This document shows positions 1 to 34,868 of a stretch of DNA of 34,868 nucleotides, piece after piece (positions within the stretch are counted from its first letter, which is position 1; each line of letters opens with the position of its first letter). The position numbers and the translations under genes were made by a program. This DNA comes from Candidatus Nanohalarchaeota archaeon QJJ-5 (GTDB lineage Archaea > Nanohalarchaeota > Nanosalinia > Nanosalinales > Nanoanaerosalinaceae), in contig JALIDO010000003.1 in NCBI GenBank assembly GCA_022865265.1, positions 1 to 34,868 on the forward strand, in the 5' to 3' direction. The notes beneath the pieces were generated by a model. That model was given only the letters and a program-made list of their open reading frames with translations. It was not told the DNA's origin and made no database searches.

Positions 1-1
1 G

Positions 2-91
2 TCACAGCTATTGTTGATCGGACGGGCGGCGTTTGCAGGCTATGCAGCCATCATCGCACTTGTCATCGCACAGTGGTGGAGGCGTCTGTGA
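2..91 (+). CDS. C-terminal end of a membrane protein (truncated by window edge)
   Basis: Frame 2 reads SQLLLIGRAAFAGYAAIIALVIAQWWRRL* (hydrophobic helix); TGA 89-91 overlaps the next ATG at 91. Confidence 0.65.
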   Translation, partial: SQLLLIGRAAFAGYAAIIALVIAQWWRRL

Positions 92-426
92 TGGTGTTTC
101 GGATCGAGGCTATCTGGGCCGGGGTGATGGTGTGTCTGATGGTGGCGATTCTGTGGTACAACTATCGTGTTGTCCGGCTGTTCGATACTGATCCGAAACT
201 CGCTGCCACCCGTCTGTTTCTCGATGGTGATGCAGCCAGGGTCTTCAAGATCTTTGCCTTCGGGATCACCTGTTATGGGCTGACAGCGCTGGTCGGTGTG
301 GTTACGTTGTCGGTCGATCCGGATATATACCGTATCATCACGAAGATCGGGTCACTGCTTCTGTTCGGGTCCTGGGTCGTGTTCATGCGTACCTTGACAC
401 AGGTCATCGAGGTAGCAACGGAGTAA
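91..426 (+). CDS. small 3-TM membrane protein, unknown function
   Basis: Three hydrophobic segments; ATG at 91 in TGATG overlap with GGAGG at 78-82. Confidence 0.75.
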   Translation: MVFRIEAIWAGVMVCLMVAILWYNYRVVRLFDTDPKLAATRLFLDGDAARVFKIFAFGITCYGLTALVGVVTLSVDPDIYRIITKIGSLLLFGSWVVFMRTLTQVIEVATE

Positions 427-463
427 GGGCAGGTTGATAAATATCGCTTGTCCGTTGAGTGAC

Positions 464-1129
464 ATGACGGCGACAGTGATCATCACCGGTGCCGCATCTG
501 GTATCGGTCGTGCGACGGCTCAGTTATTCGCTGAGAACGGTTATACGGTCGGTATCATCGACAAACAGGAGGAACCGCGTGAAGGCGGCACACCGACGCA
601 TGAGCTGATCGAACAGGAGGGTGGTGATGCCTTTTTCATCGAAGCCAATGTCCGTCGTCGGGGCGAGGTAGATGAGGCCTTTGATGCGATCGAGGATCGT
701 ATCGAGGAGTTCGAGGTCTTGATCAATAATGCAGGGTTTGCTGAGACGGTCTCGATCGGTGATATGCGGGATCATCTCTGGCACAAGATCATGGAGGTCA
801 ATGTCGATGGTGTCTATTACTGCACCCAGGCGGCCTTATCAGGACTAGGAACAGATGGAGCTATCGTGAATATCTCGTCCCGTGTAGGGAAAGAGGGGGT
901 GGCTGATCTGTCTGCGTATGCTGCGGCCAAGCATGCTGTTCTCGGGTTCACTGAATCCATCAGTAAGGAGCTGGATGATATACGGGTGAATGCTGTTTGT
1001 CCTCGCAGGACCAAAACAGCCATGACCGGGTTCGAAGGTGATCCGCCTGAGAAGGTTGCTGAGACCATCTATGCGGTCAGTCAGGCAGACTATACTGGTC
1101 GAGCGATCGATGTCGGTGACGATGGATAA
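464..1129 (+). CDS. short-chain dehydrogenase/reductase (SDR)
   Basis: TGAASGIG, INNAG, NISS and YAAAK (YxxxK) motifs; start moved to ATG 464 after TATA-like GATAAATA. Confidence 0.93.
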   Translation: MTATVIITGAASGIGRATAQLFAENGYTVGIIDKQEEPREGGTPTHELIEQEGGDAFFIEANVRRRGEVDEAFDAIEDRIEEFEVLINNAGFAETVSIGDMRDHLWHKIMEVNVDGVYYCTQAALSGLGTDGAIVNISSRVGKEGVADLSAYAAAKHAVLGFTESISKELDDIRVNAVCPRRTKTAMTGFEGDPPEKVAETIYAVSQADYTGRAIDVGDDG

Positions 1130-1161
1130 GTACTTATAGCGGTCTCGAACTGTGTAAGTAT

Positions 1162-1491
1162 ATGACAACAGTCCCAACATCGGTACCGGTCATCCTGACA
1201 GTGGTCGGTCTTGGCTTTCTGATCTATGGCTTTTTTGTTGCCTTCCGGTTCAGGGAGACCCTCGGTACTGGTCGGCTCGCCGAGGCATGGGATAAACTAC
1301 TCGGGCTCATTGCATTGTTCATCTTCGGCTATATCGCGTATCTGGCACAGTTGATCAGTGGGGATCCACTGGTTGATCCGGAACTTATCACTGCAGGTAT
1401 CTTTGCGGCAGGTGCCATCTTCGTGGCGACTGTTGCCCGATTGAACTATCAGGTCTTTTCCGCTGTTGGTGGTGATGGTGATGGTGAGTGA
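1162..1491 (+). CDS. 3-TM membrane protein
   Basis: Three TM helices including WDKLLGLIALFIFGYIAY and IFAAGAIFV. Confidence 0.8.
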   Translation: MTTVPTSVPVILTVVGLGFLIYGFFVAFRFRETLGTGRLAEAWDKLLGLIALFIFGYIAYLAQLISGDPLVDPELITAGIFAAGAIFVATVARLNYQVFSAVGGDGDGE

Positions 1492-1942
1492 CTGGACCCG
1501 GTGTCGGCTGGATGAACAGGGATTCATGGATGTCGAGGACAAAACAGTTGCACGCTGGCTCAAGTTCTCACCGTTGATGTGTGCTATCGGATTTGGTGCA
1601 GGAACATATCTCCAGAGCCCGCTTGTGCTGTATCTGATGGGATTGATGGCTGTTGCCGGTCTGACATTCCACAAGACGATCTTCGACTGGTTCTATGATG
1701 CTGTGATAGCCCGGGTCATCGATGGACCGCAGCTACCTGATCGTCCGGCACCAGCACGGTTCGCGTGTTTCATCGCAGTGATCTGGTCGGCCTTTACAGC
1801 GTCCGCGTTCCTTGTGGGCTATACAACTGCTGGGTATGTTCTCGGTGCAGGGCTCACATTTGCTGCTGGGCTGCTCGGGACTGTTAATTACTGTATCGCA
1901 TCGGTACTCTGGCGCAAACTCTATGGATGGCCGGATCGGTGA
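1481..1942 (+). CDS. DUF4395-like membrane protein
   Basis: 4 TM segments, PARFA motif and C-terminal NYCIA Cys motif; start uncertain among 1475/1481/1484. Confidence 0.7.
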   Translation: MVSDWTRCRLDEQGFMDVEDKTVARWLKFSPLMCAIGFGAGTYLQSPLVLYLMGLMAVAGLTFHKTIFDWFYDAVIARVIDGPQLPDRPAPARFACFIAVIWSAFTASAFLVGYTTAGYVLGAGLTFAAGLLGTVNYCIASVLWRKLYGWPDR

Positions 1943-1944
1943 TC

Positions 1945-2181
1945 ATGATGGGGGAAAAACAGGATGCACAACGGCTGCTCGATGCCTACAAGGAGGTGAT
2001 CGGGAATGCGGCCATCGGTATCGCCAAGCGCCACAGCACTGTAACGATCGAGGAGGGGGATGTTGTTGCTTTCGAGGGAGGGAAACAAGATATGCATACG
2101 TTCGTGGAAGCATATGAAGATATTCTCGGTGATGTTGCGACCCGGATCGCCAGGGATACGCTGTCCGATGAGTACTTCTAG
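1945..2181 (+). CDS. small protein with duplicated AY-x-x-(V/I)(I/L)G-x-(A/V)A-x-x-IA helix motif
   Basis: AYKEVIGNAAIGIAK and AYEDILGDVATRIAR; GGTGAT before ATG 1945/1948. Confidence 0.75.
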   Translation: MMGEKQDAQRLLDAYKEVIGNAAIGIAKRHSTVTIEEGDVVAFEGGKQDMHTFVEAYEDILGDVATRIARDTLSDEYF

Positions 2182-2888
2182 ATGAATCGTGGTGTTGTTT
2201 CGCGGTATTCTTCGAGGTCTGTCGTGTCCTCAAGCATTGTTTCGAGATGTTGTTCTTCCGAGACAGAAAGGCGATAATACACGTATACGAGCACAGGAAG
2301 CATCGCCAGTGTCAGGAGTGATGGCCAGTGGATGAACCAGCCGGCCACGATCATGATCAGGCCGAGGTACTGTGGATGTCGGGAGTACTGATAGATACCG
2401 TCGGTCACGAATGATTCATCGCTCCGATACAATGTGTACCAGCCGATCGCCACGATGAGACAGCCAAGCACGGTGATACCAAGACCGATGACTTTCCACG
2501 GTGTCATGGCAAAAGACTGGCCCAGCAGATCGAAACTGAGGATGACATCATGTGGATGGCTGCCTGTCGTGGTGGTCAGGGCAGCTGCTGAGAGATAGAT
2601 GCTCAAGGGCACGCCATACATCTCCACGAACATCGAGACCATGAATGCTGCATAGATCCCGAGTGAGGAGGTCTGCCAGTTGACTTGTCCTTTCAGGCCG
2701 ATCAGCAATGGTGCTGCAAACAACAGAAAGATACCGATGTTCAGGGCAACCAGATCCCACCGTCCCTGGATCACGAACTGTTCTGCCTGGCCGGAGATGA
2801 ACCACAGCGCATGTTCGAGGAATGATGGCAGGCTGATCAAGCTCACGAGGATGATGCTGCCTATCAGGAGTTGACGCCATCGACGCAT
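2178..2888 (-). CDS. isoprenylcysteine carboxyl methyltransferase / PEMT family membrane methyltransferase
   Basis: TDGIYQYSRHPQYLG, EE and YRETTPRFI motifs; multiple TM helices. Confidence 0.88.
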   Translation of the reverse strand: MRRWRQLLIGSIILVSLISLPSFLEHALWFISGQAEQFVIQGRWDLVALNIGIFLLFAAPLLIGLKGQVNWQTSSLGIYAAFMVSMFVEMYGVPLSIYLSAAALTTTTGSHPHDVILSFDLLGQSFAMTPWKVIGLGITVLGCLIVAIGWYTLYRSDESFVTDGIYQYSRHPQYLGLIMIVAGWFIHWPSLLTLAMLPVLVYVYYRLSVSEEQHLETMLEDTTDLEEYRETTPRFI

Positions 2889-2938
2889 ACAGACTCCATG
2901 GCAGCCAGGGCTTTAAGTCTGTCTCGGTCGGGCCTGTC

Positions 2939-2948
2939 TATTTAAAAG
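2939..2948 (+). promoter_or_regulatory. TATA box for the UPF0182 gene (divergent promoter region)
   Basis: TATTTAAAAG about 25-30 nt upstream of ATG 2971; CTTTAAG at 2911 could serve the divergent gene. Confidence 0.55.
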
Positions 2949-2970
2949 AATCGGTACCGATGTCTGCAGC

Positions 2971-5679
2971 ATGCGGCTCGCACGTCTGCGTCATCTGATC
3001 ATCGGGTTCCTCGTGTTTTTGTTTGCACTTCCGACGTTCGTGACCTTCTATACTGATTATCTCTGGTTCAGATCGCTTGGATTCGTTTCTGTCTTCATGA
3101 CGATCCTGACAACACGTATAGGGGTCTTTTCTGCTGTCTTTATCGGTGCAGGGATATTCATCTATGCGAACTATCGGTGGGCGGTCGATAATACCGGCGG
3201 GGACCGATCGATGCTTGCGACCGGTGGGATCGTCCTGTTGTCCGGTATCCTTGCAGGGATCGCATCTGGCTACTGGGAGACGGTCTTGCGGTTCTTCAAT
3301 CAGGTTCCCTTTGGTCTGTCTGAACCATTGACAGGTCTCGATGCAGCGTTTTTCGTCTATACACTACCATTTGCCAGTCTCGTATTGAATGTGGCATCGG
3401 TGATGGTCTTGTTCGCTGCTGGGATCGTTGCCTGGACCTATGTTTCGAAATGGGGCTTACAGGAGTACAATGATGTGATGGAGACATTTATGGGTATGCA
3501 GGATGTCTCCGGAACCGAACTTGATATTTTCAATGTAATTGAACATCTCAGGACCGATGCACGTCGTCACATTATGGCATTGATGGGTGCTGGTGCGGTT
3601 CTGACCGGTGGCTGGCTTGTCTTCATGCGATATGGGTTGTTCCTATCACAGCAGGGAGCGGTCTTCGGTGTCGGGTATACACGATCATTGGTCACGATGC
3701 CGCTGTACACGATCCTTGCAGCAGGATGTCTGCTTGTTGCAGTAGCGGCAGTCACGTCTTTGTTCCTGAACACTGAGCGATTGACACTTGGTGTAGCAGG
3801 ACTGACAGTTGTCGTGGCCGTGGCTGGATTCGCTGGTGCGGCGGGGGTGCAGACCTTTGTCGTTGAACCGGATGAGTTCAACAAAGAACGGCCGTATCTG
3901 GAGAATCAGATCGATATGACACGGAAGGGCTTCGGGCTCGATCGGATCGAGTCACAATCGTTCACACCGTCTCCGAACCTGACACGGGAACAGATCGAGA
4001 ACAATCCAGGTACGATGGAGAATATCCGTCTGTGGGATTACCGGCCATTGCGCCAGACATACAATGAGATGCAGATCTTCAGGACCTACTATCAGTTCAA
4101 TGATGTCGATATCGATCGGTACGAGGTCGATGGACAGGAGAAACAGGTGATGCTGTCTGCTCGAGAGATCGATATGGCCTCGCTGCCTGAGCAATCTCGT
4201 TCATGGGTGAATCGTCACCTGGTCTATACGCATGGGTTCGGGATCGCGATGTCGCCGGTCGATAAGGTCTCAGAGGAGGGGTTTCCTGAATACTATGTGA
4301 AAAACATCCCACCATCATCGTCGATCGATCTCAATGTGACCCAGCCACGGATCTACTATGGTGAGAGCACACATCAGTACGCGATCACGAACACGGGCAC
4401 ACGGGAACTCGATTATCCAAGCGGGGATAACAATGTCTATACACGGTATGCTGGTGATGGGGGTGTCCAGCTCGATTCGATGCTGAAACGGCTGGCGTTT
4501 GCATGGCGATTCGGTGATCTCCAGATCCTGTTCTCCGGGTCGATCGAGGAACAGAGCCGGCTCCAGTTCAAACGAACTATCCAAGAGCGTGTCCGAGCGG
4601 TGACGCCGTTTCTGACGTTCGATGATGATCCATACATCACCGTGACCGATGATGGGCTCAAATGGGTCTATGATGCTTACACGAGCACCGATCAGTTCCC
4701 ATATGCTGACAAACAGCGGTTCAAAGGAAAGGATATCAACTATGTCAGGAATGCTGTCAAGGTTGTGGTCGATGCCTACAGTGGTGATATGACATACTAT
4801 ATCGCTGATGAGAATGATTCGATGGTCCAGACATACGAGGAGATGTTCCCTGTTCTGTTCGAACCGATGGAAGAGATGCCTGCTGATCTGCAGGATAATA
4901 TCCGGTATCCAGAGGATCTGTTCACTGCCCAGACACGGGCACATTTCGACTATCATATGACCAATCCGAAAGTGTTTTACAACAGGGAGGATCAGTGGCG
5001 GGCCCCGATGGAGACCTTGCGTGGCTCTCGATCAGAGATCGAGCCCTATTATGTCATGATGAGTCTGCCGGACAGCAACAGGACCGAGTTCATGATGATC
5101 CAGCCGTTCATCCCGGAGGAACGAGAGAACCTGATCGGATGGATCGGAGCGCGGTCTGATCCGCCGAACTACGGGACGATGAAGGCCTACACCTTCCCGA
5201 AGCAGGAGCTTGTCTTCGGGCCGGCACAGGTCGATGCCCGTATCGATCAGGATACAGAAATCTCCCAGCGGATGACGCTGTGGTCTCAGCAGGGATCATC
5301 AGTCTTCCGTGGTAATCTTCTCGCGATTCCGCTGGATGATACGCTGTTGTACGTCGAGCCATTGTATCTCGTTTCGGGTGGTTCAGGTGCTGTGCCACAG
5401 CTCCGTCGTGTGATCGTGGCACATAATGATCGTCTGACAATGCAGCCAACACTCGATAATTCACTCGATGTCCTGTTCGGTGATGCTGCAGCAGAAGGAC
5501 CGGTGGTTGTCTCACCTGGTGCTCTCGAGGAGGCTCGGAGTGTCTACAATGACGCCCAGACTGCTCTTCAGAATGGTGATTTTGCCACGTATGCTGAACG
5601 GATCGAGGAGCTGGGATCGTTGCTGAACCAGGAGGATTCAGCAGGGTCCACGATCAACCAGACCATGCCGATGAACTAG
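2971..5679 (+). CDS. UPF0182 family membrane protein
   Basis: YTDYLWF, NIRLWD, DVDIDRY, WVNRHLVYTHG, PRIYYGE, NYVRNAVK, RGNLL and LYVEPLY motifs; N-terminal TM region. Confidence 0.93.
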   Translation: MRLARLRHLIIGFLVFLFALPTFVTFYTDYLWFRSLGFVSVFMTILTTRIGVFSAVFIGAGIFIYANYRWAVDNTGGDRSMLATGGIVLLSGILAGIASGYWETVLRFFNQVPFGLSEPLTGLDAAFFVYTLPFASLVLNVASVMVLFAAGIVAWTYVSKWGLQEYNDVMETFMGMQDVSGTELDIFNVIEHLRTDARRHIMALMGAGAVLTGGWLVFMRYGLFLSQQGAVFGVGYTRSLVTMPLYTILAAGCLLVAVAAVTSLFLNTERLTLGVAGLTVVVAVAGFAGAAGVQTFVVEPDEFNKERPYLENQIDMTRKGFGLDRIESQSFTPSPNLTREQIENNPGTMENIRLWDYRPLRQTYNEMQIFRTYYQFNDVDIDRYEVDGQEKQVMLSAREIDMASLPEQSRSWVNRHLVYTHGFGIAMSPVDKVSEEGFPEYYVKNIPPSSSIDLNVTQPRIYYGESTHQYAITNTGTRELDYPSGDNNVYTRYAGDGGVQLDSMLKRLAFAWRFGDLQILFSGSIEEQSRLQFKRTIQERVRAVTPFLTFDDDPYITVTDDGLKWVYDAYTSTDQFPYADKQRFKGKDINYVRNAVKVVVDAYSGDMTYYIADENDSMVQTYEEMFPVLFEPMEEMPADLQDNIRYPEDLFTAQTRAHFDYHMTNPKVFYNREDQWRAPMETLRGSRSEIEPYYVMMSLPDSNRTEFMMIQPFIPEERENLIGWIGARSDPPNYGTMKAYTFPKQELVFGPAQVDARIDQDTEISQRMTLWSQQGSSVFRGNLLAIPLDDTLLYVEPLYLVSGGSGAVPQLRRVIVAHNDRLTMQPTLDNSLDVLFGDAAAEGPVVVSPGALEEARSVYNDAQTALQNGDFATYAERIEELGSLLNQEDSAGSTINQTMPMN

Positions 5680-6380
5680 ATATCGAGTGGATCAAATGGT
5701 TCGTTGTCGTCTGTGGCGGTCTCATCACCAAGGCTCCAGGCCGCCATCATCTCATAGTCACTGACCTCCTCATTCGCTTCGAGCCACTGGCCGATTGTCT
5801 CTGCGGTGCTCCCGTATTCGATGATGTCATCGACGATCAGGACCGAACTATCATCTGGTTCGAATCGGTCCTCCATGCCTGGGCTGAGGGTGACTGCATC
5901 ATCGCCACGGTCTTTTGAATACCGGATCAGGACCGGTTCAGCATCGAGATGCTGGTCGGCGGCATACAATGGTGCCATGCCGCCAGCGAATGGTGCAACC
6001 ACATAATCGAAGGTGTCGGGGGCATATTCCTCGGCGACAGCGTCACCGAGGGCAGTCACTCGATCGCTTTTCGGTGACAGTGAGATGCCTGGGTGTGTGG
6101 TCTCGACGTCATCGAGGCGGTCACGCCATTCATCCGTATCTTCTGTCAGTGTGTCGCCGTTGTGGTATGCTTCAAGATGGGGTGCTGCGAATTCTTCCAT
6201 CACTGCCTGTGCATCAGCGTCATCATCGTCCTGATAGGCCTGCTCATAGGCTGTGATGGCGATGCCGACGGCGACTTCGGTCTTCCAGTCCATCGGATCA
6301 AGTTCATCATAGAGGTCGAACTGGGTTTCGATACTGGTATCGTATCGTTCCGACCGAGATAGTGATGATCGAGCCATCAC
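5676..6380 (-). CDS. type I phosphoribosyltransferase family protein
   Basis: PRPP-binding loop VLIVDDIIEYGSTA; VVAPFAGG loop; N-terminal helical extension. Confidence 0.8.
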   Translation of the reverse strand: MMARSSLSRSERYDTSIETQFDLYDELDPMDWKTEVAVGIAITAYEQAYQDDDDADAQAVMEEFAAPHLEAYHNGDTLTEDTDEWRDRLDDVETTHPGISLSPKSDRVTALGDAVAEEYAPDTFDYVVAPFAGGMAPLYAADQHLDAEPVLIRYSKDRGDDAVTLSPGMEDRFEPDDSSVLIVDDIIEYGSTAETIGQWLEANEEVSDYEMMAAWSLGDETATDDNEPFDPLDI

Positions 6381-6435
6381 GTTCCTATTGACGATGACAA
6401 CATAAATAAGTTGTTGTTATTGAAGAGTGGCTACA

Positions 6436-7218
6436 TCATGTGGTCTCATCGAACTGGCGTTGTACCCGATACAGCCATTCATCAGTGCCATACTTGTCCT
6501 TGACACGTTGTTCTGCATTCTTGATGGTCGCTTGTGAGAGGCTATCTTCCTGCAATGGTGTCTGTTCACTGAACCGGGAGATCATCTGTTCGAGGACCTC
6601 GTCCCGGCTCAGATCGGTGTTCTCGGAGATAGGGGCCACACGTTTCGCTGCGCTTTTGATTGCCTTATCGGAGATTTTTTCTTTCCCGATCTTCAGGACC
6701 TGTAGCATGGTCTTGATATCGATATCATAGGCCATCATGGTGTGATGAAGCACGACACCATCACGACGGGCCTGTGCAGAGCCACCAATCTTGCGTCCAT
6801 TCGTGATGATATCATTGACTGGTTTGTGTTCGGCATCGATCCCGATATCGGTGAGCGCCTGGACGGACCACTGTTCCAGTTCCCGATATGATCCGAGGAT
6901 ATCATTGCTTTCGAGCATATCTTCGGGCAGTGTCAATGAGTAGGTGATGACGTTTTTGGGTTCGGTGAACATCGCGCCACCACCGGTCATCCGTCTGACG
7001 ATCTCGATGTTGTTTTTCTTAGCCATGGGTTCGAAGACTTCATCTTTGAGTGCCTGGAACCGACCGATCACGACTGCAGGTGTTGGCCACTCCCAGATGC
7101 GCAGTGTGGGTCGTGTCTCACCGCTGGCAAGCCGGTCGGTCAGTTCTTCATCCAGGGCCATATGCATTGCCGGAGAGTAGGTCTCCTGTACGAGACGCCA
7201 TTCACGGTCACTGTTCAT
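6436..7218 (-). CDS. lplA: lipoate-protein ligase, catalytic subunit
   Basis: HMALDE, VVIGRFQ, VRRMTGGGA, NDI..GRKIGGSAQ and LHHTM motifs. Confidence 0.92.
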   Translation of the reverse strand: MNSDREWRLVQETYSPAMHMALDEELTDRLASGETRPTLRIWEWPTPAVVIGRFQALKDEVFEPMAKKNNIEIVRRMTGGGAMFTEPKNVITYSLTLPEDMLESNDILGSYRELEQWSVQALTDIGIDAEHKPVNDIITNGRKIGGSAQARRDGVVLHHTMMAYDIDIKTMLQVLKIGKEKISDKAIKSAAKRVAPISENTDLSRDEVLEQMISRFSEQTPLQEDSLSQATIKNAEQRVKDKYGTDEWLYRVQRQFDETT

Positions 7219-7504
7219 CGGTATCCGCCTCCAGGGCCTGTTTCACAACAGCTGTTACATCGGATGGCCTGAACCCGACGAGTTTCGTATTGGTATCGAG
7301 ATTGTCTTTGATGGTCTGGGTCATGGTCTGTTCATCCATATCGGTCTTGCATCCTTCCAGTGCTGTCGTGATATCGTCCAATGCTGTTTCAGGATAGATG
7401 AAAAAATCACCATGTAGGCTCACGGCGGTGATTTCTCCGTTCGCAGCCACATCGGCACGGAGTAGTTTCCCGTCAGGAACCTTGTACTCGGCGGTCTTGG
7501 TCAT
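7208..7504 (-). CDS. lipoate-protein ligase accessory (C-terminal-domain) subunit, LplB-type
   Basis: KVPDGKLL and GDFFIYPE motifs; overlaps the lplA start. Confidence 0.88.
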   Translation of the reverse strand: MTKTAEYKVPDGKLLRADVAANGEITAVSLHGDFFIYPETALDDITTALEGCKTDMDEQTMTQTIKDNLDTNTKLVGFRPSDVTAVVKQALEADTDEQ

Positions 7505-7702
7505 ACCATAATGACTGATGCAGGACTAGATAAAGGTGTGGGCTCATCGACAATCGAGACCGATCAGTGCTTTTGTATGTACTGATAATCAACCGTGTTC
7601 GTGTGGTGGTCTATCGATCGTGATGATCTGGTTACCAGTACCATATGGCATGATTGGTAGGTGTGGGACAGTCATTAGAAGCTTTGTCTATAAAGAGATG
7701 AT

Positions 7703-8323
7703 ATGACAGACAATCGCGAACCGGTGACCGATGATCTGCCGGACAGTCCGATGCATACCATCGGAACAGACCATATAACGATTTGGGGAAGTAATACCGA
7801 GGACACGATCGAATTCTACCGAGATACACTCGGGATGCCACTGGTCCTCCGTCAGCCAAACCTCGATGATCCTGATCAGACCCACCTGTTTTTCGACACG
7901 GGTGATGGAACGATCCTGACCGTGTTCGTGAATGATGATCGGCCATCACATCAGGGGCCCCAGCGCGGACAAGTGGGAAGTGTGCATCATCTCGCGTTCA
8001 CGATCGATCCAGATCGGTTCGAAGCGGTCATGGAGGCACTTGAGGAGAAAGGTAGACATTACAACATGTTCGATCGTGGGATCTTCCACTCACTGTATAC
8101 CAGTGACCACAATGGGCTCGTGATCGAGCTTGCTGCTGATAAATACGATATACCGGATGAGCGCCGAGGCGAGGTCATGGCCACGGTCCAGCGTATCCGG
8201 GAAGAGGCTGGTGCCGACTATGCCAAAGATGAGCATATGCAAGCAGCATTGGATAAACTTGGTATCGATGCCGAAAAGCATGATCTTCCTGCGGCAGATT
8301 CTGGTGTCGGTGAGCTTGAATGA
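7703..8323 (+). CDS. VOC/glyoxalase family protein
   Basis: DHITI, FYRDTLGMPL, HLFFD, VHHLAF and SLYTSDHNGLVIEL motifs. Confidence 0.92.
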   Translation: MTDNREPVTDDLPDSPMHTIGTDHITIWGSNTEDTIEFYRDTLGMPLVLRQPNLDDPDQTHLFFDTGDGTILTVFVNDDRPSHQGPQRGQVGSVHHLAFTIDPDRFEAVMEALEEKGRHYNMFDRGIFHSLYTSDHNGLVIELAADKYDIPDERRGEVMATVQRIREEAGADYAKDEHMQAALDKLGIDAEKHDLPAADSGVGELE

Positions 8324-8964
8324 CGGATTATAAGCATGCGAACAGTCCGATCATCAGAGATGAGATCGGTGATCCGGACAAGGCGATCATCCTGTTACAT
8401 GGACGTGGAGCGACTGCCCGGGGAATGTATGATCTGGCTGCGGCTGTTGCCGATGATGCTGTTGTTCTTGCACCACAGGCCGTCAACCGGACATGGTATC
8501 CAGAATCGTTCATGGAGCCGATCGAGGCCAACCAGCCATGGCTGGATGGATCGCTCCAGAAGGTCGATGACTGTCTCACGATGGCGAGTAATGCTGGCTT
8601 CGAGCCAGATGAGGTCTCTGTGCTTGGTTTCTCACAGGGAGCCTGTCTGGCCACAGAGTGGGCTGCACAGAATGATCCTGGAATCCATCTTGTTGCCGGG
8701 CTCAGTGGCGGACTCATCGGAGCGGAGATCGATCGATCCCGCTATGCGTCTTCGTTCGATGATCTGGCGGTGTTTCTCGGTTGTTCGGACACTGATCCAC
8801 ATATACCCGTCGAGCGTGTCCATGGAACAGCCGCGGTCTTCGAGGAGGGTGGTGTCGATGTCGAGACTCGTATCTATGAGGGGATGGGTCACACGATCAA
8901 CGATGATGAACGACAGTTCCTCCGGACCCTGTTCACTGGTGAGGAACCTGCCTCTGTTTTTTAA
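8320..8964 (+). CDS. phospholipase/carboxylesterase (alpha/beta hydrolase)
   Basis: LLHGRG, GFSQGA nucleophile, DPHIP and GMGH triad; ATGA overlap with the VOC gene. Confidence 0.92.
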   Translation: MTDYKHANSPIIRDEIGDPDKAIILLHGRGATARGMYDLAAAVADDAVVLAPQAVNRTWYPESFMEPIEANQPWLDGSLQKVDDCLTMASNAGFEPDEVSVLGFSQGACLATEWAAQNDPGIHLVAGLSGGLIGAEIDRSRYASSFDDLAVFLGCSDTDPHIPVERVHGTAAVFEEGGVDVETRIYEGMGHTINDDERQFLRTLFTGEEPASVF

Positions 8965-8988
8965 TAGCACCATCGACCACTATCAAGT

Positions 8989-9396
8989 ATGAGCGAAGAT
9001 GAGTTACCATCGTCAGAGGAGGAATGGCGAGAAGAACTCTCTGATGATGCCTATCGTGTTCTTCGAGAAGCTGGTACGGAACCGGCATTCAGTAGTGATA
9101 TGATCGATGAGGACCGAGATGGTGTGTTCCACTGTGCAGGGTGTGGGGCTGAGCTGTTCGATAGTGAGACCAAATTCGAGTCCGGTACCGGCTGGCCGAG
9201 TTTCTGGGATGTGCGTGATGAGGATACTGTAGCATTGCATGAAGATACGAAACTTGGACGTACACGGATCGAGGTTCGCTGTGCACGCTGTGATGGACAT
9301 CTCGGACATGTCTTTGAGGACGGGCCTGACCCCACAGGGAAGCGATATTGTATCAATGCAGCAGCGCTTGAATTCGAACCGGATGAGGATGAATGA
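8989..9396 (+). CDS. msrB: peptide-methionine (R)-S-oxide reductase
   Basis: GTEPAF, CAGC, SGTGWPSF, CARCDGHLGHVF and RYCIN motifs. Confidence 0.97.
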   Translation: MSEDELPSSEEEWREELSDDAYRVLREAGTEPAFSSDMIDEDRDGVFHCAGCGAELFDSETKFESGTGWPSFWDVRDEDTVALHEDTKLGRTRIEVRCARCDGHLGHVFEDGPDPTGKRYCINAAALEFEPDEDE

Positions 9397-9600
9397 AGCC
9401 ACCCACTTCGATATATGTATTCGAGTACATCATGTGAGACGGGTGCTATGAGATGCTTTGTATTCTTAGAGTAGCAAATCTGGGTATGGTAGGTGTTACT
9501 CCAAATGCGGAAAGCAGGTGGTCCTAGATCGAATAATACACCAAGATAGTCCAAATATTAATAAAGGAGGATCAACTGTGTACAGTATGAGGTGACTACT

Positions 9601-9807
9601 ATGGCAGAACTACCACGAGCACCTCTGGAACGACTTCTGCGACAGGCTGGTGCAGAGCGAGTTTCCGACGAAGCAACTGAAGCACTACGTGAAGCAGTTG
9701 AAGAGGAAGCTCTCGAACTAGCCGAGCGAGCTCGAGAATTTTCTCAGCACGCTAACCGGAAGACAGTCCAGAGAGAAGACGTTCGCGCAGCAAGGAGGGA
9801 CCGATAA
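9601..9807 (+). CDS. archaeal histone (HMf-type, single fold)
   Basis: ELPRAPLERL, GAERVS, HANRKTV..ED; RBS GAGGTGA at 9589-9595 favours ATG 9601. Confidence 0.95.
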   Translation: MAELPRAPLERLLRQAGAERVSDEATEALREAVEEEALELAERAREFSQHANRKTVQREDVRAARRDR

Positions 9808-9808
9808 G

Positions 9809-9840
9809 TCCCTTCTCCCATTTTCTTTTTTCTTTCTTCC
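9809..9840 (+). terminator. pyrimidine/T-rich archaeal terminator after the histone gene
   Basis: TCCCTTCTCCCATTTTCTTTTTTCTTTCTTCC immediately after TAA. Confidence 0.65.
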
Positions 9841-9881
9841 CAGCACAAGTTTCTTATGTTGGTATAAGGTATGCTTGAGGT

Positions 9882-10091
9882 ATGTCTGGTCCAACAGAAG
9901 TATTCATCTGTCCGGCCTGTCAGAAATATCTTCCTGTCGATGAGACTGACGAAGACAAGCCGGTCTGCCGGACAGCCGGCTGTGAGCGTGAAGGCAAGAT
10001 TCTGAATCGTATGTATATGTGTCCGGCCTGTAAACAGTGTTTCTCATCAAAGCAGGCAGTAGCTCGCCACGGTGCCCAGAAGCATCAGTAA
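9882..10091 (+). CDS. small double zinc-finger protein (C4-like + C2H2)
   Basis: CPAC..CRTAGC and CPAC-x12-H-x4-H; GAGGT directly before ATG. Confidence 0.78.
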   Translation: MSGPTEVFICPACQKYLPVDETDEDKPVCRTAGCEREGKILNRMYMCPACKQCFSSKQAVARHGAQKHQ

Positions 10092-10459
10092 TCCTCATCA
10101 TCGATGATCGATTCGAGGACATGTCGGTGGGATGCTGCCTGGATGCCGGTGTAATACACAGCAAGCGTGCTTGCGATGACCAGACTGAGCGATGCAAATG
10201 CTGCCGGTCGGAGGGACAGGGACGCTGTCATGACCAAGAGTCCGATACCGACCAGTCCAGCAAAGGTCACAGTAAGTATGCGGTTCCTGAGATCGTGCAT
10301 ACCGCGGATCCGTTCTAGTTCGAGATCTTTCTCGACCTGGATCCGATCCTGTCGTCTGAGCTGGGCGATGAGTTCCTCGTTATCACTGTTCTCGGGTTCT
10401 TCAGGTTCGCTGTCGAGAAGTTCATCGACGATCCGGTTGATCAGGAGGGATTTGAGCAT
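10085..10459 (-). CDS. hypothetical 2-TM membrane protein
   Basis: From MLKSLL: acidic/helical N-terminus then two hydrophobic helices; the longer ORF start overlaps ndk and is unlikely. Confidence 0.65.
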   Translation of the reverse strand: MLKSLLINRIVDELLDSEPEEPENSDNEELIAQLRRQDRIQVEKDLELERIRGMHDLRNRILTVTFAGLVGIGLLVMTASLSLRPAAFASLSLVIASTLAVYYTGIQAASHRHVLESIIDDEDY

Positions 10460-10569
10460 ACTATCACTACTGAAGTGTTGCTGAACCAGCCTTAAGTGTG
10501 CTTGTGCTCGGCCAGCGTCGGGAAGTTTATAAATGTAAACCCTAATGTTATGAGGTCTCGGTGATACCA

Positions 10570-11136
10570 ATGACTGCTCATGATATCCAACCCTACGATC
10601 GGACATTCGTGATGGCCAAACCTGATGCATTCTATGAAGGTGTTGTGGGAGAGATCCAGACACGTCTCGAGGATGCAGGGCTCATGAAACAGGCCTCACG
10701 TGTGACCGTTCCATCTGAAGAACTTGCCCATGAGCATTATGATGATGCAGGGTTGCCTGAGGATCTCCACGATCAGGTCGTGGAGTACCTGACATCGGGT
10801 CCGGTCGAGCCGATGGTATGGGCAGGTGAAGACAGCATCGAGACTGTCCGCGCCCTCGTCGGTGAGAGCTTCGATCCGACCGAGTGCTCACCGGGAACGA
10901 TCCGGGGCGATTATGGTGGCGAGTACGGGACAGCATTTGCCGATGAATATGATGTGGCTGTACCGAATATCGTCCATGCTGCCGATGAACCCGCTGCGGC
11001 AGAGCGGGAGATCGATATCTGGTTCGATGATGAGGACCTGGCGATGTATGAGATGCTCGAGAGCCAGGATGCGATGGTCGATGAGTTAGTTACAGATCGG
11101 GGCTATGCTCGGGAACCTCAGCCATCTCGGTACTGA
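10570..11136 (+). CDS. ndk: nucleoside diphosphate kinase
   Basis: RTFVMAKPDA, SGPV, PGTIRGDYG and NIVHAAD (catalytic His). Confidence 0.9.
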   Translation: MTAHDIQPYDRTFVMAKPDAFYEGVVGEIQTRLEDAGLMKQASRVTVPSEELAHEHYDDAGLPEDLHDQVVEYLTSGPVEPMVWAGEDSIETVRALVGESFDPTECSPGTIRGDYGGEYGTAFADEYDVAVPNIVHAADEPAAAEREIDIWFDDEDLAMYEMLESQDAMVDELVTDRGYAREPQPSRY

Positions 11137-11227
11137 TATAACACCGTTATATTCACGTTCGTTAGTATCGATCTTGTGCCGGCGTGAGACATTTATACTG
11201 ATCGAAGATAGCCAATAGTAGATACGA

Positions 11228-11602
11228 ATGCCGCTTCCACGGATCGAATCTCTTCATGAAGAGGTTGGTGACTATCTCTCGACGATCACATCGTCCCGTG
11301 CGCTGGATAAAATACAGGAATCGGAACTGCGCTATGCGGATCCTGAGGCTGAGATCGGGCCCTACAAGCATGTAGAACGCACGGAAGATCCCTGGTTGAC
11401 TGTCAGTGGAGAGGAAGAAGGCGGGTTTCCGGCTGTATCTGTCTATGATGTTGATGATGAGTTACTGGTAGAATACGAGCCTCATGCATCGGTTGGTCTG
11501 TTCTATACTATGGAGGAAGCAGGCATGAACCCGTTGATCGATTTCATCCGGTCGGAGGAAGCTTTACCTGATGGGGCCTGGCTGGACGAGCTGTACCGAT
11601 GA
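11228..11602 (+). CDS. hypothetical acidic protein
   Basis: Acidic ORF filling the gap; TTTATA at 11192 upstream. Confidence 0.65.
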   Translation: MPLPRIESLHEEVGDYLSTITSSRALDKIQESELRYADPEAEIGPYKHVERTEDPWLTVSGEEEGGFPAVSVYDVDDELLVEYEPHASVGLFYTMEEAGMNPLIDFIRSEEALPDGAWLDELYR

Positions 11603-11654
11603 TGATCGGGGTATGTCGGATTCATTCTTAAAGGTGTCCTGTGTCTTATACAAT

Positions 11655-12275
11655 ATGAGTGTCGATCTCCATACACATACTGAGGCCTCGTTCGATTCTG
11701 ACTGTACGATGGCCCAACGTGTTGCCCTGGCGGATGATGCTGGTATCACGACGATCGCCTGTACGGATCACAATGCTGTGCATCCACGTCTCGATGACCG
11801 AACACAGATGATCGATGGGATCGAGGTCATTGCTGGAGTAGAGCTGTTCACACGGGGGCAGTACGGTCGGATCGATGTACTCGGGCTGATGATCGATCCC
11901 GCAATGATGCGCAAACAGGTGCCGGCTGAAGGGCGTGAGAAGATCGCGTATCGAGAGGCGATCGATAGGATCCATGACGCCGGTGGTGTGGCCATCATGG
12001 CACATCCTGGACGGTATGATACAGATCTCGAGGCTGCGGTCCAGCATCTGCTCGAGCATGGTGTCGATGGGATCGAGACAGCGTATCCGTATGAATTTGT
12101 TTCTGATCCGATGCCATATACGCCACATGAGCGTATCGTCAGGATCGCACAGGAGTATGATCTGTTAGAGACTGGCGGGTCGGACTGTCATGGTACCCGC
12201 CGACAACATATCGGCGCGATCAGGCTCGATGAGGCGGTGCTCCGTAAGCTCCGGCAACGGGCTGCCATGGGCTAG
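11655..12275 (+). CDS. PHP domain metal-dependent phosphoesterase
   Basis: DLHTHT, TDHN, GVE, AHPGR and TGGSDCHG motifs. Confidence 0.92.
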   Translation: MSVDLHTHTEASFDSDCTMAQRVALADDAGITTIACTDHNAVHPRLDDRTQMIDGIEVIAGVELFTRGQYGRIDVLGLMIDPAMMRKQVPAEGREKIAYREAIDRIHDAGGVAIMAHPGRYDTDLEAAVQHLLEHGVDGIETAYPYEFVSDPMPYTPHERIVRIAQEYDLLETGGSDCHGTRRQHIGAIRLDEAVLRKLRQRAAMG

Positions 12276-12309
12276 CACCTTTTTCAATCGGTCATGTTCA
12301 TCTGTATCT

Positions 12310-13377
12310 ATGGACCTCTTGGAATGGCAAGGCCGTGGTCTGTTCGAGCAGTATGATATTCCTGTTCCTGCAGGAACGGTTCTTTCAGAGACGGATGAAC
12401 TCCGTCTTCCTGATGCTGCATCTTTTGTCGTCAAGGCCCAGGTACCGGCTGGTAAACGGAAGAAACACGGTGGTATCGTGATGGCCGGGCCGGATGAGGT
12501 AGATGATGTTATCGGGTCGATGTTCGAAAAAACCGTCGCCGGGCATCCTGTCGAGACCGTCATGGTCGAGGAGGAGCTTTCGATTGCTGATGAATTCTAT
12601 CTCTCGCTGTCGATCAATCGTGCACACGAGGACTATCGGCTGGTCTTTTCTCATCAAGGTGGGTCTGGAGTAGAATCGGTAGCAGCGGCGGATGATGATG
12701 CGATCACTGTTATCGAGCTCTATGAATATGATAAGGAAAAGATACGTGAAGCCTTGCCAGAACGTGATATCAACGAGGATCTTCTTGCATTGACTGAAAA
12801 GATGTACACGCTGATGCGTGAAGAGGATGCAGTACTTGTCGAGATCAATCCTGTCATCGAGACAACCGATGGTCGATTGGTCGCCTCGGATGCGAAGGTG
12901 CGTCTTGATGATGCTGCGATGTATCGTCATGATCGGTCATTCGATACCGAACAGGATGATGCTCTCGAGTTCGTCCCGCTCGATGGGTCGATCGGGATCA
13001 TCGGTAATGGTGCGGGTCTGGTCATGGCAACACTGGATACGATCAACGCCTATGGCGGTGCCCCGGCGAATTTCTTGGATATCGGTGGTGGTGCCTCGGT
13101 CGAGAAGATGACCGAAGCGATGCGTGTGGCGGTTACCGAGCAGGATGTCGATGGTCTATTTGTCAATATATTCGGCGGTATAACACGATGTGACCTGGTT
13201 GCTGAAGGTATTCTTGATTTCGTGGAAGAATATGAGCCAGGTATCCCGATGGTGGTCCGGATGGTCGGGACAAACCAAACAGAAGGACGGCAGATGCTTG
13301 AAGACCACGGGATCGATGCCCTGGATTCGATGGAAGCCTGTGCTGAGCGGATCTGTGAGCTGGTTGCTGATGATTGA
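12310..13377 (+). CDS. sucC: succinyl-CoA synthetase beta subunit (ATP-grasp)
   Basis: [40 protein letters not shown] and [10 protein letters not shown] motifs. Confidence 0.93.
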
Positions 13378-14227
13378 TGAAGAGACAAAGGTCGTAGTAC
13401 AGGGAATAACAGGCGAACAAGGATCGTTCCACACAGAGGCGATGCGTGAGTACGGAACGAATATCGTGGCAGGGGTTACCCCTGGCAAAGGAGGACAGCA
13501 TGTTGCAGGTGTACCGGTCTATGACTCGATCGAGGATGCTGTCGAGGCCCACGAGCTTGACTGGTCGATCGGATTTGTTCCACCACGGTTCGCGAAGGAT
13601 GCGGCGATGACGGCTATCGAAGCAGGTCTACATACCTGTGTGATCACAGAACATATCCCGGTCCATGATGCGGTCGATATCGTCCAGGCAGGGAAGGCCC
13701 ATGATCAACACGTGATCGGGCCGAACTGTCCGGGGATGATCGCTCCAGGACAGGCAAAGCTCGGGATCATGCCGGGTGAGATCTTTACAGCTGGGTCGGT
13801 CGGTGTTGTATCGCGGTCTGGCACGCTGACATACGAGATCGTCGATCAATTGACACAGCATGGCTATGGACAGTCTCTGGCTGTCGGGATGGGTGGTGAC
13901 CCGGTCGTCGGGCGGGATTTCCTGGACTGGGTGCCATGGTTCGATACTGATCCGGGTACGGACGCGATCGTGGTGATCGGTGAGATCGGTGGTGATCTCG
14001 AAGAGCGGACTGCCCGTCTGATCGAGGAATCGGTTGATACGCCGGTGATCGCGTATATCACTGGCAGGACGGCACCAGAAGGCAAACAGATGGGGCATGC
14101 GGGAGCGATTGTCCACGGTGATGCTGGCAGTGCTTCTTCGAAAGTGCAGGCGTTTGAAGAAGCTGATGTGCCGGTCGCATCGCTGCCATCAGAGATTCCG
14201 GAATTGTTGGATACCCGTTCTGTTTAA
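13370..14227 (+). CDS. sucD: succinyl-CoA synthetase alpha subunit
   Basis: [35 protein letters not shown] and MGHAGAI (phospho-His). Confidence 0.95.
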
Positions 14228-14251
14228 AGGATTGGTTCGAAGGGTACAATC

Positions 14252-14962
14252 ATGGCCGAGTTCAGTATCTCGTTCGATCCACATGTCCACTCTGAAGGGT
14301 CATTCGATGGAAAAGAGCCTGTCGAATTGATTCTTCAACATGCTGATGATATTGGACTGGATGCGATCGCGATCACGGATCATGATGTGATCGAGTATTC
14401 GCTCGAGGCTGTCGAGTTGGCACAGGACTATGATGTGATCGCTGTCCCCGGTGTCGAGGTCTCGACGAAGGCAGGGCATCTTCTTGGACTCGGTATTGAG
14501 GAAAAACCCCCGAAGAAGCTACCTGTGGCCGAGACGATCGAGATGATCAAGGCAAAAGGTGGAACAGCGATCATCCCGCATCCGTTCCAGCGGATGCGTC
14601 ATGGTATTCCACGTCGCAAGATCACGGCCTGTGATGGGATCGAGGTCTACAATGCCTGGTTGTTCACTGGCTATCGGAACCGTCAGGCGGCTCGCTATGC
14701 AAAGCACCACGAGTTCACGGGGATCGCTGCGAGTGATGCCCACCGGATGGGAACGGTCGGTCGAGCGTACACGGAACTCGAGATCGAGGCCGAATCTCGT
14801 GACGATATCACGGCCGAGGATATCTTGCAGGCGATCTCGAATGGGGATACCGGGATACAGGGACGTCGGAAGCCGATCCATACGAGTGCGATCGATTACA
14901 CGAAGGCCTTGCTCCGGAAGGGGCGTTGGTTGACCGATAAGATACCGCATCCAGGTCGTTGA
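14252..14962 (+). CDS. PHP domain protein
   Basis: DPHVHS, AITDHD, PGVEVST, PHPF, IEVYN and SDAH motifs; TTTAAA at 14223. Confidence 0.92.
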   Translation: MAEFSISFDPHVHSEGSFDGKEPVELILQHADDIGLDAIAITDHDVIEYSLEAVELAQDYDVIAVPGVEVSTKAGHLLGLGIEEKPPKKLPVAETIEMIKAKGGTAIIPHPFQRMRHGIPRRKITACDGIEVYNAWLFTGYRNRQAARYAKHHEFTGIAASDAHRMGTVGRAYTELEIEAESRDDITAEDILQAISNGDTGIQGRRKPIHTSAIDYTKALLRKGRWLTDKIPHPGR

Positions 14963-15000
14963 TAGTAATCTTTTAATGCGAGGTTCTCAAGCATGGATAT

Positions 15001-15879
15001 ATGGGGTTCCTACGGAGGGTCATTGTTCCTGATCTTCAGCAACTGCTTGTTCCATCGCTGATGGCTGGTCTGATCGTTGTGATGTTGCTCACTGGATCGA
15101 TGGCTCGATCAGCAGGTCATGACCGGACACTGGCATTCGCATCGTCAGAGAGTGAGATCGATCGGATGGTGATCGATAATGAATATGCGGTCTTCGATGA
15201 TGTGCCGGGCGATCGGGTACAACGACGTGAAGATGCTCGAACACAGGCACAGGAACGGATTGCGATAGCGAAGTCTGATCTTGTGTCGGTCATCACTGGT
15301 GGCTTGCTCCACTGGACATACAATACGCCGCTGTATATTCTGATGCCAAGTTCACCATCGGCATTCATCGAGACGGATCATTCTGCCAGGATCTATCCCC
15401 GTTCTGCGGGCTATTTCATGAGTGGGGATGTGCCGGCTGCGATGGTACTGGAAGCATATCAGCGGGATAAAATCACGAATCTTACTAACCGGGTTAATGA
15501 TGCACGCAACGAGAACAAAACATCCTGGACGCTTGAGGAATACAGACAGAAGATCGAGGAGATCCGGTCGGTTTCGTATGATGATACCGAGGTCCGATCG
15601 TATATCGAGCATATGAACAGCTCGGCTGATCGAGAGCTGGTGATCGAGGATCCAGTGGTCAAACGACACGTCATCGAAGCTACTGTCAAAGAGGTAGGCT
15701 ACCGTGAGTATCTACCGGCGATCGTTGGCAACTTTCTGTTGTACTATCTGGTCTTCGGGCTGTTGACCGCGATGATCGGGCTTGTTGTCGGGTCTGATGC
15801 AGACACGAATCAGAAACGTACCCCACAACAGCCTAGGAGGCAAGGTCCTTCACAGAATCGAAGAAGGAGTTCTCGGTAG
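15001..15879 (+). CDS. hypothetical membrane protein (N- and C-terminal TM helices, large loop)
   Basis: Two hydrophobic helices; TTTTAAT at 14971; basic tail overlaps the dnaJ 3' end by 47 nt. Confidence 0.72.
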
Positions 15880-16897
15880 TCGGCTCGGTTCTGAACTGTT
15901 CGAACAGTTCTTTTGTCTGTTCATCCAAATCCTCTGGGATGTCGATGTCGATCTTGAGATAGATGTCGCCATCATGACGGCGTCCAGGCATGCCTTCGCC
16001 TTTGAGTCGTAGTACATCGCCTGGCTGGATGCCCTCGGGGATCGAGACTGATAATGTCTTGCCGAAGACATCGATGGTCTTTTCTGCACCAAGGACAGCG
16101 TCTCCAAGACCGATTTCGAGGGTGGTGAACAGATCATTGTTCCGGCGTTCGAACTGTTCATCGCCTTTGATTCCGACAAAGAGATAGAGGTCTCCTGTTT
16201 CTCCGTTCGGTAATCTGTTCCCCTTGTTCTTGATACGGAGTCGTTGTCGATGTTCTACTCCTGCGGGGACATCGACAGTGATCGTTTCCTGTGTCTGTGT
16301 CGTGCCGGTCCCGCTACATGCGGAACATGCTGTCTCTGGTTGTGTGCCCCGACCATGACACTGGTCACATTGTTCGACGACACGTGAACGGCCGAATGGT
16401 GTCCGTCGTACAGCCTTGACGCGGCCTTGTCCATTGCATTGCTGGCAGGTTGTGGTGTTGCCGTTTTCTGCACCGGTTCCATCACACTGTTCACAGGCTG
16501 CCTGTCGTTTTACGGTGATGGTCGTTTCTGTGCCATGATAGGCATCTTCTAATGTGATGGTGATGGTTTCTTTGATATCAGCGGTCTGTTGACTACGGCC
16601 ACGCCCACCGCCCCCACCGAGTAGTGTCTCGAAGAGGTCTTGGAGGTTCTGAAAGCCTGCTCCGGTTTCGGCCGATCCATCGACGGCTGCTTTGCCGAAT
16701 TGATCGTACTTCTTCCGTTTTTCCTCATCGCTCAGAACATCATAGGCCTTGTTGATCTTTTTGAATTTCTCTTCATCGGCCTGGTCGCTGTTCGAATCTG
16801 GATGATATTTTTTCGCCTTTTTGCGATAGGCTTTCTTGATCTCGTCTTGGGAGGCGTTTTGATCAACACCTAACAGGTCATAGTATTCTTTTGCCAT
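15833..16897 (-). CDS. dnaJ: chaperone DnaJ
   Basis: J-domain HPD, G-rich linker, four CxxCxGxG repeats, C-terminal domain. Confidence 0.97.
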
Positions 16898-16927
16898 GGT
16901 TGTGTGGTCTCAGGTGATTGCTATCTG

Positions 16928-18832
16928 CTATTCGTCGTCGGTTTCTTCGAAATCAGCATCGACGACATCGTCCTGGCCACCTGGCTGACCGGGTTGTCCC
17001 TGGCCCATGTTCATCTGCTGTGCGGCCTGTTTCAGGTCTTCTGGATCCATGTTCGATGGATCAAAGCCCCCGGGGCCTTGCTGGTCGCCGTAGATCTCTT
17101 TGCCGATCTCTTGCATTGCCTGTTCCAGGTCATCGAGTGCTGTTTCAAGTGTTTCTTTGGCTTCTTCCAGATCATCGATATCATCTGCTTCGTCTCTGGC
17201 TTCTTCGAGATCCTCGATCGCTTCCTCTACACGTTCGATGATGCTGTCATCGATCTCGTCTTCGAACTCCTCGATCTGGTCTCGTGCCTGTCCGATGGCC
17301 TGGTCTGCTTTGTTCTGTGTCTCGATGTAGGCACGGCGTTTCTTGTCTTCTTCTTCGTGTTGTGCTGCTTCCTGTTTCATCTGTTCGATCTCATCGTCAT
17401 CGAGGCGTGCCTGGTCTTCGATGGTGATAGATGCCTCTTTCCCGCTCTGTTTTTCTTCGGCTTCGACCTGCAGGATGCCGTCTGTATCGATTTCGAAGGA
17501 GACTTCGATCTGTGGCTGGCCGGCTGGTGCCGGTGGGATGCCTTCGAGCTGGAACATCCCGAGTGATTTGTTATCTTTCGCCATCTCTCGTTCGCCCTGC
17601 AGTACATGGACCGGTACAACGGACTGATTGTCCTGTGCTGTGGTGAATGTCTTGGTTTCTGAGGCAGGGATCTTGGTGTTTTTCTCGATCAGGGTCGTCA
17701 TGATGCCTCCTTTGGTCTCGACGCCGAGACTGAGCGGGGCCACGTCCAACAAGAGGATGTCTTCCATCTCGCCTGAGATCGATCCGGCCTGGGTCGCAGC
17801 TCCCAGTGCAACGGCTTCATCAGGGCTGACTGACTTGTTGGGTTCCTGGCCCGTGATCGCCTGGACATGTTCTCTGACGGCTGGAACGCGAGTACTGCCA
17901 CCGACAAGGATGACCTCATCGATATCGTTTTTCCCGATACCAGCGTCTTCGATGGCTTTTTCTGTCGGGTCGGTTGTCCGCTGGATCAGATGCTCGATCA
18001 GGTTCTCGAACTTCGAGCGTGTCAGTTCATAATCGATGTTGTATGCATCGCCATCGTCTTGATAGATGAATGGGATGTTGATAGTGGTCTTTTTCCGAGA
18101 TGATAGTTCTTTCTTTGCCTCTTCTGCATTTTGACGGATCCGTTGCAGTGCATCATCGTTTTCACTGAGATCGATATCGTTCTCGTCTTCAAATCGCTCG
18201 AGGATCCAGTCAACGATCTCCTGGTCGAAGTCATCGCCACCAAGGTCATTGATTCCTTCGGTCGACTGGACTTCATAGATGCCATCGCCGATATCCAGTA
18301 CAGTCACATCGAAGGTTCCGCCACCGAAGTCATAGACGAGGATGGTCTGATCGGTATCATCATCCAGGCCATAGGCAAGTGCTGCTGCGGTCGGTTCATT
18401 GAGGATCCGTTCGACCTCGAGGCCTGCGATGGTCCCGGCATCTTTGGTTGCCTGTCGCTGTGCATCGTCGAAGTGTGCAGGAACGGTGATGACGGCTTTC
18501 TCGACATCATCGCCGAGCTTGTCTTCAGCATCATTTTTGAGTTTCTGGAGGATCATGCTGGAGATTTCCTGTGGTGTGTAGTCGTCTCCGTCCAGTTCGA
18601 CGGTATAATCTTCACCCATATGGCGCTTGATCGAGGTGACGGTATTTTTTTGGTTGGTGATCATCTGGTTCTTGGCAGGTTCGCCCACCAGTCGTTCGTC
18701 ATCGTCAAAGGCGACAATCGAGGGAGTGACGCGTTTGCCTTCGTTGTTTTCCAGGATTTTTGGTTCACCGTCTTCGACGGCTGCGACGGCTGATCGTGTT
18801 GTTCCGAGATCGATACCGATGATTCGTGTCAT
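16928..18832 (-). CDS. dnaK: chaperone DnaK (Hsp70)
   Basis: [40 protein letters not shown] and DVVDADFEE. Confidence 0.98.
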
Positions 18833-18874
18833 TGGGACCATCACCAGTGTATGGCCTAACTAAGAAAAAGGTTG

Positions 18875-19378
18875 TTATTCGGGTTCGTTGTTCTCCCCGA
18901 CCACAACCTGGGCCGGGCGCAGGATGGTGTCACCGAACCGGTATCCGGGTTGTTTCTCTTCGACCACGACTCTGTGTTCATCATGATCAGTGGTCTCGAC
19001 GGCATTGTGGAGCCGTGGATCGAATTCTTCCCCTTCGGCATTGATCCGTTCGAGGCCGCGTTTTGCAAGTTCCTCATACAGTTGGTCCGCAACCATCTTG
19101 ACGCCTTTGAGTAATGATGTATCCTGGTCTGCAGCCATGATGGCACGTTCGAGGTTATCGATCACACCGATCAGGTCTGTCGCCAGATCTTTCTTGGCCT
19201 CATGTTCCCATCGTTGTCGGCGCTGTTCCTGTTTATCTTTGTAGTTCTCATAGTTGGCCTTGACCTTCTTTGCAGCACGTTCGTACTGGTCTGCTTTTGC
19301 TTCCTGCTGTTCGAGTCGTTGTTCGAGTTCTTCGATGATCTCGATCAACTGGCTGCGGTCGAGGTTGTCATAGGCCAT
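18875..19378 (-). CDS. grpE: nucleotide exchange factor GrpE
   Basis: DNLERA, FDPRLHNAV and GY...ILRPAQVVV; directly upstream of dnaK. Confidence 0.95.
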   Translation of the reverse strand: MAYDNLDRSQLIEIIEELEQRLEQQEAKADQYERAAKKVKANYENYKDKQEQRRQRWEHEAKKDLATDLIGVIDNLERAIMAADQDTSLLKGVKMVADQLYEELAKRGLERINAEGEEFDPRLHNAVETTDHDEHRVVVEEKQPGYRFGDTILRPAQVVVGENNEPE

Positions 19379-19421
19379 AGGTATGGAGAATGCCGGTAAC
19401 TGTTTTCAACATTTCCCCCGA

Positions 19422-20762
19422 TCACAGGCTTCGGGGATGATAGGAGCGCTGGAAAGGTGCAAGGCTCTCATGGTCGGGTTCTTTCGTGATCTCCAGACCG
19501 GGTATTTGGTTACTATCTTCGAGTAAGGTCGCTGCTGTTTCTGCAATATCTTCGAGATGATCACGGTGGTATGTTCGTGGTGGAAGACACAGGCGTAACA
19601 GGGCATCGTGACTATCATCATAGGGCAATGTTCCATCGGGACTGGTCCTGATACCGCCTTCGAGGTAGAATGCTGCTGCCAGTGCTTCGGCTGGATGATC
19701 ATCAACATCGAGGTGATCGAGGAATGCACTCGCATTGATATAGACAGCATGGCCCGAGACTGGTTTGTACAGTGGTATGCCACGGTCTTCCAGTAACTGG
19801 CCCAGGTCTTGTGTCTGTTCGACACGTTGTTCGATGAACCGTGGGGTCAGTGCTTCCTGGAGTCCGATGCGGAACGCTTCCATGGTGCGTCCTGACATTC
19901 CGCCATAGGTATAGAAGCCTTCATGGAGCATGGTCTGTTCTTTGATTGCTTCGGCTAGTTCATCGTCATCGAGAGCTACGAAGCCGCCCATATTAACCAG
20001 TCCATTTTTCTTCCCGCTCATCGTGATGATGTCTGCGTGTTGAAGTTGTTCTTTGGCTATCGCCGGCAGTTCACGGTGCTGTTGTCCGTCTTCGTGGTGC
20101 TGTATGAAGTATGCATTTTCAACATATCGACAGGCATCGATGATGAAATAACGGTCATGTTGGTCTGCGAGGTCTCGTGTGGTCTTGATATTGTCCATAC
20201 TGACAGGTTGGCCGGCTAATGCATTGTTTGTCAGTGCCAACATGATCGCTGGTACATGCTCTGTTCCGACCTGTTCGATGACAGCTGCCACTTTCGCCGG
20301 GTCGATGTTGCCTTTGAACGTATCATGCTCTGTCGATCGTCCTGCTTCGATGGGGCAATTGACCGGGATCGCATCGTTGTCTTTGATCTGGGCTTCTGTG
20401 GTCGCGAAATGGGTATTGTTCGGAACATGGTCGTTTTCCTCTAGCAGTGCCCTGAACAGGACATGTTCGGCTGCCCGGCCTTGGTGGGTCGGTATGACAT
20501 GATCGAATCCGAATGTCTCCTGGATATATGTTTCAAGGTCACGGAAGCTCTTGCTGCCTGCATATGATTCATCGGCGGTCATCATCGCAGACCATTGTTC
20601 TTTGCTCAATGGTCCGGTCCCACTATCGGTCAGAAGATCGAGATAGACATGTTCGGCATCGAGTCGGTAGGTATTGAAGTTCGCAGCTGCAAGCTGGCGT
20701 TCTCGTACATCACGAGACGGGCATTCGATTGTTTCGACCATACCGAACCGGTAGTTGCGCAT
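19422..20762 (-). CDS. tryptophanase / tyrosine phenol-lyase family PLP beta-eliminating lyase (substrate uncertain)
   Basis: DLLTDSGT, DESYAGS, HQGRAAE, DACR..EN, MSGKK (PLP Lys) and EGFYTYGGMSGR. Confidence 0.9.
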   Translation of the reverse strand: MRNYRFGMVETIECPSRDVRERQLAAANFNTYRLDAEHVYLDLLTDSGTGPLSKEQWSAMMTADESYAGSKSFRDLETYIQETFGFDHVIPTHQGRAAEHVLFRALLEENDHVPNNTHFATTEAQIKDNDAIPVNCPIEAGRSTEHDTFKGNIDPAKVAAVIEQVGTEHVPAIMLALTNNALAGQPVSMDNIKTTRDLADQHDRYFIIDACRYVENAYFIQHHEDGQQHRELPAIAKEQLQHADIITMSGKKNGLVNMGGFVALDDDELAEAIKEQTMLHEGFYTYGGMSGRTMEAFRIGLQEALTPRFIEQRVEQTQDLGQLLEDRGIPLYKPVSGHAVYINASAFLDHLDVDDHPAEALAAAFYLEGGIRTSPDGTLPYDDSHDALLRLCLPPRTYHRDHLEDIAETAATLLEDSNQIPGLEITKEPDHESLAPFQRSYHPRSL

Positions 20763-20839
20763 ACCACTTCAGTACCGCTTTTGGTTGATATATGCTGTGG
20801 CGGATGGGGTTTTTATGCCTGGATGTGTTGAACTGCGGT

Positions 20840-21295
20840 ATGGACCTTCCGGATGAGATGATCTTCGCCAGTCCGGCTGTTGATTATGGTCAGCGGTTGC
20901 CTGATCGGTTCACCCAGGCAGGAGAAGGGCTCTCACCGCCACTTGTTGTCGGTAATCTTCCAGATCAGATCGTCGAGGTCATGGTCATCATGGATGCACC
21001 AGGGATCCGTGTTGAAGGTCGTGCCAGGGTACACTGGACAATATGGGGCCTGACCGGGACGGATATCGAGATGGAGGCAGGAGAGATACCAGAGGATGCT
21101 GTACAGGGGGAGAATGATTTCGATACGGTAGGGTACACCGGTCCAACGGCCGAACAGAGTACCACATATCGGTTCAGGGCATTTGTTCTGGATGCGGAGC
21201 TAGGTCTTAACTCGGGGGCTGGGCCAGAGACGGTCCTCGATGCCATTGATGGCCATATTCTCGAAGCGGAGTTGTTCGAAGTACGCTATCCATAG
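20840..21295 (+). CDS. YbhB/YbcL (PEBP-like) family protein
   Basis: SPPL, MDAP, VHW, GENDF..GYTGP and YRFRAFVLD motifs. Confidence 0.85.
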   Translation: MDLPDEMIFASPAVDYGQRLPDRFTQAGEGLSPPLVVGNLPDQIVEVMVIMDAPGIRVEGRARVHWTIWGLTGTDIEMEAGEIPEDAVQGENDFDTVGYTGPTAEQSTTYRFRAFVLDAELGLNSGAGPETVLDAIDGHILEAELFEVRYP

Positions 21296-21296
21296 G

Positions 21297-21638
21297 CTAG
21301 AGGTCGAGTGATTCGCCTGGCCCAGGAACATATGCCTGGTCTTCTTCGTCGTCATTGAAAAAGCGATACAGCACAAGGGTCAGCACAAGCCCGATCACGA
21401 TGAGTCCGATCGATGTGTATGGTTCATAGGTGTAGGGGTACTGCCATCCGGTATAGTGGTGTGCATAGACCAGATATGATAGTGAGAACAGTGGAAGGAT
21501 TGTCAACAGATAGAGGCCACCGTACTTGATCGGCTTCAGCAAGAAGCTGTCTGCCTGTTGTGGGCCATTCCGGTATTTGGCAGCCATCTCGTTGACTTCA
21601 TCAGCGATTTCACTGATATCTTTCTCATCATCGTCCAT
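21297..21638 (-). CDS. hypothetical 2-TM membrane protein
   Basis: Two hydrophobic helices with acidic termini. Confidence 0.7.
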   Translation of the reverse strand: MDDDEKDISEIADEVNEMAAKYRNGPQQADSFLLKPIKYGGLYLLTILPLFSLSYLVYAHHYTGWQYPYTYEPYTSIGLIVIGLVLTLVLYRFFNDDEEDQAYVPGPGESLDL

Positions 21639-21660
21639 ACAGGCTCATGGCGTATCACGG

Positions 21661-21695
21661 TAAAAAAGGATACCGGTGAGGGGAAAACCCCCTCA
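21661..21695 (-). terminator. hairpin plus T-tract after the small zinc-finger gene
   Basis: TGAGGGG (21677-21683) / CCCCTCA (21689-21695) 7-bp stem, then T6 on the minus strand (21662-21667). Confidence 0.55.
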
Positions 21696-21830
21696 GACCG
21701 ATGCATCGATGAACGAGGTCGGTTCACCATAGAAGGTCGTGCCACATTGCATGCACCTGAATTGAAGGTTTTCAGGGTCTTTTTCCTCGATATTGGCTGT
21801 ACCGCACTGTGGACACGTATTCATGGTCAT
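21693..21830 (-). CDS. 45-aa CPxCG zinc-finger microprotein (not in ORF track)
   Basis: MTMNTCPQCGTANIEEKDPENLQFRCMQCGTTFYGEPTSFIDASV*; GGTGG upstream. Confidence 0.8.
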   Translation of the reverse strand: MTMNTCPQCGTANIEEKDPENLQFRCMQCGTTFYGEPTSFIDASV

Positions 21831-21937
21831 TGGTACCACCCGTACGTGTCAATCGATATTCATGGAGGTTCCTGGATTTAAAGATTATCCTGGATATAAC
21901 CGGTGTGTTGAAAAATACTGCTCGTGGTGGTATATGT

Positions 21938-22837
21938 ATGCGAGCTGATGCGGTACTTGATGCTCTTGGATATGACTATGACCATGTGGAACAGGATGAA
22001 CCGACTGAGGCCTGTGATGCGGCCGCGGACCAGCGTGGTCTGGAGACCGGCCAGATTGTCAAGAGTCTGATTGTCAGTATCGATGGGCAAGACTATCATC
22101 TTTTGGTACCAGGTGACAGGCAGCTCTCGGAACGGAAGGTCGGTTCGTATAGGCTCGTGGAGCCTGATCGGTCGACAGAGTTGACAGGCTGTGAACCAGG
22201 CACGGTACACCCATTTGCATCTGAGCTTCCGCATCGTGTGGATTATCGGTTGTTCCTGAATGAAGAGGTATCGTTCACTGTCGGGAATCGACAGGAGGGC
22301 GTCATCATCGATGCTGAGCGGTTCCGTGATGCTTTGGATGATGAGGATTTTGAATGGGTCGAGGATGATCTGGTCTCGTTCACCGAGCAGGATGTCCGTG
22401 CTCTTGATAGCTATGAACTAGATGAAGAGACTGCAACGTTCATCGCGAAGGAAGGATACACTCGTGTCTTTGAACAGCTTGTTGATGATGTCTCGATCAG
22501 TGATCTCGTGATGGCGATCGAGTCACTACACCGTGAGGAGGTGTCAGTTTCCCCGATGCTGGTGGATGAGCTCATCGAGCGGGCTGAGGGAGAGACCCAC
22601 ATGCAACGGCTTGCTGCTCATCGTGCAGAACATGGGGAGTGGCCGGAAGACGTCTCATATGATCTTGATGCTATCATTACAGAGATCCTGACGGAGCATG
22701 AAAATGCTGTCCAGGATTACAGAGATGGAAAATCTTCGGCTGTGAACTTCCTGATGGGGCAGGTGATGAATGAGACACAGGGTCAGGCTGATCCAGGATC
22801 GGTCAGGCGTGAACTTATGTCCCGGCTTGAGGATTAG
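21938..22837 (+). CDS. YbaK/EbsC aminoacyl-tRNA deacylase domain fused to a C-terminal GatB/Yqey domain
   Basis: QIVKSLIV and TGCEPGTVHPF (YbaK); VQDYRDGKSSAVNFLMGQVMNETQGQADP (GatB/Yqey). Confidence 0.85.
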   Translation: MRADAVLDALGYDYDHVEQDEPTEACDAAADQRGLETGQIVKSLIVSIDGQDYHLLVPGDRQLSERKVGSYRLVEPDRSTELTGCEPGTVHPFASELPHRVDYRLFLNEEVSFTVGNRQEGVIIDAERFRDALDDEDFEWVEDDLVSFTEQDVRALDSYELDEETATFIAKEGYTRVFEQLVDDVSISDLVMAIESLHREEVSVSPMLVDELIERAEGETHMQRLAAHRAEHGEWPEDVSYDLDAIITEILTEHENAVQDYRDGKSSAVNFLMGQVMNETQGQADPGSVRRELMSRLED

Positions 22838-23256
22838 TTGAGGCGTTCATCCATCTTCTGATAGATGCCCGTGTTCTTGAGTGACTGGAACCGGACGAAC
22901 CACTGGTTATGATCATGGTTGGCGCGGTGGTTCTTTGCTCTGCTCAGCTTTTCGAAATCTTCGTCACAGACAGCACACTTGAGGTAATGGCCACCTTTTT
23001 TCTTGCTGATGGCTCGATCGAGTGGTATGGCTTCTTTGGCATATTTAATCTTTCCTTCTTCGTCTTCCTCGGTAGTTGTATCTTCATTGACTTTGACGCC
23101 TTCAGGTTTGTCGATTTTTGTAACGTTCCGCCCCATTTCGTCGGTAGAATCGGTGATTGTTGACCCTCTCCGTGCATACTTTTTTCTGAGATGTTCGGAT
23201 GGTATCTGTTCAATACCATCCGTTCCTTCAAGCAAGTATACTATAATGGGATACAC
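22834..23256 (-). CDS. C2H2 zinc-finger-containing protein (start may be 23136)
   Basis: CAVCDEDFEKLSRAKNHRANH. Confidence 0.65.
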   Translation of the reverse strand: MYPIIVYLLEGTDGIEQIPSEHLRKKYARRGSTITDSTDEMGRNVTKIDKPEGVKVNEDTTTEEDEEGKIKYAKEAIPLDRAISKKKGGHYLKCAVCDEDFEKLSRAKNHRANHDHNQWFVRFQSLKNTGIYQKMDERLN

Positions 23257-23426
23257 AGGTTTTTAACAGTTGTTGAAGCTCTGGCGATGAGGCAATGAAA
23301 TGTCTGTGTATGCAGCCGGACCGATGATGCCCGTCGACATCAGACCGCCACCAATAAACGTTACTAAATTTGTTACTTTCTAATAACAATATATAGCGAT
23401 CTCTCCTGAATGGTTGTCTAGTGTAT

Positions 23427-24353
23427 TCAATCTGCCGTATTGACCAGCTGTTGTTGTTCAAGCATTACTATCGGAAGGTATCGGAGAAAGACCTTGACTG
23501 GAAGCTGGACGAACAACAGAAAGCTCATAATAAGGCCAACAATCGTGCCGGTGAATGTGGTAAGCTGTGCGATAATCGTTGACAGTGTTCCGCCTGTGCT
23601 TGGTGCAGAAAGCACTGATCCGATGATATCGAACACCGGTATGCCGGTGATGATCGCGATCATGCTGCCGATAAAGAGTGTGCCAATACTGATCACAGTA
23701 TTCAGTGTTACACGAATACTGGTGTAGGAGAGATAGGCTTTAGGATGGTCGCGAACATCAGTTATCAGTGTCCTGGCCGCAGTCTGGTAGTCCGCATGGA
23801 TGAGTCGAAGTGGTACGAGGAAATCGGTCATGAATCCATTGGTCACCGTGTATCCGATGACTGCGATGGTATTGATAAAAACGAGTCCGTATTCGATCAT
23901 CGGGTCTCCCTGTCTGAGATTGAAGATGAGATACTGGATGGCAAAGACGGCGGTGAATCCGATCAACAATGCGATTCTGATACCGAACAAACGTATACCG
24001 GCGGGGGTCCATATTTTCAGACTGTCATTAGCTGGTTGTTTGTCCTCCAGTAGCCATTTGGTAAAGATGAAATCCAGGATGCTCCCGATCAGATAGTAGA
24101 TAAAGATAATGGTTCCGATGATGCTACTGATTCCTAGGATGGTATCGAGGCTGTATGAAAGATGTGCTGAAAGAGTACCCAATCCCTCAGTGGATAATGG
24201 AAGGTAACTCGAGATGATAGTGTAATTGAACCGTGCACCGGCACTGATGAAGGTAGCAAGAGACACCAGAGCAAGCCAGGATCGGGGTGTCAGTGTGAAC
24301 ACGAGGTGATAGGTTCGTCGAAGACTTTCACCGATCAATCGGCCTACACGCAT
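23427..24353 (-). CDS. multi-pass membrane protein of unknown function
   Basis: About 6 TM helices; visibly more AT-rich than flanks. Confidence 0.78.
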   Translation of the reverse strand: MRVGRLIGESLRRTYHLVFTLTPRSWLALVSLATFISAGARFNYTIISSYLPLSTEGLGTLSAHLSYSLDTILGISSIIGTIIFIYYLIGSILDFIFTKWLLEDKQPANDSLKIWTPAGIRLFGIRIALLIGFTAVFAIQYLIFNLRQGDPMIEYGLVFINTIAVIGYTVTNGFMTDFLVPLRLIHADYQTAARTLITDVRDHPKAYLSYTSIRVTLNTVISIGTLFIGSMIAIITGIPVFDIIGSVLSAPSTGGTLSTIIAQLTTFTGTIVGLIMSFLLFVQLPVKVFLRYLPIVMLEQQQLVNTAD

Positions 24354-24405
24354 ACCATCAGGATGCGGCCGGAACTATTTCAAGGACAGGATGTGTATCT
24401 TCAGT

Positions 24406-24597
24406 ATGGTCTATTCTGATCAAGACGATATCGTTTTTGGTGGGATCATCGTTCTGTGTCTGGTTGTGATCGTGGGCTTTATCGCGAACCAGATGGGGAT
24501 GCCGGCCCATGCCTTTTTCGGACCACCGGGGCTTGTCCTTGTACTTTATTCAGGTCTTGTGTATGTTATCGGGGTCTATATCGGGAAACGGGCTTAA
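24406..24597 (+). CDS. small 2-TM membrane protein
   Basis: MVYSDQDD then two hydrophobic helices; TATTTCAAG upstream. Confidence 0.6.
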   Translation: MVYSDQDDIVFGGIIVLCLVVIVGFIANQMGMPAHAFFGPPGLVLVLYSGLVYVIGVYIGKRA

Positions 24598-25139
24598 AGT
24601 TGGTCTAGTGCCTGTTGTGCTAACCTCTGACACTTCTCAGGTCCATACGGGTCATCGAGAAATGTTCTGAGATCGGACCTGAGATCTGTAAGATGATCTG
24701 TCCCGCGTGGTTTGTTTGCCTGGAGTTTCTGTCCGCCTTCACGCCATCCTTCTGCAATGTACCAGTCTTTGAACCAGGTGAATCCATTGATGAACAGAAG
24801 ATGGCCGATCGGTGTTGCGGGTGGCGGGATATCGATATTAAGTGCTTCTGCCGTCAGGCTATCGGTATACTGTATCATGATATGGCTGCCTGGCACGAGT
24901 TGGTCGGCACAACAGGTGATGAGGTCTATATCATCGTCATTGTCTGGTGACAGTGTTTGATCGGGCACAAGTTCAATCCATGGTTCGATGTACCTGGTTT
25001 GCTCACGAAACGTTACCCGATATGTGCTATCGTTCCGTGCTATGGTCATGACTGTCGTTTTTCGCTTGCGTTCGGTGATCGTTGTCTCGTACCCCAGGTC
25101 TTTCAGTCGATCAACAAGTGGATCCATCGTTCTGACCAT
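24594..25139 (-). CDS. DUF1122 family protein
   Basis: PPPATPIG..LF..GFTWFKDWYIAEGWREGGQKLQANKP. Confidence 0.85.
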   Translation of the reverse strand: MVRTMDPLVDRLKDLGYETTITERKRKTTVMTIARNDSTYRVTFREQTRYIEPWIELVPDQTLSPDNDDDIDLITCCADQLVPGSHIMIQYTDSLTAEALNIDIPPPATPIGHLLFINGFTWFKDWYIAEGWREGGQKLQANKPRGTDHLTDLRSDLRTFLDDPYGPEKCQRLAQQALDQL

Positions 25140-25177
25140 GGTATCTGGTTGTAAAAAGCATTATCCTTGACTTGTTC

Positions 25178-25405
25178 GTGATCGGGCAGTTAGTCAGGGT
25201 GCCTTTCTGTGAACATATGTACTTCATCAAGAACCCTGTCTGGTCTGATCACTATCGCTCGGCTGTCAGAACTTTTATATATCGTTCATGAGAAATTGAG
25301 GTCTGCCTTCTGTGGGGGGAAGGTTCGAAAGGGTTGTGCGAGAGGGAGGTTTTTGACGCACCTCATCTATTGTCCCTCTTGCCGTTTCCTACCCTTTCTC
25401 TTTTT
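25178..25405 (+). ncRNA. candidate structured non-coding RNA(s): two long hairpins
   Basis: Stems at 25178-25252 and 25327-25398 with G.U pairs on the + strand, TTTTATATAT at 25273-25282 and a T-tract ending at 25405. Confidence 0.4.
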
Positions 25406-26520
25406 CAACATTCTTCGATGATCGTTCTGATATGATCGAGTGGCGCATTTGTTCTGATACCAGTATCTTCGAAATGAGAACGGACTGCATTGTATCCTCG
25501 TTCTTCAAAGGCCCTGAGAAGGTCTTCGATAGCAGGTGCAGGTACATTGTAGGTGGCTGCAAGGTCATGAGTGTCATAGTACGGTGTTGATATCGGTATT
25601 TCGGTGATGAGCCTATCCAAAAGAGCTGTAGCATCATCGAACCCGCGTTCGGTGCAGTTGTCTCGTGTCTGTTCGATGAACTCTGTTCGTCCGAGATGAC
25701 CGATCCAGGTCGGCCCGATTCTGTTCAGGTCCGTCTCGCAGTAAGGACATGTTGTTTCTTCTACGTTTGGTTCCATGGTCCGATAACAGCAATCAGGGCA
25801 GGCCAGGATATAGCCGATCTTGTCCAGTGACCGGTTAACCCCTTTCTTCGATTCACGGACAGTCCCATTGAGACGATAGTAGTGTTTCTGTGCAAAACTG
25901 AGCTGGGGTCTGAATACCATGTCTCGTCTCGCAAATGCTTCAAAGACCGCCTTGATCAATGTCCGGATCCCGACCTCGTGCTGGAAGCTTGTCTTGTGCA
26001 TCCATGTTCCGTACCGGCGTCGACAGGTCTTCGTATAGCTGCCACAGAGGGTGGCAAGGTCTGTCGCTGTGATACCGAGAAAGGCTTCATGATTGGCTCC
26101 TCGAGCCGCTGCATCAAGGAACGGGACTGGTGATCCGAAGGGATCGATATCGATGATATCGTATTGCCCGGCTTCGGTGGTCATATGGATAACCGCATCA
26201 GTGTGTTCGATATCGATATCCATGCCCGCATTGAGTTCATTGTTCTGTTCCATGTTCTCGATCGCATTTGGATTGGTGTCTGTGGCCTTGATAGATTGTA
26301 GACCAGTGGTCTCGTTCGCATACCGGAATGCACGGACACCAGATGCGGCCAGAGCATCGATCAGAGAAAGTTCTCGCTCCTGTCCATCGATGTATGATTG
26401 GACCGCTGCGACGGAGATATCTCTGTTCAGGATCATATCTGTATTGTAGAAGACCTCATCATCCGCTGTTGGTTCTTCTGCCGGATCGAGGTCGAGGCTG
26501 ACCGAGCGTTCGTCTATCAT
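25405..26520 (-). CDS. trm1: tRNA (guanine-26-N2)-dimethyltransferase
   Basis: VFYN..M..NRDIS, DALAASGVRAFRY, DIIDIDPFGSP, ITATD, HEVGIR, CPDC/CPYC, GPTW and RSHF..TGIRTNAP. Confidence 0.95.
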   Translation of the reverse strand: MIDERSVSLDLDPAEEPTADDEVFYNTDMILNRDISVAAVQSYIDGQERELSLIDALAASGVRAFRYANETTGLQSIKATDTNPNAIENMEQNNELNAGMDIDIEHTDAVIHMTTEAGQYDIIDIDPFGSPVPFLDAAARGANHEAFLGITATDLATLCGSYTKTCRRRYGTWMHKTSFQHEVGIRTLIKAVFEAFARRDMVFRPQLSFAQKHYYRLNGTVRESKKGVNRSLDKIGYILACPDCCYRTMEPNVEETTCPYCETDLNRIGPTWIGHLGRTEFIEQTRDNCTERGFDDATALLDRLITEIPISTPYYDTHDLAATYNVPAPAIEDLLRAFEERGYNAVRSHFEDTGIRTNAPLDHIRTIIEEC

Positions 26521-26527
26521 CGGCTAC

Positions 26528-27766
26528 CTACTCATCATCAGTCTCGAGTTCCTGATCCCGGACGGTCGGCCGAGTGCCTTTTGCTTCTTTCTTTGCGGAT
26601 TCGGCGATCTGGTCCGTATTCAATGATGGCGTCATGTCCTGTGCCTCTTGTTCGGCATCCTGTTTCTCTTTGATATCTTCACCGACCTTCGATGCGAACT
26701 CTTTGGTTTCTTCTTTGAGTTCCATGAGTTCAGTATCGTCCAGCTCATCGAGTTTCTTGTCTTTGACCATGCTGATGACGTCATCCCAGCGGTCGAACAG
26801 TTCGCGGTGGTCTTCACCGAAATCGAGTTCTTCATCGACCACATCCGGCAGATCTTCTTTGTCTTCCGGTGGTTCGATGCCTTCTGATTTGAGAGCGGCT
26901 ACATTAGCCTTCAGGAACGTCTTGTAGTCATCGACGACATCTTTGACTTTTCGCTGTGAACCAAGTTCGCTGACTAGCTTGTGCATCCGTCGGATGAAAT
27001 CATCGGTCATCTCGAGATGTTCTTCAACTTCTTCGGCTGTGACCTCATCAGGGTGTTTCTCGCCCTTGTTGCCGAATTCATGGATCTGTTCAGCCATGTC
27101 TGCATATTTCTCCTCGAGCAGATCTTTTTCGACGAATAGTTCACGCAGTGCCTTGGCTACATCTTCCTTGTTCGGTGGTGTCTTGCCGATATACATGATC
27201 GGGGCTTGGCCAGCGTTCGCGATCGCCTGTTCCAGATTATGTGGGATACTCTGTCGCATCTTCTTGTCGCTTTTCTTGTAGCCAGCTGCCGCCATCTTGA
27301 GTCGTTTCTTGACGGCTTCTTCTGATGATGAGATCTTCCCACGTTCGAGCATCCGTTTCGCAGGCATGAATACGCCAACGTCATAGACCGGTTCTCCTTT
27401 CCGGAGCACACCGATGATCAACGGCTCGCCCTTTCTGATCGAATCCCAGAAGTCTGTCAGGAAGGAGAAATACTGGATGGTGATACGATCATCGGTCTCT
27501 TTCGCGAGCTTGGTGACCTTTTTCCTGATCTTGTCTTTGGCTTCGTCTGGAACATCTTTATCGAGCTTTGTATCATCCAGGACAACGAATGTATCGATAT
27601 CTGACTCATGTGTATGGCGTCCATCGGGCACAGATCCATAGACGGCGACACACATGACCTTGTCGCCGAGTTTTTCTTTCAACAGATCAGCGAATTCTTC
27701 GACTTTTTCGAATCGGCGTTCCTGTGATTTCTGACGGGCTTCCTGGAGCTTGTCTTTTGAACTCAT
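26528..27766 (-). CDS. minimal nucleotidyltransferase (Pol-beta superfamily) fused to HEPN-like helical domain(s)
   Basis: YGS-x10-DIDTFVVLDD motif; C-terminal helical regions with PPNKED and PPEDKED. Confidence 0.82.
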   Translation of the reverse strand: MSSKDKLQEARQKSQERRFEKVEEFADLLKEKLGDKVMCVAVYGSVPDGRHTHESDIDTFVVLDDTKLDKDVPDEAKDKIRKKVTKLAKETDDRITIQYFSFLTDFWDSIRKGEPLIIGVLRKGEPVYDVGVFMPAKRMLERGKISSSEEAVKKRLKMAAAGYKKSDKKMRQSIPHNLEQAIANAGQAPIMYIGKTPPNKEDVAKALRELFVEKDLLEEKYADMAEQIHEFGNKGEKHPDEVTAEEVEEHLEMTDDFIRRMHKLVSELGSQRKVKDVVDDYKTFLKANVAALKSEGIEPPEDKEDLPDVVDEELDFGEDHRELFDRWDDVISMVKDKKLDELDDTELMELKEETKEFASKVGEDIKEKQDAEQEAQDMTPSLNTDQIAESAKKEAKGTRPTVRDQELETDDE

Positions 27767-27830
27767 GAATAAATCACAGATACCTTTGCCATTGCAATCT
27801 TTTTATGCCTTAGAGAACAGGGAGAACGGT

Positions 27831-30425
27831 TCAACGGTATTTTTCTTGTTCCCATTGTTCCGGCTGATTGTCCTGTTTCAGGGCAGCACGGCCGGTCCAT
27901 GTGTGATCTGGATTTTCCATGTACAGTAAGCCTTCAAGCGGGGCGAATGCGTTTTCAAAGATGGTCTCCCACTCATGATGCCATTCTTCATCGGTCAGTC
28001 CGAAGAACTTGAGGACGAGATAGTCTTTCAGGGTGAGGTCTTCGTTGCCTTTCTCATCGTATCGGTTCCAGGCCTCATCCACGTATTCGGTGGTCAGATC
28101 CTCAGGTGTGACGCCATGTTCGATCATATGCATCATCAGGCGCAGCATATAGGTGGACTCGGCTTTCTCTTCTCCGATCTCATACATCACGATGCTCGGT
28201 CGGTCATCGCGTTCACAGAAGCCACGTTCCACGAGAGAATACAGGTGTTCGAACACGATAGTGTCGCCACGTCTGATCGGCTGGTGATGGTGGCCGGTTT
28301 CGGAAAGTGCAGGATGCGTAACGTGTTGTTTTGTGATATAACGTCCATCACCATCTTCTAAACCTTCGAAATTATGTTCTTCATTGCCCTGGATTGTCCA
28401 GAGTGGATCAACGCCGTTCATGGCGAGATGTTCCATATCGATAGTACAGAACATGACATCATAGGTCTCACCGTTGATCTCGGTATTGTTGACCTCACGA
28501 CATACCTTGATGATGTCGCGTGGTTTCCAGAGTTTGCTCCGTCCTTCGCTCCCGACATTGTGCGATTCCCAGTCGAGTGTTAGTCCATGTTCATTCAGCA
28601 ACTCTACCAATGTCTTGTCTTGCCCGCGGCCGATGACCTGGGTGAACTGGCCCCACACATATGCAGCTGCACCGGCCGCATGGATCTTATCGTAGTCTTC
28701 TGAGTCTGCTAACTCGGCCAACCGTTCTTCGAAGGCATCCAGGTTATTCATACTGTATTCATCAGGATCGATGCCTGTGATCGCGTGCCATAACCGTTCG
28801 AGGTGCTCGTTGTCCGAAAACGGCATCCAGCGTGGCATGATCTCCCAGAAGATGTTCGATTCACGATTCATTTCATCCTGGAAGGCACCGCCACGGAAAT
28901 TGATGATATCACGGAACGCGACTTCGCCCTCGCTCATAGGATCATCATCTTTCATGAAGTAATCGCGGTTACCATCATACACTTCGGTCTCTTTCAGCCG
29001 TTCCTGTATCTCATCTTTCAGATCTTGCTTCAGTTTCTCATATACTGTATCCATTTCTTCATTGAGCCGTGCTTGGTCGCGTAGTGTATCGTCTCGGTCT
29101 TTCTCCCAGAATAGCTTCGGAATCATATGGATCCAGCGTGAGTTCGTATGCAGTTCTGGATCGAACCGAACCAGGGCCTGTGCGATGTTGGATCCTTCAC
29201 GATGCTTTTTCAGATCATCGAGACTCTCCGGGACATCCGATCTGACACCGGCCATCGTCTGGATAGCTGAGGTCCGGAGTTGATCATTCGTATTCTGAAA
29301 TCGCTGATTGTTCACATAGTGTTCCAAAAGGGATTCTTTATCTGGATACGCCTCATAGATGTCCTCACTATCGACAGCTGCCAGTGCACTTTGAAAGTCT
29401 TCCATGAGCTGGTTCAATTGATTCTGTAATAATTGTCTCTCCTGTGGGTCTGCTTCTGCAATCTGTTCCCGAAGATCATCCATCCTCGATTGGATGTCTT
29501 GGAGTTGTTCTTGGTGCTCGCCAGGTACGTTATTCACGAGGGCATCGATATCCATATCGTCTTGGTTACGGATGACTACTCTGCCAAGAGGAACGTCGAA
29601 TTCGACGATATCAGGGCGTTCATCTAATAGATATTTGAGATTTTCTACCATGTTTTCAGTTTCATCCAGATTGCTAACTGCTTCTAACATATCCTCTGTC
29701 AGATAACCGTCATCGCTCATGTGGTCGACGATGATCTTCCTTTGAAGGATGTTGAAGTCCGTATATCCTTCGATATCGTTTGCTATGCCCTGTAGTGTCT
29801 GGAAGTTATCTTTCAGTTCGCTTTCCCACAGATATTCCCGGAAGAAACTGACACGGAATTCTGGGCACTTGAAGATCCGTGACTCCATCATTTCGGTACC
29901 AAATGGATCGACTGACACTGATCCCGCCATGCGTTCTTCTCTTGCAGGGATTTCTGATTTCACGAGATGGGTATTGATACCATACACTGATTGCTGGTTC
30001 CCATTGACATCGGGTTCGCTTTCGATGGCGTCTTTGAAATCGCCCCAGGCATCGATGAAGTCATACATGAACTCATGACTGTAGTAAAAGCCCATCTGTT
30101 CGCGCTGTTCATAGTACGGGTTCGCATAATCGAACGGTATCTTGACCGGGAAATGGGCATCGAAGCTGAGTCCAAGCTGGCGTGACATCTGGATGAGCTG
30201 GTCCCATTCATTGTAGATCTGATTTGGGCCACCGAGATACATCTCGATGAAGCTCGCTCCCTGGTTCGAGGCCCAAGCGGCTCGTTTGTACAGTTCATCG
30301 GGAATGTCCGGGACGACATTCATGCCTGAAGAGACGGCAACGATATAGTTGAGATCCAGTGTCTTGTGCTGGTCCTGATTGATGAGTTGTCGGTACTGTT
30401 GTTTGACTTCTTGTTTTGTTGGCAT
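27831..30425 (-). CDS. large xylose-isomerase/AP-endonuclease-2-like TIM-barrel protein with helical insertion
   Basis: FIEM, FDAHFP, INTH; then LDWESH, CTIDMEH, KQHVTH, HHHQPI and MYEIG after a long helical/coiled-coil segment. Confidence 0.68.
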   Translation of the reverse strand: MPTKQEVKQQYRQLINQDQHKTLDLNYIVAVSSGMNVVPDIPDELYKRAAWASNQGASFIEMYLGGPNQIYNEWDQLIQMSRQLGLSFDAHFPVKIPFDYANPYYEQREQMGFYYSHEFMYDFIDAWGDFKDAIESEPDVNGNQQSVYGINTHLVKSEIPAREERMAGSVSVDPFGTEMMESRIFKCPEFRVSFFREYLWESELKDNFQTLQGIANDIEGYTDFNILQRKIIVDHMSDDGYLTEDMLEAVSNLDETENMVENLKYLLDERPDIVEFDVPLGRVVIRNQDDMDIDALVNNVPGEHQEQLQDIQSRMDDLREQIAEADPQERQLLQNQLNQLMEDFQSALAAVDSEDIYEAYPDKESLLEHYVNNQRFQNTNDQLRTSAIQTMAGVRSDVPESLDDLKKHREGSNIAQALVRFDPELHTNSRWIHMIPKLFWEKDRDDTLRDQARLNEEMDTVYEKLKQDLKDEIQERLKETEVYDGNRDYFMKDDDPMSEGEVAFRDIINFRGGAFQDEMNRESNIFWEIMPRWMPFSDNEHLERLWHAITGIDPDEYSMNNLDAFEERLAELADSEDYDKIHAAGAAAYVWGQFTQVIGRGQDKTLVELLNEHGLTLDWESHNVGSEGRSKLWKPRDIIKVCREVNNTEINGETYDVMFCTIDMEHLAMNGVDPLWTIQGNEEHNFEGLEDGDGRYITKQHVTHPALSETGHHHQPIRRGDTIVFEHLYSLVERGFCERDDRPSIVMYEIGEEKAESTYMLRLMMHMIEHGVTPEDLTTEYVDEAWNRYDEKGNEDLTLKDYLVLKFFGLTDEEWHHEWETIFENAFAPLEGLLYMENPDHTWTGRAALKQDNQPEQWEQEKYR

Positions 30426-30435
30426 CTGGTGTCAC

Positions 30436-31827
30436 CTACTTCATCACGTACAGTCCGACATCGTATTTCAGCGAGATGTAGAGGGCTGCTGATCCACCGA
30501 ATTTCGGCCCGAGAAGGCCTTCACGGAGATCGGATGGGTCAACATGATAGTACGCATCACCTTTGCCTGCCCAGAACAGGAGCCGTCGCTGGAGTTCATC
30601 GAGGAATGACGGATCATAGGGGGTATATTCCTTATCAGTATGTTTCTGGATATCTGGTGCAATATCGTCTCCCACATACTCGGTGATATATCGTTTGACC
30701 TCGTTCTTTCGTTCATCGATCTGTGGCTGGAAGACCTCCTGGAAGACATGTTCACAGACCACATACTCTTTGAAATTGATCTTCATGACCTCACCCCCCT
30801 GGCCCGGGGACTGTGGCTGTTCAGAGCCTCCGAGGGAAATGTGGGTCGCATCAAGGATAACGACGTCTCGGTGCGTGACGACATCTTCGCCTTCATCATT
30901 TTCTGCTTCCCGGACAGGTTTATGGCAGATGACTTTGATGCCCCGGACAGACGAGGAATATCCTTCCATCATGTACGGATCGGACATCTCTGAGACTTTC
31001 GCTTCGGGGTCGCCTTCCATCTGCTGGATGGTCTGTACATACGGTTTGATCCAGTTCTCGGTCTGTTCGATCGATGTTTCGACCGATTTCAACCGGCGTT
31101 TGACTTCCCGGACCTTATCCTCGATCGCATCGGCATACCGATCTTTCCATTGTTCATAGAGCTTCCACTTCTTCCTGAGGATTGCTTTTTCCTGTTCGGG
31201 AAGATCACTCAGGTGTCCATCGCCTTTGAGATCATCGAGTGATTCCATGCTGTAGAAATCAGCCGTGATCGATGGGAAAATATCATTAGCAGTCATCTGG
31301 AGGATGCTGGCACGACCGGTATGTTGGTCGACCTCATCGACGAAATCGCCTTTGAGTGCTTCTTCTTTCCGATCTTCGAAGTGTTCGAGTTTCTCCTCGA
31401 GCATCCGTTCATCGTGTTCCAGCAGTTCCTTTTTCTCATAGAGTTCCTCGAGGTTCGCCAATGTCCTGCCGATCTGTTGTTCGGCCTGCTGGCGGCGTTG
31501 CTCCATCTCATGGTGGAGCTGAGACCCGGGGTTCGCATGAAGCCATTCACCAACTTTGCTGACCTCATATCCGAATTGGGTATCGAGGAGATCGACAGTC
31601 GCAAGATATGTGTCCACAGGAAGCCCCTGTGTCGCATCTGAAACCTTGATAAGCCTATTATGTGGTTCATCATGTGTTGCCCCTACATATGGTTCGCCGC
31701 TCGGCTGATTTTCATCGATCCATTCTTGTGCGGCTCCTGGTCCTTCTGTCCGGGCGATTTCACGAATTTTATCGATATTTGCCGGGTAACATCCATGCAT
31801 ACATCGATCCTCGGCTCCTTTTGTCAT
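30436..31827 (-). CDS. coiled-coil-rich protein of unknown function
   Basis: Heptad-like segments EMEQRRQQAEQQIGRTLANLEEL.. and VREVKRRLKSVETSIEQTENWIKPY; GGTGAG upstream; 10-nt gap to next gene. Confidence 0.85.
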   Translation of the reverse strand: MTKGAEDRCMHGCYPANIDKIREIARTEGPGAAQEWIDENQPSGEPYVGATHDEPHNRLIKVSDATQGLPVDTYLATVDLLDTQFGYEVSKVGEWLHANPGSQLHHEMEQRRQQAEQQIGRTLANLEELYEKKELLEHDERMLEEKLEHFEDRKEEALKGDFVDEVDQHTGRASILQMTANDIFPSITADFYSMESLDDLKGDGHLSDLPEQEKAILRKKWKLYEQWKDRYADAIEDKVREVKRRLKSVETSIEQTENWIKPYVQTIQQMEGDPEAKVSEMSDPYMMEGYSSSVRGIKVICHKPVREAENDEGEDVVTHRDVVILDATHISLGGSEQPQSPGQGGEVMKINFKEYVVCEHVFQEVFQPQIDERKNEVKRYITEYVGDDIAPDIQKHTDKEYTPYDPSFLDELQRRLLFWAGKGDAYYHVDPSDLREGLLGPKFGGSAALYISLKYDVGLYVMK

Positions 31828-32044
31828 CTTCTCACCAGTATATCCCGTTATTTAGGTGCGGCCTCATAAGAATGTATCGCTCACAGTTGATTGTTCTAGA
31901 CAGTTCGACAGGTGTATCCTACAAGGACATTCAGGTCTAGGATATACCTAAGGTGTCATCGTTACGCTTGATGATACTGAACTGATGATTGTACTGGATG
32001 ATTTGGCCAAAATTTAATATTCAGGTAGCTGAAAGAGATATACC

Positions 32045-32743
32045 ATGGGACTCGTGGACGATATCAAGGATAAAGTCGGAGATGAGAATACTGGGTCAGA
32101 CTCACAGGTTCGACGCCCACCAAAGAAACCTGGACAGGATAACAACACTAACAGAACCAGACAACAGGGATCACAGCAGTCACAGACTGGTCAGCGTCGC
32201 GGATCAAACCAGCGACAGGGCCAGAGCCGCGGGCAACAACAGAATCAGCGCGGTGGTTCCCAGCATCAAGGACGATCTGGTGGGCAGAATCAACGCCAAC
32301 AGTCCTCCCACCAATCACAGCAATCATCTCAGCCACGTCGTGGGCCTGGCGCAGAACAGGGGCCGCCTGACAGCCAGGGGCCGGACAGTCTCTCAGCACC
32401 AGGTCCGGCAGAGAATTCATCGGGCTCAGGCCGCGGTTCAGCAAATCCAGGTCCGACGGCGAACACATCACGTGGGCCGGAAGGTGGTCTCGATGATCTC
32501 GATGATCTTGGGTCCGCAGATGATCTTGGACAGAGTGAATCACCACCGGGTAATAGTCGGAGCCCTGAGGCATCTCTCAGAGATGATCCTGGTCCGGGTA
32601 ATGATATCACGCCGCCAGGGATGGATACCGATCGTGGATCATCAAGCGGCGAGCCGGACATGAGTCAGTTACAACAGCAGAATCAACAGATCATAAACCT
32701 TCTTGAAGATATTCGTGATGCACTGGAGCGACAACCGCGATGA
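32045..32743 (+). CDS. low-complexity (Q/G/S/P/D-rich) disordered protein, paralog 1
   Basis: MGLVDDIKDKV start; C-terminal QNQQIINLLEDIRDALE; TTTAATA at about 32013. Confidence 0.8.
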   Translation: MGLVDDIKDKVGDENTGSDSQVRRPPKKPGQDNNTNRTRQQGSQQSQTGQRRGSNQRQGQSRGQQQNQRGGSQHQGRSGGQNQRQQSSHQSQQSSQPRRGPGAEQGPPDSQGPDSLSAPGPAENSSGSGRGSANPGPTANTSRGPEGGLDDLDDLGSADDLGQSESPPGNSRSPEASLRDDPGPGNDITPPGMDTDRGSSSGEPDMSQLQQQNQQIINLLEDIRDALERQPR

Positions 32744-33090
32744 AGATCTTTGATAAACTCAATGACGACAATGAGGATGAAGAAGTAGAGCTCAAGCCAG
32801 ATACGCGGTTGAAAGATGAGGTGGCAGCCCGCACACAGGATCGGGGATCATCATCGACTTCGACAGATGATGAAAGCGAGTCCCTTCTACCTGGTGCTGT
32901 TGGTGGTAGCGATACTACATCGGATCGTGGACGTGTATCCTCATCCACAAAGACGGATGGTGATCTCGAGGAACAGATCAAGACCGTGATCGAGCAGAAT
33001 GAACGTATAATCGAACTGCTCGAGACCATCTCATCCGTGTCCTCGGGATCGACGAATCGTTCTAGTGATGGCAAGGACGAATTATGGTGA
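32740..33090 (+). CDS. acidic disordered protein, paralog 2
   Basis: MKIFDKLND start; QNERIIELLETI; ATGA overlap with the previous gene. Confidence 0.8.
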   Translation: MKIFDKLNDDNEDEEVELKPDTRLKDEVAARTQDRGSSSTSTDDESESLLPGAVGGSDTTSDRGRVSSSTKTDGDLEEQIKTVIEQNERIIELLETISSVSSGSTNRSSDGKDELW

Positions 33091-33102
33091 CGGCTGATAG
33101 TC

Positions 33103-33576
33103 ATGTCGTTTTATGATAGTGTCAAAGATCGTGTGCGTGATGATGAGACAGATGAAGACGATGATACGGAATCAAGTGGTGGTACAATGGCATTCGATGA
33201 ACTAGTGAAGAAAGCAGAACAACAAGACGATGATGAGGAAGAACAACAAGATGATACAGAGATCGAGGACTTTTCCGGTGGTGGCAGTGGTGGATCAAAG
33301 GATTATGGAGATCCATCGAGCATCGAGCTGAATGAAGAGACAGAACCACAGGCGGGAGATGGGTCGAGTGAGCCCTCATCGTCTGAGGACAAGGACGATG
33401 ATGAGGTCGAAATCCATAGTGATGGTTCTGTTACACCCCCCGGAGAGCAAGAACAGCATGAGCAAGAGCAGAAACCTGTTGATGGAGATGGTGATGTCAT
33501 CGCACTGCTCCAGGAAATCCGTAATCAGAACGACCAGATTATCAGTGTACTTCGCGATATCCGCGAACGCATGTAA
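33103..33576 (+). CDS. acidic disordered protein, paralog 3
   Basis: MSFYDSVKDRV start; LLQEIRNQNDQIISVLRDIRERM. Confidence 0.8.
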   Translation: MSFYDSVKDRVRDDETDEDDDTESSGGTMAFDELVKKAEQQDDDEEEQQDDTEIEDFSGGGSGGSKDYGDPSSIELNEETEPQAGDGSSEPSSSEDKDDDEVEIHSDGSVTPPGEQEQHEQEQKPVDGDGDVIALLQEIRNQNDQIISVLRDIRERM

Positions 33577-33587
33577 GGGTGTTTTTA

Positions 33588-34301
33588 GTGACAGAACGGA
33601 TCTATATGGAAGATTGCTATGCTGAGACGGTCTCGACACAGGTCGAAGCTATAAGGGCTGGTGGTATTGTCCTCAGTGAGACTGTTTTTTACCCAGAGGG
33701 CGGTGGTCAGCCTGCAGATCAGGGCGTGATCAACGTCGGTGGGACGTCCATCCAGGTTACAGACGTTTCCGTCGATCACGGGGAAATTCTCCATCATGTC
33801 GAATCGACAGATCCAATCACGGAGGGGGATGATGTGGATGCGAGGATCGACTGGGAGCGTCGTCATATGTTGATGCGTATGCATACAGCCCAGCATCTTC
33901 TCAGTGCTGTTGTTCTGGATATGTTTGATGCAAAAACTGTCGGTAATCAGATCCATCCGTCATATTCCCGTATTGATTTCGAGCCGGTAAATTTCAGTCA
34001 AAAGGATCTCGATCGGATCGAACGTCGTTGTAATGCCTTGATTGAAGAAGAACGGTCTGTATCGATCTATGAAGAAGACCGGGAAACTGTTGTTGAGAAA
34101 CTGCCAGTAGGACGATCGAACCTCGACCTCATACCAGATCATATCGATCCGTTGCGGGTTGTCGAGATTGAAGGTCTCGATATCTGTCCCTGTGGTGGGA
34201 CACATGTGAGCAATCTCGATGAGATTGGTCGATTCATCATCGAAGACAGGAAAAGCAAAGGCGAGGACATCGATCGTATCGAGTTCAGTCTCGATGCATG
34301 A
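33588..34301 (+). CDS. alaX: free-standing alanyl-tRNA editing protein (AlaX-M type)
   Basis: TVFYPEGGGQPAD, MRMHTAQH (HxxxH) and CPCGGTH (CxxxH); GTG start at 33588 gives MTERIY. Confidence 0.93.
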   Translation: MTERIYMEDCYAETVSTQVEAIRAGGIVLSETVFYPEGGGQPADQGVINVGGTSIQVTDVSVDHGEILHHVESTDPITEGDDVDARIDWERRHMLMRMHTAQHLLSAVVLDMFDAKTVGNQIHPSYSRIDFEPVNFSQKDLDRIERRCNALIEEERSVSIYEEDRETVVEKLPVGRSNLDLIPDHIDPLRVVEIEGLDICPCGGTHVSNLDEIGRFIIEDRKSKGEDIDRIEFSLDA

Positions 34302-34868
34302 CTTCAAGGCACTTGTGCGGTCAGTGTGGGAACGCAGTTTTGATGGGGAAAACCGTCGGTACCACCGATTCAGAACAGCAGATAGCGGATCGACACTGGT
34401 TGCCGATTGTATTGGATCAAATCTCCGATGTGCCCACGAGTGGGGATGGTGTGAAGGGATTCTTGATGATCCATCAGCTGGCCGACTTGTATCGCCTGAT
34501 GAGATCGTGAACCGAGCTAAGGACTGTGATGCAACGGCAGTACGTGTCACAGGGATGGAACCCGTGATGCATGATCGTCATCTCCTCCAGCTGGCAGAGA
34601 CCATTCCTGAGAGCATGACCTTGCGGATCGAAACCAACGGGATGTTACTTGGTGGAGCATACATGCGTGCTCTGACTGATCGCTGTGATTGTCATGTCCG
34701 GCTCTCGTTCAAGGGAAGCGATCCGGAACAGTTCAGCAAGCTGGCTAGGGTAGATCAACGGTATTTTCAGAATCAGGTCCAGTCATTCCACGCGATACGG
34801 AAAGCTGAGTGCAGCATTGAGCTGGCTCTTGCTGGTGTCTATGATGAGGAAGATGCAAAAAAGCTTGG
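34294..34868 (+). CDS. radical-SAM-superfamily homologue with degenerate cluster motif (runs off window; not in ORF track)
   Basis: MHDFKALV..RRYHRFR..ADCIGSNLRCAHEWGWC..SPDEIV..RVTGMEP..RIETNG..VRLSFKG; open to window end; overlaps alaX stop. Confidence 0.8.
   Translation, partial: MHDFKALVRSVWERSFDGENRRYHRFRTADSGSTLVADCIGSNLRCAHEWGWCEGILDDPSAGRLVSPDEIVNRAKDCDATAVRVTGMEPVMHDRHLLQLAETIPESMTLRIETNGMLLGGAYMRALTDRCDCHVRLSFKGSDPEQFSKLARVDQRYFQNQVQSFHAIRKAECSIELALAGVYDEEDAKKL

Follow-up and report, generated by a model that had tools for sequence, protein, structure and literature searches.

Endonuclease IV (EndoIV; Nfo/Apn1) is represented by the reference structures 1QTW from E. coli and 2X7W from T. 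maritima, and the nine ligands of its trinuclear metal site we take to be H69, H109, E145, D179, H182, H216, D229, H231 and E261 (E. coli numbering). Among other TIM-barrel enzymes, the D-tagatose/D-psicose 3-epimerases have a single-metal E-D-H-E site. Combinations of a nucleotidyltransferase (NTase) of the Pol-beta superfamily with a 3'-end-cleaning metal phosphoesterase are known from PolX with its PHP domain, from LigD and from the class II CCA-adding enzyme with its HD domain. In the kanamycin nucleotidyltransferase ANT(4') and in HepT/MntA, including the fused FhepTA, an N-terminal NTase core with the GS…DxD motif is followed by a helical domain of the KNTase_C/HEPN clan. A family of DPANN archaea described as ‘MNT fused to HEPN’, cls.004259 (NEQ050), was placed among the top-priority unknowns by Makarova, Wolf and Koonin (2019, PMC6393860).

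Here we describe a locus from the archaeon Candidatus Nanohalarchaeota QJJ-5, located within a stretch of 34,868 nucleotides of contig JALIDO010000003.1 (hereafter, the window), and compare its products with these systems. The open reading frame (ORF) listing bears out the initial annotation in that the locus comprises three co-oriented genes, all on the minus strand: A (30436..31827, 463 aa), B (27831..30425, 864 aa) and C (26528..27766, 412 aa), with gaps of 10, 64 and 7 nt, the last of them to trm1 (25405..26520), which directly follows C and was identified by PF02005 (E 2.9e-93) and TIGR00308 (295 bits, cut-off 280.65). Since dozens to hundreds of full-length homologues were found for each of A, B and C, the three ORFs are considered to be real genes. 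Inspection of the sequence revealed a Shine-Dalgarno-like word, GGTGA, just 5' of the start of B in the A-B spacer (30426..30435, minus strand, 10 nt), suggesting that A and B are co-transcribed and that their translation may be coupled. The B-C spacer (27767..27830, minus strand, 64 nt) contains an A/T-rich, TATA-like ATAAAAA at 27800-27806, i.e. 34-40 nt 5' of the start of C, which may act as a putative internal promoter. Another TATA-like word, TAAATAA (31848..31854, minus strand), precedes the ATG of A by 21-27 nt within the divergent intergenic region and is likely a candidate promoter of the A-B(-C) transcript. It should be added that the module is flanked by housekeeping genes (trm1 and an AlaX-like gene) and that the GC content at the locus is unremarkable.

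Within the class Nanohaloarchaea (n = 70 genomes), A was present in 68, B in 64 and C in 65 genomes; C was found in all 28 high-quality genomes (28/28) and invariably occupied the same locus. Counts made by hand from the distribution tables of the three genes gave 63 class genomes with both A and B, of which 59 have A as the immediate upstream neighbour of B; in 60/63, C lies downstream of B and shares its contig and strand; adjacency and co-occurrence in other genomes, proposed initially as a check, were thus found. In 31 of these 60 genomes an extra gene of 0.5-3.7 kb was inserted between B and C (on the opposite strand in one), and C is therefore linked to B without always belonging to the same operon. 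The inserted gene was an opposite-strand ORF of 244 aa at one locus and a glycosidase-like gene of 642 aa at another; a C-like paralogue was ruled out in this position at the six Nanohaloarchaeal loci examined.

The initial suggestion of similar proteins in other DPANN lineages holds for one further phylum, Aenigmatarchaeota, where B was detected in 77 of the 81 sampled genomes. Across the 43 Aenigmatarchaeotal loci examined, found with a query alignment of 10 closer sequences, the gene order was A-B-(C')-C, with an A homologue directly upstream of B in 32/43 and a C homologue downstream in 25/43. Pairwise distances of A and B were correlated in both phyla (r = 0.94 for 45 pairs in Nanohaloarchaea and r = 0.83 for 210 pairs in Aenigmatarchaeota). 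These data point to A-B-C as a housekeeping module that is inherited vertically and as a single copy in two DPANN phyla, Nanohaloarchaeota and Aenigmatarchaeota, and, because single-copy and syntenic retention, near-complete in Nanohaloarchaea, argues for vertical housekeeping inheritance and against a toxin-antitoxin or defence role, the initial proposal of a lineage-wide system distinct from mobile defence is upheld, the genes being single-copy and syntenic in nearly all 70 class genomes. Judging by the protein sequences, the module is cytoplasmic: no hydrophobic segment was detected in its proteins, the maximum Kyte-Doolittle mean over 19 residues being below 1.0.

The model of protein B is a TIM barrel of the xylose-isomerase-like type, with the (beta/alpha)8 arrangement, whose strands 4 and 5 are separated by a helical insert of about 400 residues. 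The N-terminal half-barrel (residues 1-220; 29766..30425, minus strand) is formed by strands 27-32, 59-63, 87-92 and 147-154 and carries H91 and H153, while the C-terminal half (residues 576-864; 27831..28700, minus strand) contributes strands 616-621, 658-663, 697-701 and 744-749, as derived from the model and the structure search, together with E620, D663, E665, H666, H701, H712, H714 and E749. The protein ends in a conserved, yet poorly modelled tail with a W..E.Y motif. According to the alignment and the model, the insert (residues 221-575; 28701..29765, minus strand) is all-helical; its middle differs from lineage to lineage in both length and sequence, whereas the barrel-proximal part is conserved (R511, S523, P531, W533, M534 and W546) and can be aligned with Aenigmatarchaeotal orthologues only from about residue 524 (hhalign E 2.5e-38). 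Searches by sequence, with single sequences and with profiles, found no solved structure for B.

Conservation of the predicted metal site was assessed in 44 sequences, 23 from Nanohaloarchaea and 21 from Aenigmatarchaeota: H91, H153, E620, D663, H701, H714 and E749 were conserved in 44/44, and H666 in 43/44, across both phyla. In hhalign comparisons, the N-terminal half of B matched the Nfo alignment with E 1.6e-4 and a probability of 50%, H91 and H153 pairing with its N-terminal His ligands, and the C-terminal half gave a weak match (E 0.06, probability 0.9%) in which the motifs CIDTCH, HLND and DxH were paired; E620 and E749 were matched to Nfo ligands by strand position only. Eight of the nine EndoIV metal-ligand positions are thereby invariant or nearly so in B (43-44/44), with a pairing to Nfo that is in part statistically weak. 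Profiles of B compared with the Nfo and the CbiR-like protein encoded in the genome itself, each as a single sequence, produced only short motif matches of low probability. The ninth position, equivalent to D229, is His in 23/23 Nanohaloarchaeal sequences; of the 21 Aenigmatarchaeotal ones, 11 have Pro and 7 have His.

B further differs from EndoIV in failing the TIGR00587 and PF01261 models, in possessing the large insert between strands 4 and 5, in the His or Pro at the D229-equivalent, in an additional conserved E665 and a family-wide His at 593, and in being accompanied by the partner gene A. The B of the window returned no PF01261 or NCBIfam match at E <= 0.1, and of the 29 remote homologues scanned 13 matched PF01261 at E <= 0.01, five of them over the cut-off. 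MJ1311 (PDB 3WQO) and the 3-epimerases belong to the same superfamily and are 13-15% identical to B, which stands apart from them through four further invariant or near-invariant His, its large insert and its association with a partner protein. Taken together, B belongs, as a divergent member, to the xylose-isomerase-like/AP-endonuclease-2 superfamily and keeps a predicted EndoIV-type multinuclear metal site, and its first description as a split TIM-barrel metalloenzyme agrees with both the modelled barrel and the conservation of the ligand positions.

The predicted structure of protein A (30436..31827, minus strand; pLDDT 78.5) shows a hairpin at about 103-271, made of two long helices (103-151 and 211-271) that run antiparallel, on an alpha/beta domain; the coiled-coil character assigned to it earlier therefore applies to the two helices, and the alpha/beta domain has to be added. 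A fold match to A was not found, nor did sequence searches with single sequences or profiles find a solved structure for it. A cluster of Cys and His residues (C9, H11, C13, C358 and H360) is confined to Nanohaloarchaea, whereas a polar cluster of H138, D139, R141, D164, D167, D190, K220 and W227 is kept in both phyla, H138, D139 and R141 being invariant in 66/66 sequences. As the residues conserved across phyla (H138-D139-x-R141 and others) gather in a polar patch on the hairpin, A appears to be more than the plain scaffold which had been suggested for it. An SMC/Rad50-type coiled-coil ATPase was rejected as an identity for A, given that matches were at the coiled-coil level only (Rad50 model, 16.2 bits against a cut-off of 1087; JetC, E 0.001) and that a P-loop domain is absent from the model. 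Replacement of Rad50-Mre11 or Nfo by A-B was likewise dismissed: a Rad50-like ORF occurs in 54/70 and nfo in 64/70 class genomes, an nfo match over the family cut-off in 62/70, and the genome of the window possesses both, its canonical nfo, located elsewhere, coding for 288 aa (249 bits).

In protein C, a basic N-terminal tail and a minimal NTase core of the Pol-beta superfamily (residues 1-135; 27362..27766, minus strand; PF01909, E 2.3e-7, 31.5 bits, cut-off 21) are followed by a helical HEPN/KNTase_C-like region and an acidic tail (residues 136-412; 26528..27361, minus strand). The GS…DxD catalytic core, reported as intact at the outset, is indeed so: G44, S45, D56 and D58 are invariant in 17/17 aligned homologues. 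A profile search with C retrieved kanamycin nucleotidyltransferase 6p01 (E 3e-5, residues 14-64), and the Atlas structure rows matching C were DPANN nucleotidyltransferases. The HEPN-like character of the helical region, also put forward initially, is indicated by weak signals, namely DUF4145 (E 0.01), JGI names on homologues and one Atlas row; no other Pfam HEPN family was matched at E <= 0.1, and the canonical Rx4-6H RNase motif is absent. The only R-x4-H in C, R171..H176, lies between the first two helices, with position 171 being R in 10/17 and K in 7/17 homologues and H176 invariant. Self-comparison gave two possible helical repeats, at about 140-268 and 268-385 (E 0.002, probability 14%). 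Across the class, mean column identity of C was 70%, and the proteins were 60-92% identical. By its sequence, C joins in one chain a minimal nucleotidyltransferase that looks active and predicted non-catalytic, HEPN-like and putatively substrate-binding domains.

Two known enzymes were rejected as identities for C. It misses the model of the archaeal CCA-adding enzyme (TIGR03671), and the genuine cca is found on another contig of the same genome (386 bits, cut-off 281.3); as for ANT(4'), the ANT(4')-I model scored 28.7 bits against a cut-off of 350, with similarity limited to residues 12-75. With canonical nfo, a Rad50-like gene and the CCA-adding enzyme all in place, the genome leaves no obvious repair gap for the module to fill. 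C shares the layout of ANT(4') and HepT/MntA, but is some 150 residues longer, with the possible second helical repeat; it also differs from HepT/MntA in lacking the RNase motif and in being chromosomal, universal and syntenic where the latter are patchy and mobile. Like C, cls.004259 (NEQ050) is an MNT-HEPN fusion, specific to DPANN, that occurs in a housekeeping context and is more strongly conserved than is usual for toxin-antitoxin-like proteins (PMC6393860); the C family is likely this same family, matched by description rather than by sequence. The account of cls.004259 in PMC6393860 makes, in the parts consulted, no mention of a link to a TIM-barrel or A-like gene.

We consider, tentatively and with a probability of about 0.35, that the three proteins act in succession at a nucleic-acid end or lesion. 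In this scheme B would hydrolyse, in a metal-dependent manner, a phosphodiester or phosphomonoester at the end or lesion, C would then add one or more nucleotides, and A would assist as an obligate partner of B, binding the substrate or regulating access to it through its conserved polar hairpin surface; DNA, tRNA or another RNA are the candidate substrates. The scheme is drawn by analogy with PolX-PHP, LigD and the class II CCA-adding enzyme with HD, which have other folds and domain sets, whereas the activities of A-B-C would reside on separate proteins and are joined by a third, orphan one. Several observations count against it: C resembles NTases that modify small molecules or proteins (KNTase) and is devoid of the DNA- or RNA-binding domains of polymerases, and the B of the window has Gln at 593, where 43/44 family members have His. 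The missing PF01261 and NCBIfam matches of B, the weak pairing of its C-terminal half with Nfo, the His or Pro at the D229-equivalent, the genes inserted between B and C and the lack of an obvious repair gap weigh in the same direction. A possible, though doubtful, wider interpretation is that A-B-C constitutes a previously undescribed, probably essential DPANN-specific machine, in which A may add a new ligand or catalytic site (H138-D139-x-R141 with D164, D167, D190, K220 and W227) to an EndoIV-like metallo-phosphodiesterase and the nucleotidyltransferase would complete the cycle. Such a cycle, either cleave-and-add or nucleotidylate-and-remove, might operate on nucleic acid or protein, the target being one for which other archaea have another solution or none.

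Several alternatives assign other chemistries to the same proteins. A protein NMPylation cycle, the idea of the initial annotation, in which C would AMPylate or NMPylate a protein (A, B or a third one) via its HEPN-like domain, B would remove the nucleotide and A would be target or adaptor, draws on the description of HEPN-NTase fusions lacking the RNase motif as domesticated protein- or small-molecule-modifying enzymes (PMC3710099) and on the established Tyr oligoAMPylation by MntA-type enzymes (PMC13000451). It would also accord with the invariant Tyr, Lys and Asp surface residues of A and with the persistent linkage of the three genes. We nevertheless regard it as unlikely, as C scored only 17.2 bits with the MntA model (cut-off 60) and we know of no de-AMPylase with the EndoIV fold. 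Rather unlikely, too, is small-molecule or sugar chemistry, with B as a sugar (phosphate) isomerase, epimerase, dehydratase or CbiR-like phosphodiesterase and C nucleotidylating a small molecule as KNTase does, for instance to salvage or remodel a metabolite, cofactor or glycan precursor derived from the host: the four extra His of B (H91, H153, H666 and H714) fit an EndoIV-type multinuclear site and not a single-metal E-D-H-E one, and a helical insert of some 400 residues along with a hairpin partner would be unusual for a metabolic enzyme. We attach very little probability to housekeeping nucleotide signalling, where C would make a linear or cyclic oligonucleotide, B degrade it and A sense it. 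The pairing of synthase and phosphodiesterase is the usual logic of such systems, and C matches the PADLOC oligonucleotide-cyclase model weakly (E 3.3e-5) and HalB faintly (E 0.067), but these matches span the generic NTase core only, C does not have the CD-NTase architecture and an effector domain is absent.

Highly improbable is a role of B as a multinuclear non-haem iron oxidase of MbnB/TglH type, modifying a peptide or protein with A as a partner comparable to MbnC/TglI. MbnB and TglH rank under EndoIV and the epimerases, and remote homologues of B match PF01261, while DUF692, the family of MbnB, is not among their listed matches; moreover, many Aenigmatarchaeota come from anoxic habitats, making a universal O2-dependent enzyme unlikely. 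The least credible reading, to which we give almost no weight, is that an MNT-HEPN fusion forms the basis of a type VII toxin-antitoxin system or other mobile defence island here. C does combine an MNT core, with GSx(n)DxD intact, and a HEPN-like region, fused MNT-HEPN toxin-antitoxin modules exist (PMC13000451), and PADLOC gave weak matches of C to candidate NTase components (PDC-S09, E 1.8e-8). Against this stand the single-copy occurrence in the same order in nearly all 70 class genomes and in a second phylum, in place of a patchy and mobile distribution, the 60-92% identity of C across the class, the absence of Rx4-6H in the canonical place and the Lys at position 171 in 7/17 homologues, the MntA score far below its cut-off, the housekeeping flanks and the unremarkable GC content. 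The comparison with type VII systems made in the initial annotation thus breaks down, both over the HEPN RNase motif and over distribution.

The genomes of DPANN archaea are among the smallest known from cells. Despite this, two DPANN phyla keep about 5 kb for A-B-C in nearly every genome searched, and such retention in near-minimal genomes argues for an important function. Full-text searches of the literature yielded no paper on the three-gene module; these families may be listed in the supplementary tables of PMC8204110. C is apparently the MNT-HEPN family flagged in 2019 (PMC6393860), which is now linked to two further conserved genes. Establishing the activity of A-B-C would add a missing piece to the core biology of these obligate symbionts, and the endonuclease IV fold might turn out to have a new use.

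The window represents contig C33 of a 701 kb Nanohaloarchaeal source assembly (48 contigs, 80% complete) and carries on its minus strand gene A (30436-31827), coding for a hairpin protein of 463 aa, gene B (27831-30425), coding for a split TIM-barrel protein of 864 aa, and gene C (26528-27766), coding for a nucleotidyltransferase (NTase) of 412 aa, followed by trm1 (25405-26520; PF02005, E 2.9e-93; TIGR00308, 295 bits). The ORF listing gave the same layout as the initial annotation, with spacers of 10 nt (A-B), 64 nt (B-C) and 7 nt (C-trm1). A GGTGA word is located in the A-B spacer immediately 5' of the ATG of B, and TATA-like A/T words were found 21-27 nt upstream of A and 34-40 nt upstream of C. 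Judging from such signals, A and B would form a single transcript, with C perhaps having an additional promoter of its own. All three proteins are acidic and lack a hydrophobic segment, and are therefore predicted to be soluble cytoplasmic proteins of a halophile.

Divergently from A, a row of three short acidic ORFs of low complexity (232, 116 and 157 aa; 32045-33576, plus strand) end alike in an amphipathic motif (…Q.II.LLEDIR…, …IIELLETI… and …IISVLRDIRERM); the two scanned, of 232 and 157 aa, had no Pfam match. Other neighbours (23427-25139, minus strand, and 33579-34301, plus strand) encode a DUF7544 membrane protein, a DUF1122 protein and an AlaX-like tRNA-editing protein (tRNA_SAD). In 15 Aenigmatarchaeotal loci, and also in the Nanohaloarchaeal genome G009, TFB is encoded close to the module; such a setting may be left over from an ancestral gene order.

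In at least two DPANN phyla, A-B-C forms a near-universal module of cytoplasmic proteins that is inherited vertically. Among 70 genomes of the Nanohaloarchaeal class, A was present in 68 (28/28 of high quality), B in 64 (27/28) and C, at E <= 1e-40, in 65 (28/28). Hand counts from the match tables placed A directly 5' of B, in the same orientation, in 59 of the 63 genomes having both; in G025 no more than a 47-aa piece of A adjoins B, at an apparent contig break, and in G006, G007 and G062 the two genes are on separate contigs. C was found 3' of B, sharing its contig and strand, in 60 of the 63 genomes with both, less than 250 nt away in 29 and at 0.5-3.7 kb in 31. The wider spacings, where inspected, were occupied by unrelated genes, namely a 244-aa ORF on the opposite strand (G039) and, in G009, a glycosidase-like gene of 642 aa. 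The latter (locus L071, 3838-5766, minus strand), named by eye from its sequence, is by coordinates also inserted in G008, G010 and G011 of the same genus, with a B-C gap of 2.1 kb and with order and orientation intact.

The suggestion in the initial annotation that similar proteins occur in other DPANN lineages was borne out in Aenigmatarchaeota, where a pattern scan yielded 43 loci and an even sampling of 81 genomes gave B in 77 (E <= 1e-40). A homologue of A (E 1e-23 to 1e-38) lies directly 5' of B in 32 of these loci; of the other 11, five begin less than 1.6 kb from B, and six gave no match to A despite sufficient room. A homologue of C occurs 3' of B in 25/43 loci, and in 14 a shorter C-like protein matching PF01909 is encoded between B and C (12 complete, of ca. 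280-300 aa, and two ended by the locus edge). Across 31 loci with all three genes, pairwise distances of A and B correlated with r = 0.94 in Nanohaloarchaea (45 pairs) and 0.83 in Aenigmatarchaeota (210 pairs), which, since kin share history, points to co-inheritance and not necessarily to co-evolution. The supplementary tables of PMC8204110 contain a 'module 39' of widespread DPANN families.

A family of ca. 160-185 aa with no Pfam match forms a divergent tandem pair directly 5' of A in 30/43 Aenigmatarchaeotal loci (e.g. L064, 4071-5094, and L046, 4105-5113, both minus strand). On contig C1 of the window's own genome (L106, 1444-3039, plus strand) there are three tandem ORFs of like size and motifs, the first matched by search (E 2.2e-10) and the other two assigned by eye. 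These proteins could represent an additional, more loosely attached component of the module.

Protein B matched no Pfam or NCBIfam model, and sequence search matched it to no solved structure. Word-indexed searching returned 23 homologues, of which those with organism names are Nanohaloarchaea, and a profile of all 23 retrieved 145 proteins at E <= 0.001 from 1.84 billion representatives. Of 20 remote-homologue clusters looked up, five carried an organism name, all Aenigmatarchaeota. Among 29 weaker profile matches (500-860 aa) scanned against Pfam, 13 matched PF01261 (AP_endonuc_2) at E <= 0.01 and five passed its cut-off, the matches being split in two (profile positions ca. 7-92 and 100-249). 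In the AlphaFold model (pLDDT 83.3, pTM 0.73), four beta strands precede residue 155, helices only extend from ca. 180 to 600, and four strands follow residue 615. From these results the TIM-barrel fold can be regarded as settled, unlike the subfamily, for the Foldseek family rows tie (E-values weak, 0.05-0.3; probabilities for the same families 0.96-0.99). In G061, a genome with 7% contamination, the C-terminal half of the barrel occurs again as a partial copy (407-aa ORF, E 4.7e-50; C1:132787-133806), 30 kb from the full module.

When 23 Nanohaloarchaeal and 21 Aenigmatarchaeotal B sequences were aligned jointly, H91, H153, E620, D663, E665, H701, H714 and E749 were invariant (44/44) and H666 was kept in 43. 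Position 593 is His in 43/44, from both phyla (motif YVWGHFTQ), the sole exception being Gln in the window's own B (28647-28649). In an hhalign comparison with 31 endonuclease IV (EndoIV, Nfo) proteins of the class, 30 from class loci and the genome's own, H91 and H153 aligned to both N-terminal His ligands of Nfo (E 1.6e-4, probability 50%); the weak C-terminal alignment (E 0.06) matched TID663MEH666 to CIDTCH, H701 to the His of HLND and H712/H714 to D-x-H. E620 and E749, assigned by strand position only, lie where strands 5 and 8 end, as do the Glu ligands of Nfo. Together, these placements mean that eight of nine EndoIV ligand positions would be retained in both phyla; at the ninth (D229), Nanohaloarchaea have His and Aenigmatarchaeota mostly Pro. 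On this ligand set a multinuclear metal phosphoesterase is favoured, though not proven, over a sugar epimerase with a single metal. B as the ordinary endonuclease IV of the cell was rejected: a normal 288-aa nfo (249 bits) is located elsewhere in the genome, as is a small CbiR-like barrel, and nfo occurs in 64/70 class genomes.

For protein A, 34 Nanohaloarchaeal and 32 Aenigmatarchaeotal sequences were aligned. H138, D139, R141, F162, D167, P185, F191, K220 and W227 were invariant (66/66) and D164, D190 and Y224 nearly so; a Cys/His cluster (C9, H11, C13, C358, H360) is confined to Nanohaloarchaea. The portion kept between both phyla is the hairpin region (profile positions ca. 78-330) of this protein, which has an alpha/beta domain as well, and the invariant polar residues argue that A is more than the scaffold previously proposed.

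Protein C passes the PF01909 cut-off, and its GS..DxD site, earlier described as intact, is invariant at all four residues (G44, S45, D56, D58; 17/17). Among solved structures the closest is that of kanamycin nucleotidyltransferase, with similarity (E 3e-5) limited to the first 51 residues of the core. The remainder is helical, with a possible second helical repeat (E 0.002, probability 14%); the structure of C was taken from the Atlas model (pTM 0.45). Signs of the HEPN/KNTase_C clan are weak: DUF4145 at E 0.01, the JGI label 'UPF0332' on homologues and PF05168 on 81% of members of one matching Atlas cluster. The Rx4-6H motif is absent from its usual place, and the lone R-x4-H has Lys for Arg in seven of 17 sequences. 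The same loss of RNase residues is described for HEPN domains fused behind NTases, to which a substrate-binding role was ascribed (Anantharaman et al. 2013, PMC3710099). Conservation of C across the class is strikingly high (60-92% identity, 264 matches), and Atlas look-alikes derive from Aenigmatarchaeota, Nanobdellota and Woesearchaeota. By description, C probably corresponds to the DPANN-specific 'MNT fused to HEPN' cluster cls.004259 (NEQ050), listed by Makarova, Wolf and Koonin (2019, PMC6393860) as a top-priority unknown, with 36/67 genomes and a housekeeping context. The CCA-adding enzyme was rejected as identity of C, cca being on contig C47. A 633-aa paralogue on contig C6 (L003, 709-2610, minus strand) combines two NTase-plus-helical units in a single reading frame, with an intact core in the first (GS…DIDIL) and a degenerate one, having neither GS nor DxD, in the second; it adjoins a PIN/ATPase-like gene and an HtpX-like protease.

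Regarding function, vertical inheritance and near-universality in two phyla exclude a toxin-antitoxin or defence island, the least probable reading, and PADLOC gave no system-level match at the module; the near-universality and kept gene order agree with the housekeeping rather than mobile-defence character proposed at the outset. Multinuclear iron oxidases have a ligand set similar to that of the EndoIV-type site, and an MbnB-like oxidase with its partner appears improbable, with a nucleotide-signal system hardly less so. A small-molecule or sugar chemistry is unlikely, and a protein NMPylation cycle is only slightly less doubtful. Beyond these and the leading reading given next, the remaining probability belongs to some other explanation.

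Nucleic-acid end repair repeatedly employs a Pol-beta-type NTase together with a metal phosphoesterase (PolX-PHP, LigD, CCA-adding enzyme with an HD domain), and by this analogy we rank first, at a tentative probability of about 0.35, a role at nucleic-acid ends, where a phosphoester would be cleaved or cleaned and nucleotides then added. Against it speak the nfo, Rad50-like and cca genes that the cell already has, the lack in C of polymerase-type nucleic-acid-binding domains and the epimerases heading the structural matches of B. The module of these archaea brings together an EndoIV-like metalloenzyme (B), its putative obligate orphan partner (A) and an NTase (C) that looks active and has a helical region predicted to bind the substrate.

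Follow-up and report, generated by a model that had tools for sequence, protein, structure and literature searches.

The window, i.e. the whole stretch of 34,868 nucleotides analysed here (contig JALIDO010000003.1 of Candidatus Nanohalarchaeota archaeon QJJ-5), contains three adjacent open reading frames on the + strand between positions 32045 and 33576, which we named A, B and C. A (32045..32743, + strand, 232 aa) opens with the N-terminal helix MGLVDDIKDKVG, continues as a disordered region that is Q/G/S/R-rich and then D/P/G-rich, and closes with a zipper helix and a basic C-terminal end. B (32740..33090, + strand, 116 aa) is acidic, and runs from MKIFDKLND through EEVELKP, LLPG and a zipper helix to an acidic tail ending in W116. 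C (33103..33576, + strand, 157 aa) has a net charge of −40, starts with MSFYDSVKDRV, and carries AFDEL, DDTEIEDFSGGG, DYGDPSSIEL, QAG and its zipper helix. The three frames, their N-termini and their C-terminal motifs had been read correctly, and at the right coordinates, in the initial annotation of this DNA.

A TATA-like box, AAATTTAATATT, was read at 32010..32021 (+ strand), ∼30 nt before the ATG of A. Given the general geometry of archaeal promoters, it is likely the promoter of a leaderless or short-leader A-B-C transcript. A similar box, GTTTTAATAT or CTTTAATCAAC, was found at −31 to −35 before A in the window and in loci L022, L023, L036, L039 and L042 (two families), and similar strings, not flagged by the script, are present in L035, L040 and L044. 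B and C have no TATA-like box and start at −4 to ∼20 nt after the preceding gene; the stop of A and the start of B overlap as ATGA.

Divergent from A lies the gene of a 463-aa protein of no known family (30436..31827, − strand), with the gene of an 864-aa protein directly downstream of it (27831..30425, − strand). On the other side, C is followed after 3–30 nt by the gene of an AlaXM-like alanyl-tRNA editing protein (33579..34301, + strand; NCBIfam AlaXM, E 2.9e-74; Pfam tRNA_SAD), whose match of 249.7 bits is below the NCBIfam cut-off of 300 bits. This gene is possibly on the same transcript as C. As only 4 of 33 loci have it in this place (the window, L022, L023 and L029), its link with C is local.

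The three proteins share both terminal helices

We translated the whole 701-kb genome in six frames, which gave 995,224 residues in open segments of at least 30 aa. The pattern QNxx[ILVM][ILVM]xxLxx[ILVM] occurs four times in this set, and three of these occurrences are in the adjacent frames A, B and C. A strict N-terminal motif occurs twice, at the starts of A and C. The earlier view of the trio as paralogues built of a helix, a disordered region and a second helix is upheld. Of the two shared helices, the N-terminal one is 11–12 residues long and amphipathic (hydrophobic moment 0.39–0.49), with a mean net charge of −0.9 to +0.1, i.e. neutral to acidic. Its lysine K8 never varies in C and reaches at least 90% conservation in A.

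The C-terminal QN helix, or zipper helix, is located at 32654..32731 in A (+ strand, about residues 204–229, with Asn213 at heptad position ‘a’ in the logo and the per-paralogue table), at 32971–33033 in B (+ strand, about residues 78–98) and at 33499–33573 in C (+ strand, about residues 133–157), where it ends the protein, as it also does in the g5 orthologues of A. A logo of 50 sequences gave a helix of ∼3 heptads and ∼23 residues in which Q15, N16 and L23 are invariant, the core ‘a’ position being Asn in 50 of 50. Positions 9, 12, 19, 23, 26 and 30 (heptad a/d) are hydrophobic, and so are 20 and 22 (e/g). From this heptad pattern, the oligomerisation role given to the C-terminal helix by the initial annotation is plausible.

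An a/d pattern with a conserved Asn at ‘a’ is also found in GCN4, where Asn16 at this position sets a dimeric, parallel and in-register state. The trio resembles GCN4 in its short heptad repeat with one mid-core Asn, invariant in the trio. It differs in that the e and g positions by the Asn layer are hydrophobic too (I20, L22), which suggests at least three helices or a groove, and in that no basic DNA-binding region precedes the helix.

Around this common core, each paralogue has its own signature. Invariant residues are Q212, N213, I217, L220 and I223 in A (21 orthologues), M1, E15, P20, P51, Q86, N87, I90, L94 and E95 in B (12 orthologues), and K8, L136, I139, Q142, N143 and L150 in C (20 orthologues). 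Residues flanking the zipper core are conserved in a different way per paralogue: position 24 is E in all 13 B sequences and R/K in all 14 C sequences, position 13 is hydrophobic in 13/13 B, and position 8 is L/V/I in 13/14 C (T in one) and K/R in 11/13 B. A single complex prediction with the C-terminal segments of A (190–232), B (66–116) and C (116–157), each with its own alignment and run without controls, scored 0.18 and 0.25, versus a mark of 0.32, and weighs neither for nor against an assembly.

The middles are disordered and carry conserved motifs

Order-promoting residues make up 0.11–0.17 of the middles of A, B and C, compared to 0.28–0.39 in a set of seven further window proteins, of which five have a Pfam or NCBIfam family. 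A charge-hydropathy plot places the middles on its disordered side, and the mean pLDDT is 0.51 in the ESM Atlas model of C. The disorder ascribed to them by the initial annotation holds as far as composition goes, but they are not featureless, as each paralogue carries conserved short motifs of its own. Orthologue alignments revealed RKPxKKPG and a C-terminal RR in A, EEVELKP, LLPGM and the acidic tail ending in W in B, and AFDxL, DDTxIExLSxGG, DYGDxSxIEL and QAG in C. At the C-terminal end of A, R is found in 19 of 23 sequences and RR in 16 of 23, the window copy ending in PR. Outside one family, f3, the C-terminus of B is W or WG in 11 of 13 sequences and L in the two others, and all 9 f3 B-like proteins have L at this end; the aromatic end of the acidic tail is absent from A and from most C. 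Overall, A is a blocky G/P/Q/S-rich polyampholyte next to two polyacids. An order of blocks in A with the basic one first and the acidic one second was rejected as a family feature: it is seen in the family of the window, and is reversed or absent elsewhere.

As judged from the alignments, the build of the family is an amphipathic N-terminal helix of 11 residues, a low-complexity linker with paralogue-specific motifs, and a coiled-coil helix of ∼3 heptads.

A, B and C are under purifying selection

Low-complexity DNA may hold open frames by chance, with no protein made from them. In favour of this possibility for A, B and C, several long alternative frames overlap A and C, and a collection of 15 billion proteins lacks the A and C of this genome as exact sequences (exact B is present). 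The products of eight alternative frames lying over the trio are equally absent from this collection (0/8). Moreover, dN/dS in the annotated frames was 0.26 for A, 0.12 for B and 0.11 for C over the whole genes, and 0.27, 0.14 and 0.19 respectively over the disordered middles. These values come from L026/L027, the sole unsaturated pair; dS is saturated for most orthologue pairs, so that only this one gives a reliable estimate. Finally, the frames, ends and motifs of the trio, including those internal to the proteins, are retained across five families of the phylum. By this pattern of substitution and conservation, the trio consists of real, expressed-type genes, kept by purifying selection even though their products are mostly disordered. 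Chance open frames, to which we give next to no credit, are already contradicted.

The family is confined to Nanohaloarchaeota

Among 70 genomes of the phylum, the B profile matched 62 (E≤0.01) and the C profile 60 (E≤1e-5), and in genomes at least 90% complete both were found in 28 of 28. Conservation of the motif in relatives, on which the initial annotation had staked its proposal, was therefore observed. Searched against 5.8 billion proteins, the B profile gave 53 clusters, and those with a name are all hypothetical proteins from Candidatus Nanohaloarchaea/ota. The C profile, searched against 1.84 billion proteins, gave 102 representatives of 53–232 aa; 13 of the 23 weakest matches (E from 4.5e-12 to 4.9e-4) were inspected, and all 13 had the QN helix. 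Scans of A, B and C against Pfam and NCBIfam returned 0 families at E≤1. In the ESM Atlas, the sole cluster near C (score 0.86, 80 archaeal members, 140 aa) is most likely the trio's own family. As the initial annotation had thought probable for whole-protein searches, none led to a known family, Pfam and NCBIfam giving nothing and the billion-scale searches only the family itself. A literature search found no paper joining ‘Nanohaloarchaeota’ with ‘intrinsically disordered’, and a broader one, whose scope did not extend to the proteome supplements of culture papers, found nothing on these genes. Within the genomes and collections searched, the A/B/C family is a core feature of Nanohaloarchaeota, restricted to that phylum.

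Gene order and candidate partners

Outside f3, A, B and C lie side by side in 13 of 14 loci, with ATGA overlaps or gaps of ∼20 nt or less. In f3, A is at one place and B-C at another, so the A-B-C operon linkage is not universal; B and C still overlap as a pair in the f3 loci where both frames were read out. A adjoins the 463-aa gene, divergently, in 23 of 33 loci and across four families. Within f3 this holds for 9 of 19 loci, A being gone from there in the 10 others, and B and C are no longer in that neighbourhood. A partnership therefore rests on gene order within one phylum, in relatives that are not independent. With this limit, the 463-aa coiled-coil protein is the only candidate partner that gene order suggests.

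The 463-aa protein is present in 39 of 41 relatives, and a search of 5.8 billion proteins gave nanohaloarchaeal relatives only. Its AF2 model (pLDDT 77, pTM 0.70) has an alpha/beta N-terminus, a long helical hairpin, exposed and 50–60 residues long, a three-stranded sheet and C-terminal helices. With this model, Foldseek gave no match at E≤1e-3, the weak rows being ZapD/DUF1342 and EmrA with TM 0.08–0.24, and a wide VIA-align search gave generic helical hairpins only, with Z up to 11.1, under the level that the tool treats as meaningful for long helices. The ESM Atlas had no usable match for it, and a PDB sequence search with the 463-aa and 864-aa proteins gave nothing below E 0.06. The 864-aa gene adjoins the 463-aa gene in 30 of 33 loci, and the remaining three reach the contig end. 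For its product (AF2 model, pLDDT 79.6), Foldseek matches were weak and consistent, to sugar isomerases/epimerases and endonuclease IV (best E 1.3e-2, probability up to 1.00), and invariant His/Asp/Glu residues are present. The predicted model suggests a TIM barrel of xylose-isomerase-like type, interrupted by a helical insertion of ∼400 residues.

Alternative readings and known systems

Gene order lends itself to two readings in which the trio serves another machine. The terminal helices, either the QN helix or the N-terminal one or the two together, might dock onto one folded partner rather than onto each other, the paralogues being alternative, competing adaptors; for instance, the QN helix could pack on the exposed hairpin of the 463-aa protein to make a three-helix bundle. 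The conserved divergent position of A in four families, the restriction of both families to the same phylum, and the wide hydrophobic face that the QN helix presents at a/d/e/g, which suits burial in a groove, all agree with this. However, f3 has lost B and C, and in about half of its loci A, from the neighbourhood, and the paralogue differences are explained equally well by a hetero-oligomer, so that we regard docking as rather unlikely. The f3 loci point elsewhere: a C-like gene lies between a conserved 159-aa gene and an AmphiTrp-TM-OapC-OapB-OapA block in 10 of the 10 f3 loci retrieved, with a B-like gene (by tblastn or regex) at the same site in 9 of 10. According to PMC10927574, OapA/ArvA drives extracellular vesicle formation in Haloferax. 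B and C might thus be coat- or tether-like accessory factors at the membrane for the ArvABC (OapABC) small-GTPase vesicle system. But the orientation at these loci is convergent, which means that B/C and the Oap block are not one transcript, the ten loci all come from one family and are not independent, and the Oap genes of the window genome are on another contig. Outside f3 the search covered the window's trio locus, where no gene of the block was matched within 10.9 kb. Such a role appears highly improbable.

Other readings start from known disordered scaffolds and adaptors. Membership of the family of PopZ, the polar organising protein Z of Caulobacter (DUF2497/PopZ in Pfam), was rejected for the trio, as the Pfam scan gave no family at E≤1 and there is a single C-terminal helix, not three. 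So was membership of SepF, the FtsZ membrane anchor, as there is no SepF domain (PF04472) in A, B or C. In the trio as in SepF, an acidic linker comes after an amphipathic N-terminal stretch, which in the trio is not cationic, and within the first 25 residues MKIFDKLNDDNEDEEVELKP of B loosely resembles the start of the genome's own SepF, MPFKKLLGNNDDE...DEYVELE, a likeness without a statistical score. According to PMC9512792, PopZ has three C-terminal helices, H2–H4, behind a short N-terminal helix and an acidic/proline-containing disordered linker, the C-terminal helical part being thought to drive self-assembly. The layout of the trio, with its modular ‘actor / spacer / oligomeriser’ logic, parallels this (PMC9512792), so the PopZ likeness proposed by the initial annotation survives as a resemblance of layout only. 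Unlike PopZ as described there, which is encoded by one gene, the trio has one ∼3-heptad helix with a buried Asn and three co-inherited paralogues, its linkers differ between paralogues and bear conserved short motifs, and it belongs to another phylum and another domain of life. The corresponding reading, in which a PopZ-like scaffold or condensate of hetero-oligomers, tethered to the membrane by a SepF-type N-terminal anchor, would serve polarity, division or host contact, can call on this layout and on the amphipathic moment of the helix, and a polyampholyte next to two polyacids could by its composition favour coacervation. Yet the anchor would have to work with a neutral to acidic helix, whereas the organism's own canonical SepF (contig C46, E 6.6e-12) starts with the cationic MPFKKLLG; and since 38 of 41 relatives have a canonical SepF, no gap needs filling. 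With neither PopZ nor SepF matched in Pfam, we find this reading improbable. McdB offers a further model. According to PMC11321042, McdB is a disordered protein whose invariant C-terminal Trp, in an Asp-rich tail, binds cargo, and McdB-type adaptors contact ParA/MinD via basic N-terminal residues. With McdB so described the trio has in common a disordered polyampholyte or acidic nature, a coiled-coil element and an N-terminus proposed for partner contact, and B an acidic C-terminal tail ending in an aromatic residue (PMC11321042). In such a cargo adaptor, the near-invariant K8 of the N-terminal helix would stimulate a ParA/MinD ATPase and the acidic tail-Trp of B would hold the cargo. The genome does have one clear CbiA/ParA-type gene, but on contig C2; no such gene is in the window, and no linkage was seen. 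The terminal W of B is not invariant, being L in all f3 B-like proteins and in two other B, the N-terminal helix is not basic overall, and there is no similarity to any known family, McdB included. We know of no microcompartment cargo in this organism. We therefore take a McdB-like role to be very unlikely.

A proposed hub of disordered proteins

The reading we favour, tentatively, is that A, B and C are real genes of a phylum-restricted family encoding a hub of disordered proteins joined by a zipper, probably as a hetero-oligomer. It may well be right, and we stop short of calling it probable. The C-terminal helix would form a short parallel, in-register zipper, its register fixed by the invariant core Asn, and hydrophobic residues at e and g suggest that the bundle holds more than two helices. 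Since the conserved flanking residues differ from one paralogue to the next, the three would probably join as a hetero-oligomer, most simply A:B:C. The hub would then show three unlike disordered arms, a G/P/Q/S-rich and partly basic one (A) and two polyacidic ones (B and C), whose motifs and end-tails may recruit partners, and their common N-terminal helix would have a single target for the whole trio, a protein or a membrane. Against this hub, its genes are split in f3, a single helix of ∼23 residues could equally dock in the groove of a folded partner, and the exact A and C are missing from the 15-billion-protein collection.

A bolder version, which we hold to be distinctly improbable, is that a phylum-specific A:B:C zipper, joining the blocky, partly basic G/P/Q/S/R-rich arm to the two polyacidic ones, makes a self-contained coacervate or hub in a multi-molar-salt cytoplasm, and organises the 463-aa protein and the split TIM barrel as a machine specific to nanohaloarchaea. 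Multi-molar salt should screen ordinary electrostatic condensation. Such an assembly, if it existed, would amount to a novel type of scaffold in archaea, and would lend itself to the study of phase separation at extreme ionic strength.

Nanohaloarchaeota live as obligate symbionts, their genomes measure ∼1 Mb, and to our knowledge few of their lineage-specific genes have an assigned role. Here, three small genes that are absent from Pfam and NCBIfam are found in every high-quality genome of the phylum that was searched. Together they form a compact system, made up of a zipper of 23 residues whose core has a single polar layer, three arms with mapped motifs, and two candidate neighbours. Even if the trio does not assemble, the family merits a database entry. 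If it does, it would be the first described hetero-oligomeric disordered hub in a DPANN archaeon, and would give a handle on how the function of disordered regions survives in a salt-in cytoplasm.

A tandem of three disordered paralogues

Three + strand ORFs follow each other in the window, which is contig C33 of a 701 kb genome (48 contigs, 80% complete): A (32045-32743, 232 aa), B (32740-33090, 116 aa), the ATG of which overlaps the stop of A as ATGA, and C (33103-33576, 157 aa). Upon re-reading these ORFs, the N-termini (MGLVDDIKDKV, MKIFDKLND and MSFYDSVKDRV) and C-terminal motifs (QNQQIINLLEDI, QNERIIELLETI and QNDQIISVLRDI) quoted in the initial annotation were found to be correct. Across the whole genome translated in six frames (995,224 residues), the C-terminal pattern has 4 occurrences, 3 of them being A, B and C; the strict N-terminal pattern is confined to the starts of A and C. 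The proposal of three tandem paralogues with common terminal helices is therefore confirmed, far beyond chance.

Of the three exact sequences of this genome, only B is present in a 15-billion-protein collection, as is the 463-aa protein encoded divergently from A; A and C are missing from it, and so are eight alternative frames overlapping A, B and C. The ESM Atlas contains C. In the deposited annotation, A and C may have gone uncalled or been called differently.

Using the 463-aa gene (present in 39 of 41 relatives) as an anchor, 32 further loci were fetched. Outside f3, a family of the phylum where A lies apart from B-C, the three genes were side by side in 13 of 14 loci; in the sole exception, L024, A and C are at the locus and a B-like match is on another contig. 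In L026/L027, the only unsaturated orthologue pair, dN/dS was 0.26 for A, 0.12 for B and 0.11 for C, and 0.27, 0.14 and 0.19 respectively for the disordered middles alone. Judged from the sequences, A, B and C are real genes. A TATA-like box is found 31-35 nt 5′ of A's ATG in several loci of two families, B and C start at −4 to about 20 nt, and GGTG-type ribosome sites occur in some lineages. The box before A, the tandem layout and the short spacing of B and C point to a single A-B-C transcript.

Distribution of the family

The B profile (A3) detected the family in 62 of the 70 genomes of the phylum (E≤0.01), and the C profile (A6) in 60 (E≤1e-5). Each reached 28 of 28 among genomes at least 90% complete, the genomes missed being incomplete ones. 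Against 5.8 billion proteins, the B profile retrieved 53 clusters devoid of any Pfam domain, every named one a nanohaloarchaeal hypothetical protein. A full HMMER pass of the C profile over 1.84 billion representatives gave 102 matches, all 53-232 aa long; the 13 inspected among the 23 weakest were all recognisable as A-, B- or C-type. Wherever the source was named, the relatives' proteins came from Candidatus Nanohaloarchaea or Nanohaloarchaeota. Pfam and NCBIfam scans of A, B and C gave no match. From this distribution and the empty scans, we conclude that the A/B/C family is core to the phylum and confined to it, and that these two libraries lack an entry for it.

Either a fourth, distant relative or a chance match to the B profile (E 0.01) is encoded at L068 (4613-5395, +). 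This 260-aa coiled-coil protein carries a DQNERIVDSLEQL stretch ahead of a basic tail rich in R/Q/S/N/G, and its gene adjoins genes for pilin- or archaellin-like proteins that bear class III signal peptides.

Neighbouring genes

Four genes lie divergently upstream of A, coding for the 463-aa protein (30436-31827, −), an 864-aa protein (27831-30425, −), a nucleotidyltransferase, which may be a CCA-adding enzyme, and Trm1. The first two adjoin in 30 of 33 loci, the remaining three ending at contig ends. The 463-aa gene has A as its neighbour in 23 of the 33 loci (14/14 outside f3, 9/19 in f3); in the other f3 loci A lies elsewhere, beside TatD-like and NYN-like genes (ORFs read by eye). Upstream of the 463-aa gene in L041, L043, L045-L049 and L051-L053 of f3, three genes occupy A's place, which by eye encode a TM coiled-coil protein, a 250-aa membrane protein and a MoxR-like AAA ATPase.

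The confident AF2 model of the 463-aa protein (pLDDT 77, pTM 0.70) combines an alpha/beta N-terminal part with a long helical hairpin and a long three-stranded sheet; it has no meaningful match in the PDB. The protein forms 42 clusters among 5.8 billion proteins, with no relative outside Nanohaloarchaeota. A BAR-domain Pfam match, probably a coiled-coil artefact, is precomputed for two relatives. The 864-aa protein has no family match; its model (pLDDT 79.6) gave weak but consistent matches to xylose-isomerase-like TIM barrels and endonuclease IV, and looks like such a barrel split by a ∼400-residue helical insertion. Its relatives were sought within the phylum's loci only, and invariant His/Asp/Glu residues were found across 25 orthologues.

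Only 4 of the 33 loci have AlaXM downstream of C. tRNA-related genes abound in this neighbourhood (21809-22837, +; 25405-27766, −; 33579-34866, +): a GatB_Yqey domain with a fused YbaK/ProX-type editing domain, Trm1, the nucleotidyltransferase, AlaXM and a radical SAM protein.

In f3, the C-like gene is convergent to an AmphiTrp-TM-OapC-OapB-OapA block in 10 of 10 fetched loci (L054-L063), and a B-like gene was found there by tblastn or regexes in 9. The order, kept in all ten (4276-8258 in L054), is Zn-ribbon, a 159-aa gene of no family, B-like, C-like, Amphi-Trp, small TM, OapC, OapB, OapA. These Oap proteins are the ArvABC vesicle GTPase system, vesicle-forming in Haloferax according to excerpts of PMC10927574. 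In the window's own genome the Oap genes are on another contig. None of these neighbourhood links names a function, and that between A and the 463-aa gene alone crosses families.

Terminal helices, middles and tails

The N-terminal helix follows the consensus M-[GSA]-[LFV]-[FYLV]-D-x-[IVL]-K-[DE]-x-[VIL], with a hydrophobic moment of 0.39-0.49 and a mean net charge of −0.9 to +0.1. In the middles, order-promoting residues make up 0.11-0.17, versus 0.28-0.39 in seven other window proteins, of which five belong to a Pfam or NCBIfam family; the ESM Atlas model of C has a pLDDT of 0.51. Short motifs are conserved within the middles: EEVELKP and [FL]LPG[MA] in B; AFDxL, DDTxIExLSxGG, DYGDxSxIEL and QAG in C, the first two of these reading NFDTL and DDTPIEVLEE in distant f3 forms. 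For A, the window's family shows RKPxKKPG and f3 shows PNAQAGRP..SEPQLSxQT..MENAGF. A has a linker rich in G/P/Q/S/N (fraction 0.35-0.76), its pI varies from 4.3 to 10.6, and it ends with R in 19 of 23 proteins (RR in 16). B (net charge −20 to +11) has, outside f3, an acidic tail with W or WG at the end in 11 of 13 sequences, and a final L in 9/9 in f3. C usually stops with the C-terminal helix; its net charge runs from −3 to −47 (−40 for the window's copy, with 8/13 at −25 or lower).

Possible modes of action

Over 50 sequences of the C-terminal QN helix, Q15, N16 and L23 are invariant, and logo positions 9, 12, 19, 23, 26 and 30 are hydrophobic, an a/d pattern spanning about 3 heptads that puts the Asn at an "a" position. 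A lone core Asn sets a parallel, in-register pairing, as in GCN4. The paralogues differ at the flanks: position 24 is E in 13/13 B and R/K in 14/14 C, position 13 is hydrophobic in 13/13 B, and position 8 is K/R in 11/13 B, against L/V/I in 13/14 C and T in the remaining C sequence. The B helix stops one heptad early with a Gly cap. Such differences would have the look of non-equivalent chains in a hetero-oligomer. Our leading, still tentative reading of these sequences, somewhat short of an even chance, is a hub: the zipper would hold the A/B/C proteins together, probably as a hetero-oligomer, and the disordered arms and tails would recruit partners. Positions 20 (e) and 22 (g) are likewise hydrophobic, and such e and g residues favour bundles of more than two helices or groove burial. 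The main rival, which we hold to be unlikely, has the helices docking onto a folded partner, e.g. the 463-aa protein.

The membrane-tethered, PopZ/SepF-like scaffold of the initial annotation is possible but unsupported, and appears less probable again. As excerpted from PMC9512792, PopZ has a short N-helix, a disordered linker and a C-terminal helical oligomeriser. The A/B/C family has this helix-disordered-helix layout, and to that extent the comparison stands; membership fails, as there is no profile match and one C-terminal helix instead of the three of PopZ. No SepF domain was found in A, B or C; the genome encodes its own SepF (N-terminus MPFKKLLG), present in 38/41 relatives. By eye, the first 20 residues of B loosely resemble a SepF start (amphipathic stretch, acidic run, VEL); the N-helix of the family is not cationic. 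Excerpts of PMC11321042 describe McdB as disordered, with a coiled-coil element and an acidic tail that has W at its end. For B the parallel is suggestive, but its terminal W is not invariant, and no ParA/MinD gene linked to A/B/C was found.

Whatever their mode of action, these three paralogous disordered proteins constitute a genuine, previously undescribed family, absent from all else searched and universal in the complete nanohaloarchaeal genomes searched.
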